Part shown: piece after piece, positions 1 to 39,092 of the stretch
How positions within the stretch are numbered: position 1 is the stretch's first letter
How the letters are laid out: every line of letters starts with the position of its first letter
From: Candidatus Micrarchaeota archaeon
GTDB lineage: Archaea > Micrarchaeota > Micrarchaeia > Micrarchaeales > CABMGC01
Direction: 5' to 3'
Assembly: GCA_021791075.1 (NCBI GenBank)
Contig: JAJYXH010000075.1
Span: 1-39,092, forward strand
Length of the DNA stretch: 39,092 bases
Notes under the pieces: model-generated
What the model was told of the DNA's origin: nothing
The model's input: the letters and a program-made list of their open reading frames with translations, nothing else
The model's database searches: none
Position numbers and translations under genes: made by a program

Positions 1-2
1 TT

Positions 3-170
3 GCAAGGTCTTTGTTGACTCTGGTCACCACCCTCGGGTTCGCCCTCTTATTGGGCTTTCCCATACTGAAACAGTCAGTCGAAAAGGATAAGGACTTAAC
101 GTCGTTCAGGAATTATGAGATGAAGCCACTACGAGGAAAAGGTATAAAATTACGTCGTGCTAAAGTTTGA
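3..170 (+). CDS. 3' end of an unidentified membrane-protein gene (partial, runs off the left edge)
   Basis: Frame 3 is open from the window edge to TGA at 168-170. The tail ARSLLTLVTTLGFALLLGFPILKQ... contains one hydrophobic helix. No family recognised. Confidence 0.3.
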   Translation, partial: ARSLLTLVTTLGFALLLGFPILKQSVEKDKDLTSFRNYEMKPLRGKGIKLRRAKV

Positions 171-223
171 AATAGTCACAAAAAATTACTTTCAATAGGA
201 TAAAAGCAAAGCTTGGTGCTGGG

Positions 224-1612
224 ATGCTATTCAAGAAGTTTCATATAGAAAGTCTTGACTATTACAAGAAATGGCTAGTGCTTGGTATAATAATAGGAAT
301 AATAGCGGGTCTTGTTTCCGTACTGTTTTATTATGCTACAGAAGCTTCTGAAAATTTCTTTATGCATTACGTGATGGGCTATAGCAGGCCCTTGCCTTTG
401 GGTGAAGGCGAAAACTTATCATATGTGTTTGCAATCATAAGGCCATATCTCATACCGATTTCAATCATACTGGGTGCGCTCATATCTGCATGGTTAGTAT
501 ATAGGTTTGCCCCTGAGACGGAAGGGCACGGGACGGACGCCGTAGTAAAAAGTTATCATGAAGGCAAGGTTATAAGGGCAAGGGTAAGCATAATAAAGTT
601 TGTTTCTGCATCGCTGCTAATAGGAAGCGGCGGCAGCGCTGGCAGGGAGGGCCCTATCGCCCAAATATCAGCTTCTACAATATCCAATATCTTCAAGCGT
701 ATAAAACTATCAAAGAGGGACAGACAGATAATACTTGCCGTTTCTATAGGCGCCGCCATAGGTAGCATCTTTAAATCTCCTTTTGGCGGTGCGCTCTTCG
801 GCGCAGAGGTGCTCTACAAGAGAGATATAGAAGGTGATGTTATATTTCCAGCTTTCGTGGCAAGCACCGTAGGTTTCATGGTTTACGGCGCTTTCGTGAA
901 CTACCTTCCGATGTTTGGCATTAACGCACTTTCGGCCTATGCTCAAACTATCATTTATACCCCTCTTGTTATACTTGGATTTGTCTTTTTGGGCTTGGTC
1001 TCTGGTGTTTTCGCAAAGGCATATGTGAAAATCTTCTATTTCTTCCACAGGAAAATCAAAGCGTTGAAGATGTCACGATATTTCAAGCCTGCACTAGGAG
1101 CAATAGGAACTGCGAGTATAGCATTGCTCTTTCCAGAGGTTATGGGTATCGGCTACGGCTGGGTGCAATTGATGATTTCGGGCAACCTGACGGCACTTCC
1201 TGATTTTCTAGGTCTATCTACTCTGCTTTTTGTTTTTGTGCTTATTTTTGCAAAGATATTTGCAACATCATTCTCAATAAGCTCTGGAGGGAGCGGAGGG
1301 GTATATGCACCTGGTATATTCATAGGTGCGTCTGTCGGCCTGTTCACTTTTCTCCTCTTGAACATGGCAAGTCCGCAAGTGTTCGGTCTCGCAATACTGA
1401 CACCTTTCGTTATTGTCGGCATGCTTTCACTTTTTGGCGCAGCGAGCAAGGCACCTATCGCAGTAGCAATAATGGTCGTTGAGATGACAGGAAGCATATT
1501 GATAATACCGGTTGCAATGATATCTATAGCGATAGCATACGCGCTGAGCGGCAACGATACGATATACATTTCACAAAAGGAAAGAAGGAAATTCAAAAGC
1601 ACAAAGCATTAG
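224..1612 (+). CDS. ClC-family chloride channel / H+-Cl- exchanger, without CBS domains
   Basis: 462-aa ORF with ATG at 224 and many hydrophobic segments. It carries ClC filter motifs GSAGREGP (gating Glu) and GGVYAPGIFIGA. The first filter motif reads EGHGTD instead of GSGIPE. Confidence 0.88.
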   Translation: MLFKKFHIESLDYYKKWLVLGIIIGIIAGLVSVLFYYATEASENFFMHYVMGYSRPLPLGEGENLSYVFAIIRPYLIPISIILGALISAWLVYRFAPETEGHGTDAVVKSYHEGKVIRARVSIIKFVSASLLIGSGGSAGREGPIAQISASTISNIFKRIKLSKRDRQIILAVSIGAAIGSIFKSPFGGALFGAEVLYKRDIEGDVIFPAFVASTVGFMVYGAFVNYLPMFGINALSAYAQTIIYTPLVILGFVFLGLVSGVFAKAYVKIFYFFHRKIKALKMSRYFKPALGAIGTASIALLFPEVMGIGYGWVQLMISGNLTALPDFLGLSTLLFVFVLIFAKIFATSFSISSGGSGGVYAPGIFIGASVGLFTFLLLNMASPQVFGLAILTPFVIVGMLSLFGAASKAPIAVAIMVVEMTGSILIIPVAMISIAIAYALSGNDTIYISQKERRKFKSTKH

Positions 1613-1707
1613 CAACATGATTTCTATTTTGCAAATAACACTTTTGCTTTAGCAGTGCATTAGCTTACCTTAAATACCTGCAGTTGCTGCATAAAACACA
1701 TCATATA

Positions 1708-1782
1708 AGCCCCGAGAGGGATTCGAACCCTCGACTTCTAGTTTACGAAACTAGCGCTCTAACCGGGCTGAGCTACCGGGGC
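1708..1782 (-). tRNA. tRNA-Thr (anticodon CGU)
   Basis: The reverse complement folds by hand into a 75-nt cloverleaf. Acceptor GCCCCGG/TCGGGGC, D stem GCTC/GAGC, anticodon stem CTAGT/ACTAG with loop TTCGTAA, T arm GAGGG-TTCGAAT-CCCTC. No intron and no encoded CCA. Confidence 0.92.
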
Positions 1783-1887
1783 ATATTGCCATGCGGTATA
1801 AATAGGTATATCAAAGATTAATAAAGTGTAATCATATAGTCTAAACGGCCTCTTTTTCGGCCATCAGCAGTAATTTACGGTGCAGTC

Positions 1888-4800
1888 ATGGTTAGGAACG
1901 CTTATTTCGCACAGATGCCTGGGAATCCGGGAGAGCAACCAGGAGCTCCAGGCGCTCCAGGCGCAATGCCCGGCCCGTCACAGCCTCCTTCTCGCCAGTT
2001 CCCGCAGCAGCAAGGCCCGATCCCAATAAAGGAGGGAGGCTCCGAGAAGCCCGACGAACTCGTCGAAGAGGTTAACAGGAAGGCCCACCAGAAGAAGATC
2101 GAGACCAAGCTTTTGTCGTATGCCGTAATCGCAATAATCATAGTCGCAGCCGGAGCCTACCTCATACCCCCTCTCCTAAAGCCATCGCCGGTCACCACAT
2201 CAACGACCACCGTTGCCCCGCAGATATTCAAGATATCATCCTGCACTGTCATCACCAAGAGCGGCACCTACTACATCACGGGCAACATCGACACGGCGAT
2301 CCAGAGCGGCTCGTGCATAGATATAATGAGTCCGAATGTCAAGCTTATAGGCAACGGGAACGGCATCCTCGGAAGCGGCCCGTTCGTGATAACGCCGCCT
2401 TTCTCCTACGGGATAAGGATTGACGACGCGAACAACGTCTCTCTCCAGGGGGTGAGCGTCTCAAGATTCTCGTACGATGTCTACCTTAACAGGTCATCGC
2501 AGTCTTCAATACTCAACAGCAGCATAAGGAACGGGACCGTCTCTGGAGTCTACCTAAATTCATCGGTGGGCGACACGCTTGCCAATGACAGCATCTCAGG
2601 GATATCGGGCCCGGCGGGGGCAATATCGCTTCAGGGCGGAGGAAGCTCAACCGTCACCAATGCGGTGATCCAGGGCAATGCATACTACGGTGTTGTCATA
2701 GCCTCAACGGGGAACAGGTTCTCGAAGCTCACCTTCCTAAACAACCCCGTCGACCTGATATGCTCGGGAATCGCAAGCTTCAGCTCGGAGAACAACTTCA
2801 CCGGCTCCACCTGCAGCGTAAACAAGTACTGCGAGTTCGCATACTGCTCAAAGGTCAACCTTCCGGCAAACATAAGCTCTATAACGCTCACAAGGCAGAT
2901 CACAGGATGCGGAGGCATAAGCTCCCCTGGCATCTACCAGGTCCAGACCAACCTCAACCTCTCATCCTACGCCAACGTCTCGGCATCCCCTTCTGTTGCA
3001 TGCATAACCATAACAGCTTCAAACGTAAGGCTGAACTGCAACAACAACGCGATACTCCACTCGGGCTACGGCGTCTCGATACCCTCTCTGGGAACCAGCC
3101 TCTACAACATCTCGATATCCAACTGCACGTTCGCCAACTACACCCACGCCATAAACGTCGGCCAGGTATTCGGATTCAACATAACAAACGTCCGTGCCTC
3201 GGGCGGCGGTGCGGCCATATACCTCCAGAACGGCACGCAGGGAACGGTCTCAAATTCCGTGCTCTCGAGGAACACGTACGGAATATACATCAACGGCACT
3301 TCAACCGGCATAACATTCAGCAACGTGACAGCTCAGGGCAACATCTACGGAGTCTACGCTGCCGCTGGCCAGGCCAACATATATACGCAGAGCAAGTTCG
3401 TCAACAACAGCAAGGAGGACCTGTACTGCACCGCGTCGCAGTACAACTCGCAGAGCAACATATTCGTCAACAACGAGTGCGGCACAACGGACTGCAACTG
3501 GGGAACAACATGCAAGACCCGCACCCTTCCTCCAATAAGCGTCTATCCGCTGAGCGGCTGCTCCACCATAGACACGCCGGGCAACTACTCTCTGAATGCC
3601 GACATAGACACGCAGGGCAACTGCTTCGCCATCAAGGCGAGCAACGTCAACCTCGCCTGCAACGGACATTACATAACGGGAGGTTTCGCAGGCAACGCGG
3701 TCTACGGGTCCGGGGTAAACAACATAACGTTCAACAATTGCAAGATCCAGAACTTCAACACCGCACTTAACTTCAGCAACTCCAACCATCTGAGCTTCAG
3801 TAACATCACAATAAACCAGTCCGGAACTTCAGTATCCATTACAAACAGCATATTCGACAGTATAGTAAAGGTCTCGTCAATACTCGGCGCCCACGGATTT
3901 GTGTTCAAGTACGTAAACGATTCCACTCTTACTAATGACTCGGCGATCTCGGGAAGGCAGAGCGCATCAGGATATCTGCTGAACTACTCATACAATAACC
4001 TAATTGCCTACGACGTCGCATCCTCAAACAATAATTACGGGTTCGCGTTCCTAAACTCAAGGAACAACCAGGTCTCCAACAACACCGCGCAGGGCAACCT
4101 GAAGAGCGACTACTACTGCTCAGCTAACTCCGGAGGACTCTACGCGCAGCAGGGTGGCATAAACAACGGGGTCAGCAAGCAGAACTGCATCTGGCTCGTC
4201 GAGGTGCAGCCCATACCCCAGCAGAACCTCTGCCAGTCTATAAGCAGCTCGGACATAATAACGCTTACCCAGGACATGGTATATCCATATGGCCACGCAT
4301 GCTACACGGTCTACAATACGAATTCCTCTAGCGGCAACGACACCGTGATAAACTGCATGGGACACACCATCTACGCCACGAGAGGCGGAACTTTCGTTGA
4401 CGACATCAACTCCAGCAACGTCCACGTCTCGAACTGCTACCTAAAGTACTTCACCAAGCCGATAATAGTCCAGGGCCCTAACGCGCAGATATACAACAAC
4501 ACTATCGGATCGTCGAACGCATCCATAAGCCTGATCAACGCGTTCAATCCAGTCGTGCGGACCAACAACATAACGAACGCCTCATACGGCATCTTCGTCC
4601 AGTCTGCCGACGACGGCCAGATAAAGAACAACATCCTGACCAATGCGAACATCAGCATCTCGGTGATCGGGTCTGCGAGCCTGCAGGTGCTTAACAATAC
4701 GGTGACCGGCGGATCGCTGGGTCTCTTCATGGAAAAATCGGATGAGATAGTCGTAGGATCAAACCATCTAACCCCTCCAACATCATCTGGAATAGTGTGC

Positions 4801-4911
4801 TCAACAGGATCCAAGAACACAAGCTCCTCGAATGTGGACTTCGGTGACAACGTCTGCTCCGGCAACCAGAACTGCAACTGGATGACCTCGTCGCCTCTGT
4901 GCAAGGTCTGA
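1888..4911 (+). CDS. Membrane-anchored, Cys-rich right-handed beta-helix (PbH1/NosD-like) surface protein with four tandem modules
   Basis: 1007 aa with an ATG start. It has a Pro/Gly/Gln-rich N-terminus, one TM helix (aa ~75-95), and a Thr-rich linker. Four ~220-aa modules follow, each opening with C-x(6-9)-G-x-Y... SNV-x-L-x-C-N-G and full of short N/G/S/T-rich beta-helix turns. I count at least 35 N-x-S/T sequons by eye. Confidence 0.8.
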   Translation: MVRNAYFAQMPGNPGEQPGAPGAPGAMPGPSQPPSRQFPQQQGPIPIKEGGSEKPDELVEEVNRKAHQKKIETKLLSYAVIAIIIVAAGAYLIPPLLKPSPVTTSTTTVAPQIFKISSCTVITKSGTYYITGNIDTAIQSGSCIDIMSPNVKLIGNGNGILGSGPFVITPPFSYGIRIDDANNVSLQGVSVSRFSYDVYLNRSSQSSILNSSIRNGTVSGVYLNSSVGDTLANDSISGISGPAGAISLQGGGSSTVTNAVIQGNAYYGVVIASTGNRFSKLTFLNNPVDLICSGIASFSSENNFTGSTCSVNKYCEFAYCSKVNLPANISSITLTRQITGCGGISSPGIYQVQTNLNLSSYANVSASPSVACITITASNVRLNCNNNAILHSGYGVSIPSLGTSLYNISISNCTFANYTHAINVGQVFGFNITNVRASGGGAAIYLQNGTQGTVSNSVLSRNTYGIYINGTSTGITFSNVTAQGNIYGVYAAAGQANIYTQSKFVNNSKEDLYCTASQYNSQSNIFVNNECGTTDCNWGTTCKTRTLPPISVYPLSGCSTIDTPGNYSLNADIDTQGNCFAIKASNVNLACNGHYITGGFAGNAVYGSGVNNITFNNCKIQNFNTALNFSNSNHLSFSNITINQSGTSVSITNSIFDSIVKVSSILGAHGFVFKYVNDSTLTNDSAISGRQSASGYLLNYSYNNLIAYDVASSNNNYGFAFLNSRNNQVSNNTAQGNLKSDYYCSANSGGLYAQQGGINNGVSKQNCIWLVEVQPIPQQNLCQSISSSDIITLTQDMVYPYGHACYTVYNTNSSSGNDTVINCMGHTIYATRGGTFVDDINSSNVHVSNCYLKYFTKPIIVQGPNAQIYNNTIGSSNASISLINAFNPVVRTNNITNASYGIFVQSADDGQIKNNILTNANISISVIGSASLQVLNNTVTGGSLGLFMEKSDEIVVGSNHLTPPTSSGIVCSTGSKNTSSSNVDFGDNVCSGNQNCNWMTSSPLCKV
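4607..4911 (+). repeat. Direct repeat copy A (last 305 nt of the beta-helix gene)
   Basis: Hand alignment to 7214-7518 (offset 2607) shows only 4 substitutions before the last 5 nt. Confidence 0.95.
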
Positions 4912-4938
4912 CTCGCCCTCTGCATCTGCACCACAAGA

Positions 4939-5451
4939 TTATTTGGGCTTATTGACGTAGTTCCTGTAGTAGGAATAGAGTGCTATGGTCTTGAGGTCTA
5001 TTATCTCGTTTTTCCTGATCATCGAGTCGAACTTTCTCATACTGACCCATCTCGAACTTATTATCTCGGTAGGATCAAGTTTCTTCCTGCCCTTTCTGAC
5101 TCCCTCAACAAGATAGAAATGGAACATGCTCTTTATCCTTCCAGGAGCCTCGTAGGCCTTGAACATCTTCCTGATCCTGACAGGCGCATATCCGGTCTCC
5201 TCTTCGAGCTCCCTTCTTGCTGCTGCATCCGGCCTCTCCCCATCATCGACAACGCCTGCGGGAAGTTCGTATATGTGCTCCTTTAACGCATGCCTGTACT
5301 GTTTCTCCAACAGTATTCTGCCCTTGTCAATGACCAGGGTAACTACGACATCCGGTCCAACTATCCTGAGGTACTCCTCCTTCCTGCCGTTGACTGTAAA
5401 GGGGGTCAGTTCCACTCTAAATCCGTACTTGTTGAAAAGTGTCTTTATCAT
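4939..5451 (-). CDS. Nudix hydrolase (ADP-ribose pyrophosphatase-like)
   Basis: 170 aa with an ATG start. The Nudix box [23 protein letters not shown] matches Gx5Ex7REUxEExGU. Confidence 0.9.
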
Positions 5452-5500
5452 AGACGCATTATGGGGCGATAACGTACTTATATTATATGATCGGACTGGC

Positions 5501-6109
5501 TTATTTATAAAGAGAAACGAATCTCGTAATTATCGAGTTGAACTCGTCCGGCCGGTCGATGTAGGGTCTGTGGCCCGCCCCCTCTATTATCCTGGTCTCG
5601 CCGATTCTCCTGAAACGCAGCTCGTCGCCATGCACATCCCTTATGACGTCGTCCTCCGATCCCCAGATTGCGATGACCCTGGTCTTTATCGAGTCGAGCC
5701 TGACCGCATCAAGATCAACAGGCGCAACGGCTATCACTCCCTTCAGGAGCCTGCCGTGCTTCTCCGCGAATTTGAGGGCCAGATATCCACTTCCGCTTGT
5801 CCCCAGCAGGAAGAGCTCCTTCTGCCGCGCCTTCTCCCTTATGAATCCCAGCAGCGCATCGAAGATGTCCGTTTCGGCCACATTCCTGCCGCTCTCCGTC
5901 ACGCTTCTGCTCTTGGGGAACCCGGGAACGTCCATCGCGTATACGTTGATGCTGGCTTCGTTCAGCTCCGCGATCGTCTTCGACTCTATCCATATGTCCG
6001 AGTCCCAGTTGTAGCCGTGCATGAGTATTACGGCCTTGTTGCCTCCGGCAGGAGCTTCCAGGTAGAAGAGCCTGCAGCCATTTAGGTCGATATTTTCTTT
6101 GCGTATCAC
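5501..6109 (-). CDS. alpha/beta-fold hydrolase
   Basis: 202 aa. The start at 6109 is GTG and no in-frame ATG is nearby. It has an HG oxyanion motif (ILMHGY), a nucleophile elbow GTSGSG, and a late GAGH. Confidence 0.8.
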
Positions 6110-6209
6110 TTATATCCCGCATTGCATGACGTATGGGCAAGCTGCTGCCCGTATCCTTACAATATCATCAATACTTGCCTGATTTATATATGGACATGCA
6201 ATAATCCTT

Positions 6210-6549
6210 ATGGATAAGAGATCCCCGTCATAATAAACACCGATCCGGGGCATGACGACGCAGCAGCTATAATGCTGGCCGTGAAGTCGGGCATGCTGGA
6301 CGTGAAGGCTGTTACCACGTCTGCCGGAAATTCAACCGTTGCCAACACGACCAGGAATGCAAGGTACATAATGCGCATTCTCGGGCGCGAGGACATACCC
6401 GTCTACTCTGGGGCATCAAAGCCCCTGAAGCGCAGCCTGATACGCGCAAAGGTGCACGGACCAAGCGGGCTCGCGGGAATAGCTCCCAGGAACAAGGCGC
6501 TGCTCAATGGCGAGGCTGTCGATAGAATCATATCGATCGTAAGGAAGAA
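6210..6549 (+). pseudogene. Inosine-uridine-preferring nucleoside hydrolase remnant (frameshifted at the 5' end, truncated at the 3' end)
   Basis: ATG at 6210 reads MDKRSPS then stop. The IUNH signature VIINTDPGHDDAAAIMLA lies in another frame from 6227. Restoring one C in the run 6223-6226 would join the two frames. Family-like sequence stops near ...AVDRIISIVRKK (~6549), about 110 of an expected ~310 aa. Confidence 0.75.
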
Positions 6550-6969
6550 ATGTCAAGAACAAAAGGTCTCGAGCTATCAGCAGCAGTGGTAACAGAATCG
6601 GTTATAGGAAGAGTTTGTTTTAGAAATTTTGATAATAGCTACTCGCTTCAAAGTAAAACACTAGTAGAGAGATTAGGAGAGAAACCCTTACCCACGTCAA
6701 ACTATTATTAAGGCGCACAATGTTGCGAGTCACAAAGTTGCATCATTTCACCATATTTGTATCCATTCCGATTAAATATTTAAGCACTTTTTCCTCGAAT
6801 TATTTGCCAAATCATTCTTTGGTATCTTTTATGGTGCACAACACCCTGCAGCCTTCATTATATTCCATTTTAGCACTTATACTAACATTTTTCTTCCTTT
6901 TAAACCTTTCCTGTCGAATAAAACACCGGAATACAATCTGGTAAAACGGACATAAAAGGCTTTGTTGGC
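6550..6969. other. A+T-rich non-coding island of unknown origin
   Basis: Composition shifts abruptly to visibly A+T-rich sequence. Neither strand has a convincing ORF. It is bounded by two truncated gene fragments. Confidence 0.6.
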
Positions 6970-7218
6970 CTAATCCTTCGCCTTTGCCTTGATCGCCGAG
7001 ATCTCGTCCAGCAGGTCCCCCGACTCGTTGTCGAGAAGGTCGGTGAACTTGTACATTAGGGCCCTCTCGTTCTCGTCGTTCATGAAGGTGTACAGCGTCT
7101 CGTTCTCCTTCACTTGTCTGCCGAAAGCGATATCCTCTATCGAGATCGCAACGCTCTTGCCGACCTTGGCCTCCTTCAGGCTTAGCGCATTGTCCTGCAT
7201 CTCCTTGACCCTCCCGAC
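6970..7218 (-). pseudogene. 3' fragment (last 82 codons plus stop) of a diverged aIF5B/infB gene
   Basis: It translates to VGRVKEMQDNALSLKEAK...ISAIKAKAKD. By hand alignment, 59 of 76 residues after the Met match the C-terminus of the resident infB (10543-10798). It has no 5' part. Confidence 0.88.
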
Positions 7219-7518
7219 GACGGCCAGATAAAGAACAACATCCTGACCAATGCGAACATCAGCATCTCGGTGATCGGGTCTGCGAGCCTGCAGGTGCTTA
7301 ACAATACGGTGACCGGCGGATCGCTGGGTCTCTTCATGGAAAAATCGGATGAGATAGTCGTAGGATCAAACCATCTAACCCCTCCAACATCATCGGGAAT
7401 AGTGTGCCCAACAGGATCCAAGAACACAAGCTCCTCGAATGTGGACTCCGGTGACAACGTCTGCTCCGGCAACCAGAACTGCAACTGGATGACCTCGTCG
7501 CCCCTGTGCAAGGCTTAG
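7214..7518 (+). pseudogene. 3' fragment of the beta-helix surface-protein gene (direct repeat copy B)
   Basis: Near-identical to 4607-4911. It lacks everything upstream, and similarity ends at the stop codon. Confidence 0.92.
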
Positions 7519-7661
7519 ATCTGGGCCATCAGCGGAGCTATGACATATACTACGAGGAAGGTTACCGGTACAGATAGCACGAATGAGAGCAGCACCTGGT
7601 TTACAGTATGCCGCCTCAGCCGCACCCTTGCTATGCCCACTATGGCAGCGAGCAGCAGCAT
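7515..7661 (-). CDS. Possible 48-aa two-helix membrane peptide
   Basis: ATG to TAA ORF below the track cutoff: MLLLAAIVGIARVRLRRHTVNQVLLSFVLSVPVTFLVVYVIAPLMAQI. The only support is an open frame and hydrophobicity. Confidence 0.2.
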   Translation of the reverse strand: MLLLAAIVGIARVRLRRHTVNQVLLSFVLSVPVTFLVVYVIAPLMAQI

Positions 7662-7763
7662 GCCTGCCAAGCTTCCTGCCAGGCCTCACGAAGAAGTAGT
7701 GACAGCCATGGCTGCCTCCTCTCCTTATTCTATTTCCATCCATCCTCCCACCGATTAACAGGA

Positions 7764-7889
7764 TCAGTCAGCGTATACGACTCTCCACGAGTTCTCTCCG
7801 TCAGGCACAAGCTTCACGGGCCTCCGGTCATCCTCCGTAGGCACGTACTCCTTTATCCGGGATCCAAAGACTCTGTTCCATATTGTCAT
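7764..7889 (-). CDS. Possible 41-aa soluble peptide
   Basis: ATG to TGA ORF: MTIWNRVFGSRIKEYVPTEDDRRPVKLVPDGENSWRVVYAD, preceded by GGAGAG. No family recognised. Confidence 0.2.
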   Translation of the reverse strand: MTIWNRVFGSRIKEYVPTEDDRRPVKLVPDGENSWRVVYAD

Positions 7890-8120
7890 TCTCTCCACTC
7901 ATTAAGCGTTAACTGGGGTTGCGGGCCGGGCTGGAATCGGTGCTGCTAGTTGGGTTGTCTGGGGGTTCAGTCTAACCACAGAATTAGATACAGTATCAAT
8001 CTGGTTTCCCGATCCCATGCATCCCGACCCGTGACAATATTATGGGTCTGGTCATTTATATATTCTACCATATTTGAGATATTATTTACACGGTTTTAAG
8101 GTTCTGTAAACGCCTTCGCC

Positions 8121-9386
8121 TCAATCGGCATATCTCCGCGGCTTTACGGTCCTGGCATACTCCGAAAAAGAGCGTTCCAGGCCGTCGGTGGAGCCAATGC
8201 CTATTACCACCGTCTCGCCCGGCTTTGCGTCCATGATCTCGTTTACAAAGTCGAGCTCCTTCTTTCTGACCTCAGAGTGCGCCTCAGTGTTGGTGAAGGC
8301 CACACATCCGTATTTGTCGAAAAGACAGCTATGCTCCCTGGTAAAACCCTCATGACCGTTAATCTTTATGGCAAACGCCTTATTGTCTCCTTCAATGAGC
8401 CGCGATATCACATCCCCCCTGTTATTCACAAAGGCGCTTGTTACGTCGAAGATCCTCAGTTCGTCGGCAAGGCTATGCCTCTTCTTAATGTGTTCCGGTG
8501 CCTTTGACAGCCTCTGCTGCATAAATATGCCTGCGCTTAGAAGCACTGCTGCGGCAATATAATAGAGGTGCACCGGGGTGTCAAGAATCAAGGCAGAAAA
8601 GAGAATGGTAAGAAATGGCACTGCAAGTATGCTGTTGCCAATAAATAGGGGGCCAAAGGTCTTCAGGGCGTAGTAGTAGAGCGAGCTGCCGATCCCGTAG
8701 GCAGCTATGCCCAGGAAGAGTACGGCAATGATCACGCTCTCGTTAAGTGGCACCAACACGGAAGTTCCTGTGGCGAGGGCGATAGCCAAGATAAAAGCGA
8801 GCGATGCCATATTGAATATCGCTATCGCACCGAATACGTCGACATTGTACTTCTTCATTGCAAGGTTGGGATAGACCACGCAGAGCGCCGACCCAAGCAG
8901 TATGGCCACGTATGGCACCGACGAGGCATTTATGCTGAGCAAAGTGCCTCCCGTAGCAATGACATAGATGCCGGCAAACCCTATAATCGTGGCAAGAAGC
9001 TGGACCTTGGTTACCTTCTGCCTGAGCACTAGCGGCACCAGCACGGCAGACATTATCACCCACACCCTGAACACCGTAGCGGCAACGATCGGGTTTGTGC
9101 CGAGGGTGCCTACCCCGAGCATAAGCTGCGATATGACATTGTTTAGGAGCCCAGCAACGACTATTATCAGAAGAAATCTGCCGGATCTCAGTATCTTCAT
9201 AAGGCCGGCCATCCTGTCCACTGCATAGCTCACCACCAGTGACGTTATGGTTCCGATAAGGAAGGCGTAGAACAGCTGCGGCACCACGCCTATCCCACTT
9301 CCGCCTATGCTTAGCACGACGGGCAGCAGTGCCAGCTCCGTAAGGGCAAGCCCAAGTGCTATGAGCCCTCCGTATAATATCTTCAT
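8121..9386 (-). CDS. DMT/EamA-type permease fused to a ~125-aa soluble C-terminal domain
   Basis: 421 aa with an ATG start. About 10 TM helices in two halves, typical of EamA. From ~aa 300 (KKRHSLADELRIFDV...) the protein is hydrophilic. Confidence 0.75.
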   Translation of the reverse strand: MKILYGGLIALGLALTELALLPVVLSIGGSGIGVVPQLFYAFLIGTITSLVVSYAVDRMAGLMKILRSGRFLLIIVVAGLLNNVISQLMLGVGTLGTNPIVAATVFRVWVIMSAVLVPLVLRQKVTKVQLLATIIGFAGIYVIATGGTLLSINASSVPYVAILLGSALCVVYPNLAMKKYNVDVFGAIAIFNMASLAFILAIALATGTSVLVPLNESVIIAVLFLGIAAYGIGSSLYYYALKTFGPLFIGNSILAVPFLTILFSALILDTPVHLYYIAAAVLLSAGIFMQQRLSKAPEHIKKRHSLADELRIFDVTSAFVNNRGDVISRLIEGDNKAFAIKINGHEGFTREHSCLFDKYGCVAFTNTEAHSEVRKKELDFVNEIMDAKPGETVVIGIGSTDGLERSFSEYARTVKPRRYAD

Positions 9387-9504
9387 TTACCCCAGATGGG
9401 ACTTGGCTTTTAAGGCTTATAAACAAGAACTTTCTGTAAATCTTATTTACATATTCTTCAGATTTTGTAATAGGCCTTTTAAGGTTTTGGTCAGATATGT
9501 CATC

Positions 9505-10533
9505 ATGTATTTCACGAAGCAGGAGAAGGTTATCCTAAGGGAGCTGAGCTTCGACTCACGGGCTACGGTGACGCGCCTTGCGGAGGCAGCAGGATGCTCA
9601 AGACCAACTGCCATGAAGATCATCCAGAGGCTCTCCGAGAGGACTGATATGAGATTCACTCTGGAGTTGAACATGGAGAGGCTGGGCCTTGGCGAGAGGT
9701 ACCTTGTTGCCATCAGGTTCAGAAAGAAGCCTGGCGAGGAAGCCCTCAAGCAGTTCTTCAGGGAAGACAGGCATGCGCAGGACGTCTATCTTGTTAAAGG
9801 CGGATTCGATCTGCTCGTATTTGCGGTCTCCGGAACAGCAGTCGACTATATACGGTGGGAGACGCGCATCTCGGAAACGCTCTCGCAATACGGGCCAACG
9901 ATAATGCCCTCAAGGTATGTGCTCTCGCATTTCGGCTATCTGCCCATGGCAGGGTCCTTCACCGACTTTATCGGTGAAGACAGTAGACTTGATCAGACTG
10001 ACAGGCAGATGCTCGGGTTCCTGAACAGCAACTCACGGACGGGTTACAGGGAGTTGGGGTCGAAGCTCGGAATCACCGAAGCCACAGCCAGGTACCGGCT
10101 CTACAGCATGGTCAAGAGCGGGATCATAACGCGTTTTACTGTGGCTGTACAGAGTCCGGGAGAGGGATACAGCAGCATGGTGTACTTCATAAACTACACG
10201 TTCACCAAGACGACATCTTCTGTCGCATTCGCAAATGCCAGGAGCTGCTACTTTAGCGACGACAAGGAGATGCCGATGTTCAACACTTTTCAGGCGATCT
10301 TCCCGATAAGCGGGAGCTTCAGATCGTTTGGGATGGTGCTGTGCGAGAGCAGGAAGGAGGCCATGGAGAAGGCAGTGCGGAGGCACAGAAGGATATTCAG
10401 GAACGAGGGCATAAGGATGCTTTACGGAGAGCTGGTGAGGCCGATAAAGGGGCTCTTGCCGTTCAGGAGCCTTGACATAAAGTCAGACTACAGGACCATA
10501 AACTGGCACGACCCTGACTATCCCGGGGCATAG
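9505..10533 (+). CDS. Tandem-fused Lrp/AsnC-like transcriptional regulator (two HTH-plus-effector modules)
   Basis: ATG at 9505; the track ORF starts upstream inside the DMT gene. Module 1 HTH: QEKVILRELSFDSRATVTRLAEAAGCSRPTAMKIIQRL. Module 2 HTH: DRQMLGFLNSNSRTGYRELGSKLGITEATARYRLYSMVKSGII. Confidence 0.72.
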   Translation: MYFTKQEKVILRELSFDSRATVTRLAEAAGCSRPTAMKIIQRLSERTDMRFTLELNMERLGLGERYLVAIRFRKKPGEEALKQFFREDRHAQDVYLVKGGFDLLVFAVSGTAVDYIRWETRISETLSQYGPTIMPSRYVLSHFGYLPMAGSFTDFIGEDSRLDQTDRQMLGFLNSNSRTGYRELGSKLGITEATARYRLYSMVKSGIITRFTVAVQSPGEGYSSMVYFINYTFTKTTSSVAFANARSCYFSDDKEMPMFNTFQAIFPISGSFRSFGMVLCESRKEAMEKAVRRHRRIFRNEGIRMLYGELVRPIKGLLPFRSLDIKSDYRTINWHDPDYPGA

Positions 10534-10542
10534 GCCCTAAGT

Positions 10543-13500
10543 TCATCCCTTCGCTCTTGCCTTGATATTTGATATCTCGTCCAGCAAGTCCCTCGACTCG
10601 TTGTCGAGCATGTCCGGGAACTTGTATCTCAATGAGCGTTCGTTCTCGTCGTTCATGAAGGTGTACAGCGTCTCGTTCTCCCTTACCTGCCTGCCGAAGG
10701 TCACGTCCTCCATCGAGATGGCGATGCTCTCCCCAGCCTTCGACTCCTTGAGGCTTATCGCGTTGTCCTGCATCTCCTTGACCCTCCCGACTATCTCGCC
10801 GTGCTGGTTCATCAGCTGCCACGAGGGCCTCAGCCTTCCCCTCTCTACCTTCACCCCGAAGACCGCGGGATGTGAGACCCTGAAACAGCTGTTGGGGAGC
10901 ACCGTCAGCTTGCCCGGGAAGACCAGTGACTTCTCTATCGCCTCCTTGTCAATCTTCCTCTCCGCATCGGCCCACTCCTTGTAATCGTCAATTATCTTGT
11001 AGATTATGTTGCTGTTTATTACCCTAATCCCCGTTGCCTCACTCTCGGCCTTCGCCTCGTCGTCAAGCGGTACGTTGAACGCGAGCACGATGCCCCCGTA
11101 GGGGTCGCTCGCCTTCATAGTGTATGCGTCGAGCACGTCCCTCTTTGTCACCCTCCCTATCTCCTTCTTGCTTATGCTTATCTTCTCTGCTCCGAGGAGC
11201 CTCGATAAGGCCTCTATGCTCCCCATCGTGTCGGCCTTCAGTATGACCCCCGTCTTCTCCACGTCGAATATCTCGCTTATCTCCGACTTTATCTCCTGCT
11301 CGTAGTTCGGTATCTCGGTGGAGAGGACCAGCGACCCCGGAAGCGCTCCGTCGAGGTTGGACGCGCTTATCTTTATGCCTGAGGCGGCGCTCACGCTGTC
11401 TATGTAGTAGAACTTGCTCGACGACTCGCGCAGCTCCTGGAGCTCCTTGGGCTTGAGCAGCGCCTTTATCTTCGCCGTGTCTATCCCAGCCGATGTGGCG
11501 AACGCAATGGTGTCATTTACCTTTAGCGTCCCGTTGTAGAGTATCACGTCTATCGTTGACCCGAGCCCCCTGTCCTCCTTCTTCTCTATTATGTTGCCCC
11601 TCCCAGGCCCCTTTACCTCTATCTCAAGGCGCTGCTCCAGGAACCTCTGCGCCAGCCCGGTCGCGTACATGAGCAGCTCCCCGAGCCCCTCCCCTGTCTT
11701 GGCGCTCACCGGAACTATTATTACCTCCTTCTTGAAGTCCTTGACCCTGTCGAACCTCTCGCTGTTGAACCCGAGCTCGCTCAGCTTGCCCACGAGCCCG
11801 TAGATCTTGGCCTCGAGGTCGTTGACCACGTTGCTCCTCTGTTTCGAGATCGTCTCCGTGAATGAGTTAGTAGACTGGATCATCCATCCGGTTATCGCGT
11901 CTATCTTGTTCGCGGCGACTATGAAAGGGGTCCTGTACTCCTTGAGTATCTCTATCGCCTCGTACGTCTGGGGCTCGAAGCTCTTCGTGACGTCTACAAC
12001 GAGTATTGCAAGGTCCGCAACCGACCCTCCCCTCTTCCTCAGGTTGGTGAAGGCCTCGTGACCCGGGGTGTCTATGAAGAGGAGCCCGGGTATGGTGATC
12101 TTGATCCCGAACTTCTCAAGAAGCGGTCCCACTATCTTCTTGATCACGTCAAGGGGGACCTCGCTCGCTCCTATGTGCTGCGTAATGCCCCCTGCCTCCC
12201 TAACAGTTATCGTCGTGCTTCGGATCTTGTCGAGAAGTGAGGTATTGTGTACAATCAGGTTATTTGCCATAAAGTTATGGGTACCATCTACGGTAAAGTC
12301 ATACACTGAGAAGTCCCCCTTCAGGGATTCGGTACCGGTAACTGCAACTGTCTTATATGAAGAGAGCACCGAAGCGACTGGCAAGGCCGCTGTCTCATCG
12401 CTAAAGCCCAGTATTGTTCTGGCGGCGTATCTTGTCAAGTTATTCTTAGACTCATAATAGCCCAGGTCAAATCCGCGTCTTCCGTGTATGTTATACTGAC
12501 CCCTAAGTTCCTTCACGAACCTTCCGCTAAGCGGAGTCATGTCGAATATCCTGCTTGAAACTGCCTTTCCAATATTTCTATTAAGCTTCTCTGCCTTACT
12601 TGGCTCTGTAAAGCCAATGTTTTCTGCAAAGGCAGCAAGGTTTTCCAATCCACTTATGCTGATCTCCAGGGCAGTCCGTTTATATCTCTTTACAAAGTAT
12701 GACAGGCACCCGAATCTGTGTAGCAATGCGGGCAATTGCCTCATCAACACCTGACTCTCGCAGCTAACCCCTATGCTTCCGGTATAATTCTCTGACTCTG
12801 CGAACCCTTCAGCATCGAAGAAACCCTGAACAAACTTTCCGGCAAGGCTGTTGTCCGACATGCTTACTATATCGGGCAGTGCAAGTATCCTTGTCTTGTC
12901 CTTTTCCGGATAGTCAAACACAGCCACTAGAAACTTAGAGAAAGTCCTGCCCCCTTTGTGGTCGACAATATAAGATGTTCTGCGCCAGGCAGATGTTATG
13001 CCTATTCCAAAAGATTTTGTTAGGCACTTCCCAAACTTATCGATCAAGACTTGCGATGTATTGCTCAGTTTCGCCGAAGACCCGATCCCGTCACCGAACA
13101 ACAGCCCGACGGCATAATAAAGTGCCTCAAACTCCTCGCGCTCATGAGGGATCTTCAACCAGTATGATGTGTGACCTGCCCTTCTCTTTTTGGTGCTTGA
13201 CTTTATCGCGTCTATATTATCATAAATCTCCTCTTTGGGATACCCCATGAGAAAAAGAAGGCGCATCAGCACCGATGGCCGGTAGAATCCGCGCCTTAGA
13301 TGATTGTCAAGCGTGGCGTCACCTATCTCACCAGCGAGCTTGTACACCCTGCCACTGCAATAGCGCACGATCTTTTCGTTGAGGCCCTTCGATATCTTAA
13401 CTAGGAAGGTGTCTGGAAGCTTTTCTATTATGCGCTCCTTTATTCCGGTCAGATTCAGTGCTGAGGTATCTGTCTTCAAAGGCACCAATAGCAGATCCCC

Positions 13501-13878
13501 AGCGCGTAGCTCCTCTGCCTTCTTATACGCCGCCGTTCCATCCTCACAAAAGACTAGGAACTTATGCTCCGGAGTGGTCTTTATCTCATAACCTGCCTTT
13601 GTGGTAACGCGGATAAGTCGGTCTGCCTTAAGCTTCAGTACATGACTGACATCCCTGGGAGAGGCTTTACCCCACTCGTCTACCGAGACGAGCGCCATTC
13701 CAGAAGCCTTGTATGCTATGCCATCTGGCTGACTTATGGGGGATCCGTCATTAAAGGTATTGAATGCCGATTCTGCAGACATGATCCTTCCATCGCCTAT
13801 CTCAAGTAGGGTATCTCCGCTAACACATTTGCCATGGTCCACGTGGCCCATCACGCAAATTATCGGCTGACGTATCAT
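10543..13878 (-). CDS. infB: Translation initiation factor aIF5B (IF-2), interrupted by an intein
   Basis: P-loop GHVDHGK, then the intein, then TSLLDKIR. Also DTPGHEAF and NKID GTPase motifs, and a long aIF5B-type C-terminal region. ATG at 13878; the track start at 13887 is GTG. Confidence 0.95.
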   Translation of the reverse strand: MIRQPIICVMGHVDHGKCVSGDTLLEIGDGRIMSAESAFNTFNDGSPISQPDGIAYKASGMALVSVDEWGKASPRDVSHVLKLKADRLIRVTTKAGYEIKTTPEHKFLVFCEDGTAAYKKAEELRAGDLLLVPLKTDTSALNLTGIKERIIEKLPDTFLVKISKGLNEKIVRYCSGRVYKLAGEIGDATLDNHLRRGFYRPSVLMRLLFLMGYPKEEIYDNIDAIKSSTKKRRAGHTSYWLKIPHEREEFEALYYAVGLLFGDGIGSSAKLSNTSQVLIDKFGKCLTKSFGIGITSAWRRTSYIVDHKGGRTFSKFLVAVFDYPEKDKTRILALPDIVSMSDNSLAGKFVQGFFDAEGFAESENYTGSIGVSCESQVLMRQLPALLHRFGCLSYFVKRYKRTALEISISGLENLAAFAENIGFTEPSKAEKLNRNIGKAVSSRIFDMTPLSGRFVKELRGQYNIHGRRGFDLGYYESKNNLTRYAARTILGFSDETAALPVASVLSSYKTVAVTGTESLKGDFSVYDFTVDGTHNFMANNLIVHNTSLLDKIRSTTITVREAGGITQHIGASEVPLDVIKKIVGPLLEKFGIKITIPGLLFIDTPGHEAFTNLRKRGGSVADLAILVVDVTKSFEPQTYEAIEILKEYRTPFIVAANKIDAITGWMIQSTNSFTETISKQRSNVVNDLEAKIYGLVGKLSELGFNSERFDRVKDFKKEVIIVPVSAKTGEGLGELLMYATGLAQRFLEQRLEIEVKGPGRGNIIEKKEDRGLGSTIDVILYNGTLKVNDTIAFATSAGIDTAKIKALLKPKELQELRESSSKFYYIDSVSAASGIKISASNLDGALPGSLVLSTEIPNYEQEIKSEISEIFDVEKTGVILKADTMGSIEALSRLLGAEKISISKKEIGRVTKRDVLDAYTMKASDPYGGIVLAFNVPLDDEAKAESEATGIRVINSNIIYKIIDDYKEWADAERKIDKEAIEKSLVFPGKLTVLPNSCFRVSHPAVFGVKVERGRLRPSWQLMNQHGEIVGRVKEMQDNAISLKESKAGESIAISMEDVTFGRQVRENETLYTFMNDENERSLRYKFPDMLDNESRDLLDEISNIKARAKG
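12244..13827 (-). mobile_element. 528-aa intein with a LAGLIDADG homing-endonuclease domain, inserted in the aIF5B P-loop
   Basis: Starts CVSGDTLL directly after GHVDHGK. Block B TTPEHKF. LAGLIDADG motifs LLFGDGIGS and FVQGFFDAEGFA. Ends ...THNFMANNLIVHN followed by +1 Thr (TSLLD). Removing it gives a ~585-aa aIF5B. It looks more A+T-rich than the exteins. Confidence 0.92.
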
Positions 13879-14047
13879 CTTCTCCACTTCAGTATGAGTA
13901 CAATCTCAATTGCATACAAAATATATAAATAGACGGTAAAGTAGAGCTTATTGCCTGTGGTGAATTGATGATAAGCGTCAGAGCACGGTTAACATTATAT
14001 AAATCCTACGGCAGCATATAGTAAATTGATTTGATAGTGGCGAGTGT

Positions 14048-14593
14048 ATGGGCCAAGAACTGATATTCATAAAATACGACGGAATAGAGCGAAAGCTGGT
14101 AGGTACTGTGATAAGCAGGTTTGAGAATGCAGGATTCAAGATCGAGAAGATCAAGAAGGGCAGGATCTCAAAAGAGCTCTCAGAGCTTCTCTACCAGGAC
14201 TCCGAGACGCAGCTCAACGGCATGGGCGCAAAGACACTCAAGGCGATGACGGACAAGGGGGAGAAGGACAAGATAATGGAGATATTCAAGACCGAGGTGC
14301 CGTTCGAGATAGGCAAGCTGCTGAACACGTGGAACAGGCTCTATGCGACTTCATACGACGTGATCGCGCTCGTAATCTCAAAGGACGGCGATGCCGTTAC
14401 CGAGGCAAGGGCGATAGTCGGAAAGACCGATCCGTCGATCTCGCCCAAGGGCACGATACGTGGGGACTTTGCCGCGGACTCGATATACAAGGCGAACCTT
14501 GAGAAGAGGGCATGCCAGAACATAATACATGCATCCGACGTCGACACGGCGGAGATGGACGTGAAGAACTTCGAGGAGCACTTCTTCAGGTAA
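14048..14593 (+). CDS. ndk: Nucleoside diphosphate kinase, long divergent form
   Basis: 181 aa. NDK landmarks: IFIKYDGIERKLVGTVISRFENAGFKI, GTIRGDF, and NIIHASD (catalytic His). It has a ~30-aa insertion relative to canonical ~150-aa NDKs. Confidence 0.75.
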   Translation: MGQELIFIKYDGIERKLVGTVISRFENAGFKIEKIKKGRISKELSELLYQDSETQLNGMGAKTLKAMTDKGEKDKIMEIFKTEVPFEIGKLLNTWNRLYATSYDVIALVISKDGDAVTEARAIVGKTDPSISPKGTIRGDFAADSIYKANLEKRACQNIIHASDVDTAEMDVKNFEEHFFR

Positions 14594-14819
14594 GCCAGGT
14601 CTGCTTATGGCAAAGGAAAGGGAGATCATAATACTCGATGTGGACAAGGGAAAGTTGAAGGGGTCACAGGGAGCTGGGAGCCAGGCACACGGGAACCTAC
14701 CACTTCAAGAGGATTGAGTTCGTCTTTGGTGGGGACATAAAGGTCAAGCACTTCTGGGCAGGATAAGGACTGATGGAAAGGAGATCACGATCTATTGTAA
14801 AGGCAAAGCCATACTGCTC

Positions 14820-15125
14820 TCAGACCTGCATGCTCATCCTGACCTCCTCCGTTATCATCTCCGGGGTCCACGCGGGCTCCCATACCAGGTCTATGTTTAC
14901 CTGCCCCGCATCCTGGATATGCTCCAGCCTTAGCTGCACGTCGGCAAGGATTATGCTTGTGACAGGGCACATCGGGCTCGTCATGGTGAGCCTTATGCTG
15001 ATGTTGTTCTCCCTGTCTATGGTTATTCCGTGGATCAGGCCAAGGTCGACTATGTTTATCCCTATCTCAGGGTCGACGCAGCCTTTGAGCGCAGTTATTA
15101 CCTGATCGATCGTTATCTTCTGCAT
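14820..15125 (-). CDS. DUF59/MIP18-family Fe-S cluster assembly protein (SufT/PaaD-like)
   Basis: 101 aa: ...VITALKGCVDPEIGINIVDLGLI...LTMTSPMCP... This is the characteristic DPE-hxxxhV-LGLh and T-x-x-x-CP pattern. Confidence 0.85.
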   Translation of the reverse strand: MQKITIDQVITALKGCVDPEIGINIVDLGLIHGITIDRENNISIRLTMTSPMCPVTSIILADVQLRLEHIQDAGQVNIDLVWEPAWTPEMITEEVRMSMQV

Positions 15126-15229
15126 ACGTTAATACGCTTGGCCGTAACCCTTATTTTAACTTATCGTTGGCACTCCCCACGGCCTCTCATGGCCATACGC
15201 CAACTTCGGCACGAAGAACCAGGTCCAGG

Positions 15230-15367
15230 TCAGCAGCAAGTGCAGCCGCACTTTGCCTTCTTTCCGGCGCAGCAGCTGCAATCACAGCAGGGGCAGCAGT
15301 TCATGCAGCACTCCTCCTCCTCCTTGCTCGGCTTTCTGGACGTTCTTCGCACTGCCTTTTTCGCCAT
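15230..15367 (-). CDS. Unannotated 45-aa cysteine-rich (13 Cys) metallothionein-like peptide
   Basis: ATG at 15367 to TGA at 15230-15232: MAKKAVRRTSRKPSKEEEECCMNCCPCCDCSCCAGKKAKCGCTCC. It fills an otherwise empty ~290-nt gap. The overlapping plus-strand track ORFs look like antisense artefacts of TGC/GCA repeats. A TATA-like box lies 23 nt upstream. Confidence 0.55.
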   Translation of the reverse strand: MAKKAVRRTSRKPSKEEEECCMNCCPCCDCSCCAGKKAKCGCTCC

Positions 15368-15390
15368 ATTGTCAATTAACAGAAGCCAAA

Positions 15391-15398
15391 CTATTTAT
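15391..15398 (-). promoter_or_regulatory. TATA-like box (ATAAATAG) for the Cys-rich ORF
   Basis: 23 nt separate the box from the ATG at 15367, so it is centred ~27 nt upstream. That spacing fits an archaeal leaderless transcript. Confidence 0.35.
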
Positions 15399-15414
15399 GC
15401 GTTCCTTCCCTGCC

Positions 15415-16821
15415 CTAGGCCGTGCCCGATAGGTAAGAGCCTGCATTGCCGATCACGTGTATCAGCGGCTGCGGGAATATTCCGAAGACAAATACGATCA
15501 ATATGCACAGCACCACCACGACCCAGATGCCCCTGCCAAGCCCTATCTTCTGCGCATCCTCCTTTGTTGCGTACGCCGCTAGTATCGGCCTGGCATAGTA
15601 GTATATCGATATTATGCTGTTTATTATGCCGATTATCGCGAGCCAGAGGAGCCCGGCGTTTATCGCGCTCACGAAGAGGAGGAACTTGCCGATGAAACCC
15701 GTGGTGAACGGAAGGCCTATCAGGGAGAGCATGAAGAGCGCCATCGCGAACGCGGCGAGCCTGTTCTCGTCCTTGAGGCCTATCAGGTCGTCTATCTCGG
15801 TCCTGTTCCTCGACTCGAGCCATGCGACTATTGCGAGAAGGCCTATGAAGAGGATCATGTGCGAGAAGATCTGGAAGAGAGCTGCCGTTATTCCCGCCGC
15901 GCTTGCAGTGGCGATGCCTATCATTATGTATCCCGCCTGCGAGATCGACGAGTATGCGAGCATCCTCTTCACGTTGCGCTGCATTATCGCGACCAGGTTC
16001 CCGTAGAACATTGTCAGGACCGAGAGTATGGCTATTATCATGAATGCGGAGCCGTACGATACGAAGAGGAGCATCATTATCTGGATCAGCGCAGCGAACC
16101 CGACCTTCTTGTTTATTCCTCCGAGCATCGCCGTTGCGTAGGCTGGAGATCCCTCATAGACGTCCGGGATCAGCACGTTGAACGGGAAGATCGAGGCCTC
16201 GAAGCCCAGTGCCGCGATGAAGAGCACAACGGCGAGAATCAGTATGTCTGTCTGCTGTCCCGCCTGATGCAGGCTTATGCTGTTCGTTCCGCCGTAGAAG
16301 ACGACGATCGCGAACGAGAGTATGGCTATGCCTATGGAACCCATTATGAAGAGCTTTGTTGCGGCCTCGAGGCTCTTTCTTGACAGGAGTATCATGAACA
16401 CGGTCGGTATGGTCAGCAGCTCAAGGCCGATGAATACCGTTACCAGCGAGAGCGAGGACGCGACCAGGTAGATTCCCATCAGCGAGAAGGATGCCATTAT
16501 GGAGAAGTCATCAAACCGCGGTGCGTAAGAGTACGCTATCTGGGTGACGAGAAGCAGCCCGAAGGTCATTATTGCCATGAAGAAGAGCGAGAACGGATTT
16601 ATCGAGATCACTCCAAAGGCTGTCGCCGTGGAGTTGCTGTAGAGCATCCAGCCCAGAAGCGCAACGAGAAGTATCATGACCACGGTGTTGTATGCAAAAT
16701 TGAGTTTCTCCCTGTTTGTCATCCGTATTATTATGTTTCCGAGGACCAGCAGCGCCGCTAGTCCGAACAGGATGTGGGGCAGTGTTGCAAGCCCGATTAT
16801 CTGCGATATGCCGAATGCCAT
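15415..16821 (-). CDS. nuoN: NADH-quinone oxidoreductase subunit N (ND2-like antiporter subunit)
   Basis: ~468 aa and polytopic. The motif FPFNVLIPDVYEGSPAYATAML matches the NuoN-type PDVYEG signature rather than NuoM (AHVEAP). ATG at 16821 overlaps the nuoL TGA (TGATG); the track start at 16824 is TTG. Confidence 0.82.
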   Translation of the reverse strand: MAFGISQIIGLATLPHILFGLAALLVLGNIIIRMTNREKLNFAYNTVVMILLVALLGWMLYSNSTATAFGVISINPFSLFFMAIMTFGLLLVTQIAYSYAPRFDDFSIMASFSLMGIYLVASSLSLVTVFIGLELLTIPTVFMILLSRKSLEAATKLFIMGSIGIAILSFAIVVFYGGTNSISLHQAGQQTDILILAVVLFIAALGFEASIFPFNVLIPDVYEGSPAYATAMLGGINKKVGFAALIQIMMLLFVSYGSAFMIIAILSVLTMFYGNLVAIMQRNVKRMLAYSSISQAGYIMIGIATASAAGITAALFQIFSHMILFIGLLAIVAWLESRNRTEIDDLIGLKDENRLAAFAMALFMLSLIGLPFTTGFIGKFLLFVSAINAGLLWLAIIGIINSIISIYYYARPILAAYATKEDAQKIGLGRGIWVVVVLCILIVFVFGIFPQPLIHVIGNAGSYLSGTA

Positions 16822-18608
16822 CAAGCCACCATGTATACGTATGCGAGCAGGAAGATCAGGCCTATGATAAAGATGAATGCATACGGATTGATCGCCCCTA
16901 CAGAGATCCTCCTGAAACGCGACGCTATGACTATTACCGTGTGACCAAGGTAATCCAGGGCCGTGTTGAGCGAGTCGTCCAAGAATCCTATCCCGTCACC
17001 GATATAGTATACGAACTTGGCCAGAAGGTTGTAGACCGCCATGAAGACCATGTGGCTATAGACCAGGGGCTTGAGCGGCCCCATCCCGACCCGCGAGAGC
17101 CTCTTCGGGTATCTCGACGCGTAGACGAGATAAGATATCACCGCCCCAGCAATTATGAGAACCGTGAAGATTATGGCATCGTATAGTCCTATTCCCAGCG
17201 GCAAGCTGTTCGAGAGGTAGGGTGCAGACGCAGCGCCTTGGGAGAGAAACCTCTCTATGCCAAGGAAGATGACCGATGCCGCAACGGTGCCCAGCGCCAG
17301 CAGCGCTGCAGGATAGACGATGCGCCTCGACTCTCCGGAATACCTGATCTCAACCCCCACTCCTGCAGGCCGCTTAGATACGTTGAAGAACCACCTGAAT
17401 ATGTAGAAGCTCGTTCCGAAGCCCACGAGCGAGATTATTACGTACACGAGCATATTGCCAAAGATCGTGGTATCAAGGCTCGCCGCTGCAAAGAAGCCAG
17501 AGAGCGGGAAGAAGCCAGCCAACGAGAGGACGCCTATCAACGTCGATGCAAAGAGGAGCCTGTTCGATCTGAGCCCGGACACGTTCCCGAGATGCTCCTC
17601 ACTGGTCGATCTCATTATCGAGCCGGAGCTTAAGAAGAGAAGCGCCTTGTAGAAGCTCTGTATGACGAAGAAGTATATCGCGGCGAATATCGCACCCACG
17701 CTTACGGCGATCAGCATCAGCGCAAGCTCCTGGACCGTGGAATATGCAAGCACCTTCTTTATCTGCGTCTCCTTCATCGCATTCAGGGTGGAGATGACAG
17801 CGGTGATTATCCCCACCACGAGTATAACCGGAAGCACATTGGCGCCATATAGGAGCGGAAAGAGTATTATCGCGGCAAAGACCCCTGCCTTGACCATTGT
17901 GCTCGAATGCAGGAACGCGGATACCGGGGTGGGCCCCTCCATTGCCTCTGGAAGCCACTCCTGGAACGGGAACTGCGCCGACTTCGTGAATATCGCAAGC
18001 AGCAGGAGCAGAACCCCCGCATAGAGCCTTATCGGTATCACGGCTGGGACGGATGCAAGTATCGTGGAGAACTCAAGGCTTCCGAAGTAGCTCCAGAAGA
18101 TCACGATCGCCGCTATCAGCGCTATGTCGCCTATGAAGACGGTCGTTACGGCAAGCCTTGCGGCCCTGTTGGCCCTGTCCCTGACGTGCCAGAACCCTAT
18201 GAGAAGGTAGCTTAAGAGGCTGAGGAACTCCCATGCTATGAAGAGGAGTATGAAGTTTCCGCTCATCGCGAAGATGACCATCGAGATCTCGAATGCGAGC
18301 ATCTCGGCGTAGTACCTCCTCTGCTCGCTCAGCAGCTCCATGAACGCCGATGAGTATACCATTATCAGCGAGCCTATGAAGAGAACGACGAAGAGAAGCG
18401 CGAGATTGAACTGCTCTATGGTCATCGTTATGTTGAAGGTGAAGTTGCCTATGATGAACCACGGGAGCGTAGTCGTGCCGTACGAAATGAAGTAGAGCAA
18501 CAGAAGGCCGGACATGCTCCCCACTACCGCGACGTACTTGGACCATCTCCTGTTTCCGGACAGCAGCACAACCGCTAGTGCAGCAAGCATCGGCACTACC
18601 AGCAACAA
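16821..18608 (-). CDS. nuoL: NADH-quinone oxidoreductase subunit L (ND5-like)
   Basis: 595 aa with the motif FPFQEWLPEAMEGPTPVSAFLHSSTMVKAG and a long C-terminal extension. The start at 18608 is TTG; an alternative ATG is at 18590. Confidence 0.9.
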   Translation of the reverse strand: MLLVVPMLAALAVVLLSGNRRWSKYVAVVGSMSGLLLLYFISYGTTTLPWFIIGNFTFNITMTIEQFNLALLFVVLFIGSLIMVYSSAFMELLSEQRRYYAEMLAFEISMVIFAMSGNFILLFIAWEFLSLLSYLLIGFWHVRDRANRAARLAVTTVFIGDIALIAAIVIFWSYFGSLEFSTILASVPAVIPIRLYAGVLLLLLAIFTKSAQFPFQEWLPEAMEGPTPVSAFLHSSTMVKAGVFAAIILFPLLYGANVLPVILVVGIITAVISTLNAMKETQIKKVLAYSTVQELALMLIAVSVGAIFAAIYFFVIQSFYKALLFLSSGSIMRSTSEEHLGNVSGLRSNRLLFASTLIGVLSLAGFFPLSGFFAAASLDTTIFGNMLVYVIISLVGFGTSFYIFRWFFNVSKRPAGVGVEIRYSGESRRIVYPAALLALGTVAASVIFLGIERFLSQGAASAPYLSNSLPLGIGLYDAIIFTVLIIAGAVISYLVYASRYPKRLSRVGMGPLKPLVYSHMVFMAVYNLLAKFVYYIGDGIGFLDDSLNTALDYLGHTVIVIASRFRRISVGAINPYAFIFIIGLIFLLAYVYMVA

Positions 18609-18618
18609 CGGGAAGATC

Positions 18619-18927
18619 CTACCACCTCATCTTCGACAGCTTCGAGACGTCGAAGTCTATTCTCCTGAACTTCATGTACACGTAGAACGTTATCAGCGTG
18701 ATTATCTCTACCGCTGCCACGGCCCATATGCTTATCAGCAGCACCATCGCTCCGGGATTGACGGCGTTGTTGGACTCGAAGAACGCGACAAGGGCTATGG
18801 TGCTCGCTAGGAGTATGAGCTCTATGCCGAGCATTATCACTATGAAGTGCCTGTCGGTGGCGAGCCCGGCCATCGCCACCCCTATCAGGGCGACGGCGAG
18901 CGCGAATACGTATGCGAGCACTATCAT
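18619..18927 (-). CDS. nuoK: NADH-quinone oxidoreductase subunit K (ND4L-like)
   Basis: 102 aa with three TM helices and a conserved mid-membrane Glu (GIELIL...). ATG overlaps the nuoJ stop (TGATG). Confidence 0.85.
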   Translation of the reverse strand: MIVLAYVFALAVALIGVAMAGLATDRHFIVIMLGIELILLASTIALVAFFESNNAVNPGAMVLLISIWAVAAVEIITLITFYVYMKFRRIDFDVSKLSKMRW

Positions 18928-19409
18928 CAGGTCACCACCTTCGTAAACTTCTTGAGGAAGAGCACGCTTCCTACCGCAGCGGCGAAGAGGAGAACCACCA
19001 CGGCGAAGAGTATGAAGTAATAGCCCTGCAATGCCGGCCCGAAGGCCGAGACCATGCCATAGCCGTTAGGGCTTTCCTGCCCGACCACCCTATAGGTGAA
19101 CGCGTAGAGGCAGAAGACCAAGACTATGGCCACCACGAAGAAGGTCCTGTAGCTTACGTACCTCCTCTGCTTCTCCTCGTATGCGATCGCGACCATCAGG
19201 TAGGTCGAGAGCCCCCCGACAAATATGAGCAGCTGAAGCATGGCGACAAAGACCTGCCCGAGCAGCAGGAAGACCAGGGCGCTTCCGATGAATGCGGTTG
19301 TCAGCGCAAGTATCGCGTGCACCAGCCTTCTTGAGAAGAAGATGAACAGCGAGGATACTATCATGAGGACTGAAACAGCCGCGAATGCGATATCGTATAC
19401 CCCAAGCAT
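18927..19409 (-). CDS. nuoJ: NADH-quinone oxidoreductase subunit J (ND6-like)
   Basis: 160 aa, a polytopic membrane protein located between nuoI and nuoK. Confidence 0.78.
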   Translation of the reverse strand: MLGVYDIAFAAVSVLMIVSSLFIFFSRRLVHAILALTTAFIGSALVFLLLGQVFVAMLQLLIFVGGLSTYLMVAIAYEEKQRRYVSYRTFFVVAIVLVFCLYAFTYRVVGQESPNGYGMVSAFGPALQGYYFILFAVVVLLFAAAVGSVLFLKKFTKVVT

Positions 19410-19415
19410 GAAAAC

Positions 19416-19775
19416 CTACTCCAGCTCCTCCGGCCTCTTCAGGAGCTCCCTCTTGTCGTAAGCCTCGTAAGAGTAGTCCTTCGAGAGCGTCAGGCATTTA
19501 GGAGGGCAGACCTCCTCGCAGAGCGCGCAGAAGAGGCACCTCTCGTGGCCGACCTGCGGCATGACCTTCCTTCCCTTGTCGGTGAGAACGTCAACCATCG
19601 TTATGGTCTTGTTCGGGCAGATGATCTCGCAGGCCCTGCAGCTTATGCAGGTGCTCATGTCAAGCCTCAGGCTTCCCCTGTAGCTGTCGGGCAGAGACTC
19701 CCTCTTCTCGGGAAACTCCACGGTGGACCGCTTCTCCCCGAGGGCCTTCATCGCGCGCAATATCGGTCGTATCAT
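19416..19775 (-). CDS. nuoI: NADH-quinone oxidoreductase subunit I (2x[4Fe-4S] ferredoxin, TYKY-like)
   Basis: 119 aa with two CxxCxxCxxxCP motifs: CISCRACEIICP and CLFCALCEEVCP. Confidence 0.9.
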   Translation of the reverse strand: MIRPILRAMKALGEKRSTVEFPEKRESLPDSYRGSLRLDMSTCISCRACEIICPNKTITMVDVLTDKGRKVMPQVGHERCLFCALCEEVCPPKCLTLSKDYSYEAYDKRELLKRPEELE

Positions 19776-19779
19776 GCCA

Positions 19780-20814
19780 TCAGATCGCGAACAGTATATA
19801 CACCAATATAAGGTTTAATAAGGAAAGGGGAAGGAGCCACGTCCATCCGAACCTGAGTATCCTGTCTATTCTCATCCTCACGGTTGCTGCCCTTATTATT
19901 ATGACAAATAAGGCTATGATGAAGGCCTTCAGAATGAGCCACACCACTCCGGGGAGTACGGGCCCGAGCCATCCGCCTAAGAACAGCATCGCGATGAGCA
20001 GGCTTCCAAGAAATACCTTCGTGTAGTCGATGAAGAGCGCTATCGCGTAGTAGGGGCCGCTGAAGTCAGTGAGCCATCCCGCTATCAGCTCCGAGTCGGC
20101 CTCCCTGAGGTCGAACGGCGGCCTCTCCATCTCCGCGAGCATTGCCACGAAGAAGACGAAGAGCCCGATCGGCATTGCGATCGCGAAGTAAGTGAATCCG
20201 GCCTGCGCGGATATTATCGAGGCAAGGTTGAAGCTCCCCGCGGCGAGGGCGATGGCGGCAACGACTATCACCATCGGAAGTTCGTAACTGACCAGCATGA
20301 GCACTGATCTCTGCGCGCTTATGTCCGCGAACTTGTTTCCCGTCGCGAATCCGGCTATGAATACGGCTAGAGGAAGGAAGGCTATTATGACGAAGATTAT
20401 CAGGAGGCCAAGACCCAGATTGGTTGCCTGGAGGCTCTGCGAGAGCGGAAGCAGCAGTATCAGGAATGTCGGTATCGCCAATAGCAGGATCGGGGCAAGC
20501 TTGACGAGCAACCTGTCAGAGTTAGCCGGCGTTATGTTCTCCTTGGCGAGCAGCTTTATTATGTCGGCGAGGTTCTGCAGTATGCCGTACTTTCCTACGT
20601 ATGTAGGGCCGTGCCTATGGTGGATCTTGGCTATGACCTTCCTCTCCACCCATCCGAATATGTAGGCGAAGATGGAGATCATTATCATTACGGCTATCGC
20701 ATAGATGATTATGGCCGCGGAGTAGAGGAGTACGCTTCCGGAGCCTGTCCACGCCTGCCACCACGAGGCGATCGGGGAGAGCACCGAGTAAATTATGAGG
20801 CTATCTATCAACAC
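19780..20814 (-). CDS. nuoH: NADH-quinone oxidoreductase subunit H (ND1-like)
   Basis: 344 aa and polytopic. ND1 motifs: ERKVIAKIHHRHGP and ERPPFDLREADSELIAG. GTG start, overlapping the nuoD end by 14 nt. Confidence 0.9.
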   Translation of the reverse strand: MLIDSLIIYSVLSPIASWWQAWTGSGSVLLYSAAIIIYAIAVMIMISIFAYIFGWVERKVIAKIHHRHGPTYVGKYGILQNLADIIKLLAKENITPANSDRLLVKLAPILLLAIPTFLILLLPLSQSLQATNLGLGLLIIFVIIAFLPLAVFIAGFATGNKFADISAQRSVLMLVSYELPMVIVVAAIALAAGSFNLASIISAQAGFTYFAIAMPIGLFVFFVAMLAEMERPPFDLREADSELIAGWLTDFSGPYYAIALFIDYTKVFLGSLLIAMLFLGGWLGPVLPGVVWLILKAFIIALFVIIIRAATVRMRIDRILRFGWTWLLPLSLLNLILVYILFAI

Positions 20815-21892
20815 AGGCCATCACCAAGTCAAGAGTTCCCATTATCGCGAAGAGGTCCCCGAGCCGGTGTCCCTTCGCCATGTGGGGCAGTGCAGAGAGG
20901 TTTACGAAGTTGGGGGAGCGTATGGAGAGTCTGTATGGCTTTTGCGGATCGGCGACCATGTACATCATGGCCTCGCCTCGCGGGCACTCCCTGCTGACCG
21001 TCACGGTTCTGTTCTTTGCCGCCGGCCCGATGAGCTTCACCGGCATTCCCTTCGCGTCCCCTTCCGGGATCTGCCTGAGCGCCTCGCGGATGAGCCGCGC
21101 GCTCTCCCTGATCTCCATAATCCTCACCCTGTATCTCGCGAGGTTGTCTCCCCTGTTGTCCGTCTGCACCTCGAAGTGCAGTTTGTCGTAGACATAATAG
21201 GGCTTGGCCTTCCTCACGTCATAAGGCACCCCCGAGGCCCGCAGTACCGGTCCGGTTACGCCGAGGTCCTTAGCCTCCTGCGATGTAAGGACACCAACGC
21301 CCTTCATCCTCTCCATGAAGACCGGGTTCTTCTCCATGAAGTTCTCGTAGGCACCCAGCCTCTTCTCCATATAGTCGAGGAACTCGTTGCAGTTGTCCGC
21401 GAAGTCGGGGGGCAGGTCGAGCGTGACACCGCCGAGCCTCATGCTCACATAGAACATCCTCTGCCCCGTAGTCTGCGCCAGAAGGTCGAGCACTCTGTCC
21501 CTGTCCTCGAAACACCACATGAACATCGTGAACATCAGGCCCATGTCGTTGCACAGGGCACCGGTAAAGAAGAGATGGCTTGCTATCCTCTGCAGTTCGA
21601 GCTGTATCAGCCTGACGTACATGGCACGCTCCTTGACCTCTATGCCAAGCGCGGCCTCCACAGTTGCAACGTACGCATCGTCCATCGCCAGCGGAGCAAC
21701 GTAATCGAGCTTCTCCATGTACGGAGGGCTCTGCATGTACATCCTCGTCTCCACGAGCTTCTCCACCCCCCTGTGGAGGAAGCCTATGTGCGGCTCCAGG
21801 TTCGTTATCGTGTCACCCTCGACGTCGGCTACGAGCCTCAGCACTCCGTGCGTGCTCGGGTGCACAGGGCCTATATTGATCCTTGTAGGCAT
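20801..21892 (-). CDS. nuoD: NADH-quinone oxidoreductase subunit D (49-kDa)
   Basis: 363 aa: INIGPVHPSTHGVLRL..., HIGFLHRGVEK, and C-terminal DLVMACVDR. Confidence 0.92.
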   Translation of the reverse strand: MPTRINIGPVHPSTHGVLRLVADVEGDTITNLEPHIGFLHRGVEKLVETRMYMQSPPYMEKLDYVAPLAMDDAYVATVEAALGIEVKERAMYVRLIQLELQRIASHLFFTGALCNDMGLMFTMFMWCFEDRDRVLDLLAQTTGQRMFYVSMRLGGVTLDLPPDFADNCNEFLDYMEKRLGAYENFMEKNPVFMERMKGVGVLTSQEAKDLGVTGPVLRASGVPYDVRKAKPYYVYDKLHFEVQTDNRGDNLARYRVRIMEIRESARLIREALRQIPEGDAKGMPVKLIGPAAKNRTVTVSRECPRGEAMMYMVADPQKPYRLSIRSPNFVNLSALPHMAKGHRLGDLFAIMGTLDLVMACVDR

Positions 21893-21895
21893 CTA

Positions 21896-22282
21896 TCATT
21901 CACCATCCGCAGTCTTGTAGTCGCTGTTCCACTTGAAGCTCTTCCGAAATGGAGGCTCTGTCCCGTCCCACTTCTCCAGGAGAAGCCGCTTAGCTATCCT
22001 GCCGCGTATCTGTATCCCGAACATCTCCGAGAGCTCGCGCTCGTACCAGTCAGCGGCGGGGAACGTGTCTATCACGGTCGGAAGCCACGCGTCCCTAGGA
22101 TCGAGCTCAATCTCGAGCGTCTCGTCCTTTCCGGACTTCATCTCCCTGAGGAAGTATATCGCGGTCATGCTCCTCTCGTAGTCTACGGCCGTTATCTTAA
22201 CGAGATAGTCGTATCCGGCTCCCTTCATGCTCCGGACAATGTGCATCAGTTCGTTCCTATCGATCTTCAATCTCTCCACCAA
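21896..22282 (-). CDS. nuoC: NADH-quinone oxidoreductase subunit C (30-kDa), short form
   Basis: 128 aa: ...ITAVDY..., ANWYERE-like [14 protein letters not shown]. The start is ambiguous: TTG at 22282, GTG at 22279, or ATG at 22246. Confidence 0.8.
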
Positions 22283-22838
22283 GCTTATTCTGTAGTTTTA
22301 TCAGTGCAGCAAAGAGGTTCTCCGGCCTGGGCGGGCATCCGGCGACGTAGACGTCCACGGGAAGGACCTGGTCTATTCCCCTGACTATGTTGTAGCTCTC
22401 CCACCACGGCCCTCCGCACGTGGCGCACTCCCCGAACGCTATGACGTACCTGGGCTCCGCCATCTGCTCGTAGAGCCTCTTGATCTCGGGCACCATCGAC
22501 TTCGTGACCCATCCGGCAACCAGCATGACGTCGCACTGCCTCGGGGTGGCCCTGAAGAGCAGGTATCCCTTCCTCTCCGCGTCTACCCTTGCGGCTCCGA
22601 AGTCCATCAGCTCTATCGCGCAGCAAGCGAGCCCGAACTGCAGCGGCCAGAGCGAGTTCTTCCTCGACCACCTCACCGCGTCCTTCGTCGGGGGCATCGA
22701 CTTGATCAGGTCCGCGAACTTCGCAAAGACCACGTTGGGCTTCGCCTGCTTCTCGGAGACCGAGCCCGCAACGAGCAGGTCCATCTCCCTCCTGGCGTTC
22801 AGGAATTCTGGGCTATCGTGGTCTATCTCATCGCTCAT
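22257..22838 (-). CDS. nuoB: NADH-quinone oxidoreductase subunit B (PSST, N2 cluster)
   Basis: Motifs [10 protein letters not shown], ...[10 protein letters not shown], and GCPPRPE. I prefer ATG at 22838 (MSDEIDHD); the track start at 22865 is TTG. Confidence 0.9.
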
Positions 22839-22842
22839 CAAA

Positions 22843-23208
22843 TCATTCCCTTGCTGACTTCGCAAGCGCTATCACAAAGACCTCGAAGACGAAGCCGAAG
22901 ATGAAGAGGCCAAGTATCGCATAGTTCACCAGCGGCGCGGATGCCCTGGCCACCGTGACCCAGATAAGCATTATCGCGGTTATTATCTCAAAGGCAAGGA
23001 ACATCGGGAAGTAGTAGAGGTACTCGCCCATCACCGTCGTTCTCGATCCCCTGCTCTCCTCGGCGCTCTCATAATTGCTCTTCTTCACCCTGCTCGGCAT
23101 GTTCCCTCTCCGTATCATGATCGAAGTGAGCAGCATCAAAAGGGGCTCAAGGAGCGCCATGACGGCGAAGATGATTATGGCAATGTAAGCCGAGACCATG
23201 CTTGACAT
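22843..23208 (-). CDS. nuoA: NADH-quinone oxidoreductase subunit A (ND3-like)
   Basis: 121 aa with three TM helices and the loop YESAEE. It is the first gene of the operon and has an ATG start. Confidence 0.8.
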
Positions 23209-23215
23209 ATCGATG

Positions 23216-23230
23216 GTTAATTTAATTAAC
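23216..23230. promoter_or_regulatory. Perfect A+T-rich palindrome GTTAATT-T-AATTAAC between nuoA and tRNA-Lys (candidate shared TATA/operator)
   Basis: Two 7-nt arms around one central base. It lies 8 nt upstream of the nuoA ATG on one side and ~31 nt upstream of the mature tRNA-Lys 5' end on the other. Confidence 0.3.
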
Positions 23231-23260
23231 TTATCACGTCATCTTACTACTCGGAGTCTC

Positions 23261-23335
23261 GGGCCCGTAACTCAGTATGGCTAGAGTGGCGGACTTTTAA
23301 TCCGTACGTCGTGGGTTCAAATCCCACCGGGCCCG
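23261..23335 (+). tRNA. tRNA-Lys (anticodon UUU)
   Basis: 75-nt cloverleaf folded by hand. Acceptor GGGCCCG/CGGGCCC, D stem ACTC/GAGT, anticodon stem GCGGA/TCCGT with loop CTTTTAA, T arm GTGGG-TTCAAAT-CCCAC. Confidence 0.92.
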
Positions 23336-23343
23336 CACAGGTT

Positions 23344-23853
23344 CTACTCGAATCCGTCAGTTTCAACTCCGGAGATCTGGGAGATCGGGGGAGGACGGAA
23401 TGCAGCCCGCCGCGATGATGTCGGGGACAGATAACCTCTCGCCCCTATTGCCAGGAGGATCAATCCGATAAACCACACGCCGGTCATCAAGATGATCAGC
23501 CCGAAGACCATAATGACGAGTGCGCCGGTCTTCTGCCTCTTGGCACCGCCGCCGTTGTTCAAATTCTGGAATCCGTTCTGCATGGTGCCCGCACTTCCCT
23601 GCCAGGCCCCGCCCTGGTAAGGGCTCGCGATGCCCTGGCGCTGCAGTCCCGAAGAAGCCATCCGACCAGTCCGGATCTGCGGGAAGTAGCTGGACGGCGC
23701 GTTCAGGAGCGCGATCCCCACTAACATGAGCAGCGCCGCGATGATCAGGAAGAGGATGCCTACGGCAAGCGCACCCTCCGCGATGCCTACAAGCCCTGTA
23801 GCGGCTAGGAAGAGCGCGAATATAACGAGGATCATTCCTAAAAGGGAGACCAT
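23344..23853 (-). CDS. Hypothetical membrane protein (two TM pairs separated by a Gly/Gln/Asn-rich loop)
   Basis: 169 aa with an ATG start. Hydrophobic N-terminal and central segments. The loop is ...GIASPYQGGAWQGSAGTMQNGFQNLNNGGG. Confidence 0.55.
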   Translation of the reverse strand: MVSLLGMILVIFALFLAATGLVGIAEGALAVGILFLIIAALLMLVGIALLNAPSSYFPQIRTGRMASSGLQRQGIASPYQGGAWQGSAGTMQNGFQNLNNGGGAKRQKTGALVIMVFGLIILMTGVWFIGLILLAIGARGYLSPTSSRRAAFRPPPISQISGVETDGFE

Positions 23854-23880
23854 GGCATCAGGGATACTTGGCCAATAATG

Positions 23881-23908
23881 CTTATTAATGTTGCCTTATT
23901 AATGTTGC
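23881..23908. repeat. Perfect tandem duplication of the 14-mer CTTATTAATGTTGC in a divergent promoter region
   Basis: 23881-23894 equals 23895-23908. A degenerate third copy (ccaataatg) lies just upstream. Each unit contains a TATA-like TTATTAAT. Confidence 0.6.
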
Positions 23909-23932
23909 TATCGATAATTATATGGTGTCAAT

Positions 23933-24343
23933 ATGGCAGCTACAAGCGGCGGAAGCAGTGGAGTGTTTACTAGTGACCTGAGCACATCGGACTTTTGGAT
24001 GCTGCTCGACAAAGGCTACATGCCTGTCGGGCTTGTGCTGGGCAATTCTGTGTACAGCATGGGCGTCGTGGGCGGGTTGGGAAGCGCTGTGAAGGGAATG
24101 TCAAAGGGGGAGGTCCCGCAGATAACAGAGCTGATGTACAATGCCAGGGAGCTTGCACTGGGCAGGATGAAGGACGAGGCCGAGAAGCTCGGGGCAGATG
24201 GGGTCATCGAGGTCAAACTCAACGTGGTGCCGATGGGAAGCTGGATGGAGATAACCGCGATAGGCACCGCAATCAAGTTCGTCGGAATCAAGGGCGGCGG
24301 GTCTGGAAACAAGCCGACCATAGTGCTTCCTCTCGACAAGTGA
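23933..24343 (+). CDS. YbjQ/UPF0145 (DUF74) family protein with an N-terminal extension
   Basis: 136 aa. The core ...ELMYNARELALGRMKDEAEKLGADGVIEVKLNV...MEITAIGTAIKF matches my recollection of the YbjQ-family consensus. Confidence 0.78.
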   Translation: MAATSGGSSGVFTSDLSTSDFWMLLDKGYMPVGLVLGNSVYSMGVVGGLGSAVKGMSKGEVPQITELMYNARELALGRMKDEAEKLGADGVIEVKLNVVPMGSWMEITAIGTAIKFVGIKGGGSGNKPTIVLPLDK

Positions 24344-24347
24344 CCGA

Positions 24348-25163
24348 ATGCCAATAACAAGGGGCGAGCGGGAGAAGTTACGCACACACACTTTTAGCGA
24401 AGACAAGAAGGGGGAGTTCAGCGCCACCCACATGGTGGCTCCGGAGATCCGCCCCGGCAACGCGCTCGCGCTATCCCTTGTCCTTCTGGCGTCCAACGCC
24501 CCTGTGTTTGCACTTAACATCCCCGGGAGCCTGATACTTGCCTTCTACATCGCCCTGGTCATTGGAGCGCACTCTATACTCTGGATATCCGTGTACAGCC
24601 TTGCGTTCTTCATCCTCTGGCTACTTGTTGCCGCCCCGCTCAGTGCGCTCTCTAAGGCAAGGCTTTCAGGCATGAAGGCATCAAACCCTGCCGGATCGAT
24701 GCTGATGTCACTTGCCTATCTGGAGCCGGTTGTAGTGATCTCGTATCTCGGTGTATTGATGATCGCCTTGCACAAGCTGTACACGATCAGTCTGTACTGG
24801 GCCGCATTCATCGTCCTTCTTGTCATAGCCACCGTGCTCTACATCGCGAACCTGAATGTGTCCATCGCGATCCAGCTCATGTACGGCAAGAGGATATACA
24901 GGAACACCGCGCTGAACAGGAGCTGGCTCTTCCTAAGCGGCCAGTCTCTGCGGATGATGCTGATAAACACTGCCGCATTCCTGCCGCTGATCGTTGCAAT
25001 CCTCGCCGGTGCACTCTTCGCGGGCACACTCCCGGCATGGTACCTGGTGCCTGTGCTCTTCGTGATCGCCGATCTCTGCACCTCGTGGTGGCAGGCGTGC
25101 ACGTCGCACGTCTATTCGGAGATATCCTCCAAGATAAAGCCTATGCAGTACTCAAGGCTTTAG
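24348..25163 (+). CDS. Hypothetical polytopic membrane protein
   Basis: 271 aa. ATG lies 5 nt after the YbjQ-like stop, so co-transcription is likely. About 6 TM helices. Confidence 0.55.
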   Translation: MPITRGEREKLRTHTFSEDKKGEFSATHMVAPEIRPGNALALSLVLLASNAPVFALNIPGSLILAFYIALVIGAHSILWISVYSLAFFILWLLVAAPLSALSKARLSGMKASNPAGSMLMSLAYLEPVVVISYLGVLMIALHKLYTISLYWAAFIVLLVIATVLYIANLNVSIAIQLMYGKRIYRNTALNRSWLFLSGQSLRMMLINTAAFLPLIVAILAGALFAGTLPAWYLVPVLFVIADLCTSWWQACTSHVYSEISSKIKPMQYSRL

Positions 25164-25232
25164 CGGCGTGAGCGGGAGTCGGCGAAGAAGGACTTCCCGG
25201 CAGGAAGCGGATTTATACCTGCGCTTTCCAAC

Positions 25233-25450
25233 ATGTGTCAGTCACACGGGTCCTCGTTGTCCGAGGTAAGATCAGTGCATGCCAGAACTACCGTCAACAT
25301 CGCGGTGCTCTCCCAGTCACCGCTTATCCTCACCATGGCATACGCGCATCCAGTAACTCCGCTATCGATTGTCAATTCCTCCATTCCGGTGCCTGTCGGC
25401 ATAGTCAGCTACGGTCTATACAACGTCTCCAATGTCATCTGGACCGCATA
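25233..25450 (+). pseudogene. N-terminal remnant of a thermopsin paralogue
   Basis: ...AVLSQSPLILTMAYAHPVTPLSIVNSSIPVPVGIVSYGLYNVSNV parallels VLSLLSPIIRVSSAQLVTPLSIFNSSIPMPVGIASYGLYNVSNA of the intact gene at 26125. A 28-nt stretch is identical (agctacggtctatacaacgtctccaatg). Similarity is lost after that. Confidence 0.65.
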
Positions 25451-25554
25451 CAGGAAAGGCAGACACTCTGCCATATCTGATCCTGCAATGCGGCGCAGGA
25501 TCGTACGCTCAAGAGAACGATAGTATTACATATAATACCAATGTACTCTATATT

Positions 25555-26076
25555 ATGTTACTGGACGAGTGGCGAAAGTTTAAGGGATTCGCAGTACTGG
25601 AGTACTTCCTCTGGAACGGCGAGAAGATCCACATCAAAGGTCTGGCAAGACTGTTGGAGATAAGCCCGAATACCGCCGCCGACGTATCTTCGACTCTACG
25701 AGAAGGAGGGATCCTGAACCGGGAAGAGGCGGGGAATATTGCGCTTTACGGCTCATCCGGCAATAGCACTGTTGCAGAACTTAAGAGGATGTACATATTG
25801 CTGAGAATATCCAAGTACGCCAAGTCGTTTGTGGAAGAGAACAAGAATATAAGTTCGTTGATACTCTATGGCGGCACGGCGAGGGGGGAATATGACAGGA
25901 ACAGCGATGTCGATCTGCTCGCAATATCCCAGAGCAAGAGTCCGGAGCCGAAGGGCATACGCGCAATGGAGGCCGGATTGGGCAGGGAGGTAAAGATCGA
26001 GGTGCTGGGTCTGGGCGAGCTGAGGAAGCTGGCTGACAAAAAGGACACACTTTATGTAAAACGATCTCTCAATTAA
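25555..26076 (+). CDS. Winged-helix plus minimal nucleotidyltransferase (MNT, pol-beta superfamily) protein
   Basis: ATG at 25555 sits behind an A+T-rich TATA-like stretch. The NTase signature is LYGGTARGEYDRNSDVDLLAI (G-x-x-x-R-G...D-x-D). The N-terminus is wHTH-like (IKGLARLLEISPNTAADVSSTLREGGIL). Confidence 0.8.
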   Translation: MLLDEWRKFKGFAVLEYFLWNGEKIHIKGLARLLEISPNTAADVSSTLREGGILNREEAGNIALYGSSGNSTVAELKRMYILLRISKYAKSFVEENKNISSLILYGGTARGEYDRNSDVDLLAISQSKSPEPKGIRAMEAGLGREVKIEVLGLGELRKLADKKDTLYVKRSLN

Positions 26077-26124
26077 AACTCACGTTACGTGCAAATGCTG
26101 CGGTCGAGTATAAAAGGCAATAAA

Positions 26125-27384
26125 ATGGATAGCAAGATAAAACAGGCACTATGTTTGATGTTCGTTCTCTCCCTCTTATCGCCAATAATACGTGTTTCAT
26201 CTGCCCAGCTTGTCACCCCCCTCTCCATCTTCAACTCCTCCATCCCTATGCCTGTGGGGATAGCCAGCTACGGTCTATACAACGTCTCCAATGCCACCGG
26301 GCCGTACAAGATCGAGACGAACGAGATCATCGGCTTCGCGAGGATCGACTCCATAAACGCGTACAACTCCAGTCCTCCGGCCAATACATCTGCGTACGGG
26401 GCAACGGTCCAGCTCAACGTGGTCATGAACGTCACCTCAGTCAGCGGGAACAGGTACTCGTACTGGATCCAGGACGTGATGGACGTGAACACCAGCAACA
26501 GGACATACGTCATAGGCGACAACGTCTGGAACTTCACCGGCGTGATATCGAACGTCACCAACGAGACCCTCAGCGGCGAGGGAAATGTCACCCCTCCATC
26601 GTCAAATGACCCGTTCTCGCTGAACTTCACCGCCGGATTCTACTCGGCCGGGTTCAACACCACATACAACCTGAACCCACCCACGTACTTCCTGCCTGTC
26701 ATAGAGGTCAGCGATCCCGGTCAGCATCCGCTTGCCAGGATAGGGTACATAGACAACAACAGGTACGTATTCTACGATAACGTCACGTTCAACATAACTG
26801 CCGCAAGCGCATACCTCCTCGTCACTCCATACTACCTGACCCCGGTACGGAACGCATCGTCAAATGCGACCGGCAATTACTACGACGCGGAGATGGTCCT
26901 GGGCGGGGAGGGCAGCGGTGCGATAGCGAGTTTCAACAATACCAATGCGACGCTGTGGATCGGGTATAACAACGGCAGCGCCATAGTTCCGTTCCCCTCG
27001 GTGGGCACGTTCGGCGTTGACACGGAAGAGGCTGCAGTGAACCTCACCACGTCTCAATCAGGAGGTAACGTCGCGGTAAAGAACGGTCCGCTTAACTACG
27101 GCCAGACGCTTTACCTGTCCGGCGTGCCGGCATTCCTGCAGCAGGCTACAACTCCGGCACAACCAACTACGACCGTTGCAACGAACTATACGACAACGCA
27201 AGCGACTACAATCCTGCCATCGGCATCGCAGAACCAGTCCAATGCCTCGACGTCAGTCGGGTCTCCAACTCCGCCTTCCGGAACAGGTGGTTCAGATTCG
27301 GCGATCGTCGCTGCCGTAGCAGTCATGGGGGTAGCAATCATCTACCTGATAATAAGGTCGATGCGGAGATCCGCAAAGGGCTGA
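26125..27384 (+). CDS. Thermopsin-family (peptidase A5) acid protease with a Thr/Pro-rich stalk and C-terminal TM anchor
   Basis: It matches my memory of Sulfolobus thermopsin: PVGIASYGLYN, YSYWIQDV, IGDNVWNFTG, YYDAEMVLGGEGSG, TFGVDTEEAA. The signal peptide starts at MDSKIKQALCLMFVL; the track start at 26089 is GTG. Confidence 0.9.
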   Translation: MDSKIKQALCLMFVLSLLSPIIRVSSAQLVTPLSIFNSSIPMPVGIASYGLYNVSNATGPYKIETNEIIGFARIDSINAYNSSPPANTSAYGATVQLNVVMNVTSVSGNRYSYWIQDVMDVNTSNRTYVIGDNVWNFTGVISNVTNETLSGEGNVTPPSSNDPFSLNFTAGFYSAGFNTTYNLNPPTYFLPVIEVSDPGQHPLARIGYIDNNRYVFYDNVTFNITAASAYLLVTPYYLTPVRNASSNATGNYYDAEMVLGGEGSGAIASFNNTNATLWIGYNNGSAIVPFPSVGTFGVDTEEAAVNLTTSQSGGNVAVKNGPLNYGQTLYLSGVPAFLQQATTPAQPTTTVATNYTTTQATTILPSASQNQSNASTSVGSPTPPSGTGGSDSAIVAAVAVMGVAIIYLIIRSMRRSAKG

Positions 27385-27445
27385 CCGTTCCGTCAGGGTT
27401 TTAATAGTTATTAGACAAAGTCTATCTGCTGAATAGTGATGATCG

Positions 27446-28906
27446 ATGGTCGACGACTTCAAGCTTGAGAAGCTCAAGAAGCTGAAGGGCAAGGGGATAA
27501 ACCCCTATCCCTACTCGTTCAAGGTCTCACACAAGTCTGTAGAAGTTATCGACGGATTTGCTTCCCTTGAGGGGAAGGAGGTCAGCGTTGCGGGAAGGAT
27601 GGTCAAGCGCAGGGGCATGGGAAAGCTGATCTTCATAGACCTTCTCGACGCCAGCGGCAAGTTACAGGTGCTCGCGCGCGATGACGCCACGGCAAAGGAG
27701 GCGATGGAGCTGATCGAGCTCACCGATGTAGGGGACATAGTCGGAGTGAGGGGAAACGTCATAAAGACAAAAAAGGGCGAGGTAACCGTAGAGGCAAAGG
27801 AGGTGACGATGCTTGCAAAGTCGCTGCTGAGCCTTCCGGAGAAGTACCACGGGCTGACTGACGTCGAGGCAAGGTACAGGAAGAGATATCTCGACCTTAT
27901 AATGAATCCCAAGGTAAGGGGCTTCCTCTCAACAAGGGCCACGATACTCAAGCATGTTAGGGACACTCTCGATTCAGCTGGATACATAGAGTTTGAGACC
28001 CCTGTGCTCCAGCCGACGTACGGAGGGGCGAACGCGAAGCCTTTCCTAACCGAATACAACGCGCTAGAGACGAAGGTCTTCCTGAGGATCTCGGACGAGC
28101 TCTACCTCAAGAGGCTGGTGGTCGGGGGGTTCGAGAGGGTCTACGAGGTCTCGAAGGACTTCAGGAACGAGGACATAGACTCGACGCACAACCCGGAGTT
28201 CACCCAGGTCGAGTTCTACGAGGCCTACAAGGACTACGAGGACTTCATGAAGTTCACCGAGCAGCTGCTCTCCGGACTGGCGAAGAAGCTCTTCGGGTCA
28301 TACAGGATAACGTACCAGGGCAAGGACCTCGACTTCACGCCCCCTTTCCGGAGGGTCTATTGGGTCGAGGAGCTCAAGAAGCTGGCTGGGATAGACATAA
28401 GCGAGATGGGCGACGAGCAGGCTGTAAAGATTGCGGAGAGGGAGCACCTCGACCTCAAGATAAAGAACGCGTACCACGTGGCCGACGGGCTTTTCGACAA
28501 GTACCTCAAGCCCGATCTCTGGCATCCGGCCTTCGTAGTCGACTATCCATCATACATGTGCCCTCTCACAAAGGACAAGCGCGGAAACCCGAGGCTGAGC
28601 GAGCGGTTCGAGCTCTTCATTGCGGGCAGGGAGCTCGGGAACTGTTATTCAGAGCTCACGGATCCGGTCGAGCAGAGAAGAAAGTTCGAGGCCCAGGACG
28701 CGGAGAGGAGGAGGGGGGACTACGAGGCGCCTCCGATCGACAGCGACTTCCTGGAGGCCGTCGAGTACGGCATGCCTCCAATGGCCGGCATGGGCCTTGC
28801 GATAGACAGGCTTGCGATGATAATGACCGACAATGTCTCGATCAAGGAAGTGATTCCATTCCCGGCCGTGAAGCCGGAACAGAAGAGAGAGTCAAAGGAG
28901 CAGTAG
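27446..28906 (+). CDS. lysS: Lysyl-tRNA synthetase, class II
   Basis: 486 aa with an N-terminal OB fold ([30 protein letters not shown]). Motifs: [33 protein letters not shown] (motif 2 region), and GMGLAIDRL (motif 3). Confidence 0.9.
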
Positions 28907-28912
28907 CACGAA

Positions 28913-29683
28913 TCACGAGTATGTGAAGACTACCCTTATATTCTCAACAACGGAGCTAGTGCCGCCGTATATATGCACCTGTTTGGCAGCAGGCGAGGCG
29001 CTCGCCGTGTTGAAGTAGACTCCCGGGTAGAAGTTCGAGCTGCTTACCGATATGTTCCTTGCCACGAGCGCGGCATTTCCTGCAAGCGACTGCGCCTGCA
29101 CGGTTGCGTTCGTAAGCGCGGCCTGGAGGGCCTCCTGCCTCAGGGCGGAGATCTGCGAATTGGAGAGCAACGTCTTTATGCTGTCTATCGACACATTCGG
29201 TATGTTGGCGAGGGCTGTAAGTGCCAAGCTGATATTGTCTATGCTCGGTATCGTTACGATTAGAGACTCTGTTGCACTATATCCTGTAGAGTTGCAAGGC
29301 GGGTAGATCGTTGTAACCTCATAATAATTCTGGCATGTGTTCTTCTGCAATGAATAATAATTGGTGGATATCATGCTCAGGTTCCCGCCAACGTACCTGT
29401 ATAAGGTCTTGTTCACCGCGGTTATGGTTGTTGCGAGCGATGCGGTAGCGGCCTGCGCCGTTGTCCCGTTTCCTGTTGCCGTCAGGTATATCTGGGCCTG
29501 GGTCGGAAGCGAGGTTGCGGATCCGGTGGCAGAGACTACGACCGTGTGTGTCGGCTGGACGACCGCGCTGTAATTCGGGCCAGGATAGGCGACAGGTCTC
29601 AGGAAGACTGCAGAGAATGCAACTGCGCCTATCACTATTATGGCTATCAGCGAGACGACTCCTAGAAGCATGTCAGATTTCAT
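28913..29683 (-). CDS. Membrane-anchored SIMPL/DUF541-domain protein
   Basis: ATG at 29683 (MKSDMLLGVV...); the track start at 29704 is TTG. TM anchor, then VVVSATGSATSLPTQAQIYL..., GYSATESLIVTI..., and ALRQEALQAALTNATVQAQSLA, which fit the SIMPL pattern. Confidence 0.6.
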   Translation of the reverse strand: MKSDMLLGVVSLIAIIVIGAVAFSAVFLRPVAYPGPNYSAVVQPTHTVVVSATGSATSLPTQAQIYLTATGNGTTAQAATASLATTITAVNKTLYRYVGGNLSMISTNYYSLQKNTCQNYYEVTTIYPPCNSTGYSATESLIVTIPSIDNISLALTALANIPNVSIDSIKTLLSNSQISALRQEALQAALTNATVQAQSLAGNAALVARNISVSSSNFYPGVYFNTASASPAAKQVHIYGGTSSVVENIRVVFTYS

Positions 29684-29731
29684 CTCCTCACGATCTCTAT
29701 GCAATAAACGGCTTATTATTCCTTTCCGTGC

Positions 29732-30196
29732 TCATGCCTTGAGCTTCGAGGTGCAGAACGCGCACCTCGTCGCCTTCTCCGGTATCGCGGAGAGGCACTC
29801 CGGGCATGTCTTGGTCCCGGCAGGCATCTTCTTGCTGTCATAGAGCTTGTGCATCGGCCTCACTATCAGGAAGAAGACCACCGAGGCCATTATTATGAAG
29901 CTTATGAGCTGGTTTATGAAGAGACCTACCTGGAAGGCGCTCCCGTTTATGGTGTAGTTAAGTGCGGAGAAGTCGTAGTGTCCGGCAACGCCTATCAGCG
30001 GCGTTATTATATCTGAGACGAAGGCAGTTACAACGGAGTTGAACGCGACTCCCATGACCACCGCAACGGCCAGGTCGATCACATTTCCCTTGGTTATAAA
30101 GTCCCTAAACTCACTTGCTAAGCCCAAACTAATACCTCCAAACCACGATGTAGCCAAGGCTGCGCTTCCAGCAAAACGCTTGTCATTATCTCCCAA
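29732..30196 (-). CDS. mscL: Large-conductance mechanosensitive channel MscL with a C-terminal zinc-ribbon tail
   Basis: EFRDFITKGNVIDLAVAVVMGVAFN is the MscL TM1 signature. The C-terminus is CPECLSAIPEKATRCAFC. There is no in-frame ATG: TTG at 30196, or more likely TTG at 30127, which lies 6 nt after GGAGGT. Confidence 0.85.
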   Translation of the reverse strand: MGDNDKRFAGSAALATSWFGGISLGLASEFRDFITKGNVIDLAVAVVMGVAFNSVVTAFVSDIITPLIGVAGHYDFSALNYTINGSAFQVGLFINQLISFIIMASVVFFLIVRPMHKLYDSKKMPAGTKTCPECLSAIPEKATRCAFCTSKLKA

Positions 30197-30457
30197 TCAG
30201 CGCGTATCTCCCAGTCTGGATATTACAAGGATTGCATAGATGACTGCCGCGAAGAAGATGACATCGAGCACGAAGTTCGTGTAGTTAGGAAACCAGGGGA
30301 AGTACTGCGGCGCCAAGACCCTTCTCACGAGCCATGATGTAGGCCATCCGTACCACACGCCACCGACCAATCCTTCTGGGGTCGTGTTTATTAGTCCCGT
30401 AACCAACGTAGCAACTATTCCGCCACCAACCGATCCAACGGCTTTTGAGATTTTCAT
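30197..30457 (-). CDS. Small (86-aa) Trp/Gly-rich membrane protein upstream of mscL
   Basis: ATG start, two hydrophobic helices, and a stop abutting the mscL ORF. Confidence 0.45.
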   Translation of the reverse strand: MKISKAVGSVGGGIVATLVTGLINTTPEGLVGGVWYGWPTSWLVRRVLAPQYFPWFPNYTNFVLDVIFFAAVIYAILVISRLGDTR

Positions 30458-30521
30458 GATGCTAATGCGATGGTCGGATTTAAATATTTATGTGAAGGCC
30501 GCTCCATCCGTCCAATTGTGG

Positions 30522-31454
30522 CTACAGAAGGAAGCCGAGCACGAGAAGGGCGCCGAAGGCGATCGCGAAGCGCGAGCCCAGCTCCGCGGAGTTCGGTGGG
30601 GCCTTGCGCGGGGATGCCACTGCACCGATCAGCGAGCCGGCATACGGTATACTGGCGAGCGTCACGAGGGAGAAGAGCGGGATCACGCCGAGCGCCGAGA
30701 AGAGGATCACGGATGCGTAGGCCGCCACAGCCATAGACCGGAACAGAAGCTTCGCGCGGATCGGTCCGAGCCTCACCGGGAGCGTCGAGAGCCCCGCGTC
30801 GGAGTCCGATTTTATGTCGCGTATGTTGTTCGCGAGCAGTATCATCGATATCACAATTCCAACCGGAAGCGATGCGGCAAGCGCGGCGTACGAGAGCGTT
30901 CCAGCCTCGACAAAGTAGGCGCTGGCCGTGATTATGGGTCCGTACACGGCAAAGACGAGCAGCTCCCCGAGCCCTGTCGACTTGACATTCTCCCTTCCTG
31001 CTGTATAGAAGACGGCGGAGAGTATCCCGGCGAGCCCCGCCGCAAGGATCGGCATGCCCCTCAGCAGGAATATGTATGCGCCGCAGAGCGACGCAATTAC
31101 GATAAGGAGTATCGCCGCGGCAGCCAGTTTGGATTGGGTCGCGTTCCCGGAGATCAGCGGGTGCACCCTCCTCATCACCGCTATGTCCGTCCGCTTGTCG
31201 ACTCCATGCCTGAAGTCAAAGAGATCGTTGAGCATGTTGGCGGAGAAGTTGAGTGAGACCACTCCGCTGACCATCAGGACGTAGAAGAACGGGCTGAAGC
31301 CCGACGGGTAGAGCGCGGCTCCCACAGTGACCGGTATGACGCCTATCGGAAACGTCCAGAACTTGACTATCGAGGCCCATCTCCTGACGAGAGCGGCCGG
31401 ACCTGCTGTCCCACCTGGCGAGGGTCCGTTGCGTGTTGCCTTTCTTGATGGCAT
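30522..31454 (-). CDS. menA: UbiA-superfamily prenyltransferase, MenA-like (1,4-dihydroxy-2-naphthoate polyprenyltransferase)
   Basis: Asp-rich motifs NMLNDLFDFRHGVD and NNIRDIKSDSDAGLSTLPVRLG, with ~8-9 TM helices. ATG at 31454; the track start at 31493 is TTG. Confidence 0.75.
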   Translation of the reverse strand: MPSRKATRNGPSPGGTAGPAALVRRWASIVKFWTFPIGVIPVTVGAALYPSGFSPFFYVLMVSGVVSLNFSANMLNDLFDFRHGVDKRTDIAVMRRVHPLISGNATQSKLAAAAILLIVIASLCGAYIFLLRGMPILAAGLAGILSAVFYTAGRENVKSTGLGELLVFAVYGPIITASAYFVEAGTLSYAALAASLPVGIVISMILLANNIRDIKSDSDAGLSTLPVRLGPIRAKLLFRSMAVAAYASVILFSALGVIPLFSLVTLASIPYAGSLIGAVASPRKAPPNSAELGSRFAIAFGALLVLGFLL

Positions 31455-31507
31455 AAGGATAATTCCCGATAGCGTGACTTGGCCAAGGGGCAAACCGTGC
31501 TAAAATG

Positions 31508-32350
31508 CTACTGCTTCCTGAGCGCTGCAGAGGTTCCCGTCCACCCGAGATAGAGCGATGCCGCAGAGACGATCAGGCCGACAAAGCCGATTATAGCTGA
31601 GACAAGATCCAAGCCTGTGCTACCTGCCCCGACAGATGTGTACAATGAGACAGCAGAAGAGAAGCCGTTCGCAAGGCTTATCAGCCCTCCTATAAAGAGG
31701 ATTACGATGCTGGCAAGCAGGAGATTCCCTGCGGTGTTGAGCGGCTTCTGCGAGACGTCAGACGAGAGCTTCTTGTAGAGCGTTGAGAGCTTCCATCCAA
31801 AAACAAGCTCGACGACCATGAGCAGGAAGGTGAAGATCAGTAGCATGCTGAAATACGCCTGCGCACCAGATCCCGCGCTTGCGGATCCTGCGCCTAATCC
31901 AGAGTAAGAGCCAATGAAAGAGCCGACGAACGAGGTCGCTACCGAGACTATCAGCGCAAGAACTACTACCGCTATGATCGCAACGAGTATTACCGAAAGG
32001 ATCACAAGCCACTTGAGCCACTTTGAGATGCCGGCGTATGCTGCGGAGTTCTTGAACTGGCTTCTCCTGAGGTCCCTGATTCCGAACATCAGGCTGAGTA
32101 ACGCATAGACCGAGAAGACAAGGAGCACGATCTCTATTATCACGAGAAGCGCTATCAAGATAAGAACCATCGAACCTGCGCCCTGCGCCGATTGCAGTGC
32201 AGCTCCGGCGATTGAAGAAGCGCTTCCTATCAGCGTAAACACTATGATCTCTGCTATTATCGTGAGTATTACAGCTACCAGCTGGTAGAAGAAGTACCTG
32301 TTGATGCTCCTTAGCCCCTCAACTCCCAAGTTCGTTACATTGGTTGCCAT
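31508..32350 (-). CDS. Hypothetical polytopic membrane protein
   Basis: 280 aa with an ATG start, 6-7 hydrophobic helices, and Gly/Ala/Ser-rich loops. No family recognised. Confidence 0.5.
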   Translation of the reverse strand: MATNVTNLGVEGLRSINRYFFYQLVAVILTIIAEIIVFTLIGSASSIAGAALQSAQGAGSMVLILIALLVIIEIVLLVFSVYALLSLMFGIRDLRRSQFKNSAAYAGISKWLKWLVILSVILVAIIAVVVLALIVSVATSFVGSFIGSYSGLGAGSASAGSGAQAYFSMLLIFTFLLMVVELVFGWKLSTLYKKLSSDVSQKPLNTAGNLLLASIVILFIGGLISLANGFSSAVSLYTSVGAGSTGLDLVSAIIGFVGLIVSAASLYLGWTGTSAALRKQ

Positions 32351-32409
32351 GCAAACCCTTGAGAAGATATATTCGGTAAAGCTTATAAACTTTACAAGTC
32401 CGGCTCAGC

Positions 32410-33213
32410 TCACCTGAGCAGCACGCCTCCGTCAACGACTATCTGACTTCCTGTCATGTATGACGACATCCCGGAAGCGAGGAAGAGCGCCACCTTACCT
32501 ATGTCATCCGGCTCGCCCATCCTACCCATTGGTATCCTCGAGAGGAACTCATCCATCATCTTTTCCGTGTCGACTCCCTGTGGCATATGAGTCAACTCCT
32601 GCAGCTTACGCACTCCCGGAGTCAGTATTCCTCCCGGTGCTATGGCGTTGACCCATATCCTATGTGGCGCAAGCTCGAGCGCGATGTTCTTCGTGAACCC
32701 CCATACGCCGTGCTTCGAAGCATCGTAGTGTGCAAGGCCTATCGATGAAGGATGGAGCGCGTCTATCGAAGTTATGTTTATTATCCTGCCGCCTCTCTTC
32801 CCCTTTATCATCTCATCCGAGACATACTTTGTGCATAGGAAGACGCTCTTAAGGTTTATAGAGAGGACATTGTCGAAATCAGCAAGCGACATATGCGAGA
32901 GCGGGATGGTCGGATATATTCCCGCATTGTTTACAAGTATGTCTATGCCGCCGAATCTCTTTAACGTCTCGCTCACTAGGCCCCTTACCTGGTCCTCTTG
33001 GGAGACGTCAGTGGCTATCGCAGTGGCCTTGAAGCCTTTTCCCAGGAGGTCTTTTGCGGCGTTCTCCCCATCGCTAGCGGTCCTGCTTGCCATCACCACC
33101 GTTGCGCCTGCCTCTGCGAGCCTATAGCTTATCCCGTATCCGATTCCTTTGGCTCCACCGGTGACTATTGCAACCTTGCCACTTAGATCCAGGAGGCTGT
33201 TTATTGACTCCAT
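32410..33213 (-). CDS. Short-chain dehydrogenase/reductase (classical SDR)
   Basis: VAIVTGGAKGIGYGI (TGxxxGxG), NNAG, and the catalytic YDASK. ATG at 33213; the track start at 33219 is GTG. Confidence 0.9.
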   Translation of the reverse strand: MESINSLLDLSGKVAIVTGGAKGIGYGISYRLAEAGATVVMASRTASDGENAAKDLLGKGFKATAIATDVSQEDQVRGLVSETLKRFGGIDILVNNAGIYPTIPLSHMSLADFDNVLSINLKSVFLCTKYVSDEMIKGKRGGRIINITSIDALHPSSIGLAHYDASKHGVWGFTKNIALELAPHRIWVNAIAPGGILTPGVRKLQELTHMPQGVDTEKMMDEFLSRIPMGRMGEPDDIGKVALFLASGMSSYMTGSQIVVDGGVLLR

Positions 33214-33273
33214 TAACACTTACTTGGTTCCAATAGCTTTAATAACCATTATGTCATATAGAATGCGGATAAC

Positions 33274-33414
33274 ATGGTGCAAGCATACTGCGTCAAGTGC
33301 AAGCAGAAGAGGGACATGAAGGAGGCCAAGGAAGTGACAATGAAGAACGGAAAGAAGGCAATGTCAGGTACCTGCCCTGTCTGCGGCACGAAGATGTTCA
33401 AGATAGGGGGCTAA
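33274..33414 (+). CDS. 46-aa zinc-ribbon protein (DUF5679-like)
   Basis: Below the track cutoff: MVQAYCVKCKQKRDMKEAKEVTMKNGKKAMSGTCPVCGTKMFKIGG. It has two CxxC pairs and matches a small protein family I recall from archaea and actinobacteria. Confidence 0.7.
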   Translation: MVQAYCVKCKQKRDMKEAKEVTMKNGKKAMSGTCPVCGTKMFKIGG

Positions 33415-33510
33415 TCGCCGTCGATGCCTCCAAGCCCGTTGCGGGATACTCCTACTCTAACTCTTGGTTAACTCCGATCTAGTTACGGTAACAATACCGT
33501 TGCTCGGTAC

Positions 33511-34023
33511 TTACTTATTCTGTATCCCCACAACCTTGATCGTGAAGACAAGCGTCTGGCCCGCGAGAGGCGGATTGAAGTCCACAGTAACATTCGTTGC
33601 GTTCACAGCAACTACCACTCCATCTACCGTCTGTCTGCCTGTACCCTCGCTTACTTTTGTCCCGACCTGCACGGTCTGATTTCCGAAGGCCTTTGCCGGA
33701 ACGCTGACGATGAGCCTCGGATTTACCGGGCCGTAGGCCTCGTTGACAGGGATAGTCACCTGCTTGCTCTGGTTGAGCTTCATGCCTATGACCGCCTGGT
33801 CGAAACCTTTTATCACCTGACCGGCACCTGCCGTGAAATAGAGTGGCTGCGCTCCAACGTTCGAGTCAAAGACGGTGCCGTTTGTGAACGATCCGGTATA
33901 GTAGACGGAAACATTGTCCCCTGCCACGACAATCTGCTGTTGGCTGGCAGAGACCACGTACGCCCCCGATGCGATTATGGCCGCAGCCACAATTACTGCT
34001 ATTATGATTATCTTTGGGTTCAT
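33511..34023 (-). CDS. Membrane-anchored FKBP-type peptidyl-prolyl cis-trans isomerase
   Basis: GDNVSVYYTGSFTNGTVFDSN...AGAGQVIKGFDQAVIGMK...IPVNEAYG. TM anchor after MNPK (ATG at 34023; an alternative ATG is at 34065). Confidence 0.85.
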   Translation of the reverse strand: MNPKIIIIAVIVAAAIIASGAYVVSASQQQIVVAGDNVSVYYTGSFTNGTVFDSNVGAQPLYFTAGAGQVIKGFDQAVIGMKLNQSKQVTIPVNEAYGPVNPRLIVSVPAKAFGNQTVQVGTKVSEGTGRQTVDGVVVAVNATNVTVDFNPPLAGQTLVFTIKVVGIQNK

Positions 34024-34130
34024 AAGAATCGTTGTTATTGCGTGCCATGCAATTATAATCTGCATGGGTGCCCTGCAGTACCCAAGCTACAGGCGCAAGC
34101 GTATTATACTCGCATGTGATATACCTAGTC

Positions 34131-34277
34131 ATGGCGTCGAGGCTTTTCGTATGCGGGGTCTGCAGGCTGCACTACGCCTCAAAGGAGCTGGCCGATAAGT
34201 GCTACGCGTGGTGCTCGGCCCATGTCAGCTGCAACCTACGGATAACGAAGCATTCGGTCGAGAGGGCCGGGAAGTGA
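34131..34277 (+). CDS. 48-aa Cys-rich small protein
   Basis: MASRLFVCGVCRLHYASKELADKCYAWCSAHVSCNLRITKHSVERAGK, with CxxC plus three further Cys. Support is ORF evidence only. Confidence 0.35.
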   Translation: MASRLFVCGVCRLHYASKELADKCYAWCSAHVSCNLRITKHSVERAGK

Positions 34278-34288
34278 TGTGTGGTTCC

Positions 34289-35536
34289 TCAGAGGCCCGC
34301 CGAGAGGAAGGCAAGGTATACAAGCGCGTTTAGTATCGTAAGCGGGGCTCCTATCCTCACAAACTCGACGAAGGAGATGGTCTGGCCATAGTTCCTCTCT
34401 GCTTTCTGGATTATGATAACGTTGCTTGCGGCTCCCAGTATGGTCAGGTTTCCCGCTATTGTGCTTCCTGCGGCGAGAGCCATGAGCGATATCGCAGACA
34501 GCGTCGAGGCGCCGAGGAGTTTCAGGTAGAGGATGGCAAGCGGCACGTTGGATATGAACTGGCTTACGATTATGCTGAACGGGATGACGACGGATATCGA
34601 TCCAAACCCGATCCCTGAACCTGAGACTGCACCTTGGAAGAATCCCGACTGCCATACGGCACCCATCACCACGAAAAGCGAGATGAAAAATGCTATGGTG
34701 CTCCAGTCGATGCGCCGCACCAGGCGTGCGCGATTCTTGCTGAAAATGAGGACCGGAAGCGCAGCGACAACCGATATGCCGGAGAGCGGCAGCGTGATTC
34801 CGATGTCGAACGCTGACGTAAAGACCTGGGCAGCGATGAGGAGGAGGAAGAGCCCGAGCGAGATCTTGGCAAGAGCCGCGAGCTTCTTGTCCTTCAATGG
34901 CATCCTGCGGCCGAGCTCCAGGCGCTTCCCGAACTCCCTTGGATAGAAGAGCCTCAGGACAAGATATGCAACGAGAAGATTCGCTATCGTTGGCAGGAAT
35001 AGGTACCTGAAGAACTCGGCGAACGGATTCGAGATCCCGCTCGTGGCCACGAGCAGGTTCTGCGGGTTTCCTATCGGACTCATGACACTCCCTGTGGTTA
35101 TTGCGAAAGCAAGAGCGAACATCATCATCTTGGGGTCAAGATAGTGACGCTTGGAGAGGCCCATAACAAGCGGGGTGCCTATTATCGCCAGCGTATCGTT
35201 CATGAGAAAAGCCGAAGCGAATCCGAACCCGAAGAGTATGAGGAGAGCCAGGTCACTCACTCCCTTAGCCCTCCTGAATAAGACATACTCAAGATGGTCC
35301 AGATAGCCGCTTTCCTCAAGGGCCCTGCCTATTATGAAAGCACCTATAAGGAACAGGATCACGTTGAAGTCTATGTATCCGAAGGCAGCCGCCGGGGAGA
35401 TCTGCAGGCTGAGAAGCATTGCCGCTGCCCCTGCGAGCATTACCTGCCAGATCCCCAGCCTGAACCTTCCGATCTGCCTTACGGCTATCGCGATGAAGAC
35501 CGCCGCAAGGATGATTATAGGAACCAGATCCGCCAT
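34289..35536 (-). CDS. ArsB/NhaD-superfamily (CitMHS-like) anion permease
   Basis: ATG at 35536 (MADLVPIIILAAV...). About 11 TM helices. It has the family-typical IGNPQNLLVA and NDTLAIIGTP segments. Confidence 0.75.
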   Translation of the reverse strand: MADLVPIIILAAVFIAIAVRQIGRFRLGIWQVMLAGAAAMLLSLQISPAAAFGYIDFNVILFLIGAFIIGRALEESGYLDHLEYVLFRRAKGVSDLALLILFGFGFASAFLMNDTLAIIGTPLVMGLSKRHYLDPKMMMFALAFAITTGSVMSPIGNPQNLLVATSGISNPFAEFFRYLFLPTIANLLVAYLVLRLFYPREFGKRLELGRRMPLKDKKLAALAKISLGLFLLLIAAQVFTSAFDIGITLPLSGISVVAALPVLIFSKNRARLVRRIDWSTIAFFISLFVVMGAVWQSGFFQGAVSGSGIGFGSISVVIPFSIIVSQFISNVPLAILYLKLLGASTLSAISLMALAAGSTIAGNLTILGAASNVIIIQKAERNYGQTISFVEFVRIGAPLTILNALVYLAFLSAGL

Positions 35537-35597
35537 GACTGATAGCACCGGCTTATTTATGCGAGCATTAAAAAAATACTCATACCAAATTACCTGT

Positions 35598-36737
35598 ATG
35601 GATTTAAAGTACAAGGTGCTTGCCATAGCCGTTGTTGCGGTTATTGTGTCGACTGCTGTTTACATGCATCTCGGCAACAAGAGCCAAGTGCAGGGGACCA
35701 CTACCGCGTATCAGACAACGATCAATCAGCATCAGACCACGTCACCCCAGCCCACCGCGTCTTTGTCGGGCGCGAGATACGGCCAGCAGTTCTGCCTTGA
35801 TGCGTCATCAAATGCAATGGCTATGACTTACGCCGTGGAGAACGGGATAACCTGCTTCAGGGCTGACATAGGGCTCAACCAGGGCGAGATGAACTTCATA
35901 TCGAACGTGACCAAGGCCGGCGGAAGCTATCTTGGCATACTTGACTACGTGACACTAGGCGCGCAGACCTCTAGATACGGCTGCGCATCAAACTGCAACT
36001 GGAACCTGAGTACGTGGAATGCGACAGTGGCGCAGGCGCTTGCAGACTATCCCGAGGTCCGGCAGTGGGAGATCTACAACGAGCCCCTCATAAGGCAGTT
36101 TATGGGCGGTTACGAGAACGGGAGCGCGCTAAACTACTTCAACATGATAAGGAGCGCATCCGAGATAATAAGGAGCAGGGATCCAAATGCCACGATCGTC
36201 TGCTTTGGTGGCGCGCAGACCTTCCCGTTCAGCGTCATGCAGAACGAGTATCAGTTCTACGCGCAGGTCTGGAGCTACGGAGCATCCAAGTACTGCGACG
36301 CCATCTCGCTGCACTCATACATCCTTCCCTACCACAGCCTGAACCAGAGCCTCTCCGGCAATGCCACCATAACCGAGGAGCTGAACTACACCGTGAACCT
36401 CTACGAGAACCTGACGGGCAAGCCGATATGGATAACAGAGACCGGGCTTCCCTCCAACAGCAACTACACGCTTGGGCTGAACTTCACGGAGCAGGAGCAG
36501 AATACGTTCCTGCAGCAGGACATGGAATTCTACTCCTCGTATCCTTTCGTAAAGAGGATATACTGGTTCCATCTCGAGGGATCGGTTGCAAGGGGCCTGG
36601 ACTACGGGCTCCTGAATGGGACCACACTCCAGCCGAAACCATCGTGGTACTCGTTCCTCTCCTTCGTGAACCGCAGCGCCGTGAGATGGACGCTGGTCAG
36701 GGCTTCTGCACCACGACGCGAAGAGGCTCAATCCTAA
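35598..36737 (+). CDS. Membrane-anchored clan GH-A (TIM-barrel, GH5/GH39-like) glycoside hydrolase
   Basis: ATG at 35598, an N-terminal TM helix, and a Thr/Gln linker. The acid/base motif is QWEIYNEP and the nucleophile motif is KPIWITETG. Confidence 0.72.
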   Translation: MDLKYKVLAIAVVAVIVSTAVYMHLGNKSQVQGTTTAYQTTINQHQTTSPQPTASLSGARYGQQFCLDASSNAMAMTYAVENGITCFRADIGLNQGEMNFISNVTKAGGSYLGILDYVTLGAQTSRYGCASNCNWNLSTWNATVAQALADYPEVRQWEIYNEPLIRQFMGGYENGSALNYFNMIRSASEIIRSRDPNATIVCFGGAQTFPFSVMQNEYQFYAQVWSYGASKYCDAISLHSYILPYHSLNQSLSGNATITEELNYTVNLYENLTGKPIWITETGLPSNSNYTLGLNFTEQEQNTFLQQDMEFYSSYPFVKRIYWFHLEGSVARGLDYGLLNGTTLQPKPSWYSFLSFVNRSAVRWTLVRASAPRREEAQS

Positions 36738-37083
36738 GTATCACCCTGTCGCCATGCTGCCTGTAGTCTGTGCCTATGTACTTGTGCGCCACCCTGTCTA
36801 TGTGCTCCTCGGCTCCCTTATCGGTGATCTCCACAACCCTTCCCCTGATGTAAACTGCATCGTAGGGGTCTTCAATGCTGTATACTGCGACAGCGACCCT
36901 GGGATCCCGTCCAACATTCCTTGTCTTGACCCTCCCCCTTGTCGTGTTTATCAGCACGTTGTCACCGTCGCGGTCGATCCACACCGTCGTTATCTGCGGC
37001 GATCCGTCCTTCATCAGCGTTGCAACATTCGCAAAGTTCTTTCCGTCTATCAGCTTCTTCGCCTTCTCTGGAAGCTCCACCAT
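36697..37083 (-). CDS. Pyridoxamine-5'-phosphate-oxidase-like (PPOX class, FMN/F420-binding split barrel) protein
   Basis: MVELPEKAKKLIDGKNFANVATLMKDGSPQITTVWIDRDGDNVLINTTRGRVKTRNVGRDPRVAVAV... ATG at 37083 lies behind a TTATATAG box. The track start is TTG, far upstream. Confidence 0.78.
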   Translation of the reverse strand: MVELPEKAKKLIDGKNFANVATLMKDGSPQITTVWIDRDGDNVLINTTRGRVKTRNVGRDPRVAVAVYSIEDPYDAVYIRGRVVEITDKGAEEHIDRVAHKYIGTDYRQHGDRVILRIEPLRVVVQKP

Positions 37084-37319
37084 GATATCACCATTATACA
37101 TATACATTATGCAATCCTCTATATAACTTCTGACCCGCGTCATTCCTCGGCTCAGCACCGCCATCGGTCTGTACTGGTGGTGGCTCTGCCAAAGTTTAAA
37201 TATGTGAGCGGGAAATTCCCATCCATTCATGGCGGGGATGAGAGCGAACCGCAGCAAGCCGTAACTGTTAGCGTAGAGATATGCTCAACAGAATCTATAT
37301 GTGCATAAAGGCTCAGGAC

Positions 37320-38318
37320 CTACCACGACGCCTTCTTGGCCTTGTAGTACGCAAGGACGTACTCCGACATCATCGGGTCGGGATCTACTCCGAGCGCAGC
37401 CGCAACCCTGCTTATGGACTCAGCATCGATCCTGTGCTCTATGCCATAGAGATAGTAGAGCGAGATCAGGTAGATAACGGGGTTCTTGAAGCGCGGAGGC
37501 GTAATATCTGCGAGAGTCTTATCATCTGGAGTTATCCCTAATGAGGAGACCACCCTGCCTATGTTGTCCGGGGTCATAACCCTGCCGGTGAATGCAAGCA
37601 CGCCTATCGCGCCGATATACGGAAGCATCGACGGGCTCGCGGTGATCTTATCCGCGCACGCCTCGAGCGTGTTGTTGAGCTCCCTCGCGGCCAGCTCTGC
37701 CATTGAGTGCGAGAGGTCAAGCATCCCGAGGTAGAATCTCCTGAAGAACTTCCTGTCCGGCCCTTCCCTGTTTAGCTCCATGCCTACGTTCTCCGGAGGC
37801 CGTGAGCCGTACTCATGCGAGTACTCTATCACGTATCCGGCAATCCTCTGGTCCGGAGCCACCTCAAGGTTCCTCACCACTTCCACGACTCCGTTTATTC
37901 CTTCCGCCATGCCATTGAGCCTGAGGTACTGCAACGCCGTTATGTAGACGAGCTCGTTGGTGTAGTGCAGTTTGCCCAGTGCGTAGAGGAACTCCTGGTT
38001 CGGGTTTATTCCGACAGCAGCAAGCAGCCCCATTATTCCAGCATCGCCTATCTCCTTGCCAGAGAAGGCAAGGGCTCCGGCAGCGGCTATGTAGGGCGAC
38101 ATCCCCTTGTCGAGGTAGGCCGAGACCATGGGATTCTCCAGCGCGCGCAGTATCTCGCGGGTGACCATGCCTGTGCAGATCTCCATTCCTGTCCTTATCG
38201 AGTCAGCGACCATGCTGCTTAGCCTTTCTGTGCCAACGTTCTCTGCCATATCCAATATATCCGCATTCAGGTTTAAAATCAGATGCGAATGCATCCGCCC
38301 GGCATGCGCGGGGCTCAT
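37320..38318 (-). CDS. Uncharacterised protein built from two ~149-aa repeats with ribosomal-stalk-P1-like helical motifs
   Basis: Internal duplication: both repeats start at ENVG (aa 43 and 192 of the track ORF). The repeat cores are SPYIAAAGALAFSGKEIGDAGIMGLLAAVGINPNQ and LPYIGAIGVLAFTGRVMTPDNIGRVVSSLGITPDD. The track start at 38369 is TTG; candidate ATGs are at 38318, 38294 and 38249. Confidence 0.6.
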   Translation of the reverse strand: MSPAHAGRMHSHLILNLNADILDMAENVGTERLSSMVADSIRTGMEICTGMVTREILRALENPMVSAYLDKGMSPYIAAAGALAFSGKEIGDAGIMGLLAAVGINPNQEFLYALGKLHYTNELVYITALQYLRLNGMAEGINGVVEVVRNLEVAPDQRIAGYVIEYSHEYGSRPPENVGMELNREGPDRKFFRRFYLGMLDLSHSMAELAARELNNTLEACADKITASPSMLPYIGAIGVLAFTGRVMTPDNIGRVVSSLGITPDDKTLADITPPRFKNPVIYLISLYYLYGIEHRIDAESISRVAAALGVDPDPMMSEYVLAYYKAKKASW

Positions 38319-38399
38319 GACTCCTCCAAAGACGGGGAGACCAGCACAAGATCGTTTCTGCTTTGTCAATGACGGCTATGCCACCCAAGGTCGCCGTTG

Positions 38400-38697
38400 T
38401 ATTTTTCATGTGATCGATGAAAGACCGCCTTCGGCCCAGAAATGGTCTGCGTCAGTCTACGAGAGAAGTGGCGAAGTTAAGCTGAAAGGAATATCTGCAC
38501 GAAAGATATTCCAAATACATCCGGAATACAGAGAGGAAATGTTCCGCAAGGGAAGTTTCTGGAGTCCTGGGCATTTTTCAAGGAGTGTGAGTAACGTAAC
38601 TGCGGCCACTGTAGAAAGATATATCGACAGACATGAATGTCCAAAGCACATCTCCGATGGCACTGGACATCAGGGCAGAATGGGAAGGTTCATGTGA
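38400..38697 (+). mobile_element. Remnant (C-terminal half) of an IS200/IS605-type Y1 transposase TnpA
   Basis: ...LKGISARKIFQIHPEYREEMFRKGSFWSPGHFSRSVSNVTAATVERYIDRHE parallels the TnpA consensus LKG-SSR-L...LWS-GYF-STVG-V-...YI-NQ. The HUH-containing N-terminal half is absent or unrecognisable. Confidence 0.5.
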
Positions 38698-38705
38698 TTG
38701 CAACC

Positions 38706-38720
38706 GAAGCCTCGGGCTTC
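38706..38720 (+). other. Perfect 6-bp hairpin GAAGCC-tcg-GGCTTC just after the tnpA remnant
   Basis: Seen directly in the sequence. It lies 9 nt after the remnant's stop and 14 nt from the convergent CDGSH gene's stop. Confidence 0.4.
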
Positions 38721-38733
38721 AGCCAGAGGTAGT

Positions 38734-38913
38734 TCACCCTTCCTTTATCTCAAGCTTTGACGCATCTGCCTTAAATCCCGCGCCCAAGTGTGCGCCGCTG
38801 CAGAATGGCTTCTTGGTTGAATGGCCGCATCTGCACAGGGCATAATCGACCTCGTCATTCCTCTTAACAAGCAGTGGTCCATCTTTGGTGAACTCTAATT
38901 CTATATTTGCCAT
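38734..38913 (-). CDS. CDGSH-type iron-sulfur domain protein (variant CSGAH motif)
   Basis: MANIELEFTKDGPLLVKRNDEVDYALCRCGHSTKKPFCSGAHLG... This fits C-x-C-x2-S-x3-P-x-C-[D->S]-G-A-H. ATG at 38913 lies behind a TATA-like ATGCATAAA; the longer track ORF starts at 38979. Confidence 0.85.
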   Translation of the reverse strand: MANIELEFTKDGPLLVKRNDEVDYALCRCGHSTKKPFCSGAHLGAGFKADASKLEIKEG

Positions 38914-39092
38914 GGTCTCACACAAAGGTTTATGCATAATGATATTAAATACCTTCAGTTTATCTCGTGTGTGGGACATAAGTCAGCTCCTTCCAAGTAA
39001 AAGAAGGTTATGCCATACTCCCTTGCACATAACCGCAGTCGCAATCCTGTCGTCCCTCCTCTGCCACACCTGCCAACCGTTCGATTTCTTGT

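Follow-up and report, generated by a model that had tools for sequence, protein, structure and literature searches.

Among the described routes by which heterologous DNA is added beside homologous sequence, homology-facilitated illegitimate recombination (HFIR) comes closest to the locus reported here. HFIR joins DNA at microhomologies of 3-10 bp beside a homologous anchor and, as summarized in PMC6382021, is known from Acinetobacter baylyi, Streptococcus pneumoniae and Pseudomonas stutzeri (de Vries & Wackernagel 2002; Prudhomme et al. 2002; Meier & Wackernagel 2003; all via PMC6382021). Products with partial similarity come from microhomology-mediated tandem duplication or template switching, from intein homing with co-conversion, and from islands or integrative elements with borders at the 3' ends of genes. 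Here we describe a 549-bp segment (positions 6970-7518) in a 39,092-nt stretch of DNA from a Candidatus Micrarchaeota archaeon, referred to below as the window. The segment is a non-functional recombination scar and not a gene. We put at roughly 0.6 the probability that it arose by one-sided homologous recombination combined with a microhomology-mediated illegitimate join, in the manner of HFIR, between two haplotypes of the same locus.

On the plus strand the region consists of a beta-helix gene ending in a segment A, an insert X, a dead infB tail B', a dead beta-helix tail A', an insert Y, the infB 3' end B, and the remainder of infB. The resident beta-helix gene (1888..4911, plus strand) is intact and encodes a 1007-aa surface protein of the NosD/Beta_helix type according to the ORF list, Pfam and the repeat comparison. 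Its last 305 nt (A, 4607-4911, plus strand) are the parent-type copy of 7214-7518. Insert X (4912..6969) extends from the beta-helix stop to the stop of the dead infB tail. Pfam, reading frames and base composition assign to it a NUDIX gene (4939-5451, minus strand), an alpha/beta hydrolase gene (5501-6109, minus strand), a truncated inosine-uridine nucleoside hydrolase gene of which a 5' fragment is left (6218-6592, plus strand), and a stretch of 34% GC (about 6600-6960). The nucleoside hydrolase fragment covers Pfam positions 16-110 of 297 and lacks a start codon. Given this truncated gene and the 34% GC stretch, X bears an older scar of its own. In a search for the origin of X through its hydrolase gene, the best homologue was 53% identical and located in an unrelated context, and none of the collections searched yielded a source of X.

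The scar itself consists of two dead gene ends. B' (6970..7218, minus strand) is the 3' end (82 codons and a TAG stop) of an aIF5B/infB allele that is diverged and cut halfway through domain IV, and A' (7214..7518, plus strand) is the 3' end (101 codons and a TAG stop) of a beta-helix gene. To its right, insert Y (7519..10542) is unrelated to X. It starts with the frameshifted, decayed remains of a PAP2 phosphatase gene (7515 to about 7750, minus strand) of which the stop overlaps the A' stop, followed by an EamA-family transporter gene (8121-9386, minus strand) and a tandem Lrp/AsnC-type regulator gene (about 9505-10533, plus strand), as assigned from Pfam and reading frames. In this pseudogene a 51-aa ORF aligns to positions 84-125 of the 130-position Pfam PAP2 profile but has altered residues at the catalytic sites, and an SGH motif lies upstream in a different frame; the JGI strain carries a 4-nt insertion at 7554 in this region. 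The resident aIF5B/infB gene (10543..13887, minus strand; Pfam) is intact and reaches 1114 aa because a LAGLIDADG intein (12244-13827, boundaries GHVDHGK/C...HN/T) occupies its P-loop. The P-loop of aIF5B/IF2 is a known intein insertion site. The last 82 codons of this gene (B, 10543-10791, minus strand) are the counterpart of B'.

Self-BLAST of the window returned exactly two repeats that touch the scar. Positions 6975-7218 match 10548-10791 with 82.0% identity over 244 nt without gaps (E 2e-66), and positions 7211-7513 match 4604-4906 with 98.35% identity over 303 nt (E 5e-151). In a base-by-base three-way alignment the chimera is infB-like as far as 7218 and beta-helix-like from 7214 onward, so the switch lies inside the pentanucleotide CCGAC (7214..7218) that is common to both parents. 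This agrees with the preliminary description, which had proposed a microhomology-mediated illegitimate join with the crossover in CCGAC. A microhomology of at least 5 nt is expected by chance in about 0.5% of random joins (P = 0.0046). In two contigs, the NCBI MAG contig L002 and the ENA contig L035, the resident copy of the motif at 4607-4611 reads CTGAC due to a synonymous C/T SNP at 4608. Had the event occurred in a CTGAC background, the perfect overlap at the joint would be 3 nt (GAC) rather than 5.

Both fragments keep open frames to their stops, and the homology between B and B' and that between A and A' each end at the stop codon. The same description had the fragments joined head-to-head in opposite orientation. 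Both are in fact on the same strand as their full-length copies; the repeats are direct, and the joint therefore has the polarity of a tandem duplication or a circle, without inversion. At the joint, the equivalent of 10791, where the segment 4607..10791 ends, is followed by the equivalent of 4607, where that segment starts. Such an end-to-start joint in direct orientation is what a simple tandem duplication gives, but the uniform divergence between copies that should go with it was not found: X and Y have no similarity, A and A' differ by 0-1.7%, and B and B' by 18%. The joint also resembles those of HFIR in that CCGAC falls in the 3-10 bp range and the joined ends derive from different genomes or alleles, as indicated by the 18% distance of B' and by SNPs in A' that recur in L035.

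The same locus was recovered from several sources by exact-protein look-ups. The junction lies within a JGI metagenome contig (L001), two NCBI MAG contigs (L002 and L003/L036), and two ENA contigs assembled with k=141 (L005, from 5 samples, and L006). L005 and L006 show 100% identity across 7214. The k=141 contigs are necessarily built from read-derived 141-mers. The JGI contig has SNPs of its own within the beta-helix fragment as compared to the window, and thus is an independent sample of the population. A metagenome assembly or amplification chimera was worth considering since the window is metagenome-derived, several strains share samples, and many contigs break beside the repeat at 7254. 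However, a 5-nt overlap is unable to join de Bruijn contigs, which excludes an assembly chimera, and the junction was not missing from independent data: it occurs inside k=141 contigs from several ENA samples, in a JGI contig whose SNP pattern differs, and in two NCBI MAGs. We consider an artefact of either kind extremely improbable.

The infB-like half of the scar was examined for its origin. As had been claimed, 6970-7218 is the final 82 codons of an infB gene: it is a gap-free copy of 10543-10791 with 82% nucleotide and 79% amino acid identity (65/82), and matches positions 44-86 of the 86-position Pfam profile GTP_EFTU_D4, which is half of aIF5B domain IV. The identity of 59/76 residues given previously holds for a 76-aa stretch, and the nucleotide identity estimated by eye as roughly 80% was measured as about 82%. 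A partial profile is not what a paralogue or a stand-alone domain IV protein would give. Upstream of B' only the antisense strand of the beta-helix tail is found and no infB sequence, and B' begins in mid-domain. The possibility that B' is a normal C-terminal aIF5B paralogue was rejected on these grounds.

The differences between B' and B are those of a protein-coding gene under constraint. The dN is 0.11 and the dS 0.80 (dN/dS about 0.15), the mismatches are distributed 14:7:27 over the three codon positions (p=0.0016), and a three-taxon decomposition gave a dN/dS of about 0.17 for the B' branch. B' thus diverged under purifying selection, from which it follows that it is the tail of another functional infB allele; the suggestion that a different lineage supplied the infB half was correct. 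B' is about as distant from the resident allele as is L009, a different species. In a phylogeny, B', the resident allele and L009 were grouped with 73% bootstrap support, but 82 codons do not fix the order within the trio. Among the contigs of species-representative genomes L009 was the closest, with 77% identity to B' and 84% to B. A full-length infB ending in B' was not found in genome contigs, metagenome contigs or the protein database. A protein search with the 82-aa B' sequence returned only itself and one match of 65%, the best match to the 216-aa chimeric C-terminus was 61%, and a scan of metagenome contigs for a B' donor gave 63% at most. A second infB fragment was not present at any of the relatives' loci that were examined.

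A second relic of this type was noticed further along the window. Some 28 codons of a thermopsin N-terminus (25353-25437) resemble 26212-26296 with 82% nucleotide identity and 3 amino acid changes in 27. The fragment sits directly upstream of a nucleotidyltransferase gene (25432-26076) and extends over its start; after that gene comes the intact thermopsin gene (26089-27384). The level of 82% is the same as for B' and B, which hints at repeated imports from a relative that is about 18% diverged.

The second half of the scar was described as the last ~100 codons of the beta-helix gene with ~98% identity, and we found 101 codons of a NosD/Beta_helix protein (Pfam) that are 98.35% identical to 4604-4906. 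Depending on the assembly, A and A' differ at 0-5 internal sites. A' ends in LCKA and a TAG stop, which is the ancestral ending also present in L009, while the resident gene ends in LCKV and TGA, with the final bases contributed by X. Furthermore, A' shares four SNPs with the intact beta-helix gene of L035, a contig that lacks the X–B' loop. In the JGI strain A' is identical to A at all four internal SNP sites and the two differ only in the last dozen bases. In L009 the last 56 amino acids of the beta-helix protein are just 79% identical, and in other relatives the whole protein is 37-46% identical. Judged from these comparisons, A' would differ far more if its source lineage were as remote as that of B'.

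The two halves had been thought to differ in age or origin. The difference in origin stands, as the infB half is a foreign allele. The difference in age does not, since A'-type SNPs occur in an intact gene in L035. We considered whether 98% and 82% could be the ages of two local duplications and rejected this reading, both for those SNPs and for the identity of A' and A at the internal sites in the JGI strain, together with the divergence of B' under purifying selection. The contrast reflects two haplotypes that have near-identical beta-helix genes and infB genes about 17-18% apart.

A scan of species-representative genomes with aligned infB tails showed that the close relatives are Candidatus Micrarchaeota (DPANN) MAGs only, of which L009 is the closest (infB 92% identical at the amino acid level). 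Nothing separates infB from the convergent beta-helix gene in L009, L011, L014 and L018 but a short gap at most, and in this lineage the tail-to-tail pairing is ancestral and conserved, so the fragments do not come from two unrelated genes as was originally supposed. The two stop codons overlap in CTAG in L009, and the gap is about 20-100 nt in L011, L014 and L018. Three other relatives (L010, L012 and L013) have 1.5-3.3 kb of unrelated genes between both tails, including a PIN-domain gene in L010. From these gene orders, the tail-to-tail point is an insertion hot spot for accessory genes. Removal of X from the window restores TGCAAGG followed directly by CCTAATCC, an abutment with overlapping stops like TGCAAGGCCTAGGAC in L009. 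A and B' were therefore once direct neighbors. With this L009-like abutment and the endings of A' and A, it follows that A–X–B' and A'–Y–B are two versions of the locus placed in series.

Two further contigs, L039 (NCBI MAG GCA_027364235.1) and L040 (ENA), have an infB without intein. Compared to the window they are essentially identical from 7254 to 11529, about 17% divergent at the nucleotide level from 11530 to 14821 (dN 0.045, dS 1.13), and identical again beyond 14821. The right edge of this haplotype block is the stop of the FeS_assembly_P gene (14820-15125, minus strand). The infB alleles with and without intein accordingly share an identical 3' part of 990 nt and have 5' parts about 17% apart, with a homologous crossover point at 11529/11530 within infB and near-identical sequence to the right of 14821 in both haplotypes. 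The NDK gene also differs by haplotype, with type W in the window and type V in L039/L040. NDK_V is 92% identical (amino acids) to the NDK of L009, and NDK_W is 38% identical to that of L009 and 77% to that of L011. This three-segment pattern means that two deep haplotypes coexist and recombine in one population.

The divergence of the L039/L040 infB (17%) matches that between B and B' (18%). For the 5' part of infB the tree pairs the allele of the window with L009 (87% bootstrap) and leaves the intein-less one outside. These distances would allow B' to be the lost tail of the intein-less allele type, and no more than that, since 82 codons cannot prove its placement.

A loop-free form of the locus was found in L035 (ENA), in which a full-length beta-helix gene is directly joined to Y and infB, without X–B'. 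This gene has the A'-type SNPs and the A' ending, and it combines T at 4608 with C at 4707, a combination that is found in neither copy of the loop-bearing L002. Its gene order and SNPs fit the predicted second parental haplotype, of the donor type. The contig could also result from mis-traversal at k=141 of the 181-nt exact repeat 7214-7394 = 4607-4787, and many k=141 contigs end at 7254, which equals 7395−141. Alternatively, it could represent a secondary loop-out deletion via recombination between A and A'. The same strain has an island at 7283-13409 of its contig, located to the left of tRNA-Thr(CGU) (window 1708-1782), beyond its 3' end, in place of the CLC channel gene. The island encodes a tyrosine integrase, an AAA_15/AAA_21 ATPase, an N6/N4 methyltransferase and a BglII-type endonuclease, and resembles an integrated element whose presence varies within the population.

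The favored exchange between haplotypes is the simplest history, needing one event, and would proceed as follows. Across the block from the beta-helix stop to the FeS-assembly gene stop, one haplotype would have had the order beta-helix–X–infB'(…B')–NDK and the other beta-helix–Y–infB(B, intein)–NDK, with beta-helix genes 98-100% identical. We infer that the X haplotype was the recipient and that a segment of the Y haplotype entered its chromosome. By chance this segment would have begun 305 nt before the beta-helix stop, and it would have spanned Y and infB. At its right end it would have been inserted by homologous recombination, either beyond 14821 or inside infB, as in the L039 lineage (11529/30). 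At its left end an illegitimate join at CCGAC would have linked it to the recipient infB', 82 codons before the stop of that gene. The recipient infB would thereby have been truncated and a complete infB imported, the recipient beta-helix gene would have stayed intact, and the two tails would be relics. Because the segment brings an entire infB and the recipient keeps its beta-helix gene, the event would be viable without loss of function. An unequal illegitimate crossover between two co-resident chromosomes would be equivalent and give the same product. The result resembles a partial tandem duplication since donor and recipient are versions of one locus. A recipient-type haplotype beta-helix–X–full-length infB(…B') was not found in genome contigs, metagenome contigs or the protein database. 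Experimental demonstrations of HFIR are known from naturally transformable bacteria only.

The polarity of the joint would be exactly as expected if a tandem duplication had come first, with slippage between CCGAC motifs about 550 bp apart giving A·B|A·B in situ, after which X and Y would have been inserted in the two copies and a diverged allele would have replaced the 3' part of the functional infB by homologous recombination, leaving B 18% different from B'. The ancestral segment would have been short (about 0.55 kb), allele replacement inside infB does occur in the population, the tail-to-tail point is an insertion hot spot, and L035 would then be a loop-out deletion. This route nevertheless requires two independent insertions at adjacent copies and a replacement that ends exactly at the infB stop. 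Inside B there is no trace of a crossover, as the mismatches to B' reach the stop codon, and the A'-type SNPs and the LCKA/TAG ending in the intact L035 gene are more simply explained by a parental haplotype. We regard the duplication route as unlikely. Slightly less likely still is a Campbell-type integration, in which a 2.6-kb circle [A–X–B'] closed at CCGAC in an X-haplotype cell would have been transferred and integrated by a single homologous crossover in the 300-nt beta-helix tail of a Y-haplotype chromosome. A and A' are indeed direct repeats of 300 nt, 98-100% identical, that flank X–B' in a unit of 2607 bp, and recombination between them would regenerate the loop-free form seen in L035. 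Against a circle stand the two rare steps that it needs, circle formation and then transfer, and the lack of a replication or mobilization function on it (Pfam). The product is on present data indistinguishable from that of the favored exchange between haplotypes.

A functional role for the scar is very improbable, whether as an expressed 76-aa mini-protein (6970-7200, with an ATG start) or as att remnants of an integrase element. B' is an intact ORF with an ATG that is identical in all assemblies, but it starts in the middle of the domain IV beta-barrel and its conservation is uninformative at a population diversity of 0.1%. An integrase island is present in strain L035, though at tRNA-Thr, 5 kb away. 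Pfam analysis of all ORFs and searches for RNAs and repeats revealed no integrase, transposase, tRNA, Rfam RNA or terminal repeats in X or Y, and the repeats at the scar are 244-300 nt of coding sequence ending at stop codons instead of short att cores. An integrative element was rejected for this reason: the only integrase is the one beside tRNA-Thr in strain L035, and the sole terminal repeats are the gene tails. The JGI gene calls in L001 include the 76-aa infB remnant (6970-7200, minus strand) and a 109-aa ORF antisense to the beta-helix tail (7182-7511, minus strand). Both are probably annotation artefacts, and the calling of the remnant as a gene is a warning for annotation pipelines.

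The intein suggests a further scenario, which we find about as doubtful as the circle, namely that the scar is a by-product of homing of the LAGLIDADG intein. The endonuclease of the intein-bearing infB would have cut an intein-less allele on a co-resident or recipient chromosome, with homologous repair on the upstream side. On the downstream side homeologous pairing would have failed at 17% divergence, and through the CCGAC microhomology the resected end would have become attached to the donor fragment at its far end. The essential gene would then have been replaced wholesale, with its old 3' tail left behind. A separate idea, that intein homing replaced B' by B, is weakened by the finding that the intein-less L039 also has a B-type 3' end. 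If the homing scenario is true, the locus would be a natural record of DNA exchange between lineages of DPANN archaea, and of intein homing as a driver of illegitimate recombination and island acquisition.

The scar is neutral. It reflects an ordinary, known kind of event and does not point to a new molecular system. Its value is that of a marker, precise to the base and supported by population data, for illegitimate recombination at a microhomology between two haplotypes of an uncultivated DPANN archaeon. The presence of the essential infB as two recombining alleles is useful for studies on gene flow, species boundaries and intein dynamics in DPANN.

Of the systems mentioned at the outset, islands and integrative elements bordering on gene 3' ends resemble the locus in having a dead 3' fragment beside accessory genes, an intact copy nearby, and homology that ends at the stop codon. 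The locus differs from them in that integrase, att core and tRNA target are missing, and in its long coding repeats, one of which is 18% diverged. Intein homing with co-conversion is similar in that intein-bearing and intein-less infB alleles coexist and about 0.7 kb beside the intein is allele-specific. At 7214, however, the scar is separated from the intein site by 5 kb, and any connection with homing is speculative. Microhomology-mediated tandem duplication and template switching (replication slippage, MMBIR/FoSTeS) share with the locus the polarity, the direct orientation and the microhomology of a few bases. Duplications of that type do not account for X and Y being different, or for B' being 18% from B with signs of purifying selection while A' is 0-1.7% from A. 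As in HFIR, the novel joint falls in a microhomology that is short and rich in G+C (5 nt, as against 3-10 bp in HFIR); heterologous DNA would likewise have been added beside sequence homologous between donor and recipient, and the recipient sequence truncated at the joint. The difference from HFIR is that the event is here inferred from its product alone, in an uncultivated DPANN archaeon, and the same applies to the anchor, the direction and the uptake route.

Follow-up and report, generated by a model that had tools for sequence, protein, structure and literature searches.

A cysteine-rich micro-gene beside a DUF59 gene in a small Micrarchaeota clade and its candidate metallothionein-like product

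The micro-gene and its surroundings

The window, by which we mean the whole 39,092-nucleotide stretch of DNA that was analyzed, contains a minus-strand open reading frame (ORF) that runs from ATG to TGA between the last antiporter-like complex I subunit gene and a DUF59 gene (Table 1). Its 45-aa product is MAKKAVRRTSRKPSKEEEECCMNCCPCCDCSCCAGKKAKCGCTCC, and we recovered it exactly as a preliminary description of this DNA had given it. The gap itself, from the stop codon of nuoN to the start codon of the DUF59 gene, measures 289 nt, in good agreement with the 290 nt reported there. The peptide is composed of a lysine- and arginine-rich head (residues 1 to 15), a run of glutamates (residues 16 to 19), and a 26-residue core. 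All 13 cysteines lie within these last 26 residues, where we counted five CC, five CxC, and one CxxC motif, and both the half-cysteine tail and the clusters that had been described are thus present. As also described, the cysteine codons are almost all TGC (12 of 13). The codon usage of the micro-ORF matches that of the host genes (TGC:TGT, 56:12; AAG:AAA, 294:40; GAG:GAA, 284:48). Throughout the six frames of the window, the next-best 26-residue stretch harbors 7 cysteines, compared to 13 in the micro-ORF, and when the bases of the window were shuffled 200 times the highest count was 5 to 9. The overlapping plus-strand ORFs are Ala/Leu-rich and Gln-rich and are shadows of the micro-ORF, as had been proposed.

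Table 1. Features of the nuoN-DUF59 region, in window coordinates
Feature	Position	Strand	Remarks
DUF59 / FeS_assembly_P gene, 101 aa	14820..15125	-	Pfam PF01883, E = 9.5e-16
DUF59 promoter box CCAACGATAAGTTAAAATAAGGGTTACGGC	15141..15170	-	TATA TTAAAATA at 15152-15159; predicted to be independent of the peptide gene
Spacer, peptide stop codon to DUF59 promoter box	15171..15229	-	59 nt, poorly conserved
Cys-rich micro-gene	15230..15367	-	45 codons + TGA; orthologues in L091-94 and L099
(GAG)4 run encoding EEEE	15311..15322	-	In-frame length polymorphism
TATA-like box ATAAATAG	15391..15398	-	Starts 31 nt upstream of ATG, centred at -27.5
Last antiporter-like complex I subunit gene (nuoN-type)	15415..16824	-	Pfam PF00361

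The TATA-like box upstream of the micro-gene lies at a distance that suits a leaderless archaeal mRNA, as the preliminary description had pointed out. A related A/T-rich box followed by GTTKGGCTT is retained upstream of the peptide gene in two related loci, L091 (GCATAAAGTTGGGCTT) and L099 (GAAATAAGTTGGGCTT), and the sequence beyond this box is unrelated in both. Judging from this arrangement, a TATA box of its own probably drives transcription of the peptide gene into a leaderless mRNA. The promoter and terminator scan used a bacterial sigma-70 model and is not informative for an archaeon. The DUF59 gene has a promoter box of its own, identical in all peptide-bearing lineages bar one G/C position, and the ACGATAnnTTAAAATA core of this box is also found in the peptide-less lineages L103 and L267. 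This comparison indicates that the DUF59 promoter is independent and ancestral.

The DUF59 gene is the only neighbor retained in all three peptide-bearing lineages. In the window species only, nuoN lies upstream of the peptide gene; the orthologues lie downstream of either a DUF3311/SSF transporter pair or an IS110 transposase. The suggested tie to the complex I operon is therefore incidental. In six peptide-less loci (L012, L014, L103, L267, L268, and L269), nuoN abuts the DUF59 gene directly, with a gap of 37 to 115 nt, and elsewhere among the relatives the gap holds PIN/VapB, a 114-aa ORF, a formyltransferase, or 292 nt of unrelated filler. These arrangements point to the nuoN-DUF59 gap being an insertion hotspot, and the peptide copy in L099 is flanked by IS110 and ParE. 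A small ORF unrelated to the micro-gene, Cys/Gly-rich and with a coiled coil, is located 0.03 to 2.3 kb from the DUF59 gene in five other Micrarchaeota lineages (L013, L016, L017, L018, and L039). Its assignment in L013 and L016 to a DUF5320-type protein was rejected, as it had no Pfam match.

Orthologues, selection, and distribution

Two diverged orthologues were located by synteny in sister lineages, one of 41 aa (L091 to L094) and one of 38 aa (L099). When they were aligned with the window peptide, 12 cysteines were in register and every indel was a multiple of 3. Likewise, L002, L005, and L008 harbor one additional GAG in the glutamate run (EEEEE) and keep the frame intact. Synonymous divergence was equal in the micro-ORF (pS, 0.37 to 0.52) and in the DUF59 gene (pS, 0.31 to 0.53), and pN/pS of the micro-ORF was 0.17 to 0.39. 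Of the 78 nucleotide columns of the core, 20 were variable, and none of these fell into the 24 first and second positions of the 12 invariant cysteine codons (exact P = 1.6e-4); these selection statistics are based on three diverged sequences only. The cysteine codons changed three times, in each case synonymously between TGC and TGT. Six further residues are invariant across the orthologues (N23, G35, K36, K37, K39, and G41). Finally, identity between the window and L091 or L099 was 77 to 83% in the ORF core versus 56 to 58% in the spacer that follows the stop codon. The pattern of substitutions indicates that selection keeps the 12 to 13 cysteines and leaves the intervening residues free to vary.

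The orthologous gene is annotated in L091 to L093 and in L099, and the micro-ORF was left uncalled in all 10 same-species contigs. With its frame kept, its pN/pS below 0.4, and its cysteine codons varying only synonymously, the micro-ORF bears the marks of purifying selection, and it is very probably a real protein-coding gene, overlooked by annotation as the preliminary description had held.

All close relatives of the flanking genes belong to Micrarchaeota/Micrarchaeaceae metagenome-assembled genomes (MAGs), and the host is thus a member of the DPANN and not, as had been assumed, of the Thermoplasmata. The relatives come from acid-mine-drainage sediments, their MAG names agreeing with those of a survey in which 90 such sediments yielded 151 Micrarchaeota MAGs (PMC12153355). 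A thermopsin and a CLC channel are also encoded in the window. The peptide gene occurs in a single small clade: it is absent from at least 10 sister lineages, and the DUF59 gene occurs without it in every other lineage sampled across Micrarchaeota. The peptide is also missing from sister Micrarchaeota MAGs whose names follow the same site-code scheme, and it is therefore not a general requirement for life there. No gene remnants were found in the peptide-less relatives by blastn-short or unfiltered tblastn; one match in L012 (E = 0.004) was rejected because it was out of frame and contained stop codons. The micro-gene is young and lineage restricted, and it may have been inserted, or have arisen, in the ancestor of the small clade, at a site bounded by the last complex I gene and the promoter of DUF59.

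Protein searches returned nothing. A word-index search of 5.8e9 sequences with the peptide and the four-sequence alignment gave no match, but a cysteine-rich query of about 40 aa cannot reach significance there, and the orthologues and the window peptide have no 5-residue word in common. An exhaustive phmmer search of 1.84e9 representatives gave no match either. By exact-sequence look-up, the called 41-aa orthologues were themselves missing from a collection of 15 billion proteins, and the negative protein searches therefore say little about distribution. In a scan of JGI metagenomes with CCxNCCxCC, no Micrarchaeota-type member was present among the matches listed, nearly all of which were (TGC)n or (TGT)n repeats; the only useful one among them was the contig L173, which encodes a phage-type peptide (see below).

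Possible functions of the peptide

The four peptide variants have a mass of 3.97 to 5.02 kDa and contain 28 to 34% cysteine, with five CC and three to five CxC motifs. None harbors Phe, Trp, or Tyr, and the only histidine is a single one in L091. They thus display the sequence-level traits in the operational definition of a metallothionein, that is, a mass below about 10 kDa, richness in cysteine arranged as CC, CxC, and CxxC, and absence or scarcity of aromatic residues and histidine. A linked metalloregulator, which is also part of this definition, is not adjacent in the contexts of the window, L091, or L099; no metal regulator of the ArsR/SmtB, CsoR, or CopY type and no metal efflux gene adjoins the peptide gene in the three lineages. 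No Pfam family matched at an E value of 1 or below, and hence no metallothionein family; no NCBIfam family matched any variant at an E value of 10 or below, and the only match among PDB sequences was a spider toxin (E = 0.54). Since no curated family matches, the assignment to metallothioneins is one by composition. Of the metallothionein-like clusters claimed earlier, the sequence-level composition is therefore borne out, while a family match and a linked regulator are missing. An AlphaFold prediction from the single sequence and without metal gave one short helix and no confident fold (pLDDT, 70; pTM, 0.47). The sequence displays no hydrophobic segment, and the peptide is therefore probably cytosolic.

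We propose that the apo form of the peptide would have little structure and that its fold would form around a metal-thiolate cluster, in which the vicinal CC pairs and the CxC motifs could chelate soft thiophilic ions, namely Cu(I), Zn(II)/Cd(II), and possibly As(III)/Hg(II). In this way, the peptide may serve to buffer metals or to render them harmless where the habitat is acidic and rich in metal. We infer transcription, translation, and metal binding of the peptide, as well as the identity of the metal. To the statement as a whole, mechanism included, that a real, young, lineage-restricted gene encodes a metallothionein-like metal-binding peptide, we give about an even chance. None of the papers available to us uses the phrase "archaeal metallothionein," and the available portions of reviews on bacterial metallothioneins name no archaeal one, which is in line with the earlier view that such proteins are essentially uncharacterized in Archaea.

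The downstream gene suggests another role, in which the peptide would be an Fe-S-linked protein working with DUF59 (SufT/MIP18-type), as a carrier of a transient Fe-S cluster, iron, or persulfide sulfur or as a scaffold tail. DUF59 is indeed the sole neighbor kept in the three lineages despite the upstream flank having been rearranged twice, and its neighborhood repeatedly hosts Cys-rich small ORFs (the five loci named above). However, with only about 100 nt between the peptide gene and the DUF59 gene, their co-retention needs no selection, and the DUF59 gene has its own invariant and seemingly ancestral promoter behind an unconserved spacer. Moreover, at least 10 sister lineages and others throughout Micrarchaeota have DUF59 but not the peptide, and the peptide contains no ferredoxin-type CxxCxxC...CP motif; to our knowledge, Fe-S clusters are not typically liganded by vicinal CC pairs. 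We thus regard a function tied to Fe-S clusters as unlikely.

The window peptide has a 9-cysteine module, CCxNCCPCCxCxCC, in common with a family of 23-aa phage peptides. The pattern CC-x-N-CC-[PS]-CC-x-C-x-CC was found in the window peptide (CCMNCCPCCDCSCC) and in the phage peptides (CCGNCCPCCSCECC), with the same spacing, the same Asn and Pro, and the preceding acidic residue or residues. About 16 viral contigs and the metagenome contig L173 encode M[NK]N[LV]xE[KE]CC[GD]NCC[PS]CCxCxCC[EG][EK], and a 27-nt pattern was found 43 times in the viral collection, while by our own estimate well under one match was expected by chance. The phage peptide gene shares an ATGA overlap with a 184-aa gene that lies upstream of the terminase, within bacterial-looking head-packaging modules of tailed phages with about 40% GC; the 184-aa gene had no tblastn match in cultured phages, and we found no literature description of the peptide family. 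The phage peptides differ from the window peptide in being acidic (pI 4.2) and in having neither the basic head nor the 4-cysteine GKKxKCGCxCC tail. This tail motif followed by a stop codon had no match in viral contigs, and a viral scan with the relaxed module CCxxCCxCCxCxCC gave only poly-Cys repeats among the matches listed. Head and tail thus differ between the two kinds of peptides, and the module consists of 14 low-complexity residues, which is too short for statistics. It is doubtful that the window peptide represents an archaeal (DPANN) metallothionein family whose minimal metal-cluster module, free-standing in tailed phages, was captured and extended. Under such a capture, acid-mine-drainage Micrarchaeota would have added the basic head and a second, 4-cysteine cluster as a recent adaptation to metal stress.

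The same resemblance could also mean that the peptide is a micro-protein derived from a mobile element or virus and kin to the phage family, for example a Zn-dependent regulator or an anti-host or anti-virus factor. In addition to the module spacing and the 43 pattern matches, the insertion-prone gap, the presence of IS110 and ParE beside the L099 copy, and the limitation of the gene to one small clade would fit such an origin. Nevertheless, so short a low-complexity stretch cannot establish homology, and the phage peptides differ in charge, head, tail, and genomic setting. We consider this origin quite unlikely, and it would in any case be compatible with a metal-binding function.

The two-part build of the peptide, a variable charged head of 12 to 20 residues followed by a conserved Cys-rich core, and its size, close to that of SCIFF, recall the precursor of a ribosomally synthesized and modified peptide of the SCIFF/ranthipeptide, thioamide, or thioether type, with the head as leader and the tail as core. 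This reading is improbable: neither the window nor the L091 and L099 contexts contain a maturase (radical SAM, YcaO, lanthipeptide, or other) or a transporter near the peptide gene, no NCBIfam precursor model matched at the threshold given above, and the neighbors, apart from DUF59, differ between the lineages. Still less probable is a regulatory ORF, that is, a leader rich in cysteine codons that would sense the supply of Cys or Cys-tRNA and tune DUF59 expression. The 13 cysteine codons do lie on the same strand just upstream of a gene whose pathway consumes cysteine sulfur, but the spacer behind them is the least conserved part of the region, had no Rfam match, and shows no conserved structure or hairpins. 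The invariant BRE/TATA-like box of DUF59, which lies between the two ORFs, also occurs in peptide-less lineages. Six invariant non-cysteine residues would be needless for a pure codon sensor, and we know of no established case of leader-peptide attenuation in Archaea. Lastly, the idea of a chance ORF in a TGC-rich repeat-like stretch, or of a plus-strand shadow, could invoke the missing calls in the same-species contigs, the absence of the peptide from protein databases, and GCTGCTGC-like strings within the ORF, but it is largely refuted by the conserved frame, the Cys-specific selection, the annotated orthologues, the outlying cysteine density, and plus-strand ORFs that extend into nuoN and DUF59, a pair that does not occur together in the sister contexts. 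Peptides of this length are evidently left out of the databases, so that their absence there is expected.

Should the peptide indeed bind metals, it would represent the metallothionein type in Archaea, and in a genome-reduced DPANN symbiont. The locus also exposes a blind spot of annotation, as the gene was left uncalled in the same-species contigs and profile searches cannot score such peptides; only synteny or scans for DNA patterns can reveal families of this kind. The very narrow distribution of the gene and the insertion-prone gap make the locus well suited to the study of recent gene gain in an extreme habitat, and the module common to the phage micro-peptides offers a second, independent system for the function of a 9-cysteine mini-cluster.

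Comparison with known cysteine-rich peptides

SCIFF ("six cysteines in forty-five residues") and ranthipeptide precursors have about 45 residues and consist of a leader and a Cys-rich core. They differ from the window peptide, which has no adjoining radical-SAM maturase and no NCBIfam match. Examples of metallothioneins are the vertebrate alpha-domain (KKSCCSCCPVGCAKC...CSCCA), yeast Cup1, and the Neurospora Cu-metallothionein. The window peptide resembles metallothioneins in its size (4 to 5 kDa), its cysteine content of about 30%, its CC, CxC, and CxxC motifs, its lack of aromatic residues, and the lysines between its cysteine clusters. As in metallothioneins, its cysteines are invariant, its other positions evolve fast, and no confident fold is predicted in the absence of metal. 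On the other hand, its five vicinal CC pairs within 26 residues are packed more densely than in typical metallothioneins, its host is an archaeon (DPANN), and it has no detectable relation to a curated metallothionein family or to a solved metallothionein structure.

Among prokaryotic proteins, SmtA and BmtA are likewise small and cytosolic, and they bind Zn/Cd. SmtA differs from the window peptide by its zinc-finger fold with Cys and His ligands (56 aa with 8 to 9 cysteines) and by its pairing with the repressor SmtB, and its Pfam model gives no match to the window peptide. MymT of M. tuberculosis is induced by copper and belongs to the copper-responsive RicR regulon (PMC3944814), while no regulator adjoins the gene of the window peptide. 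MymT is also a precedent: its 4.9-kDa Cys-rich ORF had likewise gone unannotated, and the product later proved necessary for resistance to Cu, with a predicted capacity of up to six Cu(I) (PMC7558416). Both are prokaryotic Cys-rich peptides of about 5 kDa from small ORFs missed by annotation, and both have a narrow taxonomic range (PMC7558416).

The cysteine-rich reading frame and its transcription signals

A 289-nt interval separates the DUF59/FeS_assembly_P gene from the last antiporter-like gene of complex I and houses a minus-strand micro-ORF with exactly the sequence quoted in the preliminary description. All 13 cysteines lie within the C-terminal 26 residues (the core), and 12 of their 13 codons are TGC, the near-uniform usage reported earlier; the plus-strand ORFs that overlap the frame are rich in Ala/Leu and in Gln, again as described. 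Preferences for TGC, AAG, and GAG agree with those of host genes. The frame is a strong outlier for Cys density: when every stop-free segment of the window is considered in its six frames, the runner-up has 7 Cys per 26 residues, and the maximum in 200 shuffled windows was 5 to 9.

An A/T-rich box begins 31 nt 5' of the ATG and is centered at -27.5. In archaeal promoters, a box at such a distance from the ATG yields a leaderless or nearly leaderless mRNA. The geometry bears out the spacing claimed previously, and a leaderless or nearly leaderless transcript is predicted. The sister-lineage contigs L091 and L099 keep a related box followed by GTTKGGCTT, and their DNA farther upstream is unrelated. 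The 30-nt DUF59 box is identical across peptide-bearing lineages bar one G/C position; since its core also occurs in the peptide-less lineages L103 and L267, it represents DUF59's own ancestral promoter. The peptide gene forms a unit of its own, occupying the stretch from the nuoN stop codon to this promoter. Rfam gave no match in the peptide-gene region.

Coordinates of the features discussed (L-numbers denote retrieved contigs)
Feature	Sequence	Position	Strand	Details
Cys-rich micro-ORF	window	15230..15367	minus	ATG to TGA, 45 aa, MAKKAVRRTSRKPSKEEEECCMNCCPCCDCSCCAGKKAKCGCTCC
A/T-rich box ATAAATAG	window	15391-15398		
nuoN, last antiporter-like complex I gene	window	15415..16824	minus	PF00361
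DUF59/FeS_assembly_P gene	window	14820..15125	minus	PF01883
DUF59 promoter box	window	15141-15170		30 nt, CCAACGATAAsTTAAAATAAGGGTTACGGC
36-aa ORF	window	14607..14717	plus	MAKEREIIILDVDKGKLKGSQGAGSQAHGNLPLQED
1007-aa protein	window	1888..4911	plus	
aIF5B/IF-2 gene	window	10543..13887	minus	1114 aa
YbjQ_1 domain protein	window	23933..24343	plus	
nuoN directly abutting DUF59	L012, L014, L103, L267, L268, L269			gap 37-115 nt
Filled nuoN-DUF59 gap	L095-98	2210..2500		292 nt unrelated sequence
PIN/VapB toxin-antitoxin pair + 114-aa ORF	L011, L101, L102	~1243..2407		upstream of DUF59
Formyltransferase + 85-aa ORF	L100	1240..2454		upstream of DUF59
Second small ORF near DUF59	L013	2832..3044	minus	
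Second small ORF near DUF59	L016	2850..3143	minus	
Second small ORF near DUF59	L017	~2862..3002	minus	
Second small ORF near DUF59	L018	~3413..3526	minus	
Second small ORF near DUF59	L039	~79..189	plus	
23-aa peptide	L173 (metagenome contig)	4612..4683	minus	among the matches listed

Orthologues and selection on the reading frame

The micro-ORF was present in 10/10 same-species contigs, chosen by an identical DUF59 protein, and annotated by gene callers in none of them; three carry one additional in-frame GAG (EEEEE). A word-index protein search and exhaustive phmmer returned no matches to it, negatives that are uninformative for technical reasons, the protein collection lacking even the called 41-aa orthologues (exact look-up). 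Orthologues were obtained by synteny, from contigs retrieved via DUF59 proteins at graded identity. One sister lineage, L091-94 (DUF59 90% identity), carries a called 41-aa orthologue gene, MAKGAKKASKKSEEMCCTNCCACCHDGCCTGKKTKCGCECC, and the other, L099 (87%), carries (MVD)MAKKASKKSEEMCCTNCCACCDCGCCNGKKAKCGCDCC, both ~100 nt 5' of DUF59. The alignment keeps twelve Cys in register and shows N23, G35, K36, K37, K39, and G41 to be invariant, and every indel is a multiple of three.

By Nei-Gojobori counting on the three diverged sequences available, pS of the peptide ORF was 0.37 to 0.52 and pN/pS 0.17 to 0.39; DUF59 gave 0.31 to 0.53 and 0.06 to 0.16, respectively, in the corresponding genome pairs. 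As the pS values are alike, silent change in the ORF matches that of a bona fide gene. In the core, 20 of 78 nucleotide columns vary. The 12 invariant Cys codons contribute 24 first- and second-position columns, and no variable column is among these (exact P = 1.6e-4); Cys codons show three changes, each of them TGC/TGT. In the spacer 3' of the stop codon (56 to 59 nt), identity of the window to the sister lineages is only 56 to 58%. The overlooked gene claimed in the preliminary description, and the purifying selection proposed as its check, are both borne out by the preserved frame and the purely synonymous Cys-codon changes, and we regard the protein-coding status of the micro-ORF as established with high confidence.

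Distribution, phage peptides, and alternative readings

In other relatives, nuoN abuts DUF59 directly or different sequences occupy the region upstream of DUF59 (see the table), and no remnant of the peptide gene was detectable in any of these contigs. In a DUF59 neighbor-joining tree, the three lineages with the peptide group as a clade of their own. The most parsimonious history is one recent acquisition at a site prone to insertions; the stretch separating the complex I operon from DUF59 is a hotspot for them. Because the upstream neighbor is a divergent DUF3311/SSF transporter pair in L091 and an IS110 transposase in L099, the association with complex I emphasized earlier is a positional coincidence of this species, and DUF59, about 100 nt away, is the sole persisting linkage. 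The L095-98 filler contains a GC-rich hairpin (CCCCGGGCTAGAGTCCGGGG), and the DUF59 gene is the exact end point of several same-species contigs. Between NDK and DUF59 lies a 36-aa ORF with a counterpart called in L001, L003, and L010.

The peptide might instead be a micro-protein derived from a mobile element or virus. Scanning the DNA of viral contigs for CCxNCCPCC yielded 43 matches, against an estimated chance expectation of well under one. Fourteen of them (L224, L228, L230, L231, L232, L237, L238, L246, L252, L257, L259, L260, L264, L266), together with L402 and L173, encode a 23-aa peptide with nine Cys, M[NK]N[LV]xE[KE]CC[GD]NCC[PS]CCxCxCC[EG][EK], in which Ser replaces Pro in L402. These contigs have a GC content of ~40%, and the conserved Cys positions alternate freely between TGT and TGC. 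The gene lies just 5' of the large terminase and a T4-like portal, its start sharing an ATGA overlap with a conserved 184-aa gene that had no match in cultured phages. Its module, CCxNCCPCCxCxCC, has exactly the spacing of the window peptide's first nine Cys, and both peptides share the Asn, the Pro, and a preceding acidic residue. However, the phage 23-mers have neither the basic head nor the GKKxKCGCxCC tail, the latter being absent from all viral contigs in a DNA-pattern scan. The likeness covers 14 residues, too short to decide between homology and convergence; whichever applies, the module is found again as a stand-alone unit.

Viral contigs L396, L419, L420, L422, and L426 hold 350- to 666-codon frames with 97 to 148 Cys in CCTNCCGCCACDCC-like repeats, possibly a repetitive Thr/Ala/Ser-rich gene read out of frame. 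A conserved DNA element of many viral contigs (L226, L233-L236, L240, L243, L244, L247, L248, L253, L254, L256, L258, L261, L262, L265; GC 0.55-0.61) reads in one frame ...SCCCPNCCPCCP[NK]SQLFSS[ST]SRHFPPVVSESQ... and is probably a conserved gene or element seen out of frame, unrelated to the 23-aa family.

A RiPP precursor is a further candidate; however, no maturase-like gene (nor a metalloregulator) lies nearby in the window or either sister context, and no NCBIfam model, precursor models included, matched at E <= 10. The idea of an Fe-S-linked partner of DUF59 draws on their retained adjacency and on a different Cys/Gly-rich, coiled-coil small ORF that recurs 0.03 to 2.3 kb from DUF59 in other lineages, but it is weakened by independent promoters, a spacer that is not conserved, a distance so short as to be trivial, and the many DUF59 genes without the peptide. 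That second small ORF, unrelated to the window peptide and without a Pfam match, combines N-terminal CxC repeats (e.g., MNDKQCNCDNEGGKQCSCGS...GQCGCGG) with a coiled-coil-like K/E-rich tail. A role as Cys-sensing leader ORF of DUF59 conflicts with the latter's own promoter, the poorly conserved spacer, and the invariant non-Cys residues. That the frame is not a gene is largely refuted by its synteny-found orthologues, with their in-frame indels, low pN/pS, and constrained Cys codons.

Host and metallothionein-like composition

The hundreds of DUF59 protein relatives all belong to Micrarchaeota/Micrarchaeaceae MAGs (a few labeled Marsarchaeota); the window therefore comes from a DPANN archaeon and not from the Thermoplasmata, as had been supposed. 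Genes for a thermopsin protease, a CLC channel, and MscL are also present in the window, consistent with an acidophile. The names of many related MAGs (FK, MAS, TL, YP, DX...) agree with those of an acid-mine-drainage survey that recovered 151 Micrarchaeota MAGs from 90 sediments (PMC12153355), from which we infer that the window population itself derives; the habitat is plausibly metal-rich.

Elsewhere in the window, ~8.5 kb from the peptide gene and just past the point where the nuo operon starts, lies a gene for a YbjQ_1 ("putative heavy-metal-binding") domain protein. The 1007-aa protein has repeated right-handed beta-helix/NosD-like domains (periplasmic copper-binding protein family) and is probably a surface protein. 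The aIF5B/IF-2 gene contains an intein with a LAGLIDADG homing-endonuclease domain; the 583-aa versions of very close relatives (L002) and of L095-98 apparently lack it, which looks like a presence/absence polymorphism among near-identical genomes.

The peptide matched no Pfam family at E <= 1 and no PDB sequence except a spider toxin (E = 0.54), and AlphaFold gave no confident fold (pLDDT 70, pTM 0.47). The peptides are 4 to 5 kDa, 28 to 34% Cys, with five vicinal CC pairs, three to five CxC motifs, Lys-flanked clusters, no aromatics, at most one His, and no hydrophobic segment; non-Cys residues turn over fast relative to the fixed Cys. At the sequence level, these are the features by which metallothioneins are recognized. 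The mechanism with the best support would be buffering or detoxification of soft metals by a cytosolic peptide folded around a metal-thiolate cluster; given a real gene, we put metal binding at slightly better than even. The earlier interpretation thus keeps its hidden gene and metallothionein-like composition and loses its taxon and complex I link. The gene is solid and tractable, the adaptive story plausible, and the phage parallel intriguing, within the bounds of a very narrow distribution and three diverged sequences.

None of the ten papers listed in a literature search contained NCCPCC, CCMNCC, or CCTNCC, and the phrase "archaeal metallothionein" was absent from the papers searched; the only match noted for CCPCC was the eukaryotic PI4KII-alpha palmitoylation motif. 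We describe a new lineage-restricted Cys-rich peptide family, none having been found described in Archaea in that search. Vertebrate metallothionein domains bind three M(II) with 9 Cys and four with 11, and vicinal Cys pairs serve As(III) and Hg(II) in ArsD and Mer proteins. The window peptide could plausibly hold ~4 divalent ions or 6 to 8 Cu(I). It fell outside the curated metallothionein sequence families, and its likeness to metallothioneins is one of composition. The closest precedent is MymT, a 4.9-kDa Cys-rich ORF that, according to PMC7558416, was likewise non-annotated.

Follow-up and report, generated by a model that had tools for sequence, protein, structure and literature searches.

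A tail-less protein family related to the N-terminal domain of the ribosomal stalk protein P1, with a fused two-unit form in Candidatus Micrarchaeota

A 39,092-nucleotide stretch of Candidatus Micrarchaeota DNA (contig JAJYXH010000075.1), referred to here as the window, encodes a 309-aa protein that is, on its sequence, a diverged paralogue of archaeal P1 rather than a stalk protein in its own right. This conclusion follows from homology to the P1 domain combined with placement in a family of its own that has neither the hinge nor the tail of P1. In this family, a long helix is attached to tandem duplicates of the P1/P2 N-terminal domain that have lost the functional tail; to our knowledge, this domain is otherwise known just for fixing factor-recruiting stalk proteins to P0. 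Each repeat unit consists of a long amphipathic helix of ~35 aa, alpha0, and, after it, a pair of homologous three-helix modules of ~48 aa each, so that the window protein has the architecture alpha0-A-B-linker-alpha0'-A'-B', with four P1-like modules and two long helices (Table 1). A first-pass annotation of the sequence had described a pseudo-dimer of stalk domains; stalk-type modules are indeed present, although four of them plus two long helices make more than a pseudo-dimer. The best overall explanation, which we regard as rather probable, is a family of tail-less P1 paralogues that may form a self-clamped scaffold of P1-like modules.

Table 1. Features of the gene and its 309-aa product in window coordinates (residues numbered from ATG 38249).
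Feature	Start	End	Strand	Basis and remarks
Coding sequence, 309-aa protein (P0001)	37320	38249	-	TAG stop (37320-37322) included; ATG 38249 start
TTTTAAA, TATA-box-like	38272	38278	-	Centre ~26 nt upstream of ATG 38249; read from sequence
Repeat unit 1 (aa 1-149)	37803	38249	-	Single-unit HMM match
Long N-terminal helix alpha0, unit 1 (aa 4-38)	38136	38240	-	AlphaFold2
Module A, unit 1 (aa 51-95), three helices, P1-NTD-like, SPYIAAAGALAFSGKEIGDAGIMGLLAAVGINPNQEF...	37965	38099	-	TIGR03685, P1-NTD HMM
Module B, unit 1 (aa 98-148), three helices, homologous to module A	37806	37958	-	Family alignments
Inter-unit linker (aa 150-160, RPPENVGMELN), holds second ENVG	37770	37802	-	Between HMM domain envelopes
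Repeat unit 2 (aa 161-308)	37326	37769	-	Single-unit HMM match
Long helix alpha0', unit 2 (aa 164-199)	37653	37760	-	AlphaFold2 helix
Module A', unit 2 (aa 209-252), P1-NTD-like, LPYIGAIGVLAFTGRVMTPDNIGRVVSSLGITPDD...	37494	37625	-	P1-NTD HMM positions 3-37
Module B', unit 2 (aa 255-308), P1-NTD-like	37326	37487	-	P1-NTD HMM positions 10-36

Duplicated P1-like modules without a tail

The two-repeat structure proposed at first pass is significant under shuffling. The halves of the protein align with 28% identity over 116 aa by BLASTP (E 2e-13), and their Smith-Waterman score of 123 stands against 28.9 ± 4.9 for 2000 shuffles (maximum 59; z = 19). An HMM built from 73 single-unit relatives matched unit 1 at E 6e-33 (107 bits) and unit 2 at E 4.4e-29 (95 bits). 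The repeat register required correction: instead of the 149-aa period originally given, the conserved cores are offset by 158-159 aa (in open reading frame numbering, YIAAAG at aa 93 and YIGAIG at 251; INGVVE at 158 and ESISRV at 317). ENVG, which had been placed at aa 43 and 192 of the open reading frame and read as the marker of the unit starts, does occur at 43, but its second copy is at 193, in the inter-unit linker and 8 residues out of register. The two motifs seen in each unit correspond to modules A and B, whose family alignments match each other with an hhalign probability of 98.4% (E 4.5e-15).

The 309-aa protein is soluble, all-helical and mildly acidic (pI 5.2). AlphaFold2 predicts helices throughout the full-length chain (pLDDT 83.8, pTM 0.82), and an isolated unit was modelled with a pLDDT of 85.8 and a pTM of 0.70. 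The models place alpha0 of unit 1 at aa 4-38 and 2-37 (block-mean pLDDT ~75-90), the helices of module A' at 206-220, 227-235 and 243-249, and those of module B' at 257-269, 276-285 and 292-308; the block-mean pLDDT falls to ~65-74 in the linker region (aa 141-170).

Sequence profiles and predicted structure identify both module types as homologues of alpha1-alpha3 of the P1/P2 N-terminal domain, a likeness that was noted at first pass and is now supported by profile, NCBIfam and Foldseek matches. The top NCBIfam match of the window protein was TIGR03685 (E 2.3e-4; 21.4 bits versus a cut-off of 100), which was also matched by 60 of the 73 single-unit members, with a best E of 4.4e-14. PF00428 gave no match to the window protein and matched two of the 73 single-unit relatives at E <= 0.01. 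In module A of unit 1, TIGR03685 positions 3-36 align with aa 93-126 of the open reading frame, and positions 3-36 of a P1-NTD HMM were likewise aligned; with that HMM, the P1 likeness of module B of unit 1 on its own was undetectable. Comparison of the family alignments with a profile of 120 genuine P1s gave hhalign probabilities of 98.0% for module A (E 2.2e-13) and 97.3% for module B (E 2.2e-11).

The profile and structure comparisons with stalk proteins that had been suggested at first pass, run here with the family profile and the unit model, matched stalk chains. Against the PDB, the family profile matched the N-terminal domain of Pyrococcus horikoshii P1 through module A (3A1Y_A, E 5.1e-11) and eukaryotic P2 N-terminal domains at E 4e-4 to 6e-3, with module B finding its best PDB sequence matches in 2LBF_B, 4BEH_B and 4V6X_Cu (E 2e-3 to 6e-3). 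In Foldseek, the unit model matched 3A1Y_A (probability 0.97, target TM-score 0.67, rmsd 0.6 Å over 40 columns, 35% identity) and 4V6X_Cs (probability 0.87, TM 0.73, rmsd 1.5 Å). An rmsd below 2 Å was obtained solely for 3A1Y_A and the human-ribosome stalk chain, all other matches lying at ~10-20 Å. Full-length Foldseek against the PDB returned noise alone, from membrane proteins and long helical ones at E >= 0.07 and rmsd 16-44 Å. The P1 domain is too short for a global search, and it took the single-unit model to bring it out. Residues Y53, Y102 and L109 show little or no variation, and the alpha1-type helices are strongly conserved and hydrophobic. No counterpart of P1 helix alpha4 was seen in the modules, and alpha0 showed no likeness to P1 or P0, with P0 chains absent at E <= 10 from the search of the family profile against the PDB.

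Could the resemblance be fortuitous, the product of an unrelated helical-repeat or EF-hand-like protein or of a compositional accident? The full-length structural search found nothing significant, the Foldseek E-values of the P1 matches are poor (2.3 and 3.3) on account of the shortness of the domain, and EF-hand proteins surfaced in the profile searches. Yet four independent lines (TIGR03685 matches in 60/73 members, the PDB profile search at E 5e-11, profile-profile alignment at E 2e-13 and 2e-11, and structural superposition at 0.6 Å with 35% identity) lead to P1/P2 in the same register, starting from P1 residue 1-3, and we consider a chance likeness highly improbable. A relation to EF-hands was discarded as not significant; the proteins concerned were troponin C, myosin light chains, calmodulin and S100, at E 0.1-1. 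Separately, the Pfam model EF-hand_EFHB_C was matched by two of the 73 members (E 0.006).

The absence of an acidic tail, noted at first pass, holds for the window protein, whose C-terminus reads ...YYKAKKASW, and extends to the family, with a hinge or an acidic or LFG-type tail in 0 of 167 sequences. In P1, the C-terminal tail binds translational GTPases and is the functional part of the protein (PMC7768734). Since tail and hinge are absent from all members examined, the protein cannot recruit translational GTPases.

These observations bear on the existing annotation, in which IMG already labels the window protein (P0001) and P0164 as COG2058 (ribosomal protein L12E/L44/L45/RPP1/RPP2). Read literally, the label would make this the organism's genuine but highly divergent P1, and TIGR03685 is indeed its best NCBIfam match. 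That match, however, reaches 21 bits against a cut-off of 100 and is unaccompanied by PF00428; the protein has no hinge or C-terminal tail, is thrice the size of P1, carries four modules and is encoded outside any P0 operon. According to a COG-based survey, all universal and most archaea-specific ribosomal proteins are retained in small archaeal genomes, including those of DPANN, and its list of losses does not contain P1 (bioRxiv 10.1101/2021.01.31.429008). We therefore rate a genuine P1 as the least credible of the readings and expect a canonical P1 gene in genomes carrying the family. Pipelines that assign COG2058 call these proteins ribosomal L12E/P1, which misleads annotation and counts of ribosomal proteins.

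Gene, neighbourhood and family distribution

The open reading frame reported at first pass (37320..38369, minus strand) is present in the sequence. Three start codons had been put forward for it, ATG 38318, 38294 and 38249, of which the last stands: it is the start in the gene calls of four independent data sets (JGI, ENA, NCBI and Logan assemblies), giving 309 aa, and the alignment of homologues begins there. On the same grounds, neither a start at TTG 38369, with its N-terminal extension, nor one at ATG 38318 or 38294 was accepted. The gene calls, the homologue alignment and the position of the TTTTAAA box together indicate that the 40-aa N-terminal extension from TTG is probably not translated. 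We infer from the sequence that this box is a putative promoter, consistent with a leaderless archaeal mRNA; a similar box, TTTAAAC, lies upstream of the homologue in locus L010.

As first described, the gene sits between a PPOX-like gene and an IS200 remnant, identified here as a PNPOx_N gene and a Y1_Tnp (IS200) remnant; neighbours in the window comprise PNPOx, a glycosyl hydrolase, a CitMHS transporter, zf-CDGSH and the IS200 remnant. When open reading frames within 5 kb of the family gene were clustered across 16 non-redundant loci and recurrent neighbours were searched with Pfam, no conserved neighbourhood emerged. The sole neighbour present in more than three loci is an ABC exporter fused to DUF1854 (four loci, one metagenome), a recurrence that probably reflects a single lineage. 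A second neighbour cluster comprises large proteins without confident domain matches in three loci (L013, L018 and L021). Other neighbours are variable (KaiC-like ATPases, aldehyde dehydrogenase, a ParA-like gene, PhoU/PHO4 and SDR) and give no functional clue. In archaea, the gene for P1 is usually grouped with those for P0 and further ribosomal proteins. Among the loci examined, no P0, P1 or other ribosomal gene adjoins a family gene, and no acidic-tailed P1-like open reading frame was found in the window or in loci L001-L017.

An exhaustive search of 1.84 billion representatives recovered 159 family clusters at 50% identity, in two size classes: single-unit proteins of ~155 aa and fused two-unit proteins of ~315 aa. 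Helix alpha0 is present in all full-length members. The genome matches of the two-unit class are four MAGs, all Candidatus Micrarchaeota. Outside its own protein, the best match of an N-unit was another N-unit in 64 of 66 cases and that of a C-unit another C-unit in 62 of 66, and the window protein follows suit, each of its units best matching the like unit of other proteins. This like-with-like matching across proteins establishes, as far as sequence comparison goes, that the two units were fused once, long ago, in a lineage that includes this Candidatus Micrarchaeota organism.

There is no sign that the family is virus-borne: neither scans of viral contigs nor Foldseek against viral structures yielded a viral copy. 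The first-pass statement that no such family had been described agrees with our searches, in which the family had no Pfam or NCBIfam entry of its own and the literature on P1 paralogues and DPANN stalk variants yielded none. Likewise, we found no Pfam or NCBIfam family or paper that places the P1/P2 N-terminal domain in a non-stalk role.

A possible self-clamped scaffold, and alternatives on and off the ribosome

In the archaeal stalk's crystal structure, hydrophobic residues of the P0 helix touch alpha1/alpha1' of the P1 dimer (PMC3616719). By analogy, modules A and B may pair within one chain like the two P1 N-terminal domains of a dimer, and alpha1/alpha1' would then grip an amphipathic helix as the P1 dimer grips the P0 spine helix. 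The helix held in this way would be alpha0 of the protein itself, supplied by the unit that grips it or swapped in from its partner. Such an arrangement would yield a rigid, self-contained pseudo-tetramer of P1-like modules serving as a protein-protein scaffold, and single-unit members might form the equivalent homodimer.

Several results tentatively suggest this clamping of alpha0 in cis. We ran a mean-field coupling analysis on 220 units (effective number 204; 153 columns), too few sequences for such an analysis, in which alpha1-alpha1' was the commonest inter-module helix pair and 13 of the 22 couplings between alpha0 and a module helix in the top 150 fell on alpha1/alpha1', versus 38% expected (binomial p = 0.035). 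Helices alpha1 and alpha1' are the most hydrophobic of the protein and would draw couplings in any compact fold. Taken as a score alone, the pTM of the unit model indicates that alpha0 is confidently placed against the modules in the prediction. The lack of an alpha4 counterpart means that the pairing may differ from that of a true P1 dimer. If the self-clamp is true, the family models the stalk base naturally in a single chain and shows a ribosomal module turned into a general scaffold.

The same homology could instead point back to the ribosome, as in the first-pass suggestions of a stalk mimic, a competitor or an assembly factor, none of which gained support from the gene neighbourhoods. 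As a competitor of the stalk, the protein would leave fewer factor-recruiting tails per ribosome and slow translation, or it could act as a placeholder in stalk assembly. Mrt4, a paralogue of a stalk component that acts as an assembly placeholder, is a precedent, and the modules here share their ancestry with precisely the P0-binding domain, with alpha1-type helices kept conserved and hydrophobic. In published reconstitutions, P1/P2 dimers that lack one C-terminal domain still bind P0, with lower activity (PMC3616719). For competition, however, a truncated P1 would suffice, and yet every member has an extra helical N-terminal region of ~50 aa. This region co-varies with alpha1/alpha1', as if the groove were already occupied, which speaks somewhat against docking on P0. 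Moreover, none of the examined loci has the gene beside P0, P1 or another ribosomal gene, and the family is rare among the representatives searched; in our view, a competitor or placeholder is unlikely.

Action on free P1 is a further alternative, in which the protein would be an off-ribosome partner that stores, chaperones or sequesters P1, either because alpha0 mimics the P0 spine or through heterodimers between a module and P1. The predicted architecture is what recommends it, with amphipathic helices of ~35 aa lying beside P1-like modules, and P1 N-terminal domains do clamp such helices (PMC3616719). Against this, alpha0 has no sequence likeness to P0, and the couplings suggest that it is engaged inside its own protein; we hold such a role to be very doubtful.

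A bolder combination would have the protein mimic the stalk base (spine helix plus P1 dimer) in a single chain, doubled in Micrarchaeota, and tune translation through docking on P0 or capture of P1. We give this idea only a slim chance. If true, the mimic would determine how many factor-recruiting tails sit on each ribosome, and P-stalk composition would have its first natural trans-acting regulator; more broadly, binding to P0 or P1, if retained, would make the protein a translation regulator of a new kind in ultrasmall symbiotic archaea.

Comparison with known stalk components

The protein can be set beside four known systems. The closest is archaeal aP1 (TIGR03685, PF00428, 3A1Y), whose alpha1-alpha3 the four modules resemble in a register that starts at P1 residue 1-3. 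Shared elements are a Y-[IV]-[YA]-A-A... alpha1, a G-[KR]-[ED]-I turn and an alpha2 that ends in L..[AS].G[IV].P[DN], all within the N-terminal domain by which aP1 dimerises and binds aP0. Whereas aP1 has one such domain per chain, the protein described here has four modules and two extra long helices, and it is missing both the Ala/Pro/Glu-rich hinge and the factor-binding C-terminal tail of aP1. The two also differ in length, aP1 having ~105 aa (the genuine P1s that we retrieved were mostly 101-110 aa, with a range of 101-139) versus 309 aa here.

In the eukaryotic P1-P2 heterodimer (2LBF, 4BEH, 4V6X), two diverged copies of the domain pair with each other, as we infer that modules A and B do. 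Eukaryotic P1 and P2 come as two chains that both have hinge and tail, whereas the copies here are covalently in tandem and tail-less. In the archaeal stalk, the aP0 spine helix is held by the aP1 dimer (3A1Y), and alpha0 in our family couples preferentially to alpha1/alpha1'; the aP0 helix, however, comes from P0, whereas the helix proposed here would come in cis from the protein itself, or else from the unit fused to it, in a putative geometry. Lastly, some relatives of stalk components that are truncated or have no tail fill stalk sites without recruiting factors. Truncated P1/P2 dimers, which are laboratory constructs used in reconstitution, do so (PMC3616719). Mrt4, a P0 paralogue, also does so; it is itself P0-like and binds rRNA.

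The two-unit gene and its surroundings

The minus-strand ORF at 37320..38369 proposed in the first-pass annotation is present in the window, with a 309-aa product starting at ATG 38249. Gene calls on 18 contigs of JGI, ENA, NCBI and Logan assemblies all agree on this start (JGI contig Ga0438459_0001551 is the counterpart of the window), and alignments with six remoter homologues, 84% to 37% identical, begin at about the same codon. A TTTTAAA box centred about 26 nt upstream has the position of an archaeal TATA box for a leaderless mRNA and presumably acts as promoter; a similar box precedes the homologue at locus L010. Because of the shared gene calls, the homologue alignments and the box, TTG 38369, ATG 38318 and ATG 38294 are unlikely starts, leaving 38249 as the favoured one of the three ATG codons listed earlier. 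The neighbours are as previously described, a PNPOx_N gene downstream and an IS200 remnant upstream. The spacing between the zf-CDGSH gene and our gene is the same on the related contigs L001 and L003, where no transposase gene is called, which suggests that this population has the remnant in fixed form.

Coordinates of features in the window and at loci of homologues
Location	Positions	Strand	Feature	Remark
Window	37320-38249	-	Two-unit protein, 309 aa
Window	38272-38278		TTTTAAA box
Window	38410-38697	+	Y1_Tnp (IS200-type transposase) fragment, 95 aa	Just upstream of gene, opposite strand
Window	1888-4911	+	1007-aa protein	NosD and right-handed beta-helix repeats in C-terminal part
Window	10543-13887	-	aIF5B/IF-2, 1114-aa ORF	GTP_EFTU, IF-2 and EFTU_D4 domains
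Window	19780-20814	-	NADH dehydrogenase subunit
Window	20795-22384	+	529-aa ORF	No Pfam match at E <= 1e-5
Window	20801-21892	-	363-aa ORF	Overlaps 529-aa ORF
L018	6527-9100		ABC exporter, ~860 aa	C-terminal DUF1854 fusion
L024	636-3275		ABC exporter, ~860 aa	C-terminal DUF1854 fusion
L019	1961-3313	-	DEAD/ResIII helicase	RNA_helicase_helical domain
L025	3465-5024	+	DEAD/ResIII helicase	RNA_helicase_helical domain

Elsewhere in the window, aIF5B, one of the GTPases that the ribosomal stalk recruits, is encoded by an ORF split by an intein with a LAGLIDADG homing endonuclease; it lies 24 kb from the two-unit gene, and no link between them was seen. Either strand is possibly coding where the 529-aa and 363-aa ORFs overlap, and the former abuts the NADH dehydrogenase subunit gene. 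The 1007-aa protein may be a surface protein.

Internal repeats and homology to the P1/P2 N-terminal domain

The internal duplication reported earlier is borne out: the two halves are 28% identical over 116 aa (E 2e-13), with a Smith-Waterman score of 123 against 28.9 ± 4.9 in 2000 shuffles (z = 19). The proposed period of 149 residues does not hold, the conserved cores being offset by 158-159 residues instead. The ENVG copies taken to mark unit starts lie at aa 43 of the ORF, as claimed, and at 193 rather than 192; they are out of register, the second falling within the inter-unit linker, and so mark no unit start. The two helix-turn motifs per unit are real and part of larger homologous modules, family-wide module A (HMM columns 52 to 98) and module B (columns 103 to 151), which match each other with an hhalign probability of 98.4% (E 4.5e-15, 44 columns). 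AlphaFold2 returned a confident all-helical model of the full-length protein (pLDDT 83.8), each unit comprising an approximately 35-residue helix (alpha0), a short helix and the two modules of three helices each. The pTM values, 0.82 for the whole protein and 0.70 for an isolated unit, suggest that alpha0 and the two units are packed in a defined way.

Searched alone, the protein has no match in Pfam, and its best NCBIfam match is a weak one to the archaeal P1 model TIGR03685 (ribo_P1_arch; E 2.3e-4, 21 bits, cut-off 100), aligning model positions 3-36 with ORF aa 93-126. Among single-unit members of the family, 60 of 73 match this model (best E 4.4e-14), and their profile finds in the PDB the Pyrococcus horikoshii P1 N-terminal domain (3A1Y_A, E 5.1e-11, via module A) as well as yeast and human P2 (E 4e-4 to 6e-3; human P2 via module B). 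A profile built from 120 genuine P1 proteins matches module A at 98.0% (E 2.2e-13) and module B at 97.3% (E 2.2e-11); the N-terminal helix region gives no match. With a P1 N-terminal domain HMM, three of the four modules of the window protein align in register with P1 positions 3-36, the exception being module B of unit 1. Foldseek comparison of the unit 1 model (pLDDT 85.8) with the PDB gave an rmsd below 2 Å for two stalk chains only, 3A1Y_A (probability 0.97, target TM-score 0.67, 0.6 Å over 40 columns, 35% identity) and human ribosome 4V6X chain Cs, putatively P1 or P2 (probability 0.87, TM-score 0.73, 1.5 Å); all remaining matches have rmsd of about 10-20 Å. The Foldseek E-values are poor because the domain is only about 45 residues long. 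As family-level sequence, profile-profile and structure matches agree, the resemblance to P1/L12e pointed out in the first-pass annotation is true homology spanning helices alpha1-alpha3 of the P1/P2 N-terminal domain, and their strength and consistency lead us to reject chance resemblance.

Family size, fusion and distribution

A word-indexed search recovered only seven clusters; when 1.84 billion representatives were searched exhaustively with a profile, 159 were recovered at E <= 1e-3 (139 of them at E <= 1e-10). The sequences retrieved form two size classes, 73 one-unit proteins (about 145-175 aa) and 63 two-unit proteins (about 300-345 aa). Compared with the units of other two-unit proteins, an N-terminal unit is closest in sequence to an N-terminal unit in 64 of 66 cases, and a C-terminal unit to a C-terminal unit in 62 of 66; the fusion was therefore a single, ancient event. 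A collection of species-representative genomes yielded four matches, every one a MAG of Candidatus Micrarchaeota. Genes typical of archaea (FEN1, KaiC-like ATPases, Sua5, Trm1, DUF357) occur at the single-unit loci, one of which is part of a 1.2-Mb contig, and the viral contigs scanned yielded no family member.

At four single-unit loci of one metagenome (VFSW01; L018, L022, L023 and L024), the ABC exporter-DUF1854 gene lies downstream on the same strand; this neighbour was not seen in other lineages, so the adjacency is probably lineage-specific synteny. The helicase lies 1-3 kb from a single-unit homologue at two unrelated-looking loci, too few for an association.

Possible mode of action and comparison with the ribosomal stalk

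In the archaeal stalk, each P0 spine helix touches, through hydrophobic residues, the alpha1 and alpha1' helices of a P1 homodimer (PMC3616719). Family chains tie two P1-like modules together, always with a long amphipathic helix ahead. In an underpowered mean-field direct-coupling analysis (220 units, effective number 204), alpha1-alpha1' was the commonest inter-module helix pair among the top 150 couplings, and of the 22 that link alpha0 with a module helix, 13 involve alpha1 or alpha1', which make up 38% of module-helix columns (binomial p = 0.035). Our best guess is that modules A and B pair as a P1 dimer does and would grip the protein's own alpha0, forming a rigid scaffold of P1-like modules. 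This helix could belong to the unit that grips it or to the partner unit; the second arrangement would explain both the existence of single-unit forms and the viability of the fusion. A tail-less competitor for P0, as proposed in the first-pass annotation, is less likely: truncated P1/P2 dimers do bind P0 and reduce activity in vitro (PMC3616719), but the invariable alpha0, the non-ribosomal gene surroundings and the family's rarity speak against it. A P1-sequestering role is conceivable but unlikely.

As first suspected, no described family covers these proteins: none of the Pfam or NCBIfam models describes them, and literature searches returned no P1 paralogue or DPANN stalk variant. They form a new paralogous family in which a known domain takes on a new architecture, of moderate to good relevance for researchers of the ribosomal stalk and of DPANN archaea.

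Archaeal P1 joins an N-terminal domain, which dimerizes and binds aP0, through a flexible hinge to a C-terminal region binding translational GTPases (PMC7768734). The acidic tail is absent, as the first-pass annotation had it: the window protein and all 167 family sequences examined are without hinge and without an acidic or LFG-type tail. IMG/JGI names genuine P1s 'large subunit ribosomal protein L12', and both the two-unit protein and a single-unit member (P0164) 'ribosomal protein L12E/L44/L45/RPP1/RPP2' (COG2058), a label that is misleading because the family lacks the functional tail. A COG-based survey found that small archaeal genomes, including DPANN, retain every universal ribosomal protein and most of the archaea-specific ones, and P1 is not among its listed losses (bioRxiv 10.1101/2021.01.31.429008); a canonical P1 would therefore be expected beside this gene. 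A genuine divergent P1 is made very unlikely by the missing hinge and tail, by a non-ribosomal gene context (no P0 or other ribosomal genes near the gene at any locus examined), by scores far under the P1 family cut-offs and by a size three times that of P1.
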